Source: Cyanophora paradoxa CCMP329
Taxonomy: Eukaryota > Plantae > Glaucophyta
Assembly (NCBI GenBank): GCA_004431415.1
Contig: QPMI01000686.1
Span: 35,478 to 99,477 of the forward strand
Direction of reading: 5' to 3'
DNA length: 64,000 nt
The notes under the pieces were generated by a model. It was given only the letters and a program-made list of their open reading frames with translations, was not told where the DNA came from and searched no databases. The first letter of the stretch is position 1, and each line of letters begins with the position of its first letter. This document shows positions 1 to 64,000 of the stretch, one piece after another. Both the position numbers and the translations under genes were made by a program.

Positions 1-29
1 CGCGCGCCTGGCATCTCAACCGCTTGGCC

Positions 30-1910
30 ATGGAGTCCGCCATCGCCCGCTTCGTGAAGGAGCCTTGCTTGGCAAAATTGGCTGGTGTAAATCCTGTACC
101 CGCAGAAATGGAGCACGCGTTCATCCCCACGCCTCCGGCGCCCGTAGCGTCGCGGCGGACGCTCGTTGGACATGGTAGCACCCCGATTGCTTCGCCGCGC
201 GCCCAACCAGCACCGCGTCAGCCGGCGCCCGCCGGATTTTGGTGCACGAGCGCGGCCAGCGATCGGCGCATGGAGGCGGTCTCTGCGCCCTCTACAAGCA
301 GTGCTAGTCGGAGGCGATTTATAGCAGCGGTCGGGGGAGCGATCGCCGCTGTTGCGCTGCCCGCGATGACACCTTCAGCTTCTTCAGCGGAACTTGCGGT
401 CGGCGAGCGCGAGTACATCAGCGCCGAGGTGGAGAGGCTAGCAAGGCAGGGAGCCGCGGCCTTCAATGCCAAGTACGCCCCCCTCGCCCGCACGGCACAG
501 CCCCGCGTACGCGCACGCTGACGTTGCACGTGCGCCTCGCAGGGACTTCGCCAAGGCTGAGGCGGCGTGGACTAAGGTCATTGGTACGCAATCAACTCTA
601 TACGCAACAAGCCGCTCCCGCGCAGGCGCCGCGGCGCGACCGCCCGGCCGCCGGCGCCAGCGCTAGCTGCAGATCTTGCGCGTGCGGCGCGGCCGGGCTC
701 ACGCGCCGCTGACCGGAGGGCCCGCAGAGCTCATGCCGAACAACACGCTCGCGTGGCGGAACCGCGGGGACGCGCGGCTCGACCGGAAGGACTTTGCGGG
801 GGCCCTCGCGGACTACGAGGAGGCCATCCGCCTCTCGCCCTCCTCCATGCCCGACCTCTACGTCGGCCGCGGCCTCGCCTACGAGGGTGAGGCTAGGGCC
901 TGTTTGCAAGCGCGCGCCCAAGCCCGCGCTGACGCGCCCCCCGCAGGCGTCGACCGCTTTGACAAGGCGCGGGACGACTACACCACGGCCCTGCAGCTGC
1001 GGGTGCGCCGCGCGGCGCCGTGCCCGGCCGAGCTCCCCCGAGTGGAGCGTCCGCAGGAAGAGGCGGTGGATCCCGTCGCGCTGGTGTACCGCGGCAACGC
1101 GAGCGGCTCGCTCGGCGACTGGGCCGCCGCCGAGGCCGACTACATCGTGCGCTCTGCCAGGCTCTTCCGGGGGGGGCCGCGCCCGCGCCTCCAGCTCCAG
1201 TCCCTGACGCCAAAGGGGTCCCTACAGAAAGCCGAGGAGATCTTCTCGGGGGCGCGGTACGAGGACGCCGCGACGACGTGCCGAGCCAACCAGGCGAGCG
1301 GGCCAGCGAGCATGGGGCCAGGCCGGGCCAGGCAAGGCTGACCTTCAGGTGGGGCGGGGCAGGCTCTGGCGGTGTACGAGCAGGGGAGGCGCGAGGAGAG
1401 CATCCGCCTGATGAAGTCAGTCATCAGGTACCCCCCTTCGCCGTGCCCCGCCCCGCCCCGAGAGGGCTCCCCGGCGCCGCCCCCGAGCAGAGCCGCTGAG
1501 CGCGTGCGCAGGAGAGACCCGGGCTTCGCGGACATGCGGATCGCGCTGGCGGCGGCCTCGTGGCGGGACGAGGACTACGCGGAGTCCATCAAGCAGTGGG
1601 CGCGCCCGCAGCCGCCCCACCCTAGCTCCCCCGCCACCCCTCCGCTTTGGTCGAAGCCTCACACGAGGGCGCTCGCAGGATTTCAGCTGCGACAACATCA
1701 AGGTCGGCTGCTCCAAGTACCGCGACATGGACTGGGTGCGCGGCCTGAGCGCTCTGCGCTCTGGGGGGCCGCGTGCACGCGACCGCGAGCTTGAGGCTGA
1801 TCGGCAGCCGCGCCGTACTCCGGTGCCAGGTTCGGAGGATACGGAGGTGGCCCCCCAGCCTGGCGAACGATCTCGAGAGGTTCTTGGCGGAGAAGGCGGG
1901 GGCAAAGTAG
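30..1910 (+). CDS. Plastid-targeted TPR-repeat protein (cyanobacterial/plant TPR family ending in ...RRWPP...), about 10 exons
   Basis: Spliced reading: DFAKAEAAWTKVI-ELMPNNTLAWRNRGDARLDRKDFAGALADYEEAIRLSP...DPVALVYRGNASGSLGDWAAAEADY...RRDPGFADMRIALAAASW...KYRDMDWVRRIRRWPPSLANDLERFL, TAG at 1908-1910. Ser/Ala/Arg-rich N-terminus; start is ATG 30 or ATG 108 (MEHAF). Two introns use GC donors. Confidence 0.8.
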
Positions 1911-2421
1911 CGCCGCCCTTCCGATTGCGCAGCACTGCAGCTCTAGCTGTTGTCACTTCGTGTGTAAAGCAGGGAGCAGACACCAACCCATGACCGGTGC
2001 CCATGACCAGAGTGCTGAGCGGAACCGCACAATAATCACTGTACTCCAACACGCGCGCACGAGCTTACATGGGACAATGAAGAAAAGGGGAGCAGAGGCC
2101 GGAGGGTCTGCCTGCTAGAAGTACGAGCACTTCATACGACTAGCGAACGAGCTGGAAGGATATGAACAGGTTCAAGGCCCGGAACCAGGGAGGCGAGGAC
2201 GGAAAGGAACCACCGGTCCGAACGGAAGGGGAATGCACGGGGCAGTGGGAAGCCGGGGAAGCTCGGACCGGCAGGTGCACAGCCAGCCGGAGAGGAGACA
2301 CGACTAGACGTGCGAAGAGAACCGCATCCGACGCTCGCCGAGGAGGGGAAAGGAGGCGACTGACGACGGAGCGGTGGCGAGGGAGAACTAGGGATTCCTC
2401 TCAGCACCGGACGCCGGCCGC

Positions 2422-3248
<827 letters not shown>

Positions 3249-4134
3249 GTTGAATGTGTGGATGGGCGGACTGCGGAGGCCGGTGAGCCTGGGAGGCGGC
3301 TGGCGGGAACTGTGGCGCACCGGAAAACTTTGGGGGAGGAAGAATGCTGTGGGGGTACAGACGGTTCGAGGACACGACACGTACCCGGTGTCGGCGCCGG
3401 CGAGAAGCTCGAATTGAAGGAAACAGCTCGCGCGAGCACGGTGTGCGAGTGCGATGCCAGTGAGTGGCGCCGCGATGAGAGGCTACGTATACTGCTCCGC
3501 CGTTAGGAGGAAGGGAACGCGCGACGCGAGCGCCGCGGCGCCGGCGCCGGCGCCCGTACGCCGCGGCGCGTGTACGTGGTCCGGCGGCGCCATATATATG
3601 CATGGGCTGACGCTGTAGCTCAGCAGCGATAGCTATAGCTATAGCGCCTGCGGCAATGCGCTGCGCCGCACGCTGTTCACGTCGACGTCAGGTACGTACG
3701 CGATATGCAAGTAGAATTCGAATTGCAAGTAGTCTACGCCGCACGCTGTTCACGTCAAAATATGCGTATACGTAGAATTGCAAGTATACGTAGTCTACAG
3801 CTAGCTAACTATATAGAAGCATAAATACTTATAATTACCATCATCGCTTTGTCATACTATGATCAAACGTTTCAATCTGTACCTAACTAAAGTACTAGTA
3901 CGAAATTCAATTGCGTAGCTCGGCAATGGAGGGGCATACATTGAAATAGGGCGACAGCATCGCCCGAGCAAATAAGAGGCGGGCGCCCCGCGCGGTTTAC
4001 TTGGGCGGGGCGCCCCTGGCCTCGGGCGAAGGAGGGGGGGGGGGGGAGGGGAGGAGGAATGAGGAATTCGGGGTGTCCTGACTACCATAGCTTACAGGGT
4101 GGCGGCGAGCCATGCCGGGCGGGCCGGGGGATGA

Positions 4135-5952
4135 TCAGTGGACCATGGCGGGCCCGGGGCGGACGGGGCTCGTGCCCTCGCGCATCTTGGCGGCCTCGCG
4201 GGCGACCTCGGGGGAGAGCTTGCGCAGGATGTACTCGTTGATCGCCGGCCCGACCGAGGTGCGGTAGCCGGTGCCCGAGCCGATGAGCAGCGCCGGCTCG
4301 AAGTAGGGGTTGGAGCGGCCCTTGTAGAAGTCCTGGTACGTCGTGTGCCGCGCCGCCATCGAGTCGCCGGCGCCCATCGAGAGCGGCACCGAGCTCTTGA
4401 ACGTCCGCGACGTCGTGTGCTCCGCCGCCTTCGGCTGCCCCGCCGTCTCCGCCCCCGCCGGCGTGAAGTTCCCCGTGTACTCCGTCCGAGGCCTGCCCGC
4501 ACCCCCCGCCGCCCGTCAGCCACGCGCAGCGAACGCGGGCGGCTTCGCGGCAAGGCGCACCAGGGGTACTTGTAGCTCTGGGCGGCCCGCATCAGCTCGG
4601 ACTTCTCCTTGGGGAGGAGGACCCTGCGGGTGGGGGGGGGGGGGGCACGGGTCGGAACGGGGCGGCGGGGGCGGGCGGGGCGGGCGCCGGGGCGGGCGGG
4701 GCGGGCGCGGGGGCGCACTTGATGTCGTCGGCGAAGGCGGCGCGGCTGGGCTCGCCCCCGGGGCCGAGCTGGGGGATGGCGCGCGTGCCCCCGTCCGTGG
4801 GCATGATGTGCCAGTTGGTCCCCTGCGCGTACTGCGGGTCCGTGCCGCGGGAGCCACGCATGTGCGTCGCCACCGCCCCGTGGAAGCGCGAGTAGGTCGA
4901 GCTCAGGTTCGGGTCGGCGGGGAGGAGCGTCTGCATCGCCGAGTCCAGGTGCTTCCGCGCCTTGGGGCCCTTCCGCGAGAGCGCGCCCTGGCCCGTCGGC
5001 ACCGACTGCGGCCGCGTCTGCCGGGCGCCGGCGCGTCAGCGGGGCGCGGGCGGAGGGGCCGGGGTCCCTCTCGCCTTCTCGAGCATGGCGCGGCGCTTGG
5101 CCTCGGCGTGCCGGCGGATGCGCTCCAGGTCCGAGGGCGTCTCGGGGCGCGTCTTCGGGAACTCCAGGCAGTACGGCTGCGCGCGGGCACCCGCCCCGCA
5201 TCGGACCCGGATCGCGCCGGGTGGGATCGAGCCGGGCGCACCTCCTCGCGCTCCTCGTGGTAGGCGCTCTTGCGGGGCGGGCGGTACTCGTCGACGTACT
5301 CGCTCTCGTTCTTCTTCTTGAGCACGTGGAAGGCGCACATCGTCTGGAAGTAGCTCTCCTTCAGCTCCGCGTCCCGCTCCTCCTTGCTCTTGTCCCGCTG
5401 CTCCGCCCACGCCTCGCACTTCGGGCGGTCCCCGGGCCTCACGATCGCGTCCACGTACGGCCGCGTCATCCGTTGCTGCGCGCAGCGCCCGGTTCAGCGG
5501 CCTGGAGCGAATAGAGCCTGCCCTAGCAGGACTCCGGGAGGATGGGGTTTGCGCACGTAGTTTGGCCTCACGAGGCCGGCGGCATGGTCGGGTTCGCCGA
5601 ATGCGCCCCTGGGCCCGGGGCGTCGGTGGCGATACTCGGATCAAGACAGGCCCCTGACGCACCGGTACTCGGAGAGGCGGGCCCACTTGCGCTCCATCTT
5701 TGAAATCGCCGCCTCCATCTCCTTCTTGCGGCTGGGCCCCGTCACGCGTGTCGCCGGGACGCTGGAGGGCCGCGGGCCACGTTTTTGTGCCTGGAAGCCG
5801 TCGTACACATCGTCGGCCATCTTTCGGTGCAGGCCCGTCGCCGCTGATGTGTCAAAGAACTCATCGATCATCTTCTGCCTATCATCCTGGAAGACTTTGC
5901 TGGGGATCTTCTCCTCCTTTGGCGCCTGTGGGTAATCAGCTGCCACCGTCAT
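4135..5952 (-). CDS. Hypothetical multi-exon protein with SAXO/Mn-like motifs; putative ciliary microtubule inner protein
   Basis: Coding-like segments bounded by GT..AG: MTVAADYPQ...LSEYR; KKKNESEYVDEYRPP; LSSTYSRFHG; ARHTTYQDFYKG. The exon structure is only partly resolved. Confidence 0.5.
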
Positions 5953-6289
5953 TTCTGTGAAGCCCGATGCGGGCTGCTGCTGAAAACGGGCTCTTAAGAT
6001 TGCTGGAATGTCTTAGCTAAAGGTCCCGGGCGGACCCGCCTCGCGGCTCGGGCGTCTTCTTGGTCGGGCGAGGGCGCTCGGCTAGCTCGGTTAATCTAGC
6101 TCTGCCGGGGTGGGGTTGAGGAGTTGTGACTTCAGCCACCGGAAGCTCAGCAAGGCTGCAGCCGGTGCCGTGGCGCGCTAGCTAGACTTGTGAAAGGATA
6201 CGTTGCGTGGACAAAGTTAGCCGAGGTATCTGTAGCCCCCCTCCGCCCTAACCCCCCTCAACTTCATCATAGGCCGTGTAGCGTTCGAC

Positions 6290-8504
6290 ATGGCGTTCAC
6301 CGTCGCCCCCGCCCCCGCGAAGCTTAGCACAGGCGTTTCGGCTTTCGCCGGCGTCCACAGCAACCGGTCCTTCTTCACGGGCCGGGCGCGCGCGGCGGCG
6401 AAGCCGGCGGCGGCCCCGGCACAGACGACGCGCTTCTTCTTCGTCGATGGTAAGCACGTGGATCGTCTGCAGTCCGGGAGGCCGCGGCTTGCGTTGGGCT
6501 GACCTGCCTGCGCGCGCGCACCGGGGCCCCGCAGCCAAGAAGGTCCTCGTCGTCAACACCGAGTCCGGTGGCCATGCATTCATTGGTGGTACGTTACGTA
6601 TCCGTCGCACGCCGGGCCTAGCGGCGCGCCGCTCGGCCGAACCGCGCTTCGCCGCTCGGCCTGACCGCACCCGCTGACGCTTCGGATTCCGCGCAGACTA
6701 CCTCGCCGCGGATCTCGTCAACGCCGGCCACGAGGTTGTGTTCTTCAAGAAGGCGCGCCCGCTCGCTCGCCGCCTGCGCCCCTAGCCGCCCGCCGCTTGC
6801 GCCCGTCTGAGCGGCGCGGCGCAGGGCAGCAAGCCGGCTACCCGCAAGCTCCCGGGCCAGTCCGATGCGGACTTCAAGAAGGTCGAGTCGGCGCTCACCG
6901 TGCTCAAGGGCGATCCCTCGAGCGCGGACGAGCTCAAGGCCGCCCTCGCCTCGTACAGCTTCGACGTCGTCGTCGACAACAACGGCAAGGCGCGCCGCCA
7001 CCGCCGCGCTCCCCTGCACTTCGACTCTCAAACCCGAAATCTCAGGACGTACCGGAGACTGAGGCGCTCGTGAACGTGACGAAGCACTCGAAGCCGCACT
7101 TCATCTACGTCAGCTCCGCCGGCATGTACAAGGTGCCCCGGCCGCCCGCGCCCGCGCTCGCGCCTCGCCATCCCAGCCGCGCTTCGAGCTTAAGCGCGCG
7201 GCGAGCAGACGAACGCGTACGGCGAGATGCCCCACAAGGAGGGCGACACCGTCGACACCAAGTCCTCCAAGGTAGCCGCGCCCCCGCGCGCGCCGCGCGC
7301 GTACCCCGAGGAAGGCTGATCCTGTACCCCCGCAGTTCCTCGCGGAGGAGATGCTGAACGCCTCGGGCCTGCCCGTTACGCACATCCGCCCCGTCTACGT
7401 CTACGGCGCCCTCAACTACCGCGACATCGAGGTATTCGCGTAGCCCCCCAGAGAGAACCGCTGCGCCGGAAGCTGATCCGGTGCCCGCAGGCGTGGTTCT
7501 TCGACCGGATCACCGTACCCTCCCGCGGCACCCCCTCGCGGCCCGGCCGCCCCCGCTGACGCCCCTCGCCCCTCCGCAGAGCGGCCGGCCCGTGCCCATC
7601 CCCGGCTCGGGTGCTCAGGTGCCGGCGCCCCCTCCTCCACCGCCTCCCGTGCCCGCCCAACCGCGCCGGCGCAGATCACGAACCTGGGCCACGTGTCGGA
7701 CATGTCGGGGGCGATCATGGCGGCGATCAACAAGGGCGAGGCCGCCGCCGGCGAGGTTTTCAACATGAGCGGTGCCCCGCCCCGGCCCCCGCCCTGCCCC
7801 CGGGGCTCCCATCTGACCTCGCTGCCCTCGCGCGCGGCGCAGGGCGGAAGTGGACGACGCTGAACGCGCTGGCGAAGCTGTGCGCCGAGGCGGCCGGCGT
7901 CGAGGACGTCAAGATCGTCAACTACGACTCCAAGAAGTTCTGTGCGCGCCTCCTTGTTTGCCCGGGCTTCTTCAGCGGCACTCGGAGCGAGAGCGCGGGC
8001 CTGCAGCTCGGCCCTAGAAGAAGGCCGCAGCTCACACCCCCCCCTCCCGCTAGAAGCGGCGCAGAAGAGCTCCTGCGCCCGCGGCGCCGGGCCCCGCGCT
8101 CTCTCGCGCGCGAGTGCTCCTGACGCCCCCCCGCAGCGTTCGGCAAGGGCAAGGCCTTCCCCCTCCGCGAGAAGCACTTCTTCGTCGACACCGACAAGGT
8201 GGCGCCTAACCCGCTCCCCCCCTCCCCCCCCCCGCCGTCCCCCGTGCCCCCTCTCCTCCCCTCACCCTCTCCGCGCCGCACGCGCAGGCGAACCGGAAGC
8301 TCGGCTGGGACGAGAAGGTGGGCCTCAAGAAGGGCCTCGCCGAGTCCTTCGCCGCGTACAAGGTCGTTCTTTTGCATTCGAATTCGACTTCAAGTTCGTG
8401 TTGAATCTGGTCTGACGCGCGTCTCCCCGTGTCTGCCGCAGGCGGCCGGCCGCCCCGCGAAGATCGATTTCGCGATCGACGACGAGATCCTCGGCTCGGC
8501 GTAA
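6290..8504 (+). CDS. CSP41A: Chloroplast stem-loop binding protein 41a (atypical SDR/NAD-epimerase fold), many exons
   Basis: Transit peptide MAFTVAPAPAKLSTGVSAFAG; KKVLVVNTESGGHAFIG (CSP41a-type motif); FDVVVDNNGK; HFIYVSSAGMYK; WFFDRI; RPVPIPGSG; GKAFPLREKHFF; DFAIDDEILGSA*, TAA at 8502-8504. Confidence 0.9.
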
Positions 8505-8914
8505 GGGGCTCGCTCCCGACTCGCTGCCGGCCCGCCGGCCCCGCGCTCCCTGAGCTATAGGGGGAGCCCGGGGCCCGGCGGCCGCGCCCCTTTTTGGTTC
8601 GGCTTGCTAGTAGGCCACCCTGTACTCTATCGATCGGCGCCGAGTGCGTTGTTGAGTTCTTTGAATCGCGTATATGTAGCGTCTTGGCCGCTTGTGCTAG
8701 CGCTCGCGGGGCCGACCGCGCGGGATGCGATGTGAGCTCGCGGCCGCGGAGGCCTGCGCGTGCTGCCGGCGCAGAGGGGCGGCCGGCGTGCCTTGTGGGG
8801 GCGCGCGCTAGCGACGATTCGACGATGCATATGACTGGTGCTGTTGAAACACGGCTGGCACATTGTACGTATGAGATATCGATCGAATGCATGGGTGCGC
8901 GAAAAGCATGAAGC

Positions 8915-10755
8915 TCATTGAGGCACGGCCTCGGCGGGGGCGGCGGCCGGGGCGGCCTCCGCGGGGGCGGCGGCCGGGGCGGCCTCCGCGGGGGCGGCGG
9001 GAGCCGCCTCTGCAGGGGCCGCGGGGGCCGCCTCGGCAGGGGTAGCGGCCGCCTCGGCGGGGGCGGCAGCGGGGCGGCCGACTCGACCGGCGTGATAGCG
9101 TACTGACCGACGGCGGCAGCGTCGGCGGCGGCGGCGGCGGCGTCGGCGGGGGCGACGGCGGCGTCGGCGGGTGCGGCGGCGTATTGGGCGTGCGCGGCGT
9201 CGACGGGGGCGGCTGCCGCGTACTGGGCGGCGGCGGCGTCGACCGGGGCGGCCGCGTGTTGCGCGAGGGCGGCGTCGGCGGGGGCGGCGTCGGCGGCGGC
9301 GGCGGCGGCGTACTGCGCGTGCGCGCCGTCGGCCGGGGCGTAGTGCGCCGCCTCGGGGGGGAAGTGGCCGTAGGCGATCTCGGAGAGGGAGGTCGCGGTG
9401 GGGAAGCCGTGCGTGGGCGGCAGCGGGTAGTTGCCGGGGCGGATCATGAGGAAGACCTGCCCGTACCCCGCGTCCCGCGCCGCGATCGCCTCGGGGTACA
9501 TGTCCGTCGCGAAGACGAGGCGGTGCTTCTCGGCGGCGGCGCCGAGCGCGTGTGCGATCTTGTCGTAGCTCGAGGCGAGGTTCTTGGGCCCGATCGTCGT
9601 CAGGTCGAAGTGGCCGCGCAGGTACGGCAGCAGGTCCCCCGCCGTGCTGTGCCCGAAGAGGAGCTGCTGGGCGTGGACGCTCCCCGACGAGTAGATGTAC
9701 ACCGACACCTGCTTCTCCACCCACCGCCCGATCGCCTGCCCCGCCCCGCCCCGCCCCGCTCGGCCCCCCGCGCCGGCCCCCGGCGCGCGGCGCGCGGCGG
9801 ACCTGCGGCACGTCCTCGTATACCTCCCCCTTGATCGCCCCCGAGCTGTACCCCTCCTGCCAGATCTTGCCCTGCAGGCTGCGCGCCCCCACGGCTGATC
9901 AGTCGCGGCGGGGCGGGGGCGGGGGCGGGGGCGGGCGGCGGGGCACCTTTTGAGACCGACGGTCTTCTTGTTGTGTTGTATCTCCCACTCGATGCGGACT
10001 ATCGCCGCCTCGAACACAGCTGGGTCCTCCAGCGCCCCCGCCGGGATCTGGGGCGTGTCCTGGCCGGCCGCCAGCTCCGACTCCGCTGCGCGCCCACCCC
10101 GCCGTCAGCGCCCCGCCGAAGCCCGGGGTCGTGGGTCGGAGGGCGGGCCCGCGGGGCTGCCCAGGCGCACCTTGCGCGCGGATCTGCTCGACGTCGGTGC
10201 GAACGGCGGGCTCCGCGATGTGCGCGAGGAGGTACTGCCGCAGGTGCTGCTTCGCGTACGGGAAGAGTGTGTTCTCAACGAACGTGATCGGCGTCGTTGT
10301 CCCCTGCCGCCCGCTCAGCGCCGCCCGCCCGCCGGGCCGCCGCGAACCCCGCACCTCAATGTCGAGGATGACCGCAAGCGGGCCTGCCATCGCCATCGGC
10401 TGCACCGGGACCGACGGCGCTCCTGTAGCGTGGTACATGTGACCGTAGGGCGCCGGCGCGGGCTCCGGCCTGCCCCCTAGTCAAGCGAATCAAAAGCCGC
10501 CGCCGCGGGAAACCATACGCACGGCTGGCCGCCGTTGTAGGAGGCGCCGGTGGAGCGTTTCTTCTTTGGCTTCGGTGCGGGCATATCGTCGCTGTCGTCT
10601 TCACCCCGGGAGTTGTCGAGGTCCTTCTTCAGCTCCTCCACGAAGGGATTCGGCTTGCGCGGCCTGGTGGAGTACCTCCTGCCACCAGGCGAGACCAGCT
10701 CGTTCCCGGAAGATGCGAATTCGCCGCTCGGCGCGCTATCTTCGCTGCCTGCCAT
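8915..10755 (-). CDS. ENOPH1: Enolase-phosphatase E1 (acireductone synthase, HAD family) with N-terminal NLS-bearing extension and Ala-rich repeat tail
   Basis: AVILDIE-GTTTPITFV..LFPYA; LK-SLQGKIWQEGY; VYIYSSGSVHAQQLLFGHS; RPGN. An upstream exon from ATG 10755 splices in frame (CC|G) into PEPAPAPYGHMYH. There is one apparent frameshift in the tail. Confidence 0.9.
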
Positions 10756-11459
10756 CCTCGCTCAGAAAGTTCGTGACCAGCTTGGGGACTCTCCCAGCGA
10801 ATCAGCGATCTTTCGCCGCCCCGCCTGACTAGCCGCTAACGCGCTAACGCTCGACGATGCGGTTTTCGCGGACAGCAAGAGATCTGACGGGTACGGAGCG
10901 CGCTATGCAGGCAACTGTACCCCGCTAGCCAGGAGATCAAATTCCGCTAACGATAGATAGCTCGACATCGCCGGCGCATATGCATTCACAGCTATGAAGA
11001 TATTTTGTTATCGCCCATGCATGCGCACACTCGCAGGCATCGATACCATCGAACTCTGGCCAGGGCGCTCGAGCTCGCGCCCCCAAACTCGCCATGGCCA
11101 TGGCCAAACCGTTACTAAGTTAACTAGTTCTCGCCGCGCCGCGCGAGTACATGCCGCCGCGCCAGCGAGTAGTACAGCGCGCGAGTACTCGCGCCAGCGA
11201 GCTTCCGAGTTCGCGTACGTATACGTCTTCGAAGTTGGACGTCGACTGCCGGCGCCGCGCATTGCAGCAGTGCGCCATATGCATGCGGCTGCCACGTCTC
11301 CCAGCATCGATATCCGATGATCACGCTCGACATCTTTGCTTCACCGAGTCCTTCCCTGCCCGTCAGGGAAGGCGCGGTTTCAAATTGGGCAGACCAAGGC
11401 GAGGCCGACGGGGCCCCATGCATTTCGAACGCATCGCGGAGCCGCAGGGGTCGGCTAGG

Positions 11460-13990
11460 CTACGCGGCGTCGCACGAAGGGCCCGGGGCGGCGGCGTCGG
11501 GGCCCGGGCCGGGCACCCAGCCGCCGCGGTCGATCTGGTCGACGGCGTGGAGGACCCAGCGGCCGGGGCGGCGCGAGGGGATGCAGACGCCGCGCACGAA
11601 GTCGCCCGACTTGAGGCCGTTCTGCTCCATGGTGTGCGGCTCGATGCAGATGTCGTTCGGCGTCTTCTTGAACCCGTAGCAGTCCATCACCACGAAGCCC
11701 TGGCCCTTGTTCGACGTCGAGACGAGCCCGCACACCTGCGCGCCGCGGGGCTCGGCGAAGCAGCCCGGGGCGGGGCGGGGCCGGGCGGGGCGCACGTCGA
11801 AGCCGTTGGGGAAGCGATCCGAGTGCTGCCGCGGGACGTGGAAGCCGGGGAGCGGCGGTACGGGCCGCCCGTTGACCGTCAGCGGCTGCACGAGGGCCGC
11901 GCCCGCGCCGTCCGCCGACTGGATGGCGTGCCCGCTGACCTGCGCGCGCCCCGCGACGCCCGCCTCGAACGGCGGCCCGGCCGCGCCGCGCCCCGGCCGG
12001 CGGACCTGGTCGCCGCGCTGGAGGCTGTACCGCGAGAGCAGCGCGCAGCCGATGAACTGCGCGCCCCGGCCGGCGGTCGGCGGGCGGGGGCCGGGCGATC
12101 AGCGGGGCGCGCGGGCGGCGCACGATGTCCTTGGAGGAGGAGCCGTGCTCGCGCAGGAAGCCGAACTTGGGCCCCGCGTCGATCTTCCCCGTGCACGAGA
12201 ACCTGCGCCGGCCCCGCCCCGCCGCGTCGGCCGGGGCCGCTGGGCAGGAGAGGGCCGGTGGGGCAGGGCAGGGGCACGGCGCACCAGGAGCTCTGCACGT
12301 CCAAGTTGCCGTCCCCGCCGGGGCCCTGCTCCAGCATCTTCTCCTCTACCTCGCCCCGCGGCGCCCCGCTCCGGCCGCCCCCGCCGCTGCCTCCGACATC
12401 CCCGGCCTCGGCCTCGTCCGAGGGGCCCGGTCCACCGTACCGCCGCCGCTCGCCGCCGCCGTAGCCGCCCTCCCTGTACCCCCGCTGCTGCCGCTGCTGC
12501 TGCTGCTGATTCTGCTCGCCGCGCCCCGCCCCGCCGTGCCAGTGCCCGTTCTCGTGCCGCCAGCCTTGCCGCTCGCCCCAGTCGCCGCCGCCGCCGCTGT
12601 GCTCCGGGGGCCGCCCGCCGCCCTCGCGCTCCGCGTCGCCGGCCTCCTGCGGACCGCCGCCGCCGCCCGAGCCGCCGGGGCCGCCGGGCTCGTGCTGGCG
12701 GGGCGGCGGGAGGGTGATGCCCTCGACGGGGGCGCCGTTGACCGCGAGCAGCTCGACGAGGGCGCGCCCGTGGCCTGGCGGCCGCTCCGGCCTCAGCTCC
12801 GCCATCCCTTCCACCTCGTCCCCGTCGTGCAGCTCCCCCCTGCGCCGCTCGGTCACGCCCCGACAAGCCCCGCCCCGCCCCGCCCCGCCCGCCGCCGAGG
12901 GAGGGGGCGCGCGCACCGCTCGATGATCGAGGGGTGCACCCAGACGTCGTGCTCGCTCCACTGGTACCCCGTCTCGGAGAAGCGGATGAAGCCGGGGCCG
13001 CGCTCCCGCCGGTGCATGAAGAGCCGCCCCGCCACCCGCGTCGCGCCCCCGCGGCCCTTCCAGTCGCCCCCGTACGAGGCCGCCGCCGCCGCCGAGGAGG
13101 AGGAGGAGGACGGCGCGGGGTCCGGCGGCGGGTGGAAGTCCGCCCCCTCGCGCTCCCGCGGCGGGCCGCGCCGCTCGTAGGGCGGCGGGCCCGCGGCGGC
13201 GCCGGACCCTCCCGCTCCGGGAAGTTGCCGCGCTCCCGCGGCGGGCCGCGAGGCGGGCCGCGGGGCGGGCCGTGCCCGCCGGGCGAGCGGGGCCGCTTGC
13301 GGGACTCGTACCCATCCGGTCCGCCGTGCGGCTCGCCGTACCGCCGTTCAGGGGGGGAGGAGTAGTCGGGTGGAGTGTGGATGGGGAGGGGCGGGTGGAT
13401 CGAGTGGGGGGCGGGGGCGGGGTGGGGGGTGTGGGGGTGGCCCGGTTCGGGGGGGTACGGGCCGCCGTCCACCGGCATGTAGGGCGCATATGGAAGAGTC
13501 GTAGGTGGTAGTTGAGAGTAGTCGACGCCCTCGTAGCCGGGAGCGCTGCTGGGGTGCGCCCGGTAATCCGCGGCGAGTTCCTGTCTGGGCGTCGGGGACC
13601 GAGCGGAATGATTTTGACCGATTAGAGAAAAGGAGAGATATAGGTATCCAAAATCCAAGAAAAGAATTCCAAAACAGCGGAGGACGTCATTGAGTTCCAG
13701 GGCCGAGAATGAGCGGGCATAAGAGGCTTCCCGCGATCCAAACAATATATGGTCCAGGTAAAAAGAAAGTTCCAAAATAGCCGATGTATAAGGGATTCCA
13801 GATGGATAGCGCAAGGTAACGCGCGACGCATTCAGACGACGAGACGAGCGACCGGCGTACCTCCCGAACGATAACGCATAGGAGATCACAAACTGGGTAA
13901 TCGCGTAGGAAGGGCGCCAAATTCAAGGCGCAATCCCAAGTAAAGAGGAAGAGACGAGCTCGATCTTCGCTGTACTTAACGTAGCCGACC
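11460..13990 (-). CDS. Pro/Gly-rich protein with three Rho-factor-type RNA-binding (cold-shock/OB) domains; 5' end uncertain, may extend to about 14200
   Basis: Three spliced repeats: GFIRFSETGYQWSEHDVWVHPSIIERGELHDGDEVEG...ALVELLAVNG; KFGFLREHGSSSKDIFIGCALLSRYSLQRGDQVSG...ALVQPLTVNG; GQGFVVMDCYGFKKTPNDICIEPHTMEQNGLKSGDFVRG...WVLHAVDQID. Confidence 0.7.
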
Positions 13991-14589
13991 TGCTCAGAGG
14001 CGCTGTGGACTCAGATCCGTGCTGGCGAGAGGCGTGCTGGCGGCCAAGCGCACTCGGTCCCGCCTGCTGAGCTGTTCCGCGTAATCCTTCAGAGATGGCT
14101 CCTCGGCCCCGGGCGCCGAGCGGATCCCGAGGCTGCAGATCCACTCGCACCGCTCGCACCAGCTCACGGCTCCGCTGGTTTCCGTGCGCTGCGACACCTC
14201 GAGATCATCCCGCCTGTCGCAAAGATTAGACCGCAGACGTGTGAAAGCGGCCGCCCGTCAGTCCCCTTCACTCACATCTTGTCCCACAGCTTGCCGCTTA
14301 CGACGAGCGCCTCCGCTTGGTATCGCCTCTTGACGCGACCCGTATCCTCATCTGCACGTTTCGACCGCGCGTGAGCCCCGTGCGGCCGGCACCGCAGGAC
14401 CTTCGCGCGGCAATCGCGCCGAGGCCCGCGCAGCTTCCCGGTGAGGCGGATCCGTAATCAGGCGCACCTATGCTGATGATTCTGCCGTTCCAGTTTCGCG
14501 GGGGCGGCTCCGCCCGCACGTCCATCGCTGTGCTTTGACTCGCACTGTACCCCACCGGCGGCAGCACTTTTTCGCCGGCGCCGGCCAGC

Positions 14590-15787
14590 TTGATGGCTCA
14601 CCAGATGCAGTCGCCGCTGGCCCAGTGCACGTGGGAAGGCCGACTGAGTTTCTTCGGCGACGAGCCCGACGACTGGCAGATGAGCGTGCCAGCCCGCGCT
14701 TGGGGATGGCCTGGCGACGGCTGCAGCCCAGCCGTCGCCGACGAGATGCGGCGCGTGGGCAAGCTGCCGCTGTGCGCGCTTTCTCCGTCGCCCGCTCGGC
14801 GCGGCCGTCGCGGCTGACCGCTGGCACTGTTGTTCGCAGGCTCCCCGATCTGCGCTTCGAGGACTACGTGGAAATGTCAGAGTTCTTTGATCTCGCGGAG
14901 AAGCTGGAGACCGCTTTCTGGTTCAGCGTACAGTCCGCCGACGAGCGCTTCAAAAATGCCTTGCAGTTCTGGGACGACGCTGGGCGCGTCCCGCAAACTG
15001 ACCTCGCTGCGCTGCCCGTCGCTGTCTTCGTCGTCAAATCCGAGCGCGCACGTCAGCGCTTCCAGAAGCTTCAACTCGTGCGTGGCCGGGCGGACGTCCG
15101 CAGGGAAGCGCACTGATGCGAGCCTCACGCGGCGCGTTGCAGCTATGCGACGCCCCGGACGCGGTCGGCCTCGCGCTCTACACGATGCGGGACCTCTCCT
15201 CGCAGCAGAAGAAGTCGTAGCTCCCCGGCCTCGGCGCGCGCGGCTGCGGCGAAGAAAATAGCAGCGCCCCCGCTAACACCCGTGTGGCTGCCGCTGGCTA
15301 GGGTGCGCAAGCCACTGCAACGCTTTTTTCGATTCGCTTGATTGGACGGCAGACCCGGCGGGGGCGCTGGAGGACCCAACTGTGTTCGAGGCGGCGATAG
15401 TCCGCATCGAGTGGGAGATACAACACAACAAGAAGACCGTCGGTCTCAAGAGGTGCAAGAGGTGCCTCGCCGCCCGCCCCCGCCCCCGCCCCCGCCCCCG
15501 CCCCCGCCGCGTTTATTCAGCAGCCGTGGGGGCGCGCAGCCTGCAGGGCAAGATCTGGCAGGAGGGGTACAGCTCGGGGGCGATCAAGGAGGAGGTCTAC
15601 GAGGACGTGCCGCAGGTCCGCCGCGCGCCGCGCGCCGGGGGCCGGCGCGGGGGGCCGAGCGGGGCGGGGCGGGGCGGGGCAGGCGATCGGGCGGTGGGTG
15701 GAGAAGCAGGTGTCGGTGTACATCTACTCGTCGGGGAGCGTCCACGTCCAGCAGCTGCTCTTCGGGCACAGCACGGCGGATACATGA
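14590..15787 (+). CDS. Chimeric gene or pseudogene: globular N-terminal domain (weakly SPOC-like) fused to duplicated internal ENOPH1 exons
   Basis: Exons CTWEGRLSF...DEMRRV and LPDLRFEDYVEMSEFFDLAEKLETAFWF...AVFVVKS, followed by near-identical ENOPH1 exons ending LFGHSTADT* (TGA 15785-15787). The start is unresolved. Confidence 0.4.
15350..15779 (+). repeat. Inverted partial duplication of ENOPH1 (source about 9640-10050), introns included
   Basis: Near-identical to the reverse complement of 9640-10050, e.g. VFEAAIVRIEWEIQHNKKTVGLK and SLQGKIWQEGYSSGAIK, with both intervening introns retained. Confidence 0.95.
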
Positions 15788-16055
15788 GAACCCCCGCCGC
15801 CGAGCCCGAGCCCGAGCTTCCTGTTGCGTTCGTTGCATGCGCACTGCCACAAGTGATGCTTGCCGCAACTGTACATGTCGTATTCAATAGGACATATCTT
15901 AATAGAGCAGCGGGCTCGAGTGCGCTTCTGCATCGCGGGATCGGGCCTCTGGGGGGCTTCGAATTCTCGGGCGGTGCCCCTCCACATCTTTTCATCGGGC
16001 TTTGGCTTCCTCTACATCGCGATGCGCTGCCGGGCTGCCCGCGGCGGTCGCCTCT

Positions 16056-18485
16056 TCAGTGCCCGCGGTGCCCGCCTCGGCCGCCGCGGCCGCCGCGCCC
16101 CTGCCGCCGCCGCCGCGGGGGTAGCCCTCGGGGGGCGGGCGCCAGCCCTCCTGCTGGGCCTGCTCCTGCTGCCACGAGAGCTGCTGCGACCTGCGCGCCG
16201 CTTGGAGGGGCGCAGGGGGCGCAGGGGAGAGCGAGTGTACCCGCTCTTGGAGTACTCCTCGGCCGCCCACGTCGGCTCGGGCTCGGCGCGCCCGCCGGGG
16301 CCGCCCCGCCCCGCCCGCCTCGCCCGCCGCGCCCGCCGCGGTGCCCGCGCTGGCCGCCCTGGTGGCCCCTCCGCCGTAGTGCTGCTGCTGCTGCTGCTGC
16401 TGCCCGGGGGCTTGGCCCGCATCGGGGGCCGCCCCCGCCCCCACCGCCGCCGCGCCGCCGCCCTGCCCCGCGTAGTAGTTCGTCCCGGGGACCGGCGCGT
16501 GCCCGTACGCGCCGGGGTACGCCTGGTGGTGGTAGCCGTAGTGCGGGTACACGTATCCCGGCGCCATGGGGTACGGGTAGCCCTGGCCGTACGGGCCGAC
16601 CGGGGGGTACCCCATCGGCATCGCGTAGGGCGCCGCCGGGTACGGCATCGCGGCGGCCGGGTGGACCGGGTACGGCGCGACGGGTGCGGTCGGGGCGGCG
16701 CCGCCGACGGCGGGCTGCGGGGGCGGGGGCGGGGCGGGCCAGCTGCCGGAGGCGGCGGCGGGCGCCGGGGCGGCGGGCTGCGCCGGCGGCGAGCGGGCGC
16801 CGTGCTGCGGTGCCGTCAGCGAGGGGGCGGGGCGGGGGTGAAGGGGGGCCGGGGGCGCGCCTGGGGCTTCTTGCCCTTGTCCTTGCCCTGCTCGTGGGGC
16901 GGGGGCGGGGCGGCGGAGCGGGGAACGGGGGGCAGGCTCTGCCCCTGCGCCTGCGCCTGCGCGTTGATCTTGTTCCATAGCGCCACCACGTCGATGCCGC
17001 CGCCCTCGCCCGCAGGCGCCAGCCCCGCCCCGCTCTCCGCCCCCGACGCCGCCGTCTGCGGGCGCTGCAGGATGGCCTTCGGCTGCGCCTGCGGCTGCGG
17101 CTGCGGCTGCGGCTGCGGGTGCGCGTGCTGGCCCTGCTGGGCGAGCTGGGGCGAGGTCCAGGCGCGGTGCACGGGGGCGCTCTGCACGCGCTGCGGCGCC
17201 CCGCCCGGCGCCGGGAGGAGGCCCCCCGCCGAGGCCGGGTGCGGGTGCGCCTGCGGGCGCTGGAGGATGGCCTGCGGCTGCGCGCGCTGCCCGTGGTGGA
17301 ACGGCTGCCCCTGGCCCTGGCCCTGGCCCTGCCCCTGGCCCTGGCCCTTGCCCTGCGAAGACGCCTGCGAAGCGTCCTCGTAAGCCGGAGAGCGTCGAGG
17401 GAGGGGCGCAGGAGCTCGCGAGGGGGCGGGCCTGGGCGGAGAGGCGGGGGCGGGAGAGGTTGAGGAGCCAGGCGGAGTGGACGCGCTTGCCGCGCATCTC
17501 GGAGCAGCGCCCGTCGAGGTTCGTGCCCCCGAGGAACGGCTCGTCGAAGAGCACCTCCGCCTGCCCCGCCCGCGTCGGAGGCGGAGAAGGGCGGGGGGGA
17601 GAAGGGCGGGAAGGGGGTGGGGGCACCTGGGCGTTGGCGAGGAGGCCGACGACCGTACCCCTGGCGCCGAAGGGCACCTGCCCCCCCGAGCGCAGGTTCA
17701 GGACCCGGTCCCCGAGCTGGAACTGGCCCGTCTGGGGGGTACAGGTCAGAGAAATCAAAGGGGGGGGGGGAGGAGACGGCGGGGGTTACCTGGGAGGGGA
17801 TGACGGGCGCGATGCGGGGGTCCGCCTCCTCAATGGGGCGGTACACCTCCTCGGGCTTTACCCCCTTCAGCACCACCTCCTGCGGCGAAACGTGAGAACG
17901 GAACGAAACGGATACGATGCGAGAAAGGGCCCCGCGGGGACTCGAACCTTGAACGTGGCCTGCTTGAGGATGTCCGTGTACTTGGCCGCCGCCGCCTCCA
18001 CCTCCTCCAGGGCCTTCGGGGGTACGAGAATGAGGCGGGGGCGAAGCGCTTGCGGGGGGGTACGGCGGCACCTCCTTCATGAGGGCGGAGGACTCGCAGG
18101 GGGTGAGCTGCGCCCCGTGCGTCGGGAGGGTCGCCATCCACAGCTTGAGCTCCCTGCGCCGCCCCGCCGCGTGAGCCGAGCAAGCAGCAGCAGCGGGGCC
18201 GGGGCCTGGGCGAGGGAGGGGGGGGCACTTGGCGGCGAGCTTGGGGTCGGGGGCGTCGGGGAAGACGAGGTTGGCGGGGAAGCCGCCCTCGTCCTCGTCC
18301 CGCGCCTGCGCCCCGCCACGGCCCCCCCGCTCGCTCGGGCGCGCCGGGGGGGCTAGGGGGCGGGGCGCACGTTGTTGAGGGTGTTGAAGAGGCCGGGGGC
18401 GTGCTTCATGTACGCCCGCACCACGTTCAGCGCCTCCTCGCTGGGCGCGCCGGGGGCGGGTGAGGGGCCGGGGGGCGAGGGCTAG

Positions 18486-18524
<39 letters not shown>

Positions 18525-21500
18525 CTGTACTCCCAGCCCGGGCGCCCCGGGCCCCCGTTGCCGTCCCCCTCGTCCGGCTTGCGCCGCGAGTAGCCCTGCG
18601 GGGCGGCGGGGGCGGCGCGTCAGCGTTGGGGAGAGGCGAGTCCGGCGGGCGAGTGGGGCGAACGTTCAGCTGGAGGCCCTTGGACTGGTACTTGATGCCC
18701 AGCCCGAAGTCCCACTTCTCGCCCCCGACGTTCACCATCACCGTCCCCGTGATCTGCGCGAGAGGACGTAGCGGAGTCACGCCGGCGGGCCGGTGTGGAA
18801 GGCGGGAGGCGGGCGGGCGGGGGGCGCACGCGGCCGAGGGCGCTGGTGGTGATGCCGAGCTTGCGCGAGGCCTCGTACGACCCGAAGAAGCTGCCCGGGG
18901 GCGCGGGCGCGGGGTCGGCCCGGGAGCGAGGACGGGGAGGGGGGAGGGCGAGGGCGCGCACCGGCGGTTGGACTGGAGGGCGATGCGCTGGCCGAAGTTC
19001 GGCTCCGGGGGCCCCTTCTGCACCGTCACCACCAGCCGCTGCCCCGCCCCCGCCCGGTCACCGAGGCGAGGGGAGGGGCCGCGGCGGGCGGGCGGGCGGG
19101 CCTGCTGGTCGAGCGGCGCGCCGGCGTTCTCGTGGCCCGAGACGAGCGCCTTGCACCCGTACATCATCTGCCCGGGCGGCTCGAGCCGGCGGCGCGAGGG
19201 AGCGGAGCCGGCCGGGCGAGCGCGGACGGACCGGGGCGACGCCGACGTAGATGACGGTCGTGCCGACAGGCAGCGCCTCCGCCAGCGACTGCCACGCCCG
19301 TCAGCCGGCCCCGGGCGAGGGGAGGGGTGGGGCGGGGCGGGGCGGGATGAGCGGGGAGGGGCGGGCCGTGGGGGCGGGGCGCTCGGCGAGGGCCTCCTGC
19401 GTGTCGCTCCCGGGGGCCCCCCGCCGCGCCTCGTACACCGCCGTCTGCCGCGCCCGCTCAGCCCCAGGACCCGGGAGGGGGGGAAGGGGGCGGGGGGAGG
19501 GGCGGACGTCGGTGGGGGGCACGGCGACGAGGGCGGGGAAGGCGGTCTCCTCCGCCGCGTACCGCCGCCGCTGCTCCCCCGTCGACTTCCTGCCCCGCCC
19601 GCCCCTCAGCCCCGCCGCCCCCGCTCCGCCTCCAGCGCGGGGGCGGACCGCTCGACGCCCTCGAAGACGCGGACGGTGAGGAGCACCTCCGCCGTGCTCA
19701 CGTCCAGGCCCTGCCCCGCCCCGGCCCTCAGGCGGGAGGCGAGGGGCGGGCCGGGGCGGGCCGGGGGGCGGACCTGCTTGGACATGTAGGTGCCGGCGAG
19801 CATGCCCATCGTGCGCGCGAAGTGCTGCCCCCCCATGTTCCCCTGCGCCGCGGCCCCCGTCAGCCCCCTCGCCCCTCCCCCTCCCCCCCGCCCCTCCCTT
19901 CCGGGCGGGCCTGGGGCAGGACGCGGCCGTCGCTGCGGACGGAGCAGGTGGCGTCGGCGACGCCCACCACCAGCGCGTCCCGCAGGTACGGCCACCTGCG
20001 CCCCGCCGGTCAGAGGAGGGGAGGGGCGCCGCCGCGTGCGCCGCCCCCGGACCCGACGAGGCAGGGCTTGTTGAGGCAGGCGTCGGCCCAGGCGCGGGCG
20101 GTGGCCCACTGGGCGTGCTCGGGCTTCTTCTCGCGGAGGCCGACGTGGATCACCACGCTCTCCTTCCGCGAGTTCCCTGCCCGCCCCCCCCGCATCGGCG
20201 CCGAGGAGGAGGAGGGCGGGAGGGGTCGGCGGACCCATGCCGAAGACGTTGATGCCGGCGACCTTGCGCTCGGCGTGCATGGGGAGGGTCTTGAGGGTCG
20301 GGAAGCCGGCCGGGCAGTGCATCCCCGAGCGCGCCCCCGGCAGCCGCACCGGCACGAACCCGTGCGCCGCCTGCCCCGCCCCGCGCGCCTCAGCTCCGCG
20401 CAGGCCTGGGCCGGGCGCCCGCCGGCTACGGGCGGCGCACCTGGGGCACGGGCCGGGCCTCGACGAGGCAGCGGGAGGCCTCGAGGTCGGGGATCACGCC
20501 GGGCAGCGTCGAGGCCGCCGGCGCCGCCTCCGCCGACTCCTGCGCACGCGCACGCCCGCCCTCTTGAGGAGGCGCCCTCGAGCAAGCCGGGGGCGCAGCG
20601 GGGAGCGCACGGCCCAGCGGAAGTGGATGGCCACGCCGAAGGCGTTGCGCCGACGCTCGCCCTCGGAGAGGCTCGCCTCCACCTCCGCCTCCTCCGTTGC
20701 CGCCACCAGCCGCTGCACACGCACACACGGGACGTCGGCCGCCGCCGCCGGAGGGGCCCCGGGCGCCCCCCTCGGACCTGGGCGTCGATGAAGGGGATGA
20801 GGACGACGCCCTCCCACTCGTTCCGCGTCCCCTCCCTGCGCCCCGCAGCGGGGGCCCGTGAGCCAGGGGGAACCGCAGAGCGGGAGCTCATATATATTGG
20901 AGTCGGGCGGGGCGGACCGGTCGATCTTGAAGTCCTCGGGGTAGTACTCGCGGAGGGGCGAGGCGGACTCGAGCATGAGGGCGCGGTAGACGGGCGGGAG
21001 CGCGTGCGCCGAGGCCGTCGGCAGGACGCCCAGCAGCTGCTGGAAGGGCCGGAACGGCGTCCCCATCTCCAGCCGCACCTGCGCGCCACTGCTCTCAGAG
21101 GAGGGCGGCCGGCGTCTTTGAGAGGAACGGGGGGCGGGGGCGGGCCTCCTTCTGGAGCTCGACGAGGCCGCTCATGTCCGAGGCGAAGGGGGCGTAGTGG
21201 TACGGGTAGAACCAGCCCCACGACTGCACCCTGCGCCCCCGCGTTCAGCTCGCCGGAATCCCCCGGTCGGGCCTACCCTAGCCTAGGGGGAGAGGGGAGG
21301 AGGGGGCGTGCGGGCGGACCCCATGTTGTAGTACTTGAGGACCCAGTTGAGGGCCTCGAGGTAGGAGAGGCGCATCTGGTGGAGCTGCTCCTCGAAGGTC
21401 CTGCCCCCCTTGCCCTCCCGCATCTCCACCTTCTCCGCGTAGTACCGCACCTTCGCCTGCCCGTGGTCCTGCACGCACCGCCGGCCCGCCTCGGCGGGGG

Positions 21501-24216
21501 CCGGAGGGAGCGCGGGGGCGGGGCGGGGCAGGGCGGACGGCGCCGGAGCCGAGGAGGAGGTCGCAGAGGTCGTCGTCCGACGGCTGCAGCGGCTCCCCCT
21601 GCCCCCGCCACGCCCCCCGTGGGCAAGACGGCGGCGGCGGGCGGGGGGCGGGCGGGCGCACGCAGATGGGGCTGGGGACGGCGAGGCGCATGGCGGCGAT
21701 GGCGCGGTCGACCTGCCCGCCGCCCCGCCGGCGTCGGGCGCGCAGGCGGCGGGGCGGGGCGGCGGGGGCGGGGCCGGGGCGGACCTTGAGGCCCTCGGCG
21801 ACCTCGTCCTCGCTGTCCGCGTCCGCCTCCGTGTCCTCCCCCGTCCCCTCCCCCGGCCCCACCCCCGCACCCGCCCCCGCACCCGCACCCGCACCCGCAT
21901 CCGCCGCTGCTGGGCCGCGTGAGTGCGCGTGTGAGCCGGGCGAGGGGGCGGGGGGAGGGACGGGGCACCGGAGACGGCGACGAAGGGGACGAGCTTGCGG
22001 CCGGGGCCGGCCTCGGGGGCCTCCTTGGGGGCCCCCTCCTTGCCGTGGCCGGCCTTGTGGCCGGCCTCGGGCTCCCCCGTGAGGGTGAAGCCGTCGTCGT
22101 CCTTGCCCTTGCCCCGCCGCCGCGCCCGCTTCCCCCCCTTGGGCTTGGGCGTCGCCTCCATCCACTCGGGCCGCGCGTGCGCCTGGGGGCCCCAAGCAGG
22201 CGAGCGCTCAGTGCGAGACCGCACCCGCGAGCTGCGGGAGACGGCGGGGGCGGGCGTGGGGGCGGACCTGCTTGCCCTTGAGGTACTTGTCGTCCTCCGC
22301 CCGGTCCGCCAGCACCTGCGGCCCCGCCCGCCGCCCCGCTCAGCCGCCGGAGAGGGAGGGAGAGGGCGGGGCGGGGCGGGCCTGGCGCTCGGCGTCGCCG
22401 ATGGCGGCGAGGAAGCGCTCGAGGCGGGCGGGGTGGAGCTCGCTGCGGTCGACGATGTAGCCGCCGAGCTGCGGGAGGACCTCCTTGTACATGGAGAACA
22501 TCGAGTCCAGCGCCCCCTCCGCGATGTCCATCGTCGGCAGGTGCGGCACGAAGTCGTTCCCCACGAACATGCACCTGCGAGGCCCCGCGCCTCAGCGGGG
22601 CCCGCCGGCGGGGAGAAGCGGGGGCGCGCGCATGAGGATGAAGTCGTCGATGATGCGCTCGATGTCGTACGGGAAGGAGAGCTTGGCCCGCAGCTCCCCA
22701 AAGTCCTGCGGGGCAGGAGCCGGGCCCGGCGCTCAGGGGGGCGGGGGGGAGGCAGGGGCACGCGCGGGGCGCCTCGGGGCCGCACGAGGTCGAGGTACTC
22801 GCGGAGGAGGGAGATGGAGAGGATCTGGAACTCGTCCGCCTTCTCCAGCGCCTCCGCCTTCGCCGTCGGCGCCGCCTGCCCCCGAGCGCCCTCAGACCGG
22901 GCCCCGGCCCTCGCGGAGCGGGGCGGCGCACCTTGAGCTTGTCCTTGTTCCGCGCCGCCGGCTTGAAAGAGATCACCTGGGTCGGGTTGAGGGGGGGACG
23001 TGCGCGGGGGGGTAGGGGCGGCTCGCCTCGCGGAGGAGCGCGAAGTGCGCCTCGTGGGAGGCCAGCGAGAGCATGATCAGGTCCGCATCCAGCTGCGCGC
23101 GGGGGGGTACGCGTCGCCACGGGGGGAGGGGCGCTCGCGGAGGAGGACGAGGAGGGGTACCCCGTAGAGGAGGTGGCGCTCGTTGGGGTCGTGGTCGGGC
23201 TGCGCGCGGCGGTCCCGGATCCACTCCATGATCTTGTGCTCGCCCTCCCCGGGCACCTGGCGCGCGGGCGCCGCGCTCGGACGGGGGTAGCGGCGCGTGC
23301 GGGGGTACGGCGAATCCGGGTGCACCTCGTGGCCGGAGAAGACGACGTGCATTCCCTGCCAGATTCGGTCCTCCTCCATCTTCTTACGGATGAAGAACTG
23401 CGGGGAGCGGGGCGGGCGCCGCGTGAGGGCCAGGGTCGCCGGGGGCGCCGCAGGGGGCCGGCGGGCGCGCCTTCAGGTGCTCAGAGAGCTTCGCCATGAA
23501 CTCGGTACCCGGGGTGATGACGTTGGAGTCAAAGGGCTGCGCGGGGGACGTCGGGGGGCGGTGGGGCGGGCGGAGCGCGGGGCGGGCACCTTCTCCTCGG
23601 GGATCTTCTCGCCGCGCGCCTTCGCTGCCTGGCGGGGGGCTCGCTCGCGCTCTGAGGGAATAAGGGAGCGAGGCGTGCCTGGATGGCCTCGGCCTGGTCG
23701 CGGGCGGCGCGGAAGCGGCGGCAGCGCTGCTGGTTCATCTTCGCGCGGGGGGCGACGCCTGCGCGGGGGCGGCTCGGCCTCGCAGGCGGAAGAGACGGCA
23801 GCTAAGCGGGCGCGCCGTCGATGGCCATGAAGAGGAGCTTGCGGGGCTTGGCGAGCTGCACGAGCTTGTCCACGTACTTGAAGACGCCGAGCACCATGTC
23901 CTTCTCGCTGATGCGGTGCGCCACGTCGTCCTTCGCGTCCTTGTGCGTGCACGCGTGGATGATCCCGTTCATGTCCAGGTACAGGTTGTCTGCCGGGCGC
24001 GCGCGGGGACGTCAGCCGAGGCTCGGGGACGCGGCCATCGGGCTCGGGTCCGATCCGGGGGGCCGCGGCGCGCGCTGACCGAACTCGGGGACAGCATTCT
24101 CGCCGACAGGGTGGTTCACGAGCGGGTATCGCTCGGAGAGCCAGCGGTAGAACTGCGCGGCGTGAGGCGCGCCCGGAGCCCCGCCGATGCCCATTTCGCA
24201 CCTTCGGTATACCCAT
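16056..24216 (-). CDS. XRN1: 5'-3' exoribonuclease 1, very many exons
   Basis: [15 protein letters not shown]; [14 protein letters not shown]; [24 protein letters not shown]; ITPGTEFM; [14 protein letters not shown]; [14 protein letters not shown]; [11 protein letters not shown]; [13 protein letters not shown]; GFPTL; XRN1-type SH3-like region FQLGDRV...[10 protein letters not shown]; Pro/Tyr/Gln/RGG-rich tail. The stop is at 16056 or 15992 depending on indels. Confidence 0.93.
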
Positions 24217-24477
24217 GGATCACAGCTATGGCCCGATCGCTGGTCTACGTGCGCTTTCTCGTCCCGCGCTGGAAGACGTCGGAGCCGGGCTCTTCTGCCT
24301 ATCAGAAATGCACTACTGTTGAGAGCCTAGGCCGCAGGAACTCGTCCCCGAACGTTCCTACGAAGACGCGCAATTGAAAGAGGGGTAGATGCAGCCGACC
24401 AGGGGAGGGAGCGATTTGGGGCTACAGGTTCGCTGGGGGAAAAAAAGAGCTGAGGTGGCCGCGGCCGGACTGAAGGG

Positions 24478-26649
24478 ATGGCGTCGTCATCGTCAACGTC
24501 AGGTCCGTCTGACTGCCAGCGCCGCGCTCCCTTGTGTTTAGCTGGAGACCCCCCCGCTGCGCACGTCGATCTAGACTTCCCAACACTTCGTAGCGGGCGC
24601 GCGCTGCGCGGCCAGCTAGGTTCTTCCGGCGACTCCCTTTACATCGAAAGCTTTTGCCCGCCGCCCCACCGGCAGATAGTAGCGCACGCACATTGCAGAG
24701 CATCTCTGCCTCGCCTGATGTTGTCTGTCCTCCGCGTCCTCGCACCGACAGATCGAAGGCAACTACTACAGAACATCAACGCGCTGCGCCAGAGCCTAGG
24801 GACCCTCGAGTTCACTAAGTTGCAACCTCAACCGGACGACAGCAGCCGCCACTCCCCGGTTCTGCCCCGGACGCTCGAATCGGCGACCAGCGGCCACCAC
24901 TCCCCAGTTCTGCCCCGGACGCTCGAGTCGGCAACCAGCAACTCGACCCCGCCGCCTCCTTCGCCCGGGAGCGGCCCGCAGTCGGCCCGCCATCTTAGGA
25001 GGTTCTCGGCGCCCGACGGGCATGCGATCGAGGATCCGGAGAAGGCGAAGGCGGTGGTGCAGAGCCAGCTGAGGGACCTGTACACGCAGCTGCAGTCGCT
25101 CAGCGTCTGGGCGCACGAGGTCGCCGGCACCGAGATGCTCGACGACGACGGCGGGAGCAGCGCCTCCAACTCGATGCGCCTCGTCGCGCCGGCCGCCTCC
25201 GCCCCGCACGGCCTCCACCGCGCCTCCTCCACCGGCGCCTCCACCCCGGCCCCCTCCGTCGACTCGGAGGACGCCGGCGCCCTCCGCACGGAGCTGCGCA
25301 TCGCCCGCGCGCAGGTCGCCGCCCTCGAGCACGCCCTCGGTGAGATTCGATCCCGGCCGGCCGAGATTCGATCCCGCTCGGTTTCGAGTGCCGCCGGCAG
25401 GGAACGCGGCGGCGGAGGTGCGCAAGTCGGACGGGAGCCCGAAGACGGCATCGCCCACGCAGCCGCAGCAGCCGCAGCCGCAGCCGAAGGAGGCCGAGGC
25501 CGTCCTCGCGCACTGCGACGCCGTCCTGACCCAGGTGCGCGAGGCCGCGCGCCCCCCGGATGCAGCCCGGCCGGCCGCCTCCGACCCCGCCGAAGGTGCT
25601 GAAGAGCGCGGAGAGCGGGATCGTGGGCCGCAAGGAGCGGGACCTGGTCCGCTCGGCGGTCTCCAACGCGCGCCAGCAGCTCCGCCGCCGCAGCTCCCTC
25701 TCCCTCGCGCCCCCGCCCGGGGCCCCCGGCGCAGACGGCACCCTCACCCCGCGCTCCGAGGGGAGCGCCGTCGCCCTCTCCTCCCCGGGGCCCTCCCCCC
25801 GCACCCCGTCCTCCATCCCCCGCCCGGCCTCGGCGCGCGCGGCCGCCGCCGGCGTCGCCGTGCCGCCGCTGCGCGTGCGCTCCTCGGCGCCCAAGGCCAA
25901 GGAGGCGGCGGCGGCCCCGGCGGCGGCCCCGGCGACGGCGGCGTCGCCGCGGGCGTCGCGGCCGTCGCCGCGGGGCGGGGGCGGCGCGTCGAAGGAGGAG
26001 CTGGACGCCCTGCGCGCCTCGCTCGAGTCCCAGGCCGCCGTCAACAAGGTCCGCCCCGCACCGGGCCGACTCGACGCGCCCTCCCCGCCCGAGCCGCCCC
26101 GCGCCAGGTGCTGGAGGCGGAGCTGGCGCAGCGGGCGGGCGGGGAGGCGGCGCTGCGGGCGGAGGCGGCCGAGCTGCGGGAGGGCCTCCGCCGCGCCACC
26201 AGCGAGCTCCTCGTGCGCCGCGAGGAGCTCTGCACCAAGGCCGAGCAGGCGAGGAGCTCTGCCCGCCCCCGCCACCCTGCAGGCGCCTCGGCGGGCGGCT
26301 CACGGGCCGGCCTCCCCGCGCAGGTGGCCCTCGCGCGGGTGCGGATCGCGGAGCTCGAGGAGGAGCTCGAGGCGGCGCGGCGCGCCCTCCGCTCCCGCCG
26401 CCGCCTGCGCGCCTCGGACGCCAGCGAGGGCGACGAGGAGGGCGACGAGGCCGCCGCCCCGGGGGCCGCCCCGGGGACGGCTGCGCCAAGCGCGGCCGCG
26501 TCGGCCCCGGGCCGCACAGCCAGGCGCGCCCCGCCGGCCCGCCCGCCCCCCGCTGCCGGCGTCGTTGGCGTTCGAATTCTGACCCCTTCGCTCGCGCCCC
26601 GCAGAGCTTCATCCAGGGGGTCTTCGCCTGCCTCGCCCCCAACTTCTAG
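24478..26649 (+). CDS. Hypothetical coiled-coil / low-complexity protein
   Basis: Heptad-like exons LRTELRIARAQVAALEHAL, KEELDALRASLESQ, VLEAELAQRA..LRAEAAELREGLRRA, LARVRIAELEEELEAARR. The last exon reads SFIQGVFACLAPNF*. Divergent from XRN1. Confidence 0.55.
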
Positions 26650-26942
26650 GCCCGCGGCGCCCAGACCAGGCCCCAGGCCCCGGCCCCCGGCCCCCGCAAG
26701 CACCGAGAGGGCGGGCCCCCCGCCCCCGCCCCGCCTCCCTCTGTAGCCATACAATGTATTTTACAGCCAGGCGCGCGCCGCGGCGTGGCGTCCCTGTGGA
26801 TGTACACGTGTGCGCTAGGTAGCACACTCGTTTGAAGTCCTTGACATTTTGCGATTAGCAGTCGAGATCGGTGCCGAGAGCTGAATTTTCATCCGAGTTC
26901 CGCTCGCGTTGCGCGTATGTACAGTTGCGAGGCCCAGGCCTC

Positions 26943-28228
26943 TCAGACGGCCACCTCGCCGCCCCCCGAGCCGGCCCCGAAGCCGTACTTGTCTGCGGGG
27001 GTACGCCCCTCGAGGTGAGCGGGGTACGCTCCTTCGGACGGAGGCGAGGGGGGCCGACCGCGGAGGGCCTGGACAGCGGGGGGGCGGGACCGGCCCGCCC
27101 TCCTGCGCCCCGGCGAGTCGGGGATCGCCAGGGTCACCGTCTGCGGGGGGAGGGGTACGGCGTCAGGAGCGACGCCGGGGGTACATGTGCAGGAAATGCA
27201 GGAAACGGGGGTGCGGGGCGGACGTCGTGGCGGGCGCGCTCGGCGGAGATGGCTCCAGAGATGTACATCACCACCGCCGCGTTCACGAGCTGCGGGGTAC
27301 GTTATTCGAGGCGCGTGGAGGGGGTACACGTGCGCGGCGGGCCTGGATGCCCGTGACAACCAGGAGGATGATGCCGGCCGCTCTGTCGCCAGCGTCCACG
27401 GCGCGCGTGAGCTCGAGCTGAGGGTACGTGCGCGGGCGCAGGCCAGGGTGGCGGGGGCGAGGGTCGGGGCGCCTTATGTTGTTGAGGATCCAGCCTTGCA
27501 CTGTGCCGCCCTGAATGTCGTACTCCTGACTCTTCTCGTCGACAACGCGCGCGATCCTGGGAGCACTGGGTCACGGGCGGCGGCAAAGCGAGGCACGGGA
27601 TCCCGGCATGCTTGGCTGCGCCGTGCGGGCGCACTGTTCGCTGCGGACAATGGCAAGGATTCCGATGACGAGCTGGATCACCGTCAGGGGCAGGAGCGCC
27701 CAGAGGTAGCTCCGCGCCCAAAGCGTCAGCCAGCCCGGCCCAACCTCGAGGCGGGAGGCGTGCGCAGTGCAGCGGCGAGCGCGGAAAGGGGCAGTTATAG
27801 CTAAGTTTTGCGCTCGAGTTGTGTCGACGCGGCCGCGAGCGCCGCACGGAGGGCGCACAATGAAAGGCAAGTCCGTGCCTTCGTCAGTACGCCGCACACG
27901 GCAAGGAGCGCTGCGGCCGCATCACAAACGAGCCTCAGATTCAGTTGAATGTGCGCGCGGGCGCCGGCGCTGACCGAGGGCGATGATGCCAGCTCCAAGT
28001 ACGATGGCGAGGATCGGCGTCCAGTTGGCCGTCCCCTTCGCTCGCACCACCACCGACGCGAAGCCGACGATAACGCATCCGAGGACCTGCGCGGGGCGCC
28101 GGGAGCTCGCATAAGACGACGAGAGCGTGTTGGCGGTCCAGGACACCGAGCAGGGCGGCATCATGGCATACCATGAGAAGCGCGTTGATGGCGAAGACGC
28201 CGCAGCGCGCGGCGCCAGCTGTAGCCAT
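26943..28228 (-). CDS. Tetraspanin-like four-TM protein
   Basis: Spliced: MATAGAARCGVFAINALLM-VLGCVIVGFASVVV (TM1); PILAIVLGAGIIAL-ALLAVCGVLTKARTCLSL (TM2 with the CG...CL pattern); YLWALLPLTVIQLVIGILAIV (TM3); AAGIILLVVTGIQ-LVNAAVVMYIS (TM4). Confidence 0.7.
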
Positions 28229-28297
28229 CGGCGCTTCAAGTCGCGCTTGCGGTGCGGGGGTACCGGTGACTGGCGCTGGGAAACAGTTGCGGCGACG

Positions 28298-28943
28298 ATG
28301 GCGGGCGGTGAGCTCCGCGAGCGCCGCCTCGCACTCGGAAGGCGGCGGCGAAGCGCGTCGCCGCCGGCGTCGCTGTCCGTTGAGTCGGCGTTGACTTTTT
28401 CCATTCAGATTGGTCCAAACCCGTGTCTGGCCCTCGCGGGCAGTACGAGAAGCTCAGCGCATTCGGCAAGGCGCTATGGTCGCTGCACGCATTCTGGGTG
28501 AAGTACCAGGTCATCACCGGAACGGTGATCATGAACGCCTCGCCGGCCCGCGCCATCCCTCGCGTCGCGCTGACCTCTTCTTGCGCGCGATAGATTCCCG
28601 GCTTCCTCAGTCCCCGTAAGTGCTGCACGCCTCCTCCCGCCGCGCGAACTTCCATTGACCGCTCTGCCGTCGCGTGCGGTTGGGATGCGCAGTCGAACGA
28701 GTGTTGACGCGTGCGTTCTCCCGTGTGCATTTTATGCAGCGGCCGAACGCGCTCAAGCTTTAGCTTTACCGCCGGGCCTGCCTGCGACCGCCCTTAGCAC
28801 ATATGCATCCCGTGCTGACCGCCGCCCGCGGCCCGCCCGCCCGCCGCGCAGATCTCTTCATCCTAGGCGTAATTGTCATCGCCCTCTTCGGCGTCTTCAG
28901 CCTCGGCAGCACCGTGGTGCGGTCCGTGATGTCCGTCGCGTGA
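28298..28943 (+). CDS. Small membrane protein resembling serine palmitoyltransferase small subunit; not in the ORF track
   Basis: ATG GCG GGC G|intron|AT TGG gives MAGDWSKPVSGPRGQYEKLSAFGKALWSLHAFWVKYQVITG, then micro-exons (FLSP, AER) and a terminal TM exon LFILGVIVIALFGVFSLGSTVVRSVMSVA* (TGA 28941-28943). Resembles the Y.VT.G..L.P.E..F pattern of SPTss. Confidence 0.5.
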
Positions 28944-30332
28944 GGAGCCCGCGCCCGCGCCCACGCGGCTGCGGCCGGCTGCGACCCCGGTCCGGCCGCC
29001 GCTTTCCTCTAGTTATTGATCCCTATTATCTGTACCATAGTCTACACAGACAGTTCAGTGGCTTGACACAGTGTAAATTGATGCCTTGTTGATAGTAAAA
29101 TGGAATAAAGACAGCGCTAGAACTTGCGGAATATAGACCCCCCTCAGGACCTAGGCCCTGCTGCTGGCCATGGCCCGTCCCCGGCCCCCCCCCGAGCTCG
29201 AGCTCCGGCGTCGGGTGCGGAGCATCATTCGGCGGCCCCTGACTCCGTGAGATCCAACAGATGCCATGGCCAAGCCTTGAAGCTTTAGCCTAGCAGTTGC
29301 CTAAGTTACCACGGGGCCAAGTTAGGCTTAGGCCCTAGCGCGATCAACGGATCATGGGATCCGGATCTTACGCCCTACAGCGCTAGCTACTTCGAATTCC
29401 CCCGACCCTCGATCGCGAGCTCATGATCATGATCATGATCATGATCAACCCCGCGGGGGGCCCCCGCGGCCGGCCGCGGGTCCCGGTCCCTCTCTATATG
29501 GCTAATCAATCGAATCCTCGGAAGTTCGAATTCATAATCATACTATGACATTATAATTCCGAAGTTCATATTGCCAAGTTGAATCGATATCAAGCTTTCA
29601 AAAGTTTCAAGTTGCAAAGTTGAATTACGTATACGAGCTCGAGGCTTCGAAAAAATTCGAATTCAAGGCTTCATGATCAATTCAAATCCGGATCCATGGC
29701 CACGGCCAATTGCAAGTGCAAGCGACCTGGCGGCCGCCGGGCTTTCATGGCCAATATGTGCCAATATGTGCACCACCCTCGGCGACTCGGCGAATAACGC
29801 ATATGCATGATAGAGCACTCAATTGCAAAACATTGGTGACAATTTTCTGAACTCCTATCCTATTACTAAGTTAGGCCTGAGGGACTGCGGTATGTGTAGC
29901 TATTAATATTACCTAGTATCTAGAGCTATTTATAATCGTACTGCAACCTTACGCTTATAATTCATCTATCAGCTTACTGTAAAGTTTAAACGACTGACTC
30001 ATTGAGGCAGTGAGCTCAAGCAAGGGCAGATCATTACGAAGTTAGCCTACTATACTCAGTCCGACGGTCTTGTAGGGCCTCGGAGGCCGACTGCGAAGGT
30101 AGCTCTGGGGATGCATGTTGGGAAGAGGGGGCGACTGGCAGGAGAGGCGGGGGCCGGGCTGTGGAGTTCGAAGGCGAGGGGGCGAGGCGAGGGAAACGGG
30201 TGGAGCGTCCATGCGAGAGGCGCTCGCCGAGGGAGGCCGCGAGGGGCAGTGCTGGCGGAGCGGGGGACCAAGGGCGTGGCGGGAAGGGCCCCAAGGGATC
30301 ACACGAGGCGACACAGGGCGGGCGGCTGTCCC

Positions 30333-33300
30333 TCACAGGGGCACCACGCGGGGGGCGGCGATGGCTGGGGGCCCCGGCCCCTGGGCCGCCGCGCCGGGGC
30401 CGGCGGCGGCGTCGGCCTCGGCGGCCGAGGCGGCGGCGAGGCGCGCCGAGTCGCGCGTCAAGTAGCGCTCCCCCGCCGCCTCTGCGCGCGCCCCGCGTCA
30501 GATCAGGAGCTCGGGGGGCGGGCGGCCCCGGCGGGAGGGGGCGGAGCGCACGGGCGGCGGCAGCGGCGGCGGCGGCGAGGGCGGCGCGGCGCCCGGGGTC
30601 GGGCTCGTGGTAGGCGCGCAGGGAGAGCGCGACCGCCTCGTCCCGGGCCTGGCCCGCCGCGCGCGCCTCGCCGGCCGCCCGCTCGAAGAGGCGGCAGGCG
30701 CCGGGGAGGTCGGCGCGGGCGGCGCGGGCGATGCCGGCGGCGTAGGTGCGGAGGGGGCGGACGATGCGGGCGCTGGGGCCCTCGAGCCAGCCGTCGAGCA
30801 CGCGGCAGGCGCGCAGCACGCCGGCCCGCACCTCCTCCTCGGGGGCGTCCGGCGGCGGGGGCGCCACCGCCGGCAGCGACTGCACGGGCCCCACGCGGCA
30901 CGGGACGAGGATGGAGGCGGGGATGGCGAGCGGGTGGCGGCGCCCGGCGGCGACGGCGTGCGCCGCGTGGAGCAGCAGGACCTGGGCGAGGGCCTGCGCG
31001 CCGGCGCCGGCGTCGGCCGGTCAGGCGAGTGGACGACGGCGAAGCGGCCGCCCGAGCGCTCGAGGGCGTACCGACAAGAGGAAGAAGCCTTGGTCTGCGA
31101 CGAAGACCATCTGCGGGGCCGGCGCGAGCCACCGAGTCAGGCGCCCGAAGCGGACTCGCGATCGGCGAGGCGTTCGAAGCTGCGGAGGCGGGGCGGACCG
31201 AGTGGCGGGGGGCCCCGACCATGCCGTTGACGGCGTCGAGGGCGGCGCGGCCCACAGAGCGGCCGTCCCGTCCCACCCCCGCCGGGCCCCGCACCCGCAG
31301 CAGCGCCTTCGGAGGGACCGTCAGCACCGCGCGCTGAGGCAGGGAGAGGGTTGCGGGGAGGGGGTTAGTGGCCCGCAGCCACGCACCAGCACGTAAGCTC
31401 CCTGCACGATGAGACGGAAGGCCGGTGCGAGGCGCGGGCTGCGGCGCGGGGCTCGGGCGGTGGATGGGAAGGAGCCCGGCAGGGGTACGGGGGTGCGGGG
31501 CGGGCAGACCTGGCGCCGCTCTCGAGGAGGGCCTCCATCGCCGCAAGCCCGCTCTCGAGCCCCGCGTCGTCCTGCGCCGGGAGTGAGGCGCGCGAAGGCG
31601 GAAATGGCAGCGGAGGAATCGGGGGCGCGCGTTGAGGATGCGCATGATCCCGACAGCGGCGTGCCCGATGATCAGGTGGAACTCGTCCTGCGCGCCGCAC
31701 GGCTTGGCTCGGGTCCGGGCGCCGGCGGGCGGGTCGGGGCGGGGCCGAGCGGGAGCGGGCGCACGAGCAGCTCGGGCTCCTTCGCGTGCGCGTCGAGCAC
31801 CGCCTGCGGCGCGGGGCGCCGTCACGCGCGCGGGGCCCGGGGTGGCGGGCTCGAGGCGGCCACACCTGGACCTCGGCGATGTAGGGGGCGAGGCCCTGCG
31901 GTGCCGCGTACGAGACCGAGGAGCGGAGGGCGATGAAGGTGCGGATGAGGTGGCACGTCTGCCGCCGCGCGGGGCCGGCCCGCGATCAGACGCCCCGGCG
32001 GGCGGGGCGCGGCAGGCGGGCGGGAGGGGGGGCGGGGAGACCATGAGGCGGGTCTTGGAGCGGAGGCGGGCGGCCTGCTTGGCCCAGAGCCCGAGCATGC
32101 GCCCCGCCTCGCCGAAGTCCATCGACTGCGGGGCGGCGGGGGCGCATGAAGGGGCGGTGGCCAGAGGGCGGGCGGGGCGGGGCGGGGCGGGGCGGGCCTT
32201 GGGGAGGGTGGAGCCGGCGGCGAGGACGAGGGCGTCCCACGCGCGCGTCGTCCCACAGCGCCGCAGAGCTCCTGCGCGCACCGCGCCCTGCGCACGCGGC
32301 GCGCGTCAGGCGGGGCGAGGGGGTGCGCGCGGGCCGCCGCGCACCACTCCAGCACGCCCGCGCTCCAGCCCATCACGCCGCAGACCTGCGCGCGCGCGCC
32401 TTGAGCGGTGCGGGGGAGCGGGCGGGCGGGCAAGGGGGCCCGACGGGTACCTGCGAGGCGCGGGAGGTGGCGATCACGGCGGCCTCGCTGGGGCGCCCCG
32501 CCGCCCGCTCCGCCAGCGCCGCCTGCCATAGAGCGCCCGCGAGGAGCGCCCCGTCAGCTGGGGGCCCACAAGAGATGTGGAGGGGGGCGGGGGCGGGGCC
32601 GGGCGGGGCGGGCCTGCTGGACGATGCAGTAGGCGTTGAGGGCGACGGCGCCCTCCGCGAGGGAGCTGAACGTCATCGCGTGCAGCAGCAGCGTCCGCTC
32701 CTCCTCCACCCCCGCACCCTGCGCCCGCGGAGGAGGCCGCCCCGGCCCCGTCAGCGCCCACCCTCGCCTTTCAGCCCCACGCGATGCTGGGCGCTAGCGC
32801 TAGCGCCAGGCGAGCTGGACGGCTCTATCGTCTTGCACCGGAGGGCTTTTGAAGGGGCGCGAGGCGCAGCGGCGGACCTCTGCGGAGCGGGCGGCGGGGC
32901 TCTTGGGCCCGCGCTCCGGGAACCCCCGGAGGCGCATCACGAGGAGGCGCCAGCCGGCGGAGAGCTTCTGCCCGAGCTTCGAGCTGCGCCGCCGCGCCCA
33001 GCGCCGGTCACGCGCCGGGCCGGGAGCGAGGGCGGGGGGCGGGTGCGGACCGGGGGGCCGGCTTGCCGAGGAGGCGGAGGCCCTCGAAGCAGAGGGCGAT
33101 GGCCTCCTGGTGCATACTGCGGGGCGCGTCGGGGGCAGCGCGGGGGCGGTGGTGGGGCCGGCGGACTCCATGCGGGCGCAGGCCTCGGCGCGGAGGCGGA
33201 GCCAGCGGGCGCGCTGGAGGGGCGGGGCGCGGGGGCTGAGGGCGAGGAGGTCCTCGTAGAGGCGGGCGGCCTCGAGGTTGGAGTAGGAGTCGAAGGCGCC

Positions 33301-36300
33301 GGCGGCGCAGCGCTCGAGGTGCGGCCGCGCCAGCTCCGCCTCCCCCGAGAGCAGCAGGTGGTGCGCCAGCACCGCCGACCCCTCCGCGTCCTCCTCCCCC
33401 TGCCCGCCGCGCCCCGCCTCAGCGCCGGGCCCGGCCGGCCGGCGTGCGGGCGTGCGGGGGGCGGCGGGGCGCTTGCCTGGCCGTGGGCCTCGAGGAGGGC
33501 GTGGTGGTGGCGGGCGAGGACGAGGTGCAGCAGCCGCCGCTCCGACGCCGGCAGCAGCGAGTACGCGCACTCCTGCCCCGCCCGCATCGGGCCGGGCCAG
33601 GCGGGCGGGCGGGGCGGGGGGGCGCGCCTGCATGAGGGGCTGGTGGAAGGCGTAGCCGCCGCGGCCGTCGTGGGAGAGGACGCCGGCGGCGCAGAGGGCG
33701 TCGAGGCGGGCGGCGGCGGCGGCCCGTCGCGGGTGCATCGCCTCCACCTCCGCGAGCGCAAAGTGGACGCCGGCGACCTGGCGCGCCGCGTCGGCCCCGG
33801 CATTGCGGGCGGGGGCGGGGCGGGGCGGACGGAGCAGATCTTGGCGGTGACGAGGTCGTCGGCGGGGAGGCGGTCGAGGCGGGCGACGAGGGAGGCGCGG
33901 GCGACGTCCGACGGCAGCATCCGCCGCAGCGCCCGCGCCACCAGCACCGACCCGTCCCCCGCCACCTGCGCCCCGCTCGAGCCCGCCCGCGTGGGGCGGG
34001 GCGGGCGGGGCGGGGCGGGCCTCGACGGAGCCGTCGTCGACGAGGCGGCGGGCGAGCTCGACGACGAGGTACGGCAGGCCCGACGCCTGCTCCCGCACAA
34101 AGTCCCGCAGCACCTGCCCCCGCCGCCCGCCCCGCTCGCACGCTCGCACGCCCCCGCCGCGCGAGAGCCGGGCCGGCGCACCCGCGGCACGCGCTTGGCG
34201 CCGATGGCGGCACAGATGAGCGCGTCGGCCGCCGCGTCGGGCAGCTCCGCCAGCGAGAGCCGCTCCGCCGCCGGCCGCGCGAGGAGCGCCGCCGCCGCCG
34301 GCCCGGGCCGCCCGGCCCCGCCTCCCGCCCCGCCACGTCGCCAGCAGCGCGAGCCGCGCGAACGGCGCCCGCGTGCGGCGGAGGCGCTGCGCGGGGCCCG
34401 TCCCGGGTCGGCCCGGTCCGCCCCGCAGGCGCCGGCCCCCGGGGCGGGCACCTGAGCGAGGGCGTCGAGGACGGCCCACGTGGCGGAGTCGGCGTGGTGG
34501 AGGTCTGCGGCGGGGGCCCGCGTCACGCCGGCGGCGGGGCGGGCGGGGCGGGGCGGGGCGGGGCGCCTTCGAGGATGAGGAGGAGGGGGGCGCGGGCGGC
34601 GCGGCGGAGGAGGAGGCGGGCGAGGAGGCCGCGGACGGCGACGGCGACGAAGTCCGGGCCCATCGGCTCCAGCGCCAGGCGCTGCCCTGACGGGCTTAAG
34701 TTTCGGGCAGCCGGCTGCTCCGCCCCCGGGCCGGCTTCGGCGGCGGCGGCGCCCGAGGCAGGGGCGTCGGGCTGCGGAGAGCGCCAGGAGGTCCTGCGGG
34801 GCGGCGTCCGCTCCGCCCCGGCCCCGGCCTCGACGGCGCCGCTCCTGGCGCCGGCAGGGGAGCCGGCCGAGGCCGGCGACATCGGGATCGAGTCGATGGC
34901 TGCGTGCGCGCAGCGCGCGGTCGGACGCCCGCGAGCGAGCGGGGGCGAGCAGGGGCGGGGCCGGCCGCACGCTCAAAAGAAGCGGCGACCATTCCACCGA
35001 TCGTTTCCCCCAGACCGCCGATGCGGACAGCAGAGTGCCGGGACTCCCCGGGGGATACGGGGTGCGAATCCAGGCCCAGGGCGGCCCCTCCGGCGCGGGA
35101 GGACCGGCGCGCCAGTTGCAGCGCCTGCGGGGCGTCACGGCCGCAACGCAAAGAGGGGCAGGGTAGCCAGGGGGGGTACGTGGGCGAGGTGGGGGAGCAG
35201 GTCCTCCTCCCCGGGCTCGAGGAGGGGGGCCATGTCGTCCGTACCCCCCGGCCACAGGGCCCGCGCCTGCGGGGGGCGCGCGGGTCGTGCGGGGGCTGCG
35301 GCGGTCGGGAGGGCGCGGCGGGGGCGGACGATGGAGCGCCAGGGGTAGAGGGCCTGGCGGAGGTGCGACTCGAGCGCGCTCGCGGCGGCGACCGTCGTCC
35401 CGCGCTGCTTCTTCGCCGCCGCCGCCGCCAGCTCGCACAGCGACGACTTGCCTGCCCCCGCCGGCGCTGAGCGGAGGCGCTGCGCCGGCCCCGGCGGCGG
35501 CGCGGGGGCGGACCGGAGCCGGGGGCCCGTCGATGAGGAGGATCGGGGGCGGGGCGGAGGAGGAGGAGGCGGAGGCGCCGGGCTCGGGCCCCTCGGCGGC
35601 GAGGCGCACGAGGCGGACGATCCGCGCCGCCTCCTCCGCCCGCCCAGCGTCAGCGAGGAGATCCCCTCCGACCCGCGCCGCCCCTGCGCCCCCGCCCCGC
35701 CCCTCAGAGAGGGGCCCCGCCGCGCGCCCCGGGCCGCCGGCGCACGTGGCCGGTGCTCCAGTCCGCCTCGGGGGCGGGCGCGGGGCTGGCCCCCTCCCGC
35801 AGCACCGGGCAGAACGCCGGCACCTGCCGCCGCGCCGGCCGCTCAGCGGCGCGGCGGGGCGCGGGGGCGATCGGCGGGCTCGGGCGGACGGGCTCGGGGA
35901 TGCCCTTGAGGGCGAGCTCGCCGAAGGGCCGCAGGGGCACCCGCCCCGCGCAGCCGTCCCGCGTCCGCGAGTCCACCAGCACCCCCCACTCGCTCTTCGC
36001 CATCAGGCGCGCTGCGCCGCCCCGCTCGGCGCGCGGCGCGGCGCGGAACGAGACGACTGGGGCCAAGCGGCGCGCACCGGCGCGGTTGGGCACTGCGCGG
36101 GGCCGAGAGGGGTCAGGCGGACGCCAGAAACACCGGCGCGCGGCGGCCGGCGCCGCGCACCCGTCCCGAAGACCGAGTACCCGCAGCGCAGCGGCGAGCC
36201 GACTGCGCCGGGGGCGCGTGAGCAGGCGAGATCCCAGGCGCGGGGGCTCGGCGGGGGGCGGCGGACCGAACGTGCACAGCACCACGCCCGTCGTCACGCT

Positions 36301-38519
36301 GCGGGAGCGGGGGCGGCTTCAGAAGTGGGGGCGAGCGGAGCGGGCGGGGCGGGGGGGCACCCGATGGCGGTGCGCACGCCGTGCTCCTTGAGGGCCGTCT
36401 GGATCTCCAGCGCTGCGCGCGGGCGCCGGCTCGGCGGCGCTGCGCGGCGCGCGCCGGCGCCGGGGGCCGCGCGCACCGCACTCGACGGCGCGCGCCGCGT
36501 CGTCCGTGTGCGTGAGCTGCGCGCGCGTCGGGCGGGGCCGGGCCGGGCCGGGGCGGGGGCTGGGGCGGGGCGGACCGGCCAGAGGCCGAAGGCGGCGACG
36601 GCGAGGAGGCCCTTGTCGTCCTGGAACTGCGCCCCGCCGCGGGATCGGCCCCGCCCCGCCCCGCTCGACCCCTGGCGCCGGCGGCGCGGCGCACCACCTG
36701 GTGCAGGGAGCCCTCGTGGCGGTACAGAGCGACCTGCGGCGGGGGCGCCACATGAGGGCGGGCGGGCTGCGGGCGGGCGAGCGGCGGGCGGGGGCACCTG
36801 CAGCGCGCGGACGGCCCGCTGCACCCCCTCGGCGGTCTCCGGCATACCCCCCAGCTTCACGAACTGCGGCGGGGGGAGGATCGGCCCCGGGAGGGGTAGC
36901 GCGCCCTCGAGGGGCGCTGCGGGGGGTACCAGGACGGAGGCGACGCGGAACTCGGACAGAAAGGCGGGAAACGAGACCCAGTCCTTCACCGTACCCATCC
37001 TCCCCCGCACCGTGTAGGGGCTGATGGGGGGGGATCAGGGGGTGCGGGCGGGGGCCGGGGTACGGCGTACACGTAGAGGGAGATCTCGGCGGCCTCCTCG
37101 GGGGGCGTGGGGGGAGGCGTCGGGGCGAAGGAGTGGGGCGGGGCGTCGGCGAGGGCGGCGAGAGCGTCGGCGGAGGCGGCGGTGGCGACGGCGGCGGCGG
37201 AGGCGCGCAGCCGCGTCGAGCGCGTCGAGCGGCTCGTCGAGGCGCCCTCCGACTTGCGGCTCCGCGTGGAGAAGCTCGCGGGGGGCGCCGGCACGAGCGC
37301 CCCGGGCGGCAGCAGCCGCAGCGCCGACGCGCACACCGCCACCTCCCCCGCCTTGATCTCTGCGGCGCCGGCCTTCAGCGCCGCGGGGCGGGGGCGCGGG
37401 TCGGGGGCGGGGCGTGAGGCGGGGGGCGGGGCGGGGGCGGGGGCGGGGGCAGACCGGCGAGGGCGACGCCAGCCTCTTCGATGGCGGGGGACGTGAGCAC
37501 GTGGACCATCCGCCTGCGCGCCCTCAGCCGCCCCGCCCGCCCCGCGGGGGGCGCTGCCGTCGCACCCGGGCACGGGCCGCCCGTTGGCCTCCTGCACGCC
37601 CGGCAGCCCGTCGCCGCCGCTGCCGGCGAAGTACTCGCGGAAGCGGCCGGCTGCGGGGAATGGCGGGGCGGGTCGCGCGGGGCGCGGGGCGGGGCGGGGC
37701 GGGGCGCGGACCGGCGACGGCGACGCGGAGGCGAAGGGAGGCGGCCATGCCGCCGACGGAGTGGCGGCGGAAGGCCGCCTGCACGCGCAGGCCGCACAGC
37801 GCCGCCCGCGCCGCCAGCGCCGCCAGCGCCCCCGCCCCATCCTCCCCGCCCGGCGCCAGCCACAGCACCTGCCCCGCGCGCCCCGCGCCGCCTCAGCCCC
37901 CGCCGCTGCAGCGCCGGCCCCGGGGCGATGGACGGGCCTCGATGGCGTCCCCGAGGAAGCAGACGACCTCGCCCCCGTGCTGCTCCACGATCCCCATCTG
38001 CGCCCCGGCCCCGCTCGCCCCCGCGCGCCGGTGCGGGGCGGGGGCGCGCGCCTCGGTCGAGAAGCAGCGGTTGATGGTGTTGCAGAGCTCCTCCACCATC
38101 GACTCGTCCTCCGCGCACCGCTCGCACAGCGCCGAGAAACCTGGCCCCGCCCCCGCCCCGCACCTCGGCCGGCCTGCCCGCCCCCGCCCCGCGCGCTGCC
38201 GACGCGCACCGCTGATGTCCAACAGGCTCACGACGCCCGGCCTGCCGTCGCCGCCGCGGCCGCTGGACTCCCCCCCAGCCGCACTCGTCCCGCCCTCGCG
38301 GCCAGCGTCCGGTGCCCCCGCCTGGGCATGGGAATCGGCCGCGGCCGCCGATCCCGCGGCCAGACGCCGCCGAGCGATATGCTCCACCACGGCCCTGATT
38401 GCACGTGCACGAGAGATGAGCCAGGACTGCAGCAGCGCTAGCGCATGCGCGAGCTCGAGGCGGGCGCGGCGGGCGCACCGGCTGACAAAGGGGCGCGCAA
38501 GCTCGGCCACCGAAGTCAT
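30333..38519 (-). CDS. Soluble adenylyl cyclase-like protein (two class III cyclase domains + STAND P-loop NTPase + TPR-like region; ADCY10-like)
   Basis: C1: LLDIS-GFSAL and HGGEVVCFLGDA. C2: SEFRVASVL-FVKL, QDDKG, DDAARAV, IG-VTTGVV, YSVFGT-VPNRA-ARLM, LKG. P-loop GAGKSSL; LLLILE-DLHHAD; GLPYLVVEL; LVARLDRL; YAFHQPLMQ-ECAYSLL. Confidence 0.85.
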
Positions 38520-38873
38520 CCTGCTCGCGCCTGGGCGCCCCCGCGCGGGGATCGAAGCGCGTTGACAGGTCCAACGTGCCCGGGGCCCCGGTCTTCAGGA
38601 CCGTACGGAGCTGCAGCTGGCGCCCGCGCGGTTGCAGGGCTTTGTTCCCATCGCTAGGCCAGCCAAAGCTTCTGCAGCTGTTAGGCTAACTCACCGGTCG
38701 TACCACCGTGGCACCGTGGAACTTGTCAGTCTAGCCTCTAGACTGTCTTCTAATAGCTGTCTCTAGCATGGTCTAGGGCCCTCCAGGCGTCTAGCGCGCA
38801 TGCGCATTGCAATTGCTGGGCAACTTGAACACTCTTCGACGAGTCTTCGTCACTGGCCCGGGCGGGCCGGGCC

Positions 38874-39559
38874 CAGTGCTGTCATCATGATGCACACATC
38901 ATGATCACGCCATCATGATGGGACGTCATTAACGCATCATGATGACCTCGGATTATGATGATCGTCATCATGATGTGAGGGGGGGTACCTATACAGTGCA
39001 CAAATCTCGTGTTTCTGGTCGCCTGCGCTGTTTTAACAACCTTTTATGCGATCTATACAGCTTAAAGACACCGTATATGCTAGTCAGAGGAGGTTTGGAG
39101 CGATTCTGACGATGCTGAAAGGCTGCTGTGGCGCCGTGGGGGGGTACAGGGAGCACCATCCTCTGCCGCTGGCGATGCAAGATCGCACCAATTCGCACTT
39201 TGAGAATGGGTGCAGAGACGCTTAGCTTAACACAGCTTTTAAAACACATAACACACTATCTTGACATTGAAGGAGGTTGATCAACCACTCCTCTGCCTCC
39301 AAAATCTTGGGAAGAGGGGGGTGTGGGCCTCTTTCAGGCCAACCCTGGGCCCAATATCTATCCATACTGGTCAGGAATTCGTCATAAACACGTCGCGATG
39401 CATTAGAAACGCGGCAGAGAGCCCGCGCATCGAAATAGGAGTGGGAAATGCCCTGGTAAACGATTCTGATCGCGGGAAGACGTCATGATCGATCATGATG
39501 GATCATAATTGACGCATCATGATGCCTCGACGGCCGTGTGCATCATGATGACAGCACTG
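38874..39559. mobile_element. Non-autonomous hAT-superfamily element (MITE), 686 bp
   Basis: Perfect 24-bp TIR CAGTGCTGTCATCATGATGCACAC (38874-38897; reverse complement 39536-39559). 8-bp TSD GCCGGGCC at 38866-38873 and 39560-39567. Subterminal ATCATGAT arrays at both ends. Confidence 0.93.
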
Positions 39560-41959
39560 GCCGGGCCCCGTGGCCCACTAGCTATAGTACTGGCAAACAG
39601 TGGCAATACCGCCGTTTATACCGGTATACTAGTAGCTTGCCAAGTTGCAAAGTTGCAGACTTGCAGTTGCTGCTGCACAATGCGCATATGCATGCATATG
39701 CCGCGCGCGCAGGCTCGGGCTGCCGGGCTGCTCAGCTGCGCATGCACTGCGGAGTCTGCGGCATGCCCGGCGGCCGGGGGCCGCAGATCTAGAGTCGGCG
39801 CAGACGTCGACGTCGAGTCGTCGACTCGAGCAGCAGAGTGACCAGATCTCGAGTCGAGCTCCGCCGGCGCCGGCCCCCGGGCGCCTCGAGCTCACGCTGA
39901 TCATGAGTCCCGCTGACTCCCGCAGACTGCCACTGTCTGCCAGGCTGCAGGCTGCAGCTGCGCCACAGCACGCCGGTCCGACTGGGCCGGGGCCGCGCCG
40001 GCGGCTGCATATTATACAGCAAATATATGCAGTTAACCGTATATCACCAAATATATAAATCTTTTAATCAAGACTTGCGTGACCTCACGGTCTTTGTCAT
40101 TGGCCAGGCGCACGTGTGCCTCACGTGTGTCGCCTATCAGCACTACCCCCCGCCTACGTTCGCCCAAACTTTCCGCCCGGCTAGCTGGCTCCGCTCGCTC
40201 CAGCGCTCGGCCTGCGCGCGCTCCGCGTGCTCGGGAAGCATGTTCGACGCTCTCGCTCGCTTGCCGCCTCCCGCCGCAGACAAACGCTCCTCGAAGGCGA
40301 TCCTGCGGCGCGCGTCTTCCGTCAACGTTCTCCCCGTGCTTTAGATGTGTGAACCAAGCTCTAGACGGGCCAGTGCGCCAGGCCTGCCGCTGGATCGGTC
40401 CCGGTTGTTCGAATCGCGGTTTCCGCCCATTGGACGCGGTTTCGCCGCCCCGGCGCCGCTCGTCTTGTTGTGTGCGCTTTCCCACCCTTATGCATGTATA
40501 ACAACGCCCTCATGTGCCCAGAAAGAGTGCCGCCCACGCCCCGCCCGCGCGGCGACAAACAGCGAGGTGCCTTGGACACGGGCCACATGGGCGAGCGCCA
40601 CATCGACGGGGGAGGGGCGTGGGTGGTTCTACAGGCTAGGAAACATGTCTGCGCACGCATCGGAATGCCGCTGCGTGTGATCCCCGCCCAGGGCCGCCGC
40701 CGAGGAGAAGGACCGCGCCTGGGTGGTGGTGGTGGTCCATTAGGCGGCGGCGAAATGGTCGCAGAAGAGAGCGGAAAGGAAGTATAGCACCTGTACATCA
40801 TGAAACGACGATGCGCGGCCGGCGGGCGAGCCCCCCGTCGTCAGGCGGCCGAGGATCAGAAAGTACTGCAGGCGCGGTTAGCAAGAGCATCCAGGGAAGG
40901 TGTGGACGCCGCTTGCGCACTCAACAGGAGTTAGAAGACATCCATGCGCGTGTTGTGTGTGCGCCCAGACCGAAGATTGTGGGTGGATAGGGAGCTCTGC
41001 GCTTCAAACGCGGGTGGTGTGAGAATCCTGGCGGACCGTAGCTGGCCGTCCGGACGCACGCTAATACGATCGAAAACATCGTTGGAAGTCTTCCGTGTGC
41101 ATCCAAAGCGGACCGCGAAGCGCGATGAACATGCTGCGGTCCCTCAAGTCAACATCACTTCTTAACCACCCACAAGTTTCGGGGCTTGTTAGGAAACAAA
41201 AGATGCGCCAACACACTAGCTAACGATACGAACCTGTGCGACGGAGCCAGCACACCTTTGTTTCACCAACTGCCGGCTAACTGCCGGAACTAACTGCCGT
41301 TGCGGGCTCGCTGCTCCGGAGCATCCTACCGCGCGTGCTGAGAGCCTTGCCCATGCGCCTGGCTGCCCTGGCTGCCCAGGCTGCTTGCTGCCACGCACGA
41401 CGTCACGGGTACGGTGAGCTTCGTGCGCTGTTTAGAGTGCGAACGAAACCTCACCGTACCCACAAAGTTGAGTTGGAATTTGCATACTACTGCGAGTCGA
41501 GTCAAAAAGTCCGAGTCAAAAACTCGAGCGATTTGCCTGATTGGTCAAAAAGGACTCGGAATTACTCAATCCACCGGCGCAGGTCCTGTTGGACCGGCGT
41601 GCTGTGGCTGGGGCCGCAGGCCCGCAGTGCGCATGCGCACGTCCGCGAGCGTTGCAATTCGAATTCGGAATTCGAAGTTGCATGTTGCAACCTTGAACTT
41701 CTAAATCTGTACCCAGATCTATGCGGATGCGTACCCCCGCCACCTCGGCGGGTACAGGTGATCTTGACAGCAGCCGCGTGTGAATCCGAAGCCCCCTTCA
41801 TTCGCTGCCAGCGCAGCGGGCGGCTCGCAACCTTTTGGGGGCGGCAGGCGGCTGTCGGTGGTTCTTCCTTATCAGGCCTCAGCCGGTCAAGCGCGCGTGT
41901 CTGGTTCTTCCTCATCAGGCGTCAGCCGGCCGCTTGCGAGCAGTTGAAGAAGCCTCAGC

Positions 41960-43773
41960 TTCACCTGTCTCCGGCGTATCGCTGCGCTTGAAGATCAGCC
42001 TGGAGGGATCGCGGGCTCGGCGGCGCCGGCACCGGTACCGCGGCCGCCAGAACCAGTCGTTGAACCAGTTTTGCAGAGCGCGCGTGCCGTGCGTACGGAG
42101 AGTTCAGCTGCAGTTGAGCATTCCATGGACGTCGAGGCGCCGAGCCTCGGGTCAAGCGGGCCATCGGCTTCGCCCTCGCAGAGTCGGGCGACGCGGCCGC
42201 GGCGTTGGGGCAGCACGAGCGCGCGGCGTCTCTGTATCTGGCCGCCATTTCGGCGGATCCCACGTTCACGCGTTCCTACATCAACTGCGCCGTGTCGTCT
42301 TTCGCGTGCGAGAAGTTCGAGCAGGCGCTGCACATGGCTCAGAGGGCCCTCGTCGTCGGCGGCGGTAAGACGAGATCCAATGGCAAGCGAAGGTCTGATC
42401 CACTCCGCCCACCGTTTACACGCATCTGAGCGCCTGCCGGCGTCAGCATGTCGGCTCGCGCGCACTACATATCTGGTATGGCGCTCTACAAGCTGGGCCC
42501 GGGCGGCTGCGGGACGCGAAGCACCACCTCCAGCGCTACCTGGACGTCTGCAGCGGTGCGCCGCGGGACGCGGAGCGGAGGAGGTGGACGCGACGCTGAA
42601 GCGCATCGCGGCGCTCTGCCCGCCTCGCCCAGCAAGAAGAGCCTGGGCTCCGACTTCTCTACCTCCATCCTGCAGTGCGCCTCGGATCGAATCCGACCCG
42701 GTGCCGCGCCGCTCCGAGCCGGCGGCGCGCAGGCTGCCAGAGGAGGTCCTCGCGCGCGTCTTCGCGCACCTCAGCCCGCGGAGGTCGCCCGCCAGCGCGC
42801 CGTCTGCTCCTCCTTCCGCAGCGCCGCCGACGGCCTCCTGCGCATCGCCCGCGCGTCCGCATCCGCCGGGGCGCGTTCCGGCCGCCTTCCCTCCCTTCGG
42901 CCCGGTCGATCGAGCGAAGCCGCCGCGCAGGTCTCTTCGCTGGCAGTGCTCGGGCCGGTCGTGTATGCTGCCGTCGGGGGCGACATCGCGAGGTCCGACC
43001 GGGCGCCGGAGTTCGCGTATGCCCGACGCCTGAGCCCGGACCCTCCAGAATGGATCGGTCGGACGGGCGGCTGCTGGAGCCGCTCGCGGGCGCCCACACC
43101 GCCGCGATCCAGGCGCGCCGTACCCTCTCGGGATTTCATCCCGCGGCCGGCCTCTCTCCGACGCCTCACCGTCGCCCCTCAGGTGCTCCGGACGCACGGC
43201 GGCGCCCTCTTCAGCGCCGGCCTCGACGGGTGCATCGTCGCGTGGGACACCGCGTGCGCCCGCCCCCGCCCCCGCCCCCCGCCCCCGTCTTCTCTCGCGC
43301 GGGGCCCTCATATCGTGCGCCTTGCGCCGCAGGCGCGGGGCCCCGGCGTACCGCATCGTTCCGCCGTGCGAAGCGGAGGGCGCGGCGGCGGGTGCGGCGG
43401 TTGTGCCCCTCAGCGTCCCCTCCTCACCGACCCGCAAGCCCGGCCGCCCGCCCATCTCGGCGCGCCCCGCCCCGCCCACCCGCCCCGCCCCTGCACGAGG
43501 CACGCGACTCACGCACCCGCAGGACATCGCGTTCGCCGCCGGCCGCATGCTGGTGGCCTTCCGTGGAGAGGAGGCCGTGTGGGAGTACGCCCCGGTGGGC
43601 CGGAGACCGCACCCGCTGAGCTTTCTGGTACCCGCCATGCAGTGGCTGACGCGCGCGGCGCGTGCAGGCGCGGCCTGCGCGGGCGCCGAGGGCGGCGGGG
43701 CCTGGACCCGCCGCTTCGAGAGCCCAAGGGAGCGCATCACGTGCATGTGCCTTCTCGGAACCGGTACCCGAAG

Positions 43774-43810
<37 letters not shown>

Positions 43811-44401
43811 GCGTCCCCCGCGCGTCGCCGAGGCGAGTGCGGGCGGGGCGCGGGCAGAGCTGCTGGCGACGGCGTCGCGCTCGACGACGGGCCGGGAGGC
43901 CTTCGTGCGGGTCTGGCGCCTCGGGGCGGGGGCGCCGGAGGGCGAGGGCGAGAGCCAGGGGCCCCTGGCCGAGGTGGCTGCCGGGCCCGCCGTCGTCGGG
44001 CCCTCGCGGGCACCCCCACCGAGCTCTTCACGGGCACCGCCAAGGTCCGCATCCGCCCGCTCCGGCGCGGCGCGGCGCAGCGCGGAGCGGAGCGGAGCGG
44101 CGGTGGGGCGCTGCTGATGGCGATGCGGGTGGGGGCAGGGGCGGGTGCGGCGGTGGGCGGTGCCGGAGGGCCGGTGCGCGGCGACGCTGCAGGCGGGGGC
44201 GACGACGTGGCGGCGCTGGCCCTCGCCGCGCCCGCCCTCCTCGCCTGCGCCTCCCGTGCCGGCGCCCTCCGCCTCCTCCGCACCGGCGGCCCAGGCGACG
44301 GCCCCGGCCCCCGCTCGGGCCCCGCCAGAGAGTGGGAGCTGGACGCCGGCCCCGGCCGCCTGGGGCCCGTCACGCGTGCGCTCTGCCGCGCTGCCTCGTA
44401 G
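41960..44401 (+). CDS. TPR + F-box + WD40-like protein; start uncertain, several indels
   Basis: TPR: ESGDAAAALGQHERAASLYLAAISADPTFTRSYINCAVSSFACEKFEQAL, ARAHYISGMALYKLG. F-box: RLPEEVLARVFAHLS..EVARQRAVCSSFRSAA. WD40: AHTAAIQ-VLRTHGGALFSAGLDGCIVAWD. Confidence 0.7.
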
Positions 44402-45799
44402 CCTTGGCTGGAGGGGCCGGGCGGGGCTGAGAGGCCGGCGCGCAGCTGCACGCCGAGGAGGGCTCCCTCTGCCTCGGCACCGCGCTCGCTTCGTGCCGCC
44501 TACAGCTTCGCCCTCGCCGCCTCCCTCTAGCGCCCGACGACGCCGATCGCGATCCAGCCATCATCGCATTTGTCGTGTACGTAGTGTATAGCCGCCACTC
44601 GAGCTCGCCCGGCCCGGCCGCGGCGCTGTGCCGCTGCATGTGCAGCCGGCCGCCGGGCGCCGCACTGCGGCAGGCGCGCGCGGCCCGGCGATGGCAATGA
44701 CGTCGACGGGCATGAATTTCAGCTAGCGCTGCATGCGCAGACGCGTACGTCGACGCGTACGGTGCCAGTCGGATGACTCGGATCCCCTATATATATAGCT
44801 AGGCCTCATGATCATATGCATCACGGCAGCTGTGAGTCAATTGCAAGCTCATATGCATGATCATCGCGGCATCCCATATATATTATATTCCTAGTCCTGG
44901 AATATTCGCCAACGGCTCAATTTGTATATACCCCTTCATATGCCGCCTCGTCAAATCCGTTTCCCTGCGGCCACGACCGGGATTGCCGCCGGAACGAATT
45001 GGAGACAACCGGGAACGGCCTCCTCTACGCGCTCGAGCTCGCGCGAGCCCGTAGCTCGCCCGGCTGCCGAGAACGGAGACATACATCGTGCATATGCAAG
45101 TCCATGCATGTCGCCGGAGCGCGCCGCCGGGCACCCGAAAATGCTCGCGCATGCGTTTTTCAACTCCCGACCGCGCGCGAGGCCTTAACTCGCGCTGGCA
45201 TTCGAATTCCGGCCGCGTTCGAACCGCGGTTCTAAAAAACCGCGGGGGTATGCGCAACGGGGCCCAGCTGCTCGTAAAGCGCAGTCTGCAGCTGCAGCCT
45301 GCAGCGCACAGCAGACGCAGTCGCGAGGCAGCAGCACAGTCTTTTTGCCTTTCGGGGCCGTGCGCCGGTCGGGAGAGAGCGTCTTCAGGTGAATTCCTCG
45401 AGCTCTGCGCCCGCGGCTGACATCGCGCCCGCACCGCGGCTCGCAACATCGTTCATCTCCTCCCGATCTGCTTATTCACGCGCTGCGGTCTGCGCCGGTT
45501 CACGGACCGCGCAGGGCTTGAACACTCCCATCGCGCGCCTCTGGCTCGCTGGCCGGCCTGGATAGACGATCGGCTCCTTGAAGCATCAGAGGATGTACGC
45601 TATTGCTTGGATGGCTCTGCGCTGGCCGCCCTGACCGCGCTGGCCGCAGTGGGACGTCCGATTCAGGCGAACTGAAAAAGCTCGCCCTGCCTGGGGCTAT
45701 CAATGCCCCCCGGACGGCAAGTGCTCACATCGTGCATGGTGCGCTCGCCCCGCCCGGCAGGTTCACTTGAAGTCTCACGGGTTCCTTCACAGACGGCGG

Positions 45800-46480
45800 A
45801 CCTCGCTCTTTGGGCCAGGTGAGCCGGCGGCGCGGCCGAATGACTCTCGCGTCGATCTCTGAGATATTCACCCGCAGATGCCCTCCGTAGCGCGCGCTCG
45901 CAGCCCGCGGGGCGCCCAAGCGCATCGAGAGCTAGGGGCTCGTCAAGCGGGCCTCGCTCTTTGGGCCAGGTGAGCCGGCGGCGCGGCCGGACGGCTGTCG
46001 CAACTATCTCTGAGATATCTGCACGCAGACGCCCTCCGTAGCGCGCGCCCGCAGCCCGCGGGCGCCAAGCGCATCGAGAGCTAGGGGCTCGTCCGGAGGG
46101 CCTCGCTCTTTGGGCCAGGTGAGCCGGCGGCGCGGCCGGACGGCTCTCGCAACTATCTCTGAGATATCCGCACGCAGACGCCCTCCGTAGCGCGCGCCCG
46201 CAGCCCGCGGGGCGCCGAAGCGCATCGAGAGCTAGGGGCTCGTCAAGCGGGCCTCGCTCTTTGGGCCAGGTGAGCCGGCGGCGCGGCCGGGCGGCTCTCG
46301 CAACGGTCTCTGAGATATCCGCACGCAGACGCCCTCCGTGGCGCGCGCCCGCAGCCCGCGGGGCGCCGAAGCGCATCGAGAGCTAGGGGCTCGTCCGGCG
46401 GGCCTCGCTCTTTGGGCCAGGTGAGCCGGCGGCGCGGCCGGGCGGCTCTCGCAACTATCTCTGAGATGTCCGCCCGCAGA
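45800..46480. repeat. Tandem repeat, about 151-bp unit, about 4.5 copies
   Basis: CCTCGCTCTTTGGGCCAGGTGAGCCGG recurs at 45801, 45952, 46101, 46252 and 46403. Confidence 0.95.
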
Positions 46481-46980
46481 TGTCCGCGGGGCGCAGTCCG
46501 CGAGAGCTCGGGGCTTGTGCTCTCCAGGACTCAGGGACTTAGTGCAGGATCTGATCCCATTCCCCCTTCTTCCCCGTGAATTTGGATTTCTTCCCCTTCG
46601 TAATTTCTTGCTCATCGATTCGAAATGATACTCATGCTTTTTTTTCCATCAACTTGTTCCTGATGCCACATCCCCCCGGGTCCACACCCACCCCTCACGA
46701 GCCCCACCCCCTACGCCTCGGGAAAATCTGTGTCGAAGGCCCCACATGCTATGACAGGGCGTAGGGACTTTGAGAACCTGGATATATATACGTTTAAACG
46801 TTTACGTATACGTATACGTATACGTATGCGTACGTATACTACGGTAGCATTGCAATTGCACGCGCGGCACTTGAGGCTCAATCTCGCTCGCGGCTGCATG
46901 TACATTGCGCATGCGGCCGGCGCGGCGAGGCCGACGCATGCAGCGAAGCTGCAGCTGGATGTGGAATCAGGTCATATTGT

Positions 46981-47089
46981 TGTAGTGCGCCAAATAAAAT
47001 GGCGCGCCATCTTATTTTTATGGCGCACGCTTTTGAGCCATCGCAGAAAAAAAGGCGCCGGCCAGCGCAGCCGGAGCTTTGCGTTGGGG
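46981..47089 (+). repeat. Left terminal inverted repeat
   Basis: Reverse complement of 57018-57124 apart from a few small differences, mostly homopolymer length. Confidence 0.95.
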
Positions 47090-47237
47090 AGTACTGCTAG
47101 GCTAGCTGTCGCGATCGAAATCGCCTATCATTATAGCCTACCGCCGGGCTACCGGTATAGGACCGCACTGGCGGGAAGCGGTCGGGGAGCCGCGCGCGCG
47201 CACCGAGCCCGAAGGCGCGGCCCTAGGCACATCAGCA

Positions 47238-50200
47238 ATGAGGTGGTGGGAGCATCCAGATGTCAGAGACCTTCCCAACAAGTTCGAATGCAGGTGTCCA
47301 CCCGCAGAGAATCTGTCCGGGCTCTGCGGCAATAACTTCCTGTGCAAGACTCTGTTTCCTAACATTCGCATCGACATGCCCAGCAACGCAGCAGCGGCAT
47401 CGTCATCGCAATCGAGCAACCAACAGCAGTCAGCACCATCGAGCGGCCAGCAGGCGCCGTCCACCTCGAGCGGACAGGCGGCGAGTTCGAGCAGTAAGCC
47501 GCGTAATCGAAAGCGGCCAAATACTAGTGAACCGCCGCGGCCGCGCGGGCGCCCTCGGAAGCAGCCACCAGCACCTGCAGCTGTGGGCGCAGATGGCGCA
47601 GCAGCTTCAGAATCACAGCCAGCAGAGGCAGCGGCTTCGAGCTCGAGCTCGAGGCAGCAACAACAAAAGAAGGGCTCGGCCGCAGCAGCCGGCAAGCGCA
47701 TCGACACCACCGAATTTCGCCACCGAGTCCAGCGGATGTTCGCCGAATCCCGAGGCGCTGAACCGGTCCCAGCAGCATCAGTGCAGCGCGTAACTTTCGA
47801 AGAATATCGAGCCGCTATACAGCGTGTGAAGCCCGGAGCGGTGCTGCTATCTCGCGCCGACATCGAACACGTTAAGTACATCCTCGAAAACCCGGACGCG
47901 CCCGAGCCCAGCGGCAGCCCAGAGCATGTGAAGCGGGTGAAGAATTGGCGCGAGTTCATGAGGGGGAAGTACACGCTGCGCGAGGTTCCAGATCCGACAG
48001 ACAACCTGACAGCGGAGGAGCTCGCCATGCCCAACCCGCGGCCAAGGCGCAAGCTTCGGCTGGTGGTGGAGAAGCAGGTTGACAACCGCTTGAAGCGAGG
48101 AAATTCGGGCGACGCCCCCCCACTGGGCAGGGAGCTGGTGTGTGACGAGGACATTTTCATCTGCATCCAGGTGCGATCGCGGTACAACGCAATTCTCTGC
48201 GCACGCGCAACGCATCTTCAACGCAAGCGTTGGGTTGCTAGCGTTGGACATTCTCAACACATGCGTTGACCATGCGTTGAACAGAATACATTTTAATTTT
48301 TATGTCCACTGCATTGCACTGTTTGTGACGCGGTCATGATCGTGCGCAGCGCGAACACCTTGAGAGCGGGCACAAAGGTGGCACCGGTGTATACAACAAT
48401 GCGAAGCAAAGGTACGCGATTCCTCGCTACCTGGTCCGCATCTACGTCAAGATTTGGTGAGTTTTCTGTCCACCGACAAACCAATCGTGACTAAGACTCA
48501 CCTGCGGTCGTGGGGATGGGGCTGCAGTCCAGTCTGCAAGCTCAAGAACAAGAGGAGGCAGCCCGACGGGATCCTCCATCCAATCAAGGTGATTGGTTTC
48601 TGGGATCGGGCAATTGTCGACTTCTTTGAGATGCCCAAGGCATGGGGCCCCTGCCCCCGCATGGTGAGATGTTGTTATTGATGCGCCTGGCCGCGTGTTA
48701 AAATTTACCTGGGAGTTGCAGGAGTGGCTGCCGGGGTGGAAGTGGAATGAGAGCTCAGGCGAGCTCGAGAGGGTCTGGTACTGGGAGCAAGCAGTGCACG
48801 TGTGCCGGTACGAGAAGAAAATCCCGGATCCCGAATTTCCGGGCTGCTACAAGACGGTCTTTGTCACGGACGTCATTCCGCGATTCTGGGCATTTGTCCT
48901 GGCCATAAAGGTCAGTTTTCGGCACGGTCATGCGCAGATTTCTGCATCCGGTAACGAACAACGGCGAACGCAGGACCACTACACTCGTTTCCTCATCTTG
49001 GAGGCTTGCGAATCAAAGTGCGCAGGCGAAGTTGCTGATCGTCTTCGCGAGAAATTTGCCTACTTCGGCGCATGCACAATCCTGTCCTGCGACAACGGAT
49101 CGGAGTTCAAGAATGATGTGAAATCCCCCGTTATCTCTTGTAAACTTCAATATTAATTATGTTAACGGAGTATGGCAGATCATGAAGGTCCTTATGGCGG
49201 CCTACCCGAACTCGTCCATCGCCTACGGGAAACCGTACACTCCAGAGCACCAGGGCTCTGTGGAGCGCGCGAACAGGGACTCGAAGCCGACGCTCGAGGC
49301 TATTTGCTACGAACGCCGGAACCAGAATGCGGAGGACTGGGCGAACTGGGCCTAGCCATTCCCGATGTATTTAAAATCCTTTCCATACCCCATTTGAAAA
49401 TTCCAAGTGCACTGATCGATGCTGGATTCTCAGGCAATGGAGTCCCACAACAGCATGAAGTTCGCGAACGGGCACAAGATGACACCCATCGAGGCCATGA
49501 CCGGGCGCAGACCTTCACGAAGGCCTTTGGGAATTGAGCCACCGTCGGATCCGACAAGGCCGTACACCGAGAAGGACATTGAGGACCTCCTCGGAGTGCG
49601 CAACGGAATGTCTGCGCATCCCAACGCATGCGTTGGTAATTGTGTTGTCAGGTTGCAAACATGGAGGAAGTGAACAGAGTGTGCGATGACATGGCGAAGT
49701 ACGAAGAAGATATCGCCAACGCTCTTCTGCAGAGGCGGAGAGCCCGCTCTTGAAGGATATCCCGGTGTTCTACGTAGTAAGTGCCGTCAATTCATTGCAA
49801 ATTTTGTCGCACTCTCATCCAACGCATTCTCAACGCATGCGTTGGACAGATCGATCAGTTTGTGCGTGCATTCGGGAATGTCCAGGCATGCGCACGGCTT
49901 GCCGTGTACAGAGACCAGATGAAGGCGTGCGCGGAGAAGCAGGGAGCAGGTCCTGTTATCTACAGTATCGGGGATCGTGTGGCCGTCCTTGTCAAACAGC
50001 TCGGCATGCACGTCCTCCTACAAGCAAGGGTACCTGGGATCGTCACAGAAGTGGTGGACGTCCCGCATGGCCTCTACACGATCAGGACGATGGCGGGTTT
50101 CATTGACACTCCCATTCAGGGAGCACAATTGATCAACATGAACCTCGTGGGCGGTACGTGCAGGGTAGTCCCATTTGCACGAATGTTGCACACTCATCAA

Positions 50201-51708
50201 AAAACTGGTGCAGGTATGCAGACAATCTGGAAGACAATTGAGGAGAACCGTGCGAACAACATAATGAACGGCACCGTTCCTCTCATGACAGCATTCAAGA
50301 GCTTCTGTGGCCAGGCCCCCGGTCTCGACGTGGACCCGTGCAAGTGCAGGGATGGCTGCCTTCCAGAGAAATGCGGCTGTTTCACAAGCGGCCTGGTGTG
50401 CTGCTCGAGCTGCCAGTGCAGCAAGTACGGGTGCAAGAACAAGCGTGAGCGCATCTACCCGGAGACGGCCAGTGTCGGGGAGAAAATCATTCCGCGCCAG
50501 CGTGGCGCAACGGCAGAATCGATCGTCGCGACAATGCAACAGCAGATGGCCCTGTCGACGACAAGTACGGCCCCATCCCGTCTGTTGATGGGATACGACG
50601 GGTGCGTTTTTGTAGCAACGCAAAGCACACGTTTGCGTTCTTCAATTCAACGCTTGCGGTGCAGTTGCGTTGGACTTCCTCTTCTAATTTCCTTTTTCTC
50701 GCAGCTTCTGGCCCCTGGCATGCACACCACCAACAAGCCCCTGCAGGCATTCCTCCGTGCTGCAAACCTGCGCACACAGGTAACAAGGAGGCTCTCAAGC
50801 TGCGAATTCTAGCTTATCTCAAGAAAGAGGAGGAGGATGCCGCTCAGCGTGCAGCCCAAGCAGCCGCAGCACGTGCAGCCAAGCAGCCACAGCCCACGCT
50901 CCGGCCCCACCCGCCCCGTCTACTGCTGCGGCCCGCCTGCCCCATCTCCTGCTGCGGGCCCGCCCGGCCCGTCCCGCGCTCCTGCCCCGCCCGCCCCGTC
51001 TCCTGCTGCGGCCCGCCCGCCCCGTCTCCTGCTGCGACCCCGCCCGGCCCGTCCCGCGCTCCGGCCCCGCCCGCCCCGTCTCCTGCTGCGGCCCCGCCCG
51101 CCCCGTCTCCTGCTGCGGCCCCGCCCGGCCTGTCCCGCGCTCCGGCCCCGCCCGCCCGTCTCCTGCTGCGGCCCCGCCCGCCCGTCTCCTGCTGCGGCCC
51201 CGCCCGGCCCGGCCCGTGCTGCGGCTCCGCCCGGCCCACGCCCGCCACCTCTGCCGCACTATGCACCTGGGGTGGTGCTGCCCCCTGTTGGGTCAGCCCC
51301 AATTGCGAGGGGTCTTGGCCCAGTCCCAGGGGCGGTTCCCGTTATTGGTCCCCACTCCCTCTGGGCCGTCTTTCTCTTCTTCTACCCTGCCATCCTCTGG
51401 ATCCAGCTCTCCCATTCGTGGCCAGTTCGAGTTGGGCCCGCACCTCGGGACACACACGGGGTGCCTGTCCTCCCCAACTCCGGGCCAAGTTACACGCAGG
51501 CAGAGCTTGAAGCCGCCTTGGCAGCACCATGTTACCCACTAGCCCCTCAGTCTAGGCTAGCTATGTCCTCGAGCCCTGTGCGCCCAGTTATGCCCCGGCA
51601 CCCAGCATGGAGCAGCAGATGCAGCAGATGCAGCAGATGATGCAGCACTTTCAGATGATGATGCAGACATTCCAGCAGAATATGGCCAACACTAGGCATG
51701 GTGTATGA
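47238..51708 (+). CDS. Ginger/KRBA2-like integrase-type transposase (AT-hook, H2C2 zinc finger, DDE core, CXC domain, SAP-like motif, Pro- and Gln/Met-rich tail); a few frameshifts
   Basis: PRGRPRK; IQ-REHLESGHKGG...YVKIC-PVCK; AIVDFFEM (D1); DHYTRF; ILSCDNGSEF (D2); GKPYTPEHQGSVERANR (E); MTPIEAMTGR; YSIGDRVAV; CKCRDGCLPEKCGCFTSGLVCCSSCQCSKYGCKN. TGA at 51706-51708. Confidence 0.88.
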
Positions 51709-52043
51709 AGTGTTTGTCAGAAATTTGCTTGAAAGGGAACTGACAGAGATGCGAAAATTGAAAGGGAACTGAGAGAGGGAACCGGGTGTGCAACGGAAAC
51801 GCAACGCATGCGTTGGGAATGCGTTGTGTCCTGCCAGGCTGCATGCAGCGCGCGCTCGGCTGGGGCGTGTCTTATACATATATACTCTTCTTCTTCTTTA
51901 GGAATCATGTACTATAATTTATACTTTATTGCTACTACTACTATACTTTATTGATACTACATTCATTGTCATAGTACAATTTTAGATCTTGAACACGACT
52001 ATAGCTAGTCTACTTGTGTGCGTGCGTTTCAAGAACCCTGGCT

Positions 52044-52231
52044 GTAGTTCGCTTTAAGAACCAGACTAATGTGCTTCATGACTCATAATCGTAGTTCGAC
52101 ATTAGAACCGGACTACTAAGCTTCATGACTCATGATCGTAGTTCGACTTTAGAACCGGACTACTAAGCTTCATGACTCATGATCGTAGTTCAACTTTAGA
52201 ACCCGACTAGTTAGCCTCATGACTCATGATC
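52044..52231. repeat. Four tandem 47-bp repeats between the convergent 3' ends inside the transposon
   Basis: Unit GTAGTTCGACATTAGAACCGGACTACTAAGCTTCATGACTCATGATC starting at 52044, 52091, 52138 and 52185. Confidence 0.92.
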
Positions 52232-52585
52232 GTTGGACGCATGATTGTAGTACAAATCTGAGAACTCTAGAATACTACAAATTGCTTCAGAGCTTCTCGA
52301 GTACTTGTCTAGTACTTGTGACTACAGATCTAGTCACTGAGTTACCTACTAAACTCATCCTTCGAGTTCGAGCGGCCAAATCCTTTGAATTTCCATCCCA
52401 CTCGACTAAGCAGTATCCACTTCACTGTGAGCACGTCCAGCCTGCCCACACTTCAACTTTCATCCCATCAGTACCACAAGTACGACTTGTAAAGTAAGAC
52501 TTGTAAATTGTGCAGAGAACACAAGCTGAAGCAGTTGCACAATGGCTACTTTCTGCACATTAATCTACTTCTACTTCAACAGAAT

Positions 52586-55500
52586 CTACTTCTTGAGCAT
52601 GAAGATGTCCCACTTGTGCCACCAGTTGTCCTTGCCCTCCACTGTTCCCTCGTTGAAGTCCGATATTTCGCCACGCAGCGGCCGCGGGTGTGGCCGGTAC
52701 GAGATAGAACGGCGGAAGGTCCTGCGATCCTCCACCTTTCCTACAGTGACCGCGGGCCATTCCGAAGTGCAAAAGTCATCTCGCCCTCGGCGTCCGTCTC
52801 CTCGTGCTGCATCCAACACGTGAGCAGCGGAAACGCAACGCATGCATTGGAATTGCGTAGTTACCTGCAGGGCTAGGAAGAGTTCGTACTCGGCATCCCA
52901 ATCGAGCTCTACCTGAGCGTACTGCACGTAGTAAACCGTGGATGTGTCGAAGTGCAGGACGCGCCCGGGTGCCTGTCCGTATGCTGTCTTGGACTGGTCG
53001 AATGGCACGAGGATGGTGTGTTCTCTCTCCGTACTCCTCCTGCCGCGAACCACGAGACGCGTTCGTGGCTCGAGATCGAAATGCGGCGGCCATCGCAGCT
53101 TGAGAACTGTTTTCACGATCTGTTTCCGTCCGTTCCAGATGTGCGTTGCCACCTCATCTGCGAGGGCCTTCTTGGAAATGCGGCCCCCACCCAGGTGCCA
53201 CAAAATCGGGTGAGGCCTCAACGCGTGGTTCACATCTCTGCCAAGACGTGTAAGTAATAACGCAATGCCCACAAAATATGCCGTTGCACGCACACAACAC
53301 CGCCGCCGTCTTCCGGAGACGGCTGGACATACAGCTTTTTGTCCGTTCTGCATTTGAAACACGGCAACGCAATATCAACGTTAGCGCTGGAAAAGCGTTG
53401 TGTAAGCGTTGAAAAGTTATGCTCGCCTCAGAATGGGTCTCGAGAGTTGCGGGCGGGCATCCTCTGCGGCTCCTTCTGCGACGTTCAACCTGCAGACATT
53501 ATCTGAATATTTTGTGACGTGAATGGGGCATTGCATACCGCGTGGGAGTGCTGCAGGTTCGGACAGCGTCTAGAAATGTGTCATCGACGGCGACGGGGAC
53601 GACTTCACGCTTGCCCCGTTTCCTGCCACCGTCATCCTGTTTGACTGGCTGAAATATGTATGGCGTCATATATTGGACAACCTCGTCCCCCTGTTTAATG
53701 GCGGCCCCGATGATGATGGGGTCATCCCGCGGCCACTCAATGACCACAACGAGGGGCCTCCCCCGACGATGTCTCCGCTGCGAGACGGGGTTCGAGCTGG
53801 GCGTACTTGTGCGTGTTGCACAGCCTCCAGGGGTGCGACGTCACCCTGGTTGGTGATCCCATACCGCAACAACTTGCTCCGAGCCCGGAGGGAGGTCGTC
53901 GTTGGGCTTTGTGAAGCACAGATACGACGACTTCGCATCGTATGCACTTATGTGCTCTTGTTCGCGATGAAGTGCTGAGCACGACTGAGACTGAGAGGTT
54001 TCTCCGTTCTGATTTACAACAACGCTACATCAACGTATGTACAACGCAAGCGTTGAGTATGCGTTGCAATGCTATGCTCGCCTGAGAAAGGGTTTGGATG
54101 AAAGCTCCAGGATCGAGCCGCCGTCTGTAGAGTTCGAGCTGCACATGTATAATTACAGTCTGATTTATTACAGTACCGATTGTATAATAATTTGCGAGGA
54201 CTGCCCGTGCGCACCCGGTTTCCTGGTTTACGTAGGCCAACCGGCCCCGGGCGGGAGGGAGTATCTTGGGGGCGAGTGGACTCTCTCCGCCTGACTTGGC
54301 TTTTGCGCGCTCTGCCTTGCTGCGAAGCTGCCGAAAGCTGCTCTGCTTTCCAGGATTGAGAAGCTTGGGAAGGGGCGGCAGCTGTCGGGGATTTGGGATT
54401 ATTGGCTCCGCCGCCAGCTCATATGCAGCCTTCCTCTTCTTTCGGCTCTTCTCTGCAGGCGCCTCTGCCAGCTTCTCCGCTGCCACCGCCTTGTCCTTCT
54501 CCTTCAACTTCTTCTCGGCCGCCTTCTGCGCTGCGTGATTAGAACTCTTTCCTATGCCAGGCGCTCGCACAGAGTGACGCGAAAAACTGCACCCTCTCCT
54601 GTGCTGCCGCGGCAGCCTCTGCCTGCGCCTTCGTTTTCGCGGCCTCCTTCTCGGCTGCAGCCTTCTTTGCTGCCGCCGCCTTCTCCTTCTCCTTCGCTTT
54701 CTTCTCGGCCTCCTTCTGCGCTGCGTTATTAAAACTGTTCCCCAGGCCCGGAACGCTCGCAGAGAGTGCCGCGCAACACTGCACCTTTTCCTGTGCTGCT
54801 GCCTGCTCCGCCGTTTTTGCGGCCTGCTTTTCTGCTGCGGCCTTCTTCGCTGCCGCCGCCTTGCCCTTCTCCTTCGATTTCGCCTCGGCCTCCTTCTGTG
54901 CTGCGGTATTAAAACTCTGCACTATGCCCGGGACTGGCACAGATTGCGTTTTTAAGACTGCACCTTCTCTGTCATTGCTGCGGCCTTGGGCTTCTTCGCC
55001 TCCTTCTCCATCTCCTTCTCCTGCTTCTTGCGCTTCCCTGCTTTCTGCTTTTCCTGCTTCGCCTCCTGACCCTTCGTCTCTGCCTTGCGGTTGCGCTTCC
55101 TCGAGCTTGCCGCCTCTGCGTCCTCGTCCTCGTCCTCGCCCTCGTCCTCGCCCTCGTCCTCGTCCTCATTCCCGCTCTCGTTGTCGTCCTCGAGCTTGTC
55201 CTCTACGTCATCCTCCTCGTCGGACTCTGCGGGCACGGAATCAACGAAAATTGCGCTGTATCTTTGCAACGCAATCAACCAACGCAATACCAACGCTTGC
55301 GTTTTCGATGCGTTGTGCATGCGTTGTACACATTGCGCACCTTCGTCTGTCGGGGGGGCGCGGACGCGTGCCTTGCCCTTCTGCTCTGCCACTTTCCTTG
55401 CCGGCTCTGCAAGTGCAAAAGTGCGCGTGAGCCTTGTGCCAACACGGAGGGAAGTTGATTACGTCAACACTATTCATCGTATGTCAATCAACGTATGCGT

Positions 55501-56901
55501 TGAGAGGTGTTGAAATATGCGTTGGGATTGCGTTGGAACAGCGTCGCGTACCTTCGCACGAGTCGTGATGTTCGATTTCCTGCTTCTTCTTGCAATTGGC
55601 CTTCCTCTTCGCCCCGGTCGCCTTGTACCTGCGTGGTAAATTGTTTCCACCGGTCAGTTTCGTATGTGTTGCTCGAAATAATGGAACTCTTGCTCACTCT
55701 CCGCTGTCCACCTTGTCCTTGCCATCCATCCAGCCGGCTACGTTCTCCTCCATCGCCGTCAGCTTGTGAGTCCCTAGGATGAAGTCGGCGACATCCAGAA
55801 TGCCGGGTCGCGAGATGCCCTCAAGCTTGTAGTGGTCGTCCGGCACCTCCTGCTCCGCTTTCCTCATCCTTAGAATGCACAGTCTGTTCGGAGTGTACGC
55901 ATCAGGGCGTGGCATCGTTGCCCCATCTTCAACGCACGCACATGTTCTCAATGTTATGAAAATAGATCTCTTTCTTGCATCTCGTGAGGGATTGAAGGTG
56001 GCTGAGGTCCTTCTTGTCGAATGGGGTGAGCAGCGGCCGCAGTCTGCTCAGCGTGTCGTGCGTTTTGCGGGTGCCGCCCCGCACTTCTGCATCCGCGAGA
56101 GAGCGTGAGCTCGAGATATAAACTTAAATTCTAGCTCGATAACTGAAATGAAGGGACGGCACCTTCAGAAACAGCCAGGCTCGCGGGCATGTCTCCGGAG
56201 TGTACTCCCCCCCCGATCCCTCGATCGGCTCGTCCCACAGTAGCCGCACGACGTCCCGTGCCGTGTTGCAGTCCCCAGTGCCGCGCTTGCCATCCGTGTC
56301 CTCCTTCAGGTAGTTCGCGCCTGTCGCCGCCCTCTTCTTTGCTCGAGGTTCACCTGCAGAGGCGAGCGCAGCTCCGACGGATGTCTGGACCTGCAAGCGC
56401 AACACCTCCACGAGCGAACTCAGCTGCGCCGAGTCCGACGAAGTCGCCGCCTGAACCGGCTGCTGCGCCTTGCCGCGCTTCATGAGCTTCACAAGTTCGG
56501 GGTCGGCGTTGCTGTCGCCGTCCTCGTGCGCTGGCTGCATGTCCCGCCGCACGACGTAGAAGAAACATCCGGGACTGAGCTTCGGCAGCTTCCGAGACGC
56601 AGTCCTCAGATCGAGGGTGTCCGCCTCCGGATCGTAGAAGTACAGGTCCAGGCCCGCAGGTCCGACGGATTGCGTGAAGCGGAGCTGCCGCTCCGCATCC
56701 TTCATGAGCTCCGCAGGCCATCCCGTGCCTCCCTCGACCTCGATGGTCACCGTCGCTGCGTCACGGGCAAGGTGCACGCGCGGTCGGGCATCATGATCAG
56801 CGCGGCGCCCGGTGCGCGCCTTCGCATCACAGCTCAAGAGTATCGAACCTTTGGTCGTAGTAAGGCCCTTGCTTGGCCACTTTGCCCTTCTTGGGCGCCA
56901 T
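52586..56901 (-). CDS. Large multi-exon orphan accessory gene of the transposon (globular N- and C-terminal regions, acidic tract, three duplicated Lys/Ala/Glu-rich exons)
   Basis: ATG 56901 MAPKKGKVAKQGPYYDQ; exons VHLARDAATV...RAWLFLK, LCILRMRKAEQ, ESDEEDDVEDKLEDD, 3x SFNxAAQKEAE..KEK, VVIEWPRDDPIII, DVNHALRPHPILWHLGG...YELFLALQ, joined by GT/GC-AG introns. The 3' end is uncertain (52586 or about 52741) and this could be two genes. Confidence 0.65.
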
Positions 56902-57017
56902 GTGCGGACCGCCCCGCCCGCTGCCGCAGTGCTGTCTGCCGGCTGCTGCTGTGCGCACTACCTACTAGCCTAGTAGTATAGTACTATTGCATCATACGCT
57001 GCGAGTCGTAGTAACCC

Positions 57018-57124
57018 CCCCAACGCAAGCTCCGGCTGCGCTGGCCGGCGCATTTTTTTCTGCGATGGCTCAAAAGCGTGCGCCATAAAATAAGATGGCG
57101 CGCCATTTTATTTGGCGCACTACA
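57018..57124 (-). repeat. Right terminal inverted repeat
   Basis: Ends ...ATTTTATTTGGCGCACTACA at 57124. Confidence 0.95.
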
Positions 57125-57126
57125 GA

Positions 57127-59165
57127 TTCCACTGAGTCGAGCCGCTCGTACCATGTACCCCAGTCAGTAGTCTTGCTGTACCTCCGGGACCGCACCACGG
57201 CTCCCAATACAGCCCACCACCCTCGGGGCAATCTCGCGTGTAGCGCACGGGCTGGGAGCACAGCTGGCAGCCACAGCACAGCAGAGCGGGCCCAACAACA
57301 CCAATAATACCCTCGCCGGGACAGCCCTGCCCCGTCGACGGACGCTGCGGACGTCGATGCGCCGGTGGAGAGTCCGTGGATTCTGCATGGTGGAGAGTGC
57401 GCGCGATCGCTGGACTACGAAAAGGAGGGACGATCGGCACGGAGGCCGAATCTTCAAAAGCGGAGGGAGGAGAAGAAGATGGCGATCCCAACCGCGACCG
57501 CAGCGATGTGCTCGTCAGCAGCAGCACCGGGTGATGCCCGCGACCGGCCCTCGCTCGCGCGCTGGACCGCGTCGGACCGTCGGGTGATTCCCGTGCCGCC
57601 TGCAGCAGCCTTGGCAGCTGGGTGATTCCAGCGTAATCCGTGCGGCCTGATCGAGAGCTGGTGCTCTTTCCACGTCGATCAGCGCAATCGCGCATCGGAG
57701 GCCGGTGATTCCGGCATGACCTCGGCTTGCGTACCTCAGCGACCCAGCACGCCGCGCTCCGCGCGCATGAGCAAGGGCGCCAAAGGCGAGCGCTGTCTGC
57801 GAGTGCTGCGCGTCCCGGGAGTCCGCCCAACCAGACCGGCGCGCACTTGGCCGCGATCGCCCGGACCTGCGCATACGGACTGGAGGCGGCGATCAAGCTA
57901 CATCTCCACGCTGAAGATACGCTCTCTCTCGTTCTTTCCGTCGCATTAGCAGCTCGCCCCCCCGAGAGTCGCTCTTAGAAGGGAACCATCTATGCGTGTC
58001 CCGCGACTCGGCTACCCATGCCAGTCGCCTTGAGAGTCTATGAGCCTTGAGAGTCTATCTTGCTTCCGACTGAGAGTCTGTCGCAACCGACTGGGAGTCC
58101 GGCCCCGCGCCGTTCAGTCGTGACCCTTATCGCTGTCCGATGGCCCACGGATGATGTATCCGATGCGGCGTTGCCCCTTCCAATCCCGGATGATGTATCC
58201 GATGAGTCGCATAGCCTGCCATGGCCCGTTGGAGCCCCGAAGAGAGTTGCCTCGCCGGTCCCGAGCTGCTAGCCTCCCGCCTGAGTGATGGCCCTGCGGA
58301 AGGATGGCTCTGACCGATCCTCTTGCTGTCTTGCTCAGATGCGGTCACTCGCAATCGAGGCTTCAAGATGACCAGACTTACCTTGCGTGCCGCGCGTCAC
58401 ACCCGTCTTTACGATGGCCGTGATTGCCCGAGCCGCCCTCCCGTCGCTGACGTGCTGTACCCCGACGTCGATGTCCCCGGGCCCTGCCCCCTTGCATCCT
58501 TTGCCGTTCTCCATTCCTCTTTTGAGTCTTCCATTTCCTTTCCCGTCGGGTGGTGGTTTTCTGCCTGGTCTCTTGCTGTGGGATGCAAGTGCCGGTGCCT
58601 CTCTGTATGGCCCCCAGGGTCCCATCAGTGGCTTGGCCTCTTCAGACCTCACGCCTCGCTGCTGCCCTGGATAGCGGGTTCTTTCTCATCCCTGTCCTTT
58701 CTCGTGCAGTTTCGTAGTGGCTTCATCCTTACCAGTGAGGGAGATCCCCCCGGGTAGCTTTCACCTTACCAGTGAGGGAGATCCCTGTACCCCTCGTTCC
58801 CTTGGCGTACCCTCGATCTTTCGGACGGCCCTTGAGAGTTGTACCCTTCTGGCCCTTGGTTCATTGCCAGGCCTAGGCGTTTTCCGTCCCGGCCCCGACC
58901 ACGTGGGCGTAGTCGTTGCCGTTCCGATGTGGACCACGTGGACGTGGTCTTACCAGTGAGGGAGATGTTGCCAGCCTGGTTTCCACTGAGTCGAGCCGCT
59001 CGTACCATGTACCCCAGTCAGTAGTCTTGCTGTACCTCCGGGACCGCACCACGGCTCCCAATACAGCCCACCACCCTCGGGGCAATCTCGCGTGTAGCGC
59101 ACGGGCTGGGAGCACAGCTGGGCAGCCACAGCACAGCAGAGCGGGCCAACACACCAATAATAATA
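57127..59165 (+). mobile_element. Non-autonomous or degenerate LTR-like element with about 185-bp direct repeats; left repeat cut by the Ginger TIR
   Basis: 57127-57309 is nearly identical to 58981-59165. The right copy is preceded by purine-rich AGTGAGGGAGA then TGTTG (PPT + TG-like start). No recognisable gag/pol or PBS. Confidence 0.6.
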
Positions 59166-59590
59166 TCGATGCATATGCCGTATACGTAGCCAAAGCTTAA
59201 AAATTAAGCGATGACCGGCGCCGCCAGGTTCAGCGCTGGCGCCAGCTGCAGCGCTAGCGCCGGCCGTGACGTCGACCGCGGCGCCGACGCCTGCGCCGCG
59301 GCGCCCGGCCCATGCACATTATCATCTTCCTCGCTGAGTCGAGCTCCCACTCCGCCTAGAGGCTATAGCTCGCTACAGGCGCCCCGCGCCCGGCCCAGCT
59401 CAGGGCATGCGCAAGATCTAGATCTAGAGCCCCTAGGCCTAGGCCTGTCGAGTACTGATCCTCCCGCCGGCCCCCCTCCAGCTCCGCCGGCCCCTGGCGG
59501 CCTCGCTGTGCCGCCGGAGTGCTGCTAGCGATGACGTGCACATGGAAGCGTTCGAGGCAAGTGCCTTGGGTGGAGAGGACGGGGCGGGGC

Positions 59591-61220
59591 CTAGTCGCGC
59601 CAGGTGCCGGCGAAGACCTCGGCGGCCGGCCCCGTCTTGTACACGCAGTTGTCCCCCTCGTCCCACTCGAGCTCGAGGTCGCCGCCGAGCAGGTGATCCC
59701 CACGGAGCGCTCCGTGCGCCCGTGAGGACGCCGGCCACGCACACCGCCGACGCCCCCGTCCCGCACGCCAGCGTCTCCCCGACCCCGCTCCCACGTCCGC
59801 TGGATCAGCTTCGTGGGGCTCACCACCTGCGCCCCGGCGGCTCGGGCGGGGCGGGGGGCCGGGGCGGGGGGCGGGGCCGGGGGCGCGCCTGGACGACTCG
59901 ACGTTGACGCGGTTGGGGAAGAGCGCGTGGTTCTCGATCTTGGGGCCCACCTGCGCCCGCCCTCAGCGCCCGCCGGCGCGCCCGAGCGGCGGGCGGGGGG
60001 GCGGACGGTGGTGACGGGGAAGTTGGCGGCGTCGTCGACGAAGATGATGCAGTGCGGTTCCCCATGCTCACCGCCGTGTACCTGCCGGCCACGCTCGCCC
60101 CGCCCCGCCCGCCCGCCCGCCCGCCCCGCGCACCGGTACTCGACGCCGTCGATGACGAGCGGCTGGTCGACCATGCGCGCGCTCGCGTCTTCCCCGTCGC
60201 CGACTGCGCGCACGTCAGGCGGCGCGGGGCGGGGCGATGCGCGGGGGGCGGGGGGGCGGACCGGACATGGGGATGCGGGCGCGCTCGAGGATGGGCTCCC
60301 CCATCTTCACGCGGATCGCCGCCGCCTTCGTCGCGTCCCCCGCCTCCGGCGTCACCGTCACCGTGAGGATCCCCGCCCTGCCCGCCCCCGCCCCGTGAGG
60401 CGCCCCGGAGGGGGCGGCGGGGGCGGCGGCCCCGAGGGCGGACCCGGTCTCGATGGGAAGACGAGGTCGGTCTCCATGCGGCGGTCGAAGAGGAATTTCG
60501 CCACGCACCGCAGCCCGTTCCCGCACATCTCCGAGATGCTGCGCCCCGCCCTCGGCGAGACGGGGGGGGGGGGGGGGGTGGGGGCGGGGCGGGGCTCGGG
60601 GCGCGCCTCCCGTCGGCGTTGTGCATCTGCATGCGGTACTTGGCGCCGGGCTTGGTCGCCTTCTTGATGAAGATCACGCCGTCCCCGCCGATCCCCTGCG
60701 CCCCGCCTCAGCCGGCCCCCCGCAGCGGCCCCGCGTCGCGAGCGCGTGCCTTGTTGCGGTTGCTCATGACGATGGCCATCTGCTTCTCGACGTCCATGCC
60801 GGGCTCGCTCTTTGTCGCGTCGATGTAGACGTAGTCGTTGCCGATCCCGTGCATCTTCACGAACTCGACCTCGCCGAACGCTGCGCGCGCCTCGGCCGAC
60901 GCTCCCGCGAGCGGGCAGCCACGCAGCCCACGCACTCGTCTTGGCCGACATCATGACCACGCGGCATCCCCACCGCTGCGCCGCGCGGGCCTCGAACCGC
61001 CGCGCCCGATCGAATCTCGACGCCTGGCTGGCGCCCTCGAAGGCGTTCCGCCGCGCGACGAACGCGCCCTTCTTGCTCTCGCGCAGGGCGGAGGCGGGCC
61101 TCGCGCCCTGGACGGCCGCCTCATGGCCGACGCCGCGGCCGACGAACACGGGGATAGCTGCCGGCGAGGAATCAGCGGGATGGCAACGCGAGACACCGGA
61201 GTGAGCGAACCGAACGCCAT
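59591..61220 (-). CDS. dapF: Plastid-targeted diaminopimelate epimerase
   Basis: Transit peptide [12 protein letters not shown]...VVMMS; [11 protein letters not shown]; GIGGDGVI; [20 protein letters not shown]; HCIIFVDD; [13 protein letters not shown]; [15 protein letters not shown]; GGDLELEW; TGPAAEVF. Confidence 0.95.
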
Positions 61221-61470
61221 CTCAGCTGCGGGCCGCGGTATTCCTTCCACAGTACCGTGTCAGTGAGGCCAGGCCGGGTACAGAACTAATTGAGGTCAGA
61301 AGAGCCCACTCTCACAGCGCTCATTTGTCGGCCTCGCACCTCAGCGGCCCGTACGGCGCGGGCTTGTCTTCAGCGTGCTGCCTCGCAGCCTGCCCTCTCT
61401 GGAAGGTTCCACACCGTCACTCGCTTCATCCGCACCGGCCATCGGCGCCCATCGACGTACACATTGAAAG

Positions 61471-63155
61471 ATGGTGCGAGCTGCCACTGAATGAATCATA
61501 GCCTGCACAAGGCGTGCACGCTGTGGCGCCCGTCGTGGCACGTTTGAGGCGCGCTCATTGTGAGCCCGCGCACGCAGTTCGGGGGTATCTTCGGCGGCGG
61601 CGGGAACCCGTTCGGAGGGCCGATGGGAGGCTACGGTGGCGGCTACGCGGCTGGCGGCGTGTTCTCCCACCAGTACCGCGTCTACCCTGTCGTTATGATC
61701 GACAAGCCGCAGTGCGTCATTGCTGCCGCGCAACTCTGCCGGCCTCGAGCTGACTGCCGCACGTCGCCTGGCAGCCTTGAGAACGGAGACAAGAGTGCGC
61801 GCTTCGGGAGCTGGTCGACCACTTAGCTGACCCGCTGCTGACCCATCCTCGCGCTCGCAGTCATCATGCCGCCGTCGGCGCTGGACATGCTGGGTGCGGG
61901 GGCCGCGCGAGGCGGGCGCGGGGGCGTGCGCTGACGGGCGGGGCGCAGCGCACCTGCACATCAGCTACCCGATGCTTTTCGAGCTGACGAACCCGAAGCA
62001 GCCCGGGCGGAAGACGCACAGCGGCGTGCTCGAATTCGTCGCCGACGAGGGCGTCGTCTACCTCCCCTACTGGGTGCGCCCGGGCTACGACCGCGCGGGC
62101 CGGGGCGGCAAGGCGGTTGACGGGCGGGACAGATGATGCAGAACCTGCTGCTGGAGGAGGGGGCGATCATCAACATCAAGAGCGCGACGCTGCCGAAGGG
62201 CACCTTCGTGAAGTTCCAGCCCCAGACCAAGGACTTCCTCGACATCGCCAACCCCAAGGCGGTGTACGCGCGCCCCGGCCCGCCCCGGCGCGGCGGCGGC
62301 GGGGCGTGGGTGCGAGCGGTGCGCAGGCTGGAGACGACGCTGCGGCACTTCTCGGCGCTGACGAAGGGGGACACGGTGCGCCTGAACTACAACAACAAGG
62401 TCTTCAACCTCGACGTCCTCGAGACGAAGCCCCGCGACGCCATCTCCCTCATCGAGACCGACATCATCGTCCGCCGCCCCGCCCCGCCCTGCCCCGCCCG
62501 CCCGCCCGCCCGACACCGGCCGGCCAGGTCGACTTCGCGCCGCCCCTCGACTACGTCGAGCCGCCCCGCCCCGCGCCGGCCCCCGCCGCCTCGACCTCCC
62601 CGCCCCCGCCGGCGGCCTCATCTTCGGCTCCTCCGCACCCTCCCCAGCCCGCCGCGCCGCCGCCCGTGCGCCCCGCCCCGCCCGCCCTCGGGCCCGCGGG
62701 CGGGATGCGACGGGGCGGGGGCCTGGCGCGCAGGGGCGGCGAAGGCGGCGAAGAAGGAGGAGTCGGAGGAGGAGGAGGAGGAGAAGCCCAAGTTCGTCCC
62801 CTTCTCCGGCAGGTGCCCCCCGCCCCGCCCCGCCCCGCCCCCGCCTGCCCCCCCCCTCGCCTGAGGCCTGCGCAGCGGCAGCGTCTGGACGGGAAGCCGC
62901 CGGCGGGGCCCTCGGCGCCGGCCAAGTCGTCTCCGGCGGCCCCGGCGGCGGCGGCCACGCCGGTGGCCTCGGGGAGCGGGCGGCGGCGCCGCGCCGCGCT
63001 GCAGCGGGCGGCGAGCTTCGGGCAGCGCTCCACGACGCCGCACCTGAGCTTCAAGAAGAGCAAGGACGACGATTCGGCGAGGAGGACGAGGAGGACGAGG
63101 GATCCAAGCCCAAGTTCAAGCCCTTCGCAGCAAGGGCTACTCCCTCAAGGGCTAG
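61471..63155 (+). CDS. UFD1: Ubiquitin fusion degradation protein 1
   Basis: ATG-only first exon, then FGGIFGG; [15 protein letters not shown]; ISYPMLFEL; [25 protein letters not shown]; [12 protein letters not shown]; VDFAPPLDY; SHP-like [11 protein letters not shown] and KFKPF..KGYSL. TAG at 63153-63155. Confidence 0.96.
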
Positions 63156-63385
63156 GCGCCCCCTTGAGCCCCCGCCCGATCTCCGAATGTTGTACAGTAA
63201 AGTCCTTGCCATCCCGGCGCAGCGTGCCCGCGACCCGGCTGCAGCAACTGTCCCGCGCAGCCAAATCACGGTTGCAGCTCAAAGCTGCATCAGATTGGCC
63301 GGGCGTGGGTTGGACGGGGCTGGACTTCAGGCTTAATTATAAGCTTCGAATTCGATTTGCACTCTCGGTTAAGGTCACTGAGTCA

Positions 63386-63640
63386 GATCGTGAGCATGGT
63401 ATGATCATGAGCAAGCACGCCGAGGCTCTCGGGGCTTTACCCTTCGCGAGGACGCAGGGTCCGAGGACTAGAGCACACAGACGGAGAAGGTCGTGCCTGA
63501 AATCCATGTAAAACTGAAATTTGCAATCTCGGCATACATCGTGATCATGTATGAGCAAGCACGCCGAGGCTCTCGGGCCCCATCGGACGCAGGGGACCGA
63601 GGACTGGAGCACACAGAGGGAGTGGGTCTGGCCTGAAAAC
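63386..63640. repeat. Two diverged direct repeats of about 105-120 bp downstream of UFD1
   Basis: ATGAGCAAGCACGCCGAGGCTCTCGGG...GGACGCAGGG.CCGAGGACT.GAGCACACAG...GCCTGAAA occurs near 63407 and 63551. Confidence 0.8.
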
Positions 63641-64000
63641 TGATATCATATCAATCGATCAATTAGTCCAGCCTAGTAGTCGATGCGTAATCTGGATAGG
63701 GAGGGAAGGAACGTCCTCGGCGGGTTGGGAGAATGGGAGCGCTACGATCTGCCGTTCTACGTGTCCGCGTCGAAGATGAGCTGCTTTGGGGCCGCAGAGG
63801 CGCCGGATCGGCGAGGAGCCGACTCCCTGCACTCCGCATGCTGGGCATCGAGGGTCACAACGTGCCAGGAGATGCATAATTCGACGCACTCCACGCACCA
63901 GCTCTTGCATCTTGCAAAGCGCGGCGAGCGGACGGGATCGTCGCATCGGACCGCCTCCAAAGCCCGCGAAGCGCTCCAGGGGTCGCCGGCGACGCGCTGC

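Follow-up and report, generated by a model that had tools for sequence, protein, structure and literature searches.

In this work we have analysed a window of 64,000 nucleotides from Cyanophora paradoxa CCMP329, in which a 10.1-kb element bounded by terminal inverted repeats (TIRs; 46981-57124) surrounds a minus-strand gene that we call ORF2. The TIRs are 111-112 nt long and 97% identical, the outermost 38 nt being fully identical, with 0 matches expected by chance, and both termini of the element read TGTAG (TGTAG...CTACA). Ginger elements have TIRs of about 40-270 bp, a range which includes the length found here, and termini of the form TGTNR, to which both ends conform; their target site duplications are CCGG or CCGT in Ginger1, 4 bp in Ginger2 and 5 bp in TDD-4 (PMC2836005). 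No such duplication flanks the window copy (TTGT vs GATT), and as this is the one copy examined, it says nothing about the family as a whole. Nor did we see CpG depletion of the element relative to the host sequence of the window, the observed/expected ratios being 1.0 and 1.1, respectively.

The plus-strand gene of the element encodes a probable integrase-type transposase whose translation shows the motifs C..C...K, W..D, DNGSEF and QGSVERAN. Its Pfam matches to Integrase_H2C2 (E = 7.7e-4), rve (E = 1.9e-3) and rve_3 (E = 0.042) all lie below the gathering scores, as do a SAP match (E = 1e-4) and a full-length CXC/tesmin-like match (E = 0.0033), and no OTU or Ulp1 protease domain was found on this protein by Pfam. 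Ginger1 and Ginger2/Tdd elements, which are 2.6-7 kb long, are tabulated with one transposase, to which Ginger1 adds OTU or Ulp1 at the C-terminus (Bao, Kapitonov and Jurka 2010, PMC2836005). The Cyanophora element resembles them as a TIR-bounded element of the cut-and-paste type with TGTNR termini and, probably, in a transposase similar to the Gypsy integrase (H2C2 finger plus DDE), but differs in its greater length, in the lack of a target site duplication at the window copy, in the SAP and CXC-like matches where Ginger1 has OTU or Ulp1, and in the possession of a second large gene.

This second gene, ORF2 (52586-56901), bears no detectable sequence similarity to the transposase. To place its exons we aligned public models of the sister copies with the window, which gave 16 exons with a total of 3166 nt, separated by 15 introns of 46-145 nt; comparison with an independent gene model gave E = 4.6e-124. 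The intron-rich gene of about 4.3 kb converging on the transposase that was described in the first-pass annotation is confirmed. The ATG at 56901 lies 113 nt inward of the inner edge of the right TIR, close to the 120 bp estimated earlier, and the stop codon occupies 52586-52588. Thirteen introns are of the GT-AG type and two are GC-AG, the latter being a paralogous, motif-bearing pair. The gene contains open frames of 237 and 258 codons, its GC content at codon positions 1/2/3 is 0.64/0.44/0.74 (GC3 > GC1 > GC2), and three indels inside its exons preserve the frame. Its K/A/E region consists of a single intron-plus-exon unit that has been tripled with the splice sites kept, a sign that the gene has evolved within the element.

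Table 1. Features of the element and its two genes (window positions)
Feature	Position	Strand	Remarks
Left terminal inverted repeat	46981..47092	+	starts TGTAG
Transposase gene, multi-exon, integrase type	47376..51640	+	3' limit approximate
Transposase zinc-finger C..C	48526-48552	+	
Transposase DDE residues	near 48598-48636, 49079-49114, 49248-49277	+	
Transposase CXC-like stretch	50333-50443	+	
Transposase SAP	50782-50826	+	
Transposase P-rich tandem repeats	50893-51237	+	
ORF2 exon 16 and stop codon	52586..52806	-	one-base frame shift, C run near 52755, window copy only
ORF2 exon 15	52865..53237	-	DVNHALRPHP...ELFLALQ; most conserved exon, 98% identity between subfamilies
ORF2 exon 14	53294..53347	-	TDKKLYVQPSPEDGGGV
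ORF2 exon 13	53427..53489	-	LNVAEGAAEDARPQLSRPIL; next intron GC-AG with 3 motif words
ORF2 exon 12	53539..54008	-	conserved C-terminal region begins; frame changes near 53966, 53844, 53758, window copy only
ORF2 exon 11	54082..54138	-	SNSTDGGSILELSSKPFL; next intron GC-AG with 4 motif words
ORF2 exon 10	54215..54525	-	K/A/E repeat unit 3, then SRKKRKAA and P-rich linker
SRKKRKAA	54447-54424	-	
ORF2 exon 9	54593..54715	-	K/A/E repeat unit 2
ORF2 exon 8	54785..54895	-	K/A/E repeat unit 1
ORF2 exon 7	54964..55226	-	D/E tract, then basic clusters RKRNRK, GKRKKQEK
GKRKKQEK	55038-55015	-	
RKRNRK	55101-55084	-	
D/E tract	55227-55108	-	
ORF2 exon 6	55341..55406	-	EPARKVAEQKGKARVRAPPTDE; flanking introns with 3 and 5 motif words
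ORF2 exon 5	55552..55628	-	YKATGAKRKANCKKKQEIEHHDSCE; fast-evolving linker
ORF2 exon 4	55698..55883	-	LCILRMRK...VDSGE
ORF2 exon 3	55942..56086	-	KCGGG...FHNIEN; one-base frame shift, G run near 56079, window copy only
ORF2 exon 2	56163..56755	-	conserved N-terminal region of ~197 aa (TVTIEVEGG...AWLFLK); 96% identity between subfamilies
PRAKKRAA	56348-56325	-	
ORF2 exon 1	56849..56901	-	MAPKKGKVAKQGPYYDQ...; 53 nt in the window's subfamily
MAPKKGK	56901-56881	-	
Right terminal inverted repeat	57014..57124	-	+ strand end is CTACA

The composition of ORF2 is that of the element. Its exons have a GC content of 0.605 and its introns of 0.504, while most 2-kb bins of flanking host DNA lie at 0.66-0.82 and a few at 0.58-0.63 in this whole-bin comparison. 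The word CAACGC/GCGTTG occurs 17 times in the 1140 nt of ORF2 intron vs three times in 3176 nt of exon and about once per 2 kb outside the element, and the same word is carried by the introns of the transposase gene. The lower GC and the motif-bearing introns that had been claimed for this gene were thus borne out.

Public gene models on at least eight other contigs of Cyanophora paradoxa encode the same protein, of up to 1125 aa (EukProt EP00741; tig00000219, 769, 939, 1128, 1376, 21127, 21612 and 21720), with about 1050-1125 aa in intact sister copies. Several of these models (P0001, P0003, P0002, P0006 and P0022) run past the ORF2 exons into further element sequence, be it the opposite strand of a transposase exon, the P-rich repeat or the left end, which indicates that the gene travels with the element and points both to an element context and to derivatives with internal deletions. 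On tig00001128 a transposase model lies three genes from the ORF2 model (g7192 vs g7195). Many copies and deletion derivatives carry ORF2, in each case within element sequence, and a second gene within the TIRs in many copies, as known for PIF/Harbinger-type elements, is therefore found here as well (at least eight contigs, several models joined to element sequence). HMMER, run exhaustively against 1.84 billion representative proteins, returned eight matches, seven of them Cyanophora paradoxa copies from the element family and the eighth a low-complexity match (E = 4e-4) to a shrimp nuclear FKBP. ENA members of the 90% cluster, considered as possible ORF2 transcripts, were rejected because they are very short ORFs from SoxD operons of bacteria, grouped with it by an artefact of the clustering. 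Sequence comparison thus indicates that ORF2 is a real gene which belongs to the element family and has no detectable relative outside it.

Could ORF2 be a passenger, an old host gene or gene mosaic which was captured, plays no role in transposition and whose donor was lost or diverged beyond recognition? Pfam found no transposition-related domain in it, part of the gene is deleted in many derivatives, and a young subfamily (subfamily A, to which the window copy belongs) spread with a frame-broken first exon. We nevertheless consider such an origin unlikely. HMMER detected no host paralogue in the Cyanophora proteome or elsewhere among the representatives, where a host gene of above 50% identity would hide in the same 50% cluster; all significant matches were element copies, and the close host paralogue outside transposable elements that the first-pass annotation had set against its own view of ORF2 as native to the element did not appear. 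The shared intron motif word and a GC content like that of the element, unlike that of the host, support the same view. Lastly, conservation is higher in the folded regions than in the linkers, as amino-acid differences between the two subfamilies amount to 3.1% in putative folded exons vs 8.4% in linker exons (Fisher p = 7e-4).

As assembled, the window copy of ORF2 cannot be translated end to end. Compared with the sister models, its frame is broken at six places, at the junction of exons 1 and 2 and near 56079, 53966, 53844, 53758 and 52755, by which the earlier reading of the gene is corrected as regards this copy. The first break is common to the window's subfamily, in which exon 1 with its 53 nt is out of frame with exon 2; the models of subfamily B have 58 codons at this exon. 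The other five are private differences of 1-2 nt, and the one near 52755 causes the window's own public model to stop early (...RNGPRSL). These five may be PacBio consensus errors, as the Cyanophora assembly was built with PacBio RSII reads, Canu and Quiver, and repeats are only weakly corrected by the Illumina reads (PMC6704402). The window copy, which comes from a young subfamily with a frame-broken start and as assembled has five further breaks of 1-2 nt, is either defective or poorly polished.

It may be asked whether ORF2 is a relic, a once-functional frame of which all present copies drift neutrally, the public models being the predictor's best paths through pseudogenes. Such a view would accommodate the six frame problems of the window copy and the different local ones in models P0013 and P0014, local frame problems being present in the model of every ORF2 copy, and no ORF2 gene ids turned up in the supplements of PMC6704402 or bioRxiv 674762. 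However, the subfamily-A copies (the window, P0013 and P0014) are nearly identical; their proteins agree with the window at 99-100% identity where the frames agree, alongside several 1-nt length differences at short G/C runs, and a ratio of this kind fits consensus errors in the PacBio assembly better than mutation. The amino-acid divergence between the subfamilies is also uneven (chi-square p = 4e-5), which argues for some constraint. We therefore regard neutral decay of the whole family as quite unlikely.

The protein encoded by ORF2 begins with a short basic N-terminus and a conserved region of about 200 aa. A helical region with Cys and His follows, and after it come the D/E tract of 40 residues and several basic clusters of NLS-like type. 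The K/A/E helix, about 100 residues long, then leads to a second conserved region, which makes up the C-terminal 400 aa or so. The basic stretches MAPKKGK, RKRNRK and RKKRK and the long D/E tract noticed at first sight were all located in the translation. No fold could be assigned by Pfam, a PDB sequence search, Atlas features or two AlphaFold runs. Pfam gave composition matches only for seven exon-level ORFs and P0006, PHROGs and NCBIfam gave no real match, the PDB sequence search gave 0 matches, and the top scores of the ESM Atlas feature search, 0.81 for the N-terminal and 0.76 for the C-terminal region, are at noise level. AlphaFold2 models of P0006 (whole) and of P0005 (N-terminal 353 aa) each had a mean pLDDT of 33, at which fold matches are meaningless; the sole confident element is a single long helix, predicted for the K/A/E repeats at residues 500-597 with a pLDDT of more than 80. 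The repeats had been likened to histone H1, but this is not supported, since they are Glu-rich, are predicted as that single helix, and give no linker-histone match in Pfam. For residues 41-128 the order of predicted secondary structures resembles a beta-grasp, a low-confidence hint that we do not put forward as an assignment. A long D/E tract adjoining lysine-rich clusters is also a feature of the nucleoplasmin-like FKBP39/46 and nucleolin class, and it is in this part of the shrimp FKBP that the one match outside Cyanophora falls, although that match reflects composition only and ORF2 has no FKBP, nucleoplasmin or RRM domain.

The first-pass annotation took ORF2 for a chromatin-acting accessory factor and the chief candidate partner of the phased motifs. 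In the latter role it would dock sequence-specifically on the phased CAACGC/GCGTTG arrays of the introns and inner TIR ends. ORF2 and the arrays do co-occur in the same element and its composition is of a nuclear type, but no DNA- or chromatin-binding domain, Myb/SANT included, was detected in it by Pfam, the PDB sequence search or the AlphaFold models, and the CXC/tesmin-like and SAP matches of the transposase are at least equally good candidates. We consider such docking by ORF2 highly improbable. Very unlikely, too, is its extended form, in which a large helper evolved within a Ginger-like element of a single lineage, two candidate domains read the CAACGC arrays in its own introns and an acidic/basic scaffold acts on chromatin; if this were true, the element would mark itself for its own machinery along its whole body and not at the ends alone.

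What, then, could ORF2 do for the element? MuDR of maize carries the transposase gene mudrA and the helper gene mudrB, which are convergent and each start just inside a TIR; mudrB encodes about 200 aa without a recognisable domain, is restricted to its lineage and can be dispensed with in cis, and MuDR has many internal-deletion derivatives. The Cyanophora element is similar in its two convergent genes starting just inside the TIRs, in a second gene that is lineage-restricted, domainless and apparently dispensable in cis, and in its many internal-deletion derivatives. It differs in that the Mutator/MULE transposase superfamily is unrelated to the integrase-type DDE, in that mudrB is small whereas ORF2 spans 16 exons and over 1000 codons, and in that no sequence similarity between the two systems is known. 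In PIF/Harbinger the Myb/SANT-like ORF2, and in En/Spm TnpA, are accessory proteins which bind repeated subterminal motifs and recruit or import the transposase. In Cyanophora, too, a protein is encoded beside the transposase, and this is the role that we propose for it, but its ORF2 lacks a detected Myb/SANT or other DNA-binding domain, and the motif arrays, being intronic, are spread over the whole element and are not confined to subterminal positions.

On balance we think it somewhat probable that ORF2 is the second gene of an integrase-type "Ginger-like" transposon family of Cyanophora paradoxa and encodes a nuclear helper acting in trans. Supplied in this way, the protein would aid the element much as mudrB does for MuDR, the Myb-like ORF2 for PIF/Harbinger and TnpA for En/Spm, and it may connect the transposase to element DNA or to chromatin. 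ORF2 would be dispensable in cis for spread, since the young subfamily multiplied with its first exon out of frame with exon 2. That same multiplication also counts against a helper, as do the lack of any function-bearing domain found in ORF2 and the low confidence of both AlphaFold models, and a DNA-binding helper is not demanded by the data because the transposase has SAP and CXC-like modules of its own.

Ginger-type integrase DNA transposons, of interest because they are related to LTR retrotransposons but move by cut and paste, have been described with one gene each. They gain here a family with a large element-owned orphan gene, intron-borne motif arrays and a transposase with SAP and CXC-like modules. 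For the annotation of Cyanophora, this means that about a dozen "hypothetical proteins" are fragments of one transposon gene. The family offers a tractable case for studying how transposons acquire helper proteins and how new proteins arise inside mobile DNA.

We characterized the second gene of the element, ORF2, which lies on the minus strand and converges on the transposase. Its long open frames (237 and 258 codons) lie between 56901 and 52586, and the first large ORF, used as query in a word-based protein search, led to gene models of Cyanophora paradoxa itself (EukProt EP00741, E = 4.6e-124). One of these, P0012 (tig00021720_g23197), is very likely the annotation of the window locus, because it is 100% identical to the window and shares its premature stop. 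Longer sister models lie on other contigs: P0006 (1125 aa), P0013 (907 aa) and P0014 with P0022. Sister models were placed on the window by exact peptide words and TBLASTN and the splice junctions then refined, which gave 16 exons (E1-E16) and 15 introns of 46-145 nt, with GT-AG borders in 13 of the 15. Introns I11 and I13 have a GC donor (AG/GCGAGCATA, the slash marking the junction), share 73% identity and carry four and three copies, respectively, of the motif word CAACGC/GCGTTG. Their sequences suggest that introns bearing the motif were duplicated or copied as whole units. Codon-position GC in ORF2 (0.64/0.44/0.74 for positions 1/2/3) is a normal coding signature.

Features of the element and its surroundings (window coordinates)
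Feature	Position	Strand	Remark
Left-flanking ORFs	45663-46615	-	just left of element
Left TIR	46981-47092	+	begins TGTAG
CXC/tesmin-like Cys-rich stretch	50333-50443	+	transposase C-terminus
SAP motif	50782-50826	+	transposase C-terminus
P-rich 3' part of transposase	50893-51237		tandem repeats, period ~80 nt
Spacer between convergent genes	52044-52233		96-nt tandem duplication
I13	53426-53348	-	ORF2 intron
I11	54081-54009	-	ORF2 intron
K/A/E helix	54963-54400	-	triplicated intron+exon unit
Right TIR	57014-57124	-	TGTAG on own strand

Does ORF2 have relatives outside Cyanophora? When P0006 was run with HMMER against about 15 billion proteins clustered at 50%, one representative per cluster, seven of the eight matches were Cyanophora copies; a host gene sharing over 50% identity with ORF2 would be concealed among its cluster members, and searches at the 90% level spanned only lengths of about 130-450 aa. 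The eighth match, a shrimp nuclear FKBP (E = 4e-4), was rejected as a matter of composition only, in an acidic/basic tract. Five ORFs of 32-47 aa in the 90% protein cluster of sister model P0001 (loci L001-L008, ENA metagenome contigs) were likewise dismissed as a clustering artefact; they adjoin SoxD genes in bacterial contigs and are unrelated to the alga. The ORF2 searches all used exon references or public sister models as queries. Pfam gave no family on the minus-strand open frames between 56901 and 52586, searches of ORF2 against Pfam, PHROGs, NCBIfam and PDB sequences found no family, and Atlas feature searches returned scores at noise level only.

The first-pass annotation had proposed a large orphan gene native to the element; the observation of the gene was confirmed, and its native status is borne out by several kinds of evidence. 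Several sister models pass from ORF2 exons into other element sequence: P0001 and P0003 into antisense transposase exon (about 50359-50200), P0002 and P0022 into the antisense of the P-rich repeat (about 51260-50930), and P0006 into left-end element sequence (47263-47204). These read-through models are the traces of internal-deletion derivatives, and of an identical convergent arrangement at other loci. Contig tig00001128 has a transposase fragment (g7192) three genes away from an ORF2 model (g7195). ORF2 introns contain 17 copies of the motif word in 1140 nt, its exons three in 3176 nt; the word is as dense in the transposase region as in ORF2 and rare outside the element. The three units encoding the K/A/E helix are ~180-190 nt each, with exon identity of 81-87% and intron identity of 76-84%, and every unit has phase-0 borders and is spliced at GTGCAG...CGCAG; the K/A/E region arose when one such unit was tripled with its splice sites preserved, a case of evolution in place. 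At the family level, ORF2 is well supported as a native orphan gene of the element.

The element occupies 46981-57124, and its TIRs are 97% identical, with the outer 38 nt identical, where chance would give 0 matches. Near-identical as they are, yet no target-site duplication flanks this one copy (TTGT at 46977-46980 versus GATT at 57125-57128). GC of the element is 0.52-0.62; most host 2-kb bins are richer, at 0.66-0.82, and a few lie at 0.58-0.63. The overlapping ORFs to its left repeat the peptide …RRLTWPKERGPLDEPLALDAL… several times within a GC-rich tandem repeat.

The window ORF2 copy is defective or poorly polished, its frame being broken at six places with the sister models as reference. 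E1 has 53 nt and is out of phase with E2, and as P0013 and P0014 have the same E1 it marks a subfamily (A); in subfamily B (P0006, P0005, P0002, P0015) E1 has 58 codons. Five 1-2-nt length differences, mostly in short G/C runs, are private to the window (~56079, 53966, 53844, 53758, 52755). Could these breaks reflect very recent decay? The window protein is 99-100% identical to other subfamily-A models wherever frames agree, and those models show other local frame problems. Numerous 1-nt length changes alongside hardly any substitutions are more readily explained by residual consensus errors than by mutation, and the assembly was made from PacBio RSII reads with Canu and Quiver, with Illumina correction weak at multiply mapping reads (PMC6704402); either consensus error or very recent decay may underlie the breaks. 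Outside the window, P0015 (tig00021612_g22862) begins with ORF2 E1 (65 aa, subfamily B), after which its sequence is unrelated; this model may represent a solo end or short derivative donating its first exon to a neighbour gene, or an annotation chimera.

Between the window (subfamily A) and P0006 (subfamily B), amino-acid differences are 1.6-4.4% in E2, E12, E15 and E16 and 22-24% in E5 and E6, an unevenness across exons (chi-square p = 4e-5) that also separates putatively folded from linker exons (Fisher p = 7e-4). Three in-exon indels keep the frame. Uneven divergence, frame-keeping indels and codon-position GC skew are indirect signs that point to constraint on ORF2. Counting against constraint, subfamily A multiplied despite its broken ORF2 start, and ORF2 is therefore dispensable in cis.

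The plus-strand transposase is multi-exon, and a C..C finger, W..D, DNGSEF and QGSVERAN motifs are visible in its translation. Its Pfam matches to Integrase_H2C2, rve and rve_3 are all sub-threshold, and 'integrase-type, Ginger-like' seems a fair label. Whereas Ginger1 transposases carry OTU or Ulp1 domains (PMC2836005), our Pfam search found neither here. The CXC-like stretch (PF03638, E = 0.0033, profile positions 3-37 of 38, below gathering score) and the SAP motif (PF02037, E = 1e-4, scored on the sister transposase model P0025) are candidate DNA-binding modules, unusual for an integrase-type transposase.

What, then, might ORF2 do? The basic stretches and long D/E tract (40 residues) described at first pass are real, but the supposed histone-H1-like K/A repeats are Glu-rich and predicted to form a single helix of about 100 residues. 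Apart from this helix (pLDDT >80), neither AlphaFold model has a confident part, and both have a mean pLDDT of 33. No DNA- or chromatin-binding fold could be named in ORF2 by Pfam, PHROGs, NCBIfam, PDB, Atlas or AlphaFold. With its CXC-like and SAP matches, the transposase is at least as good a candidate reader of the motif arrays as ORF2. On the best reading, the ORF2 product would be nuclear and would serve as a helper provided in trans. Among known systems the nearest parallel is mudrB of MuDR, which is likewise convergent on the transposase, starts near the TIR, is lineage-restricted and has no known domain; the helpers of Harbinger and En/Spm are further analogies. The element belongs with the two-gene DNA transposons, a known kind.
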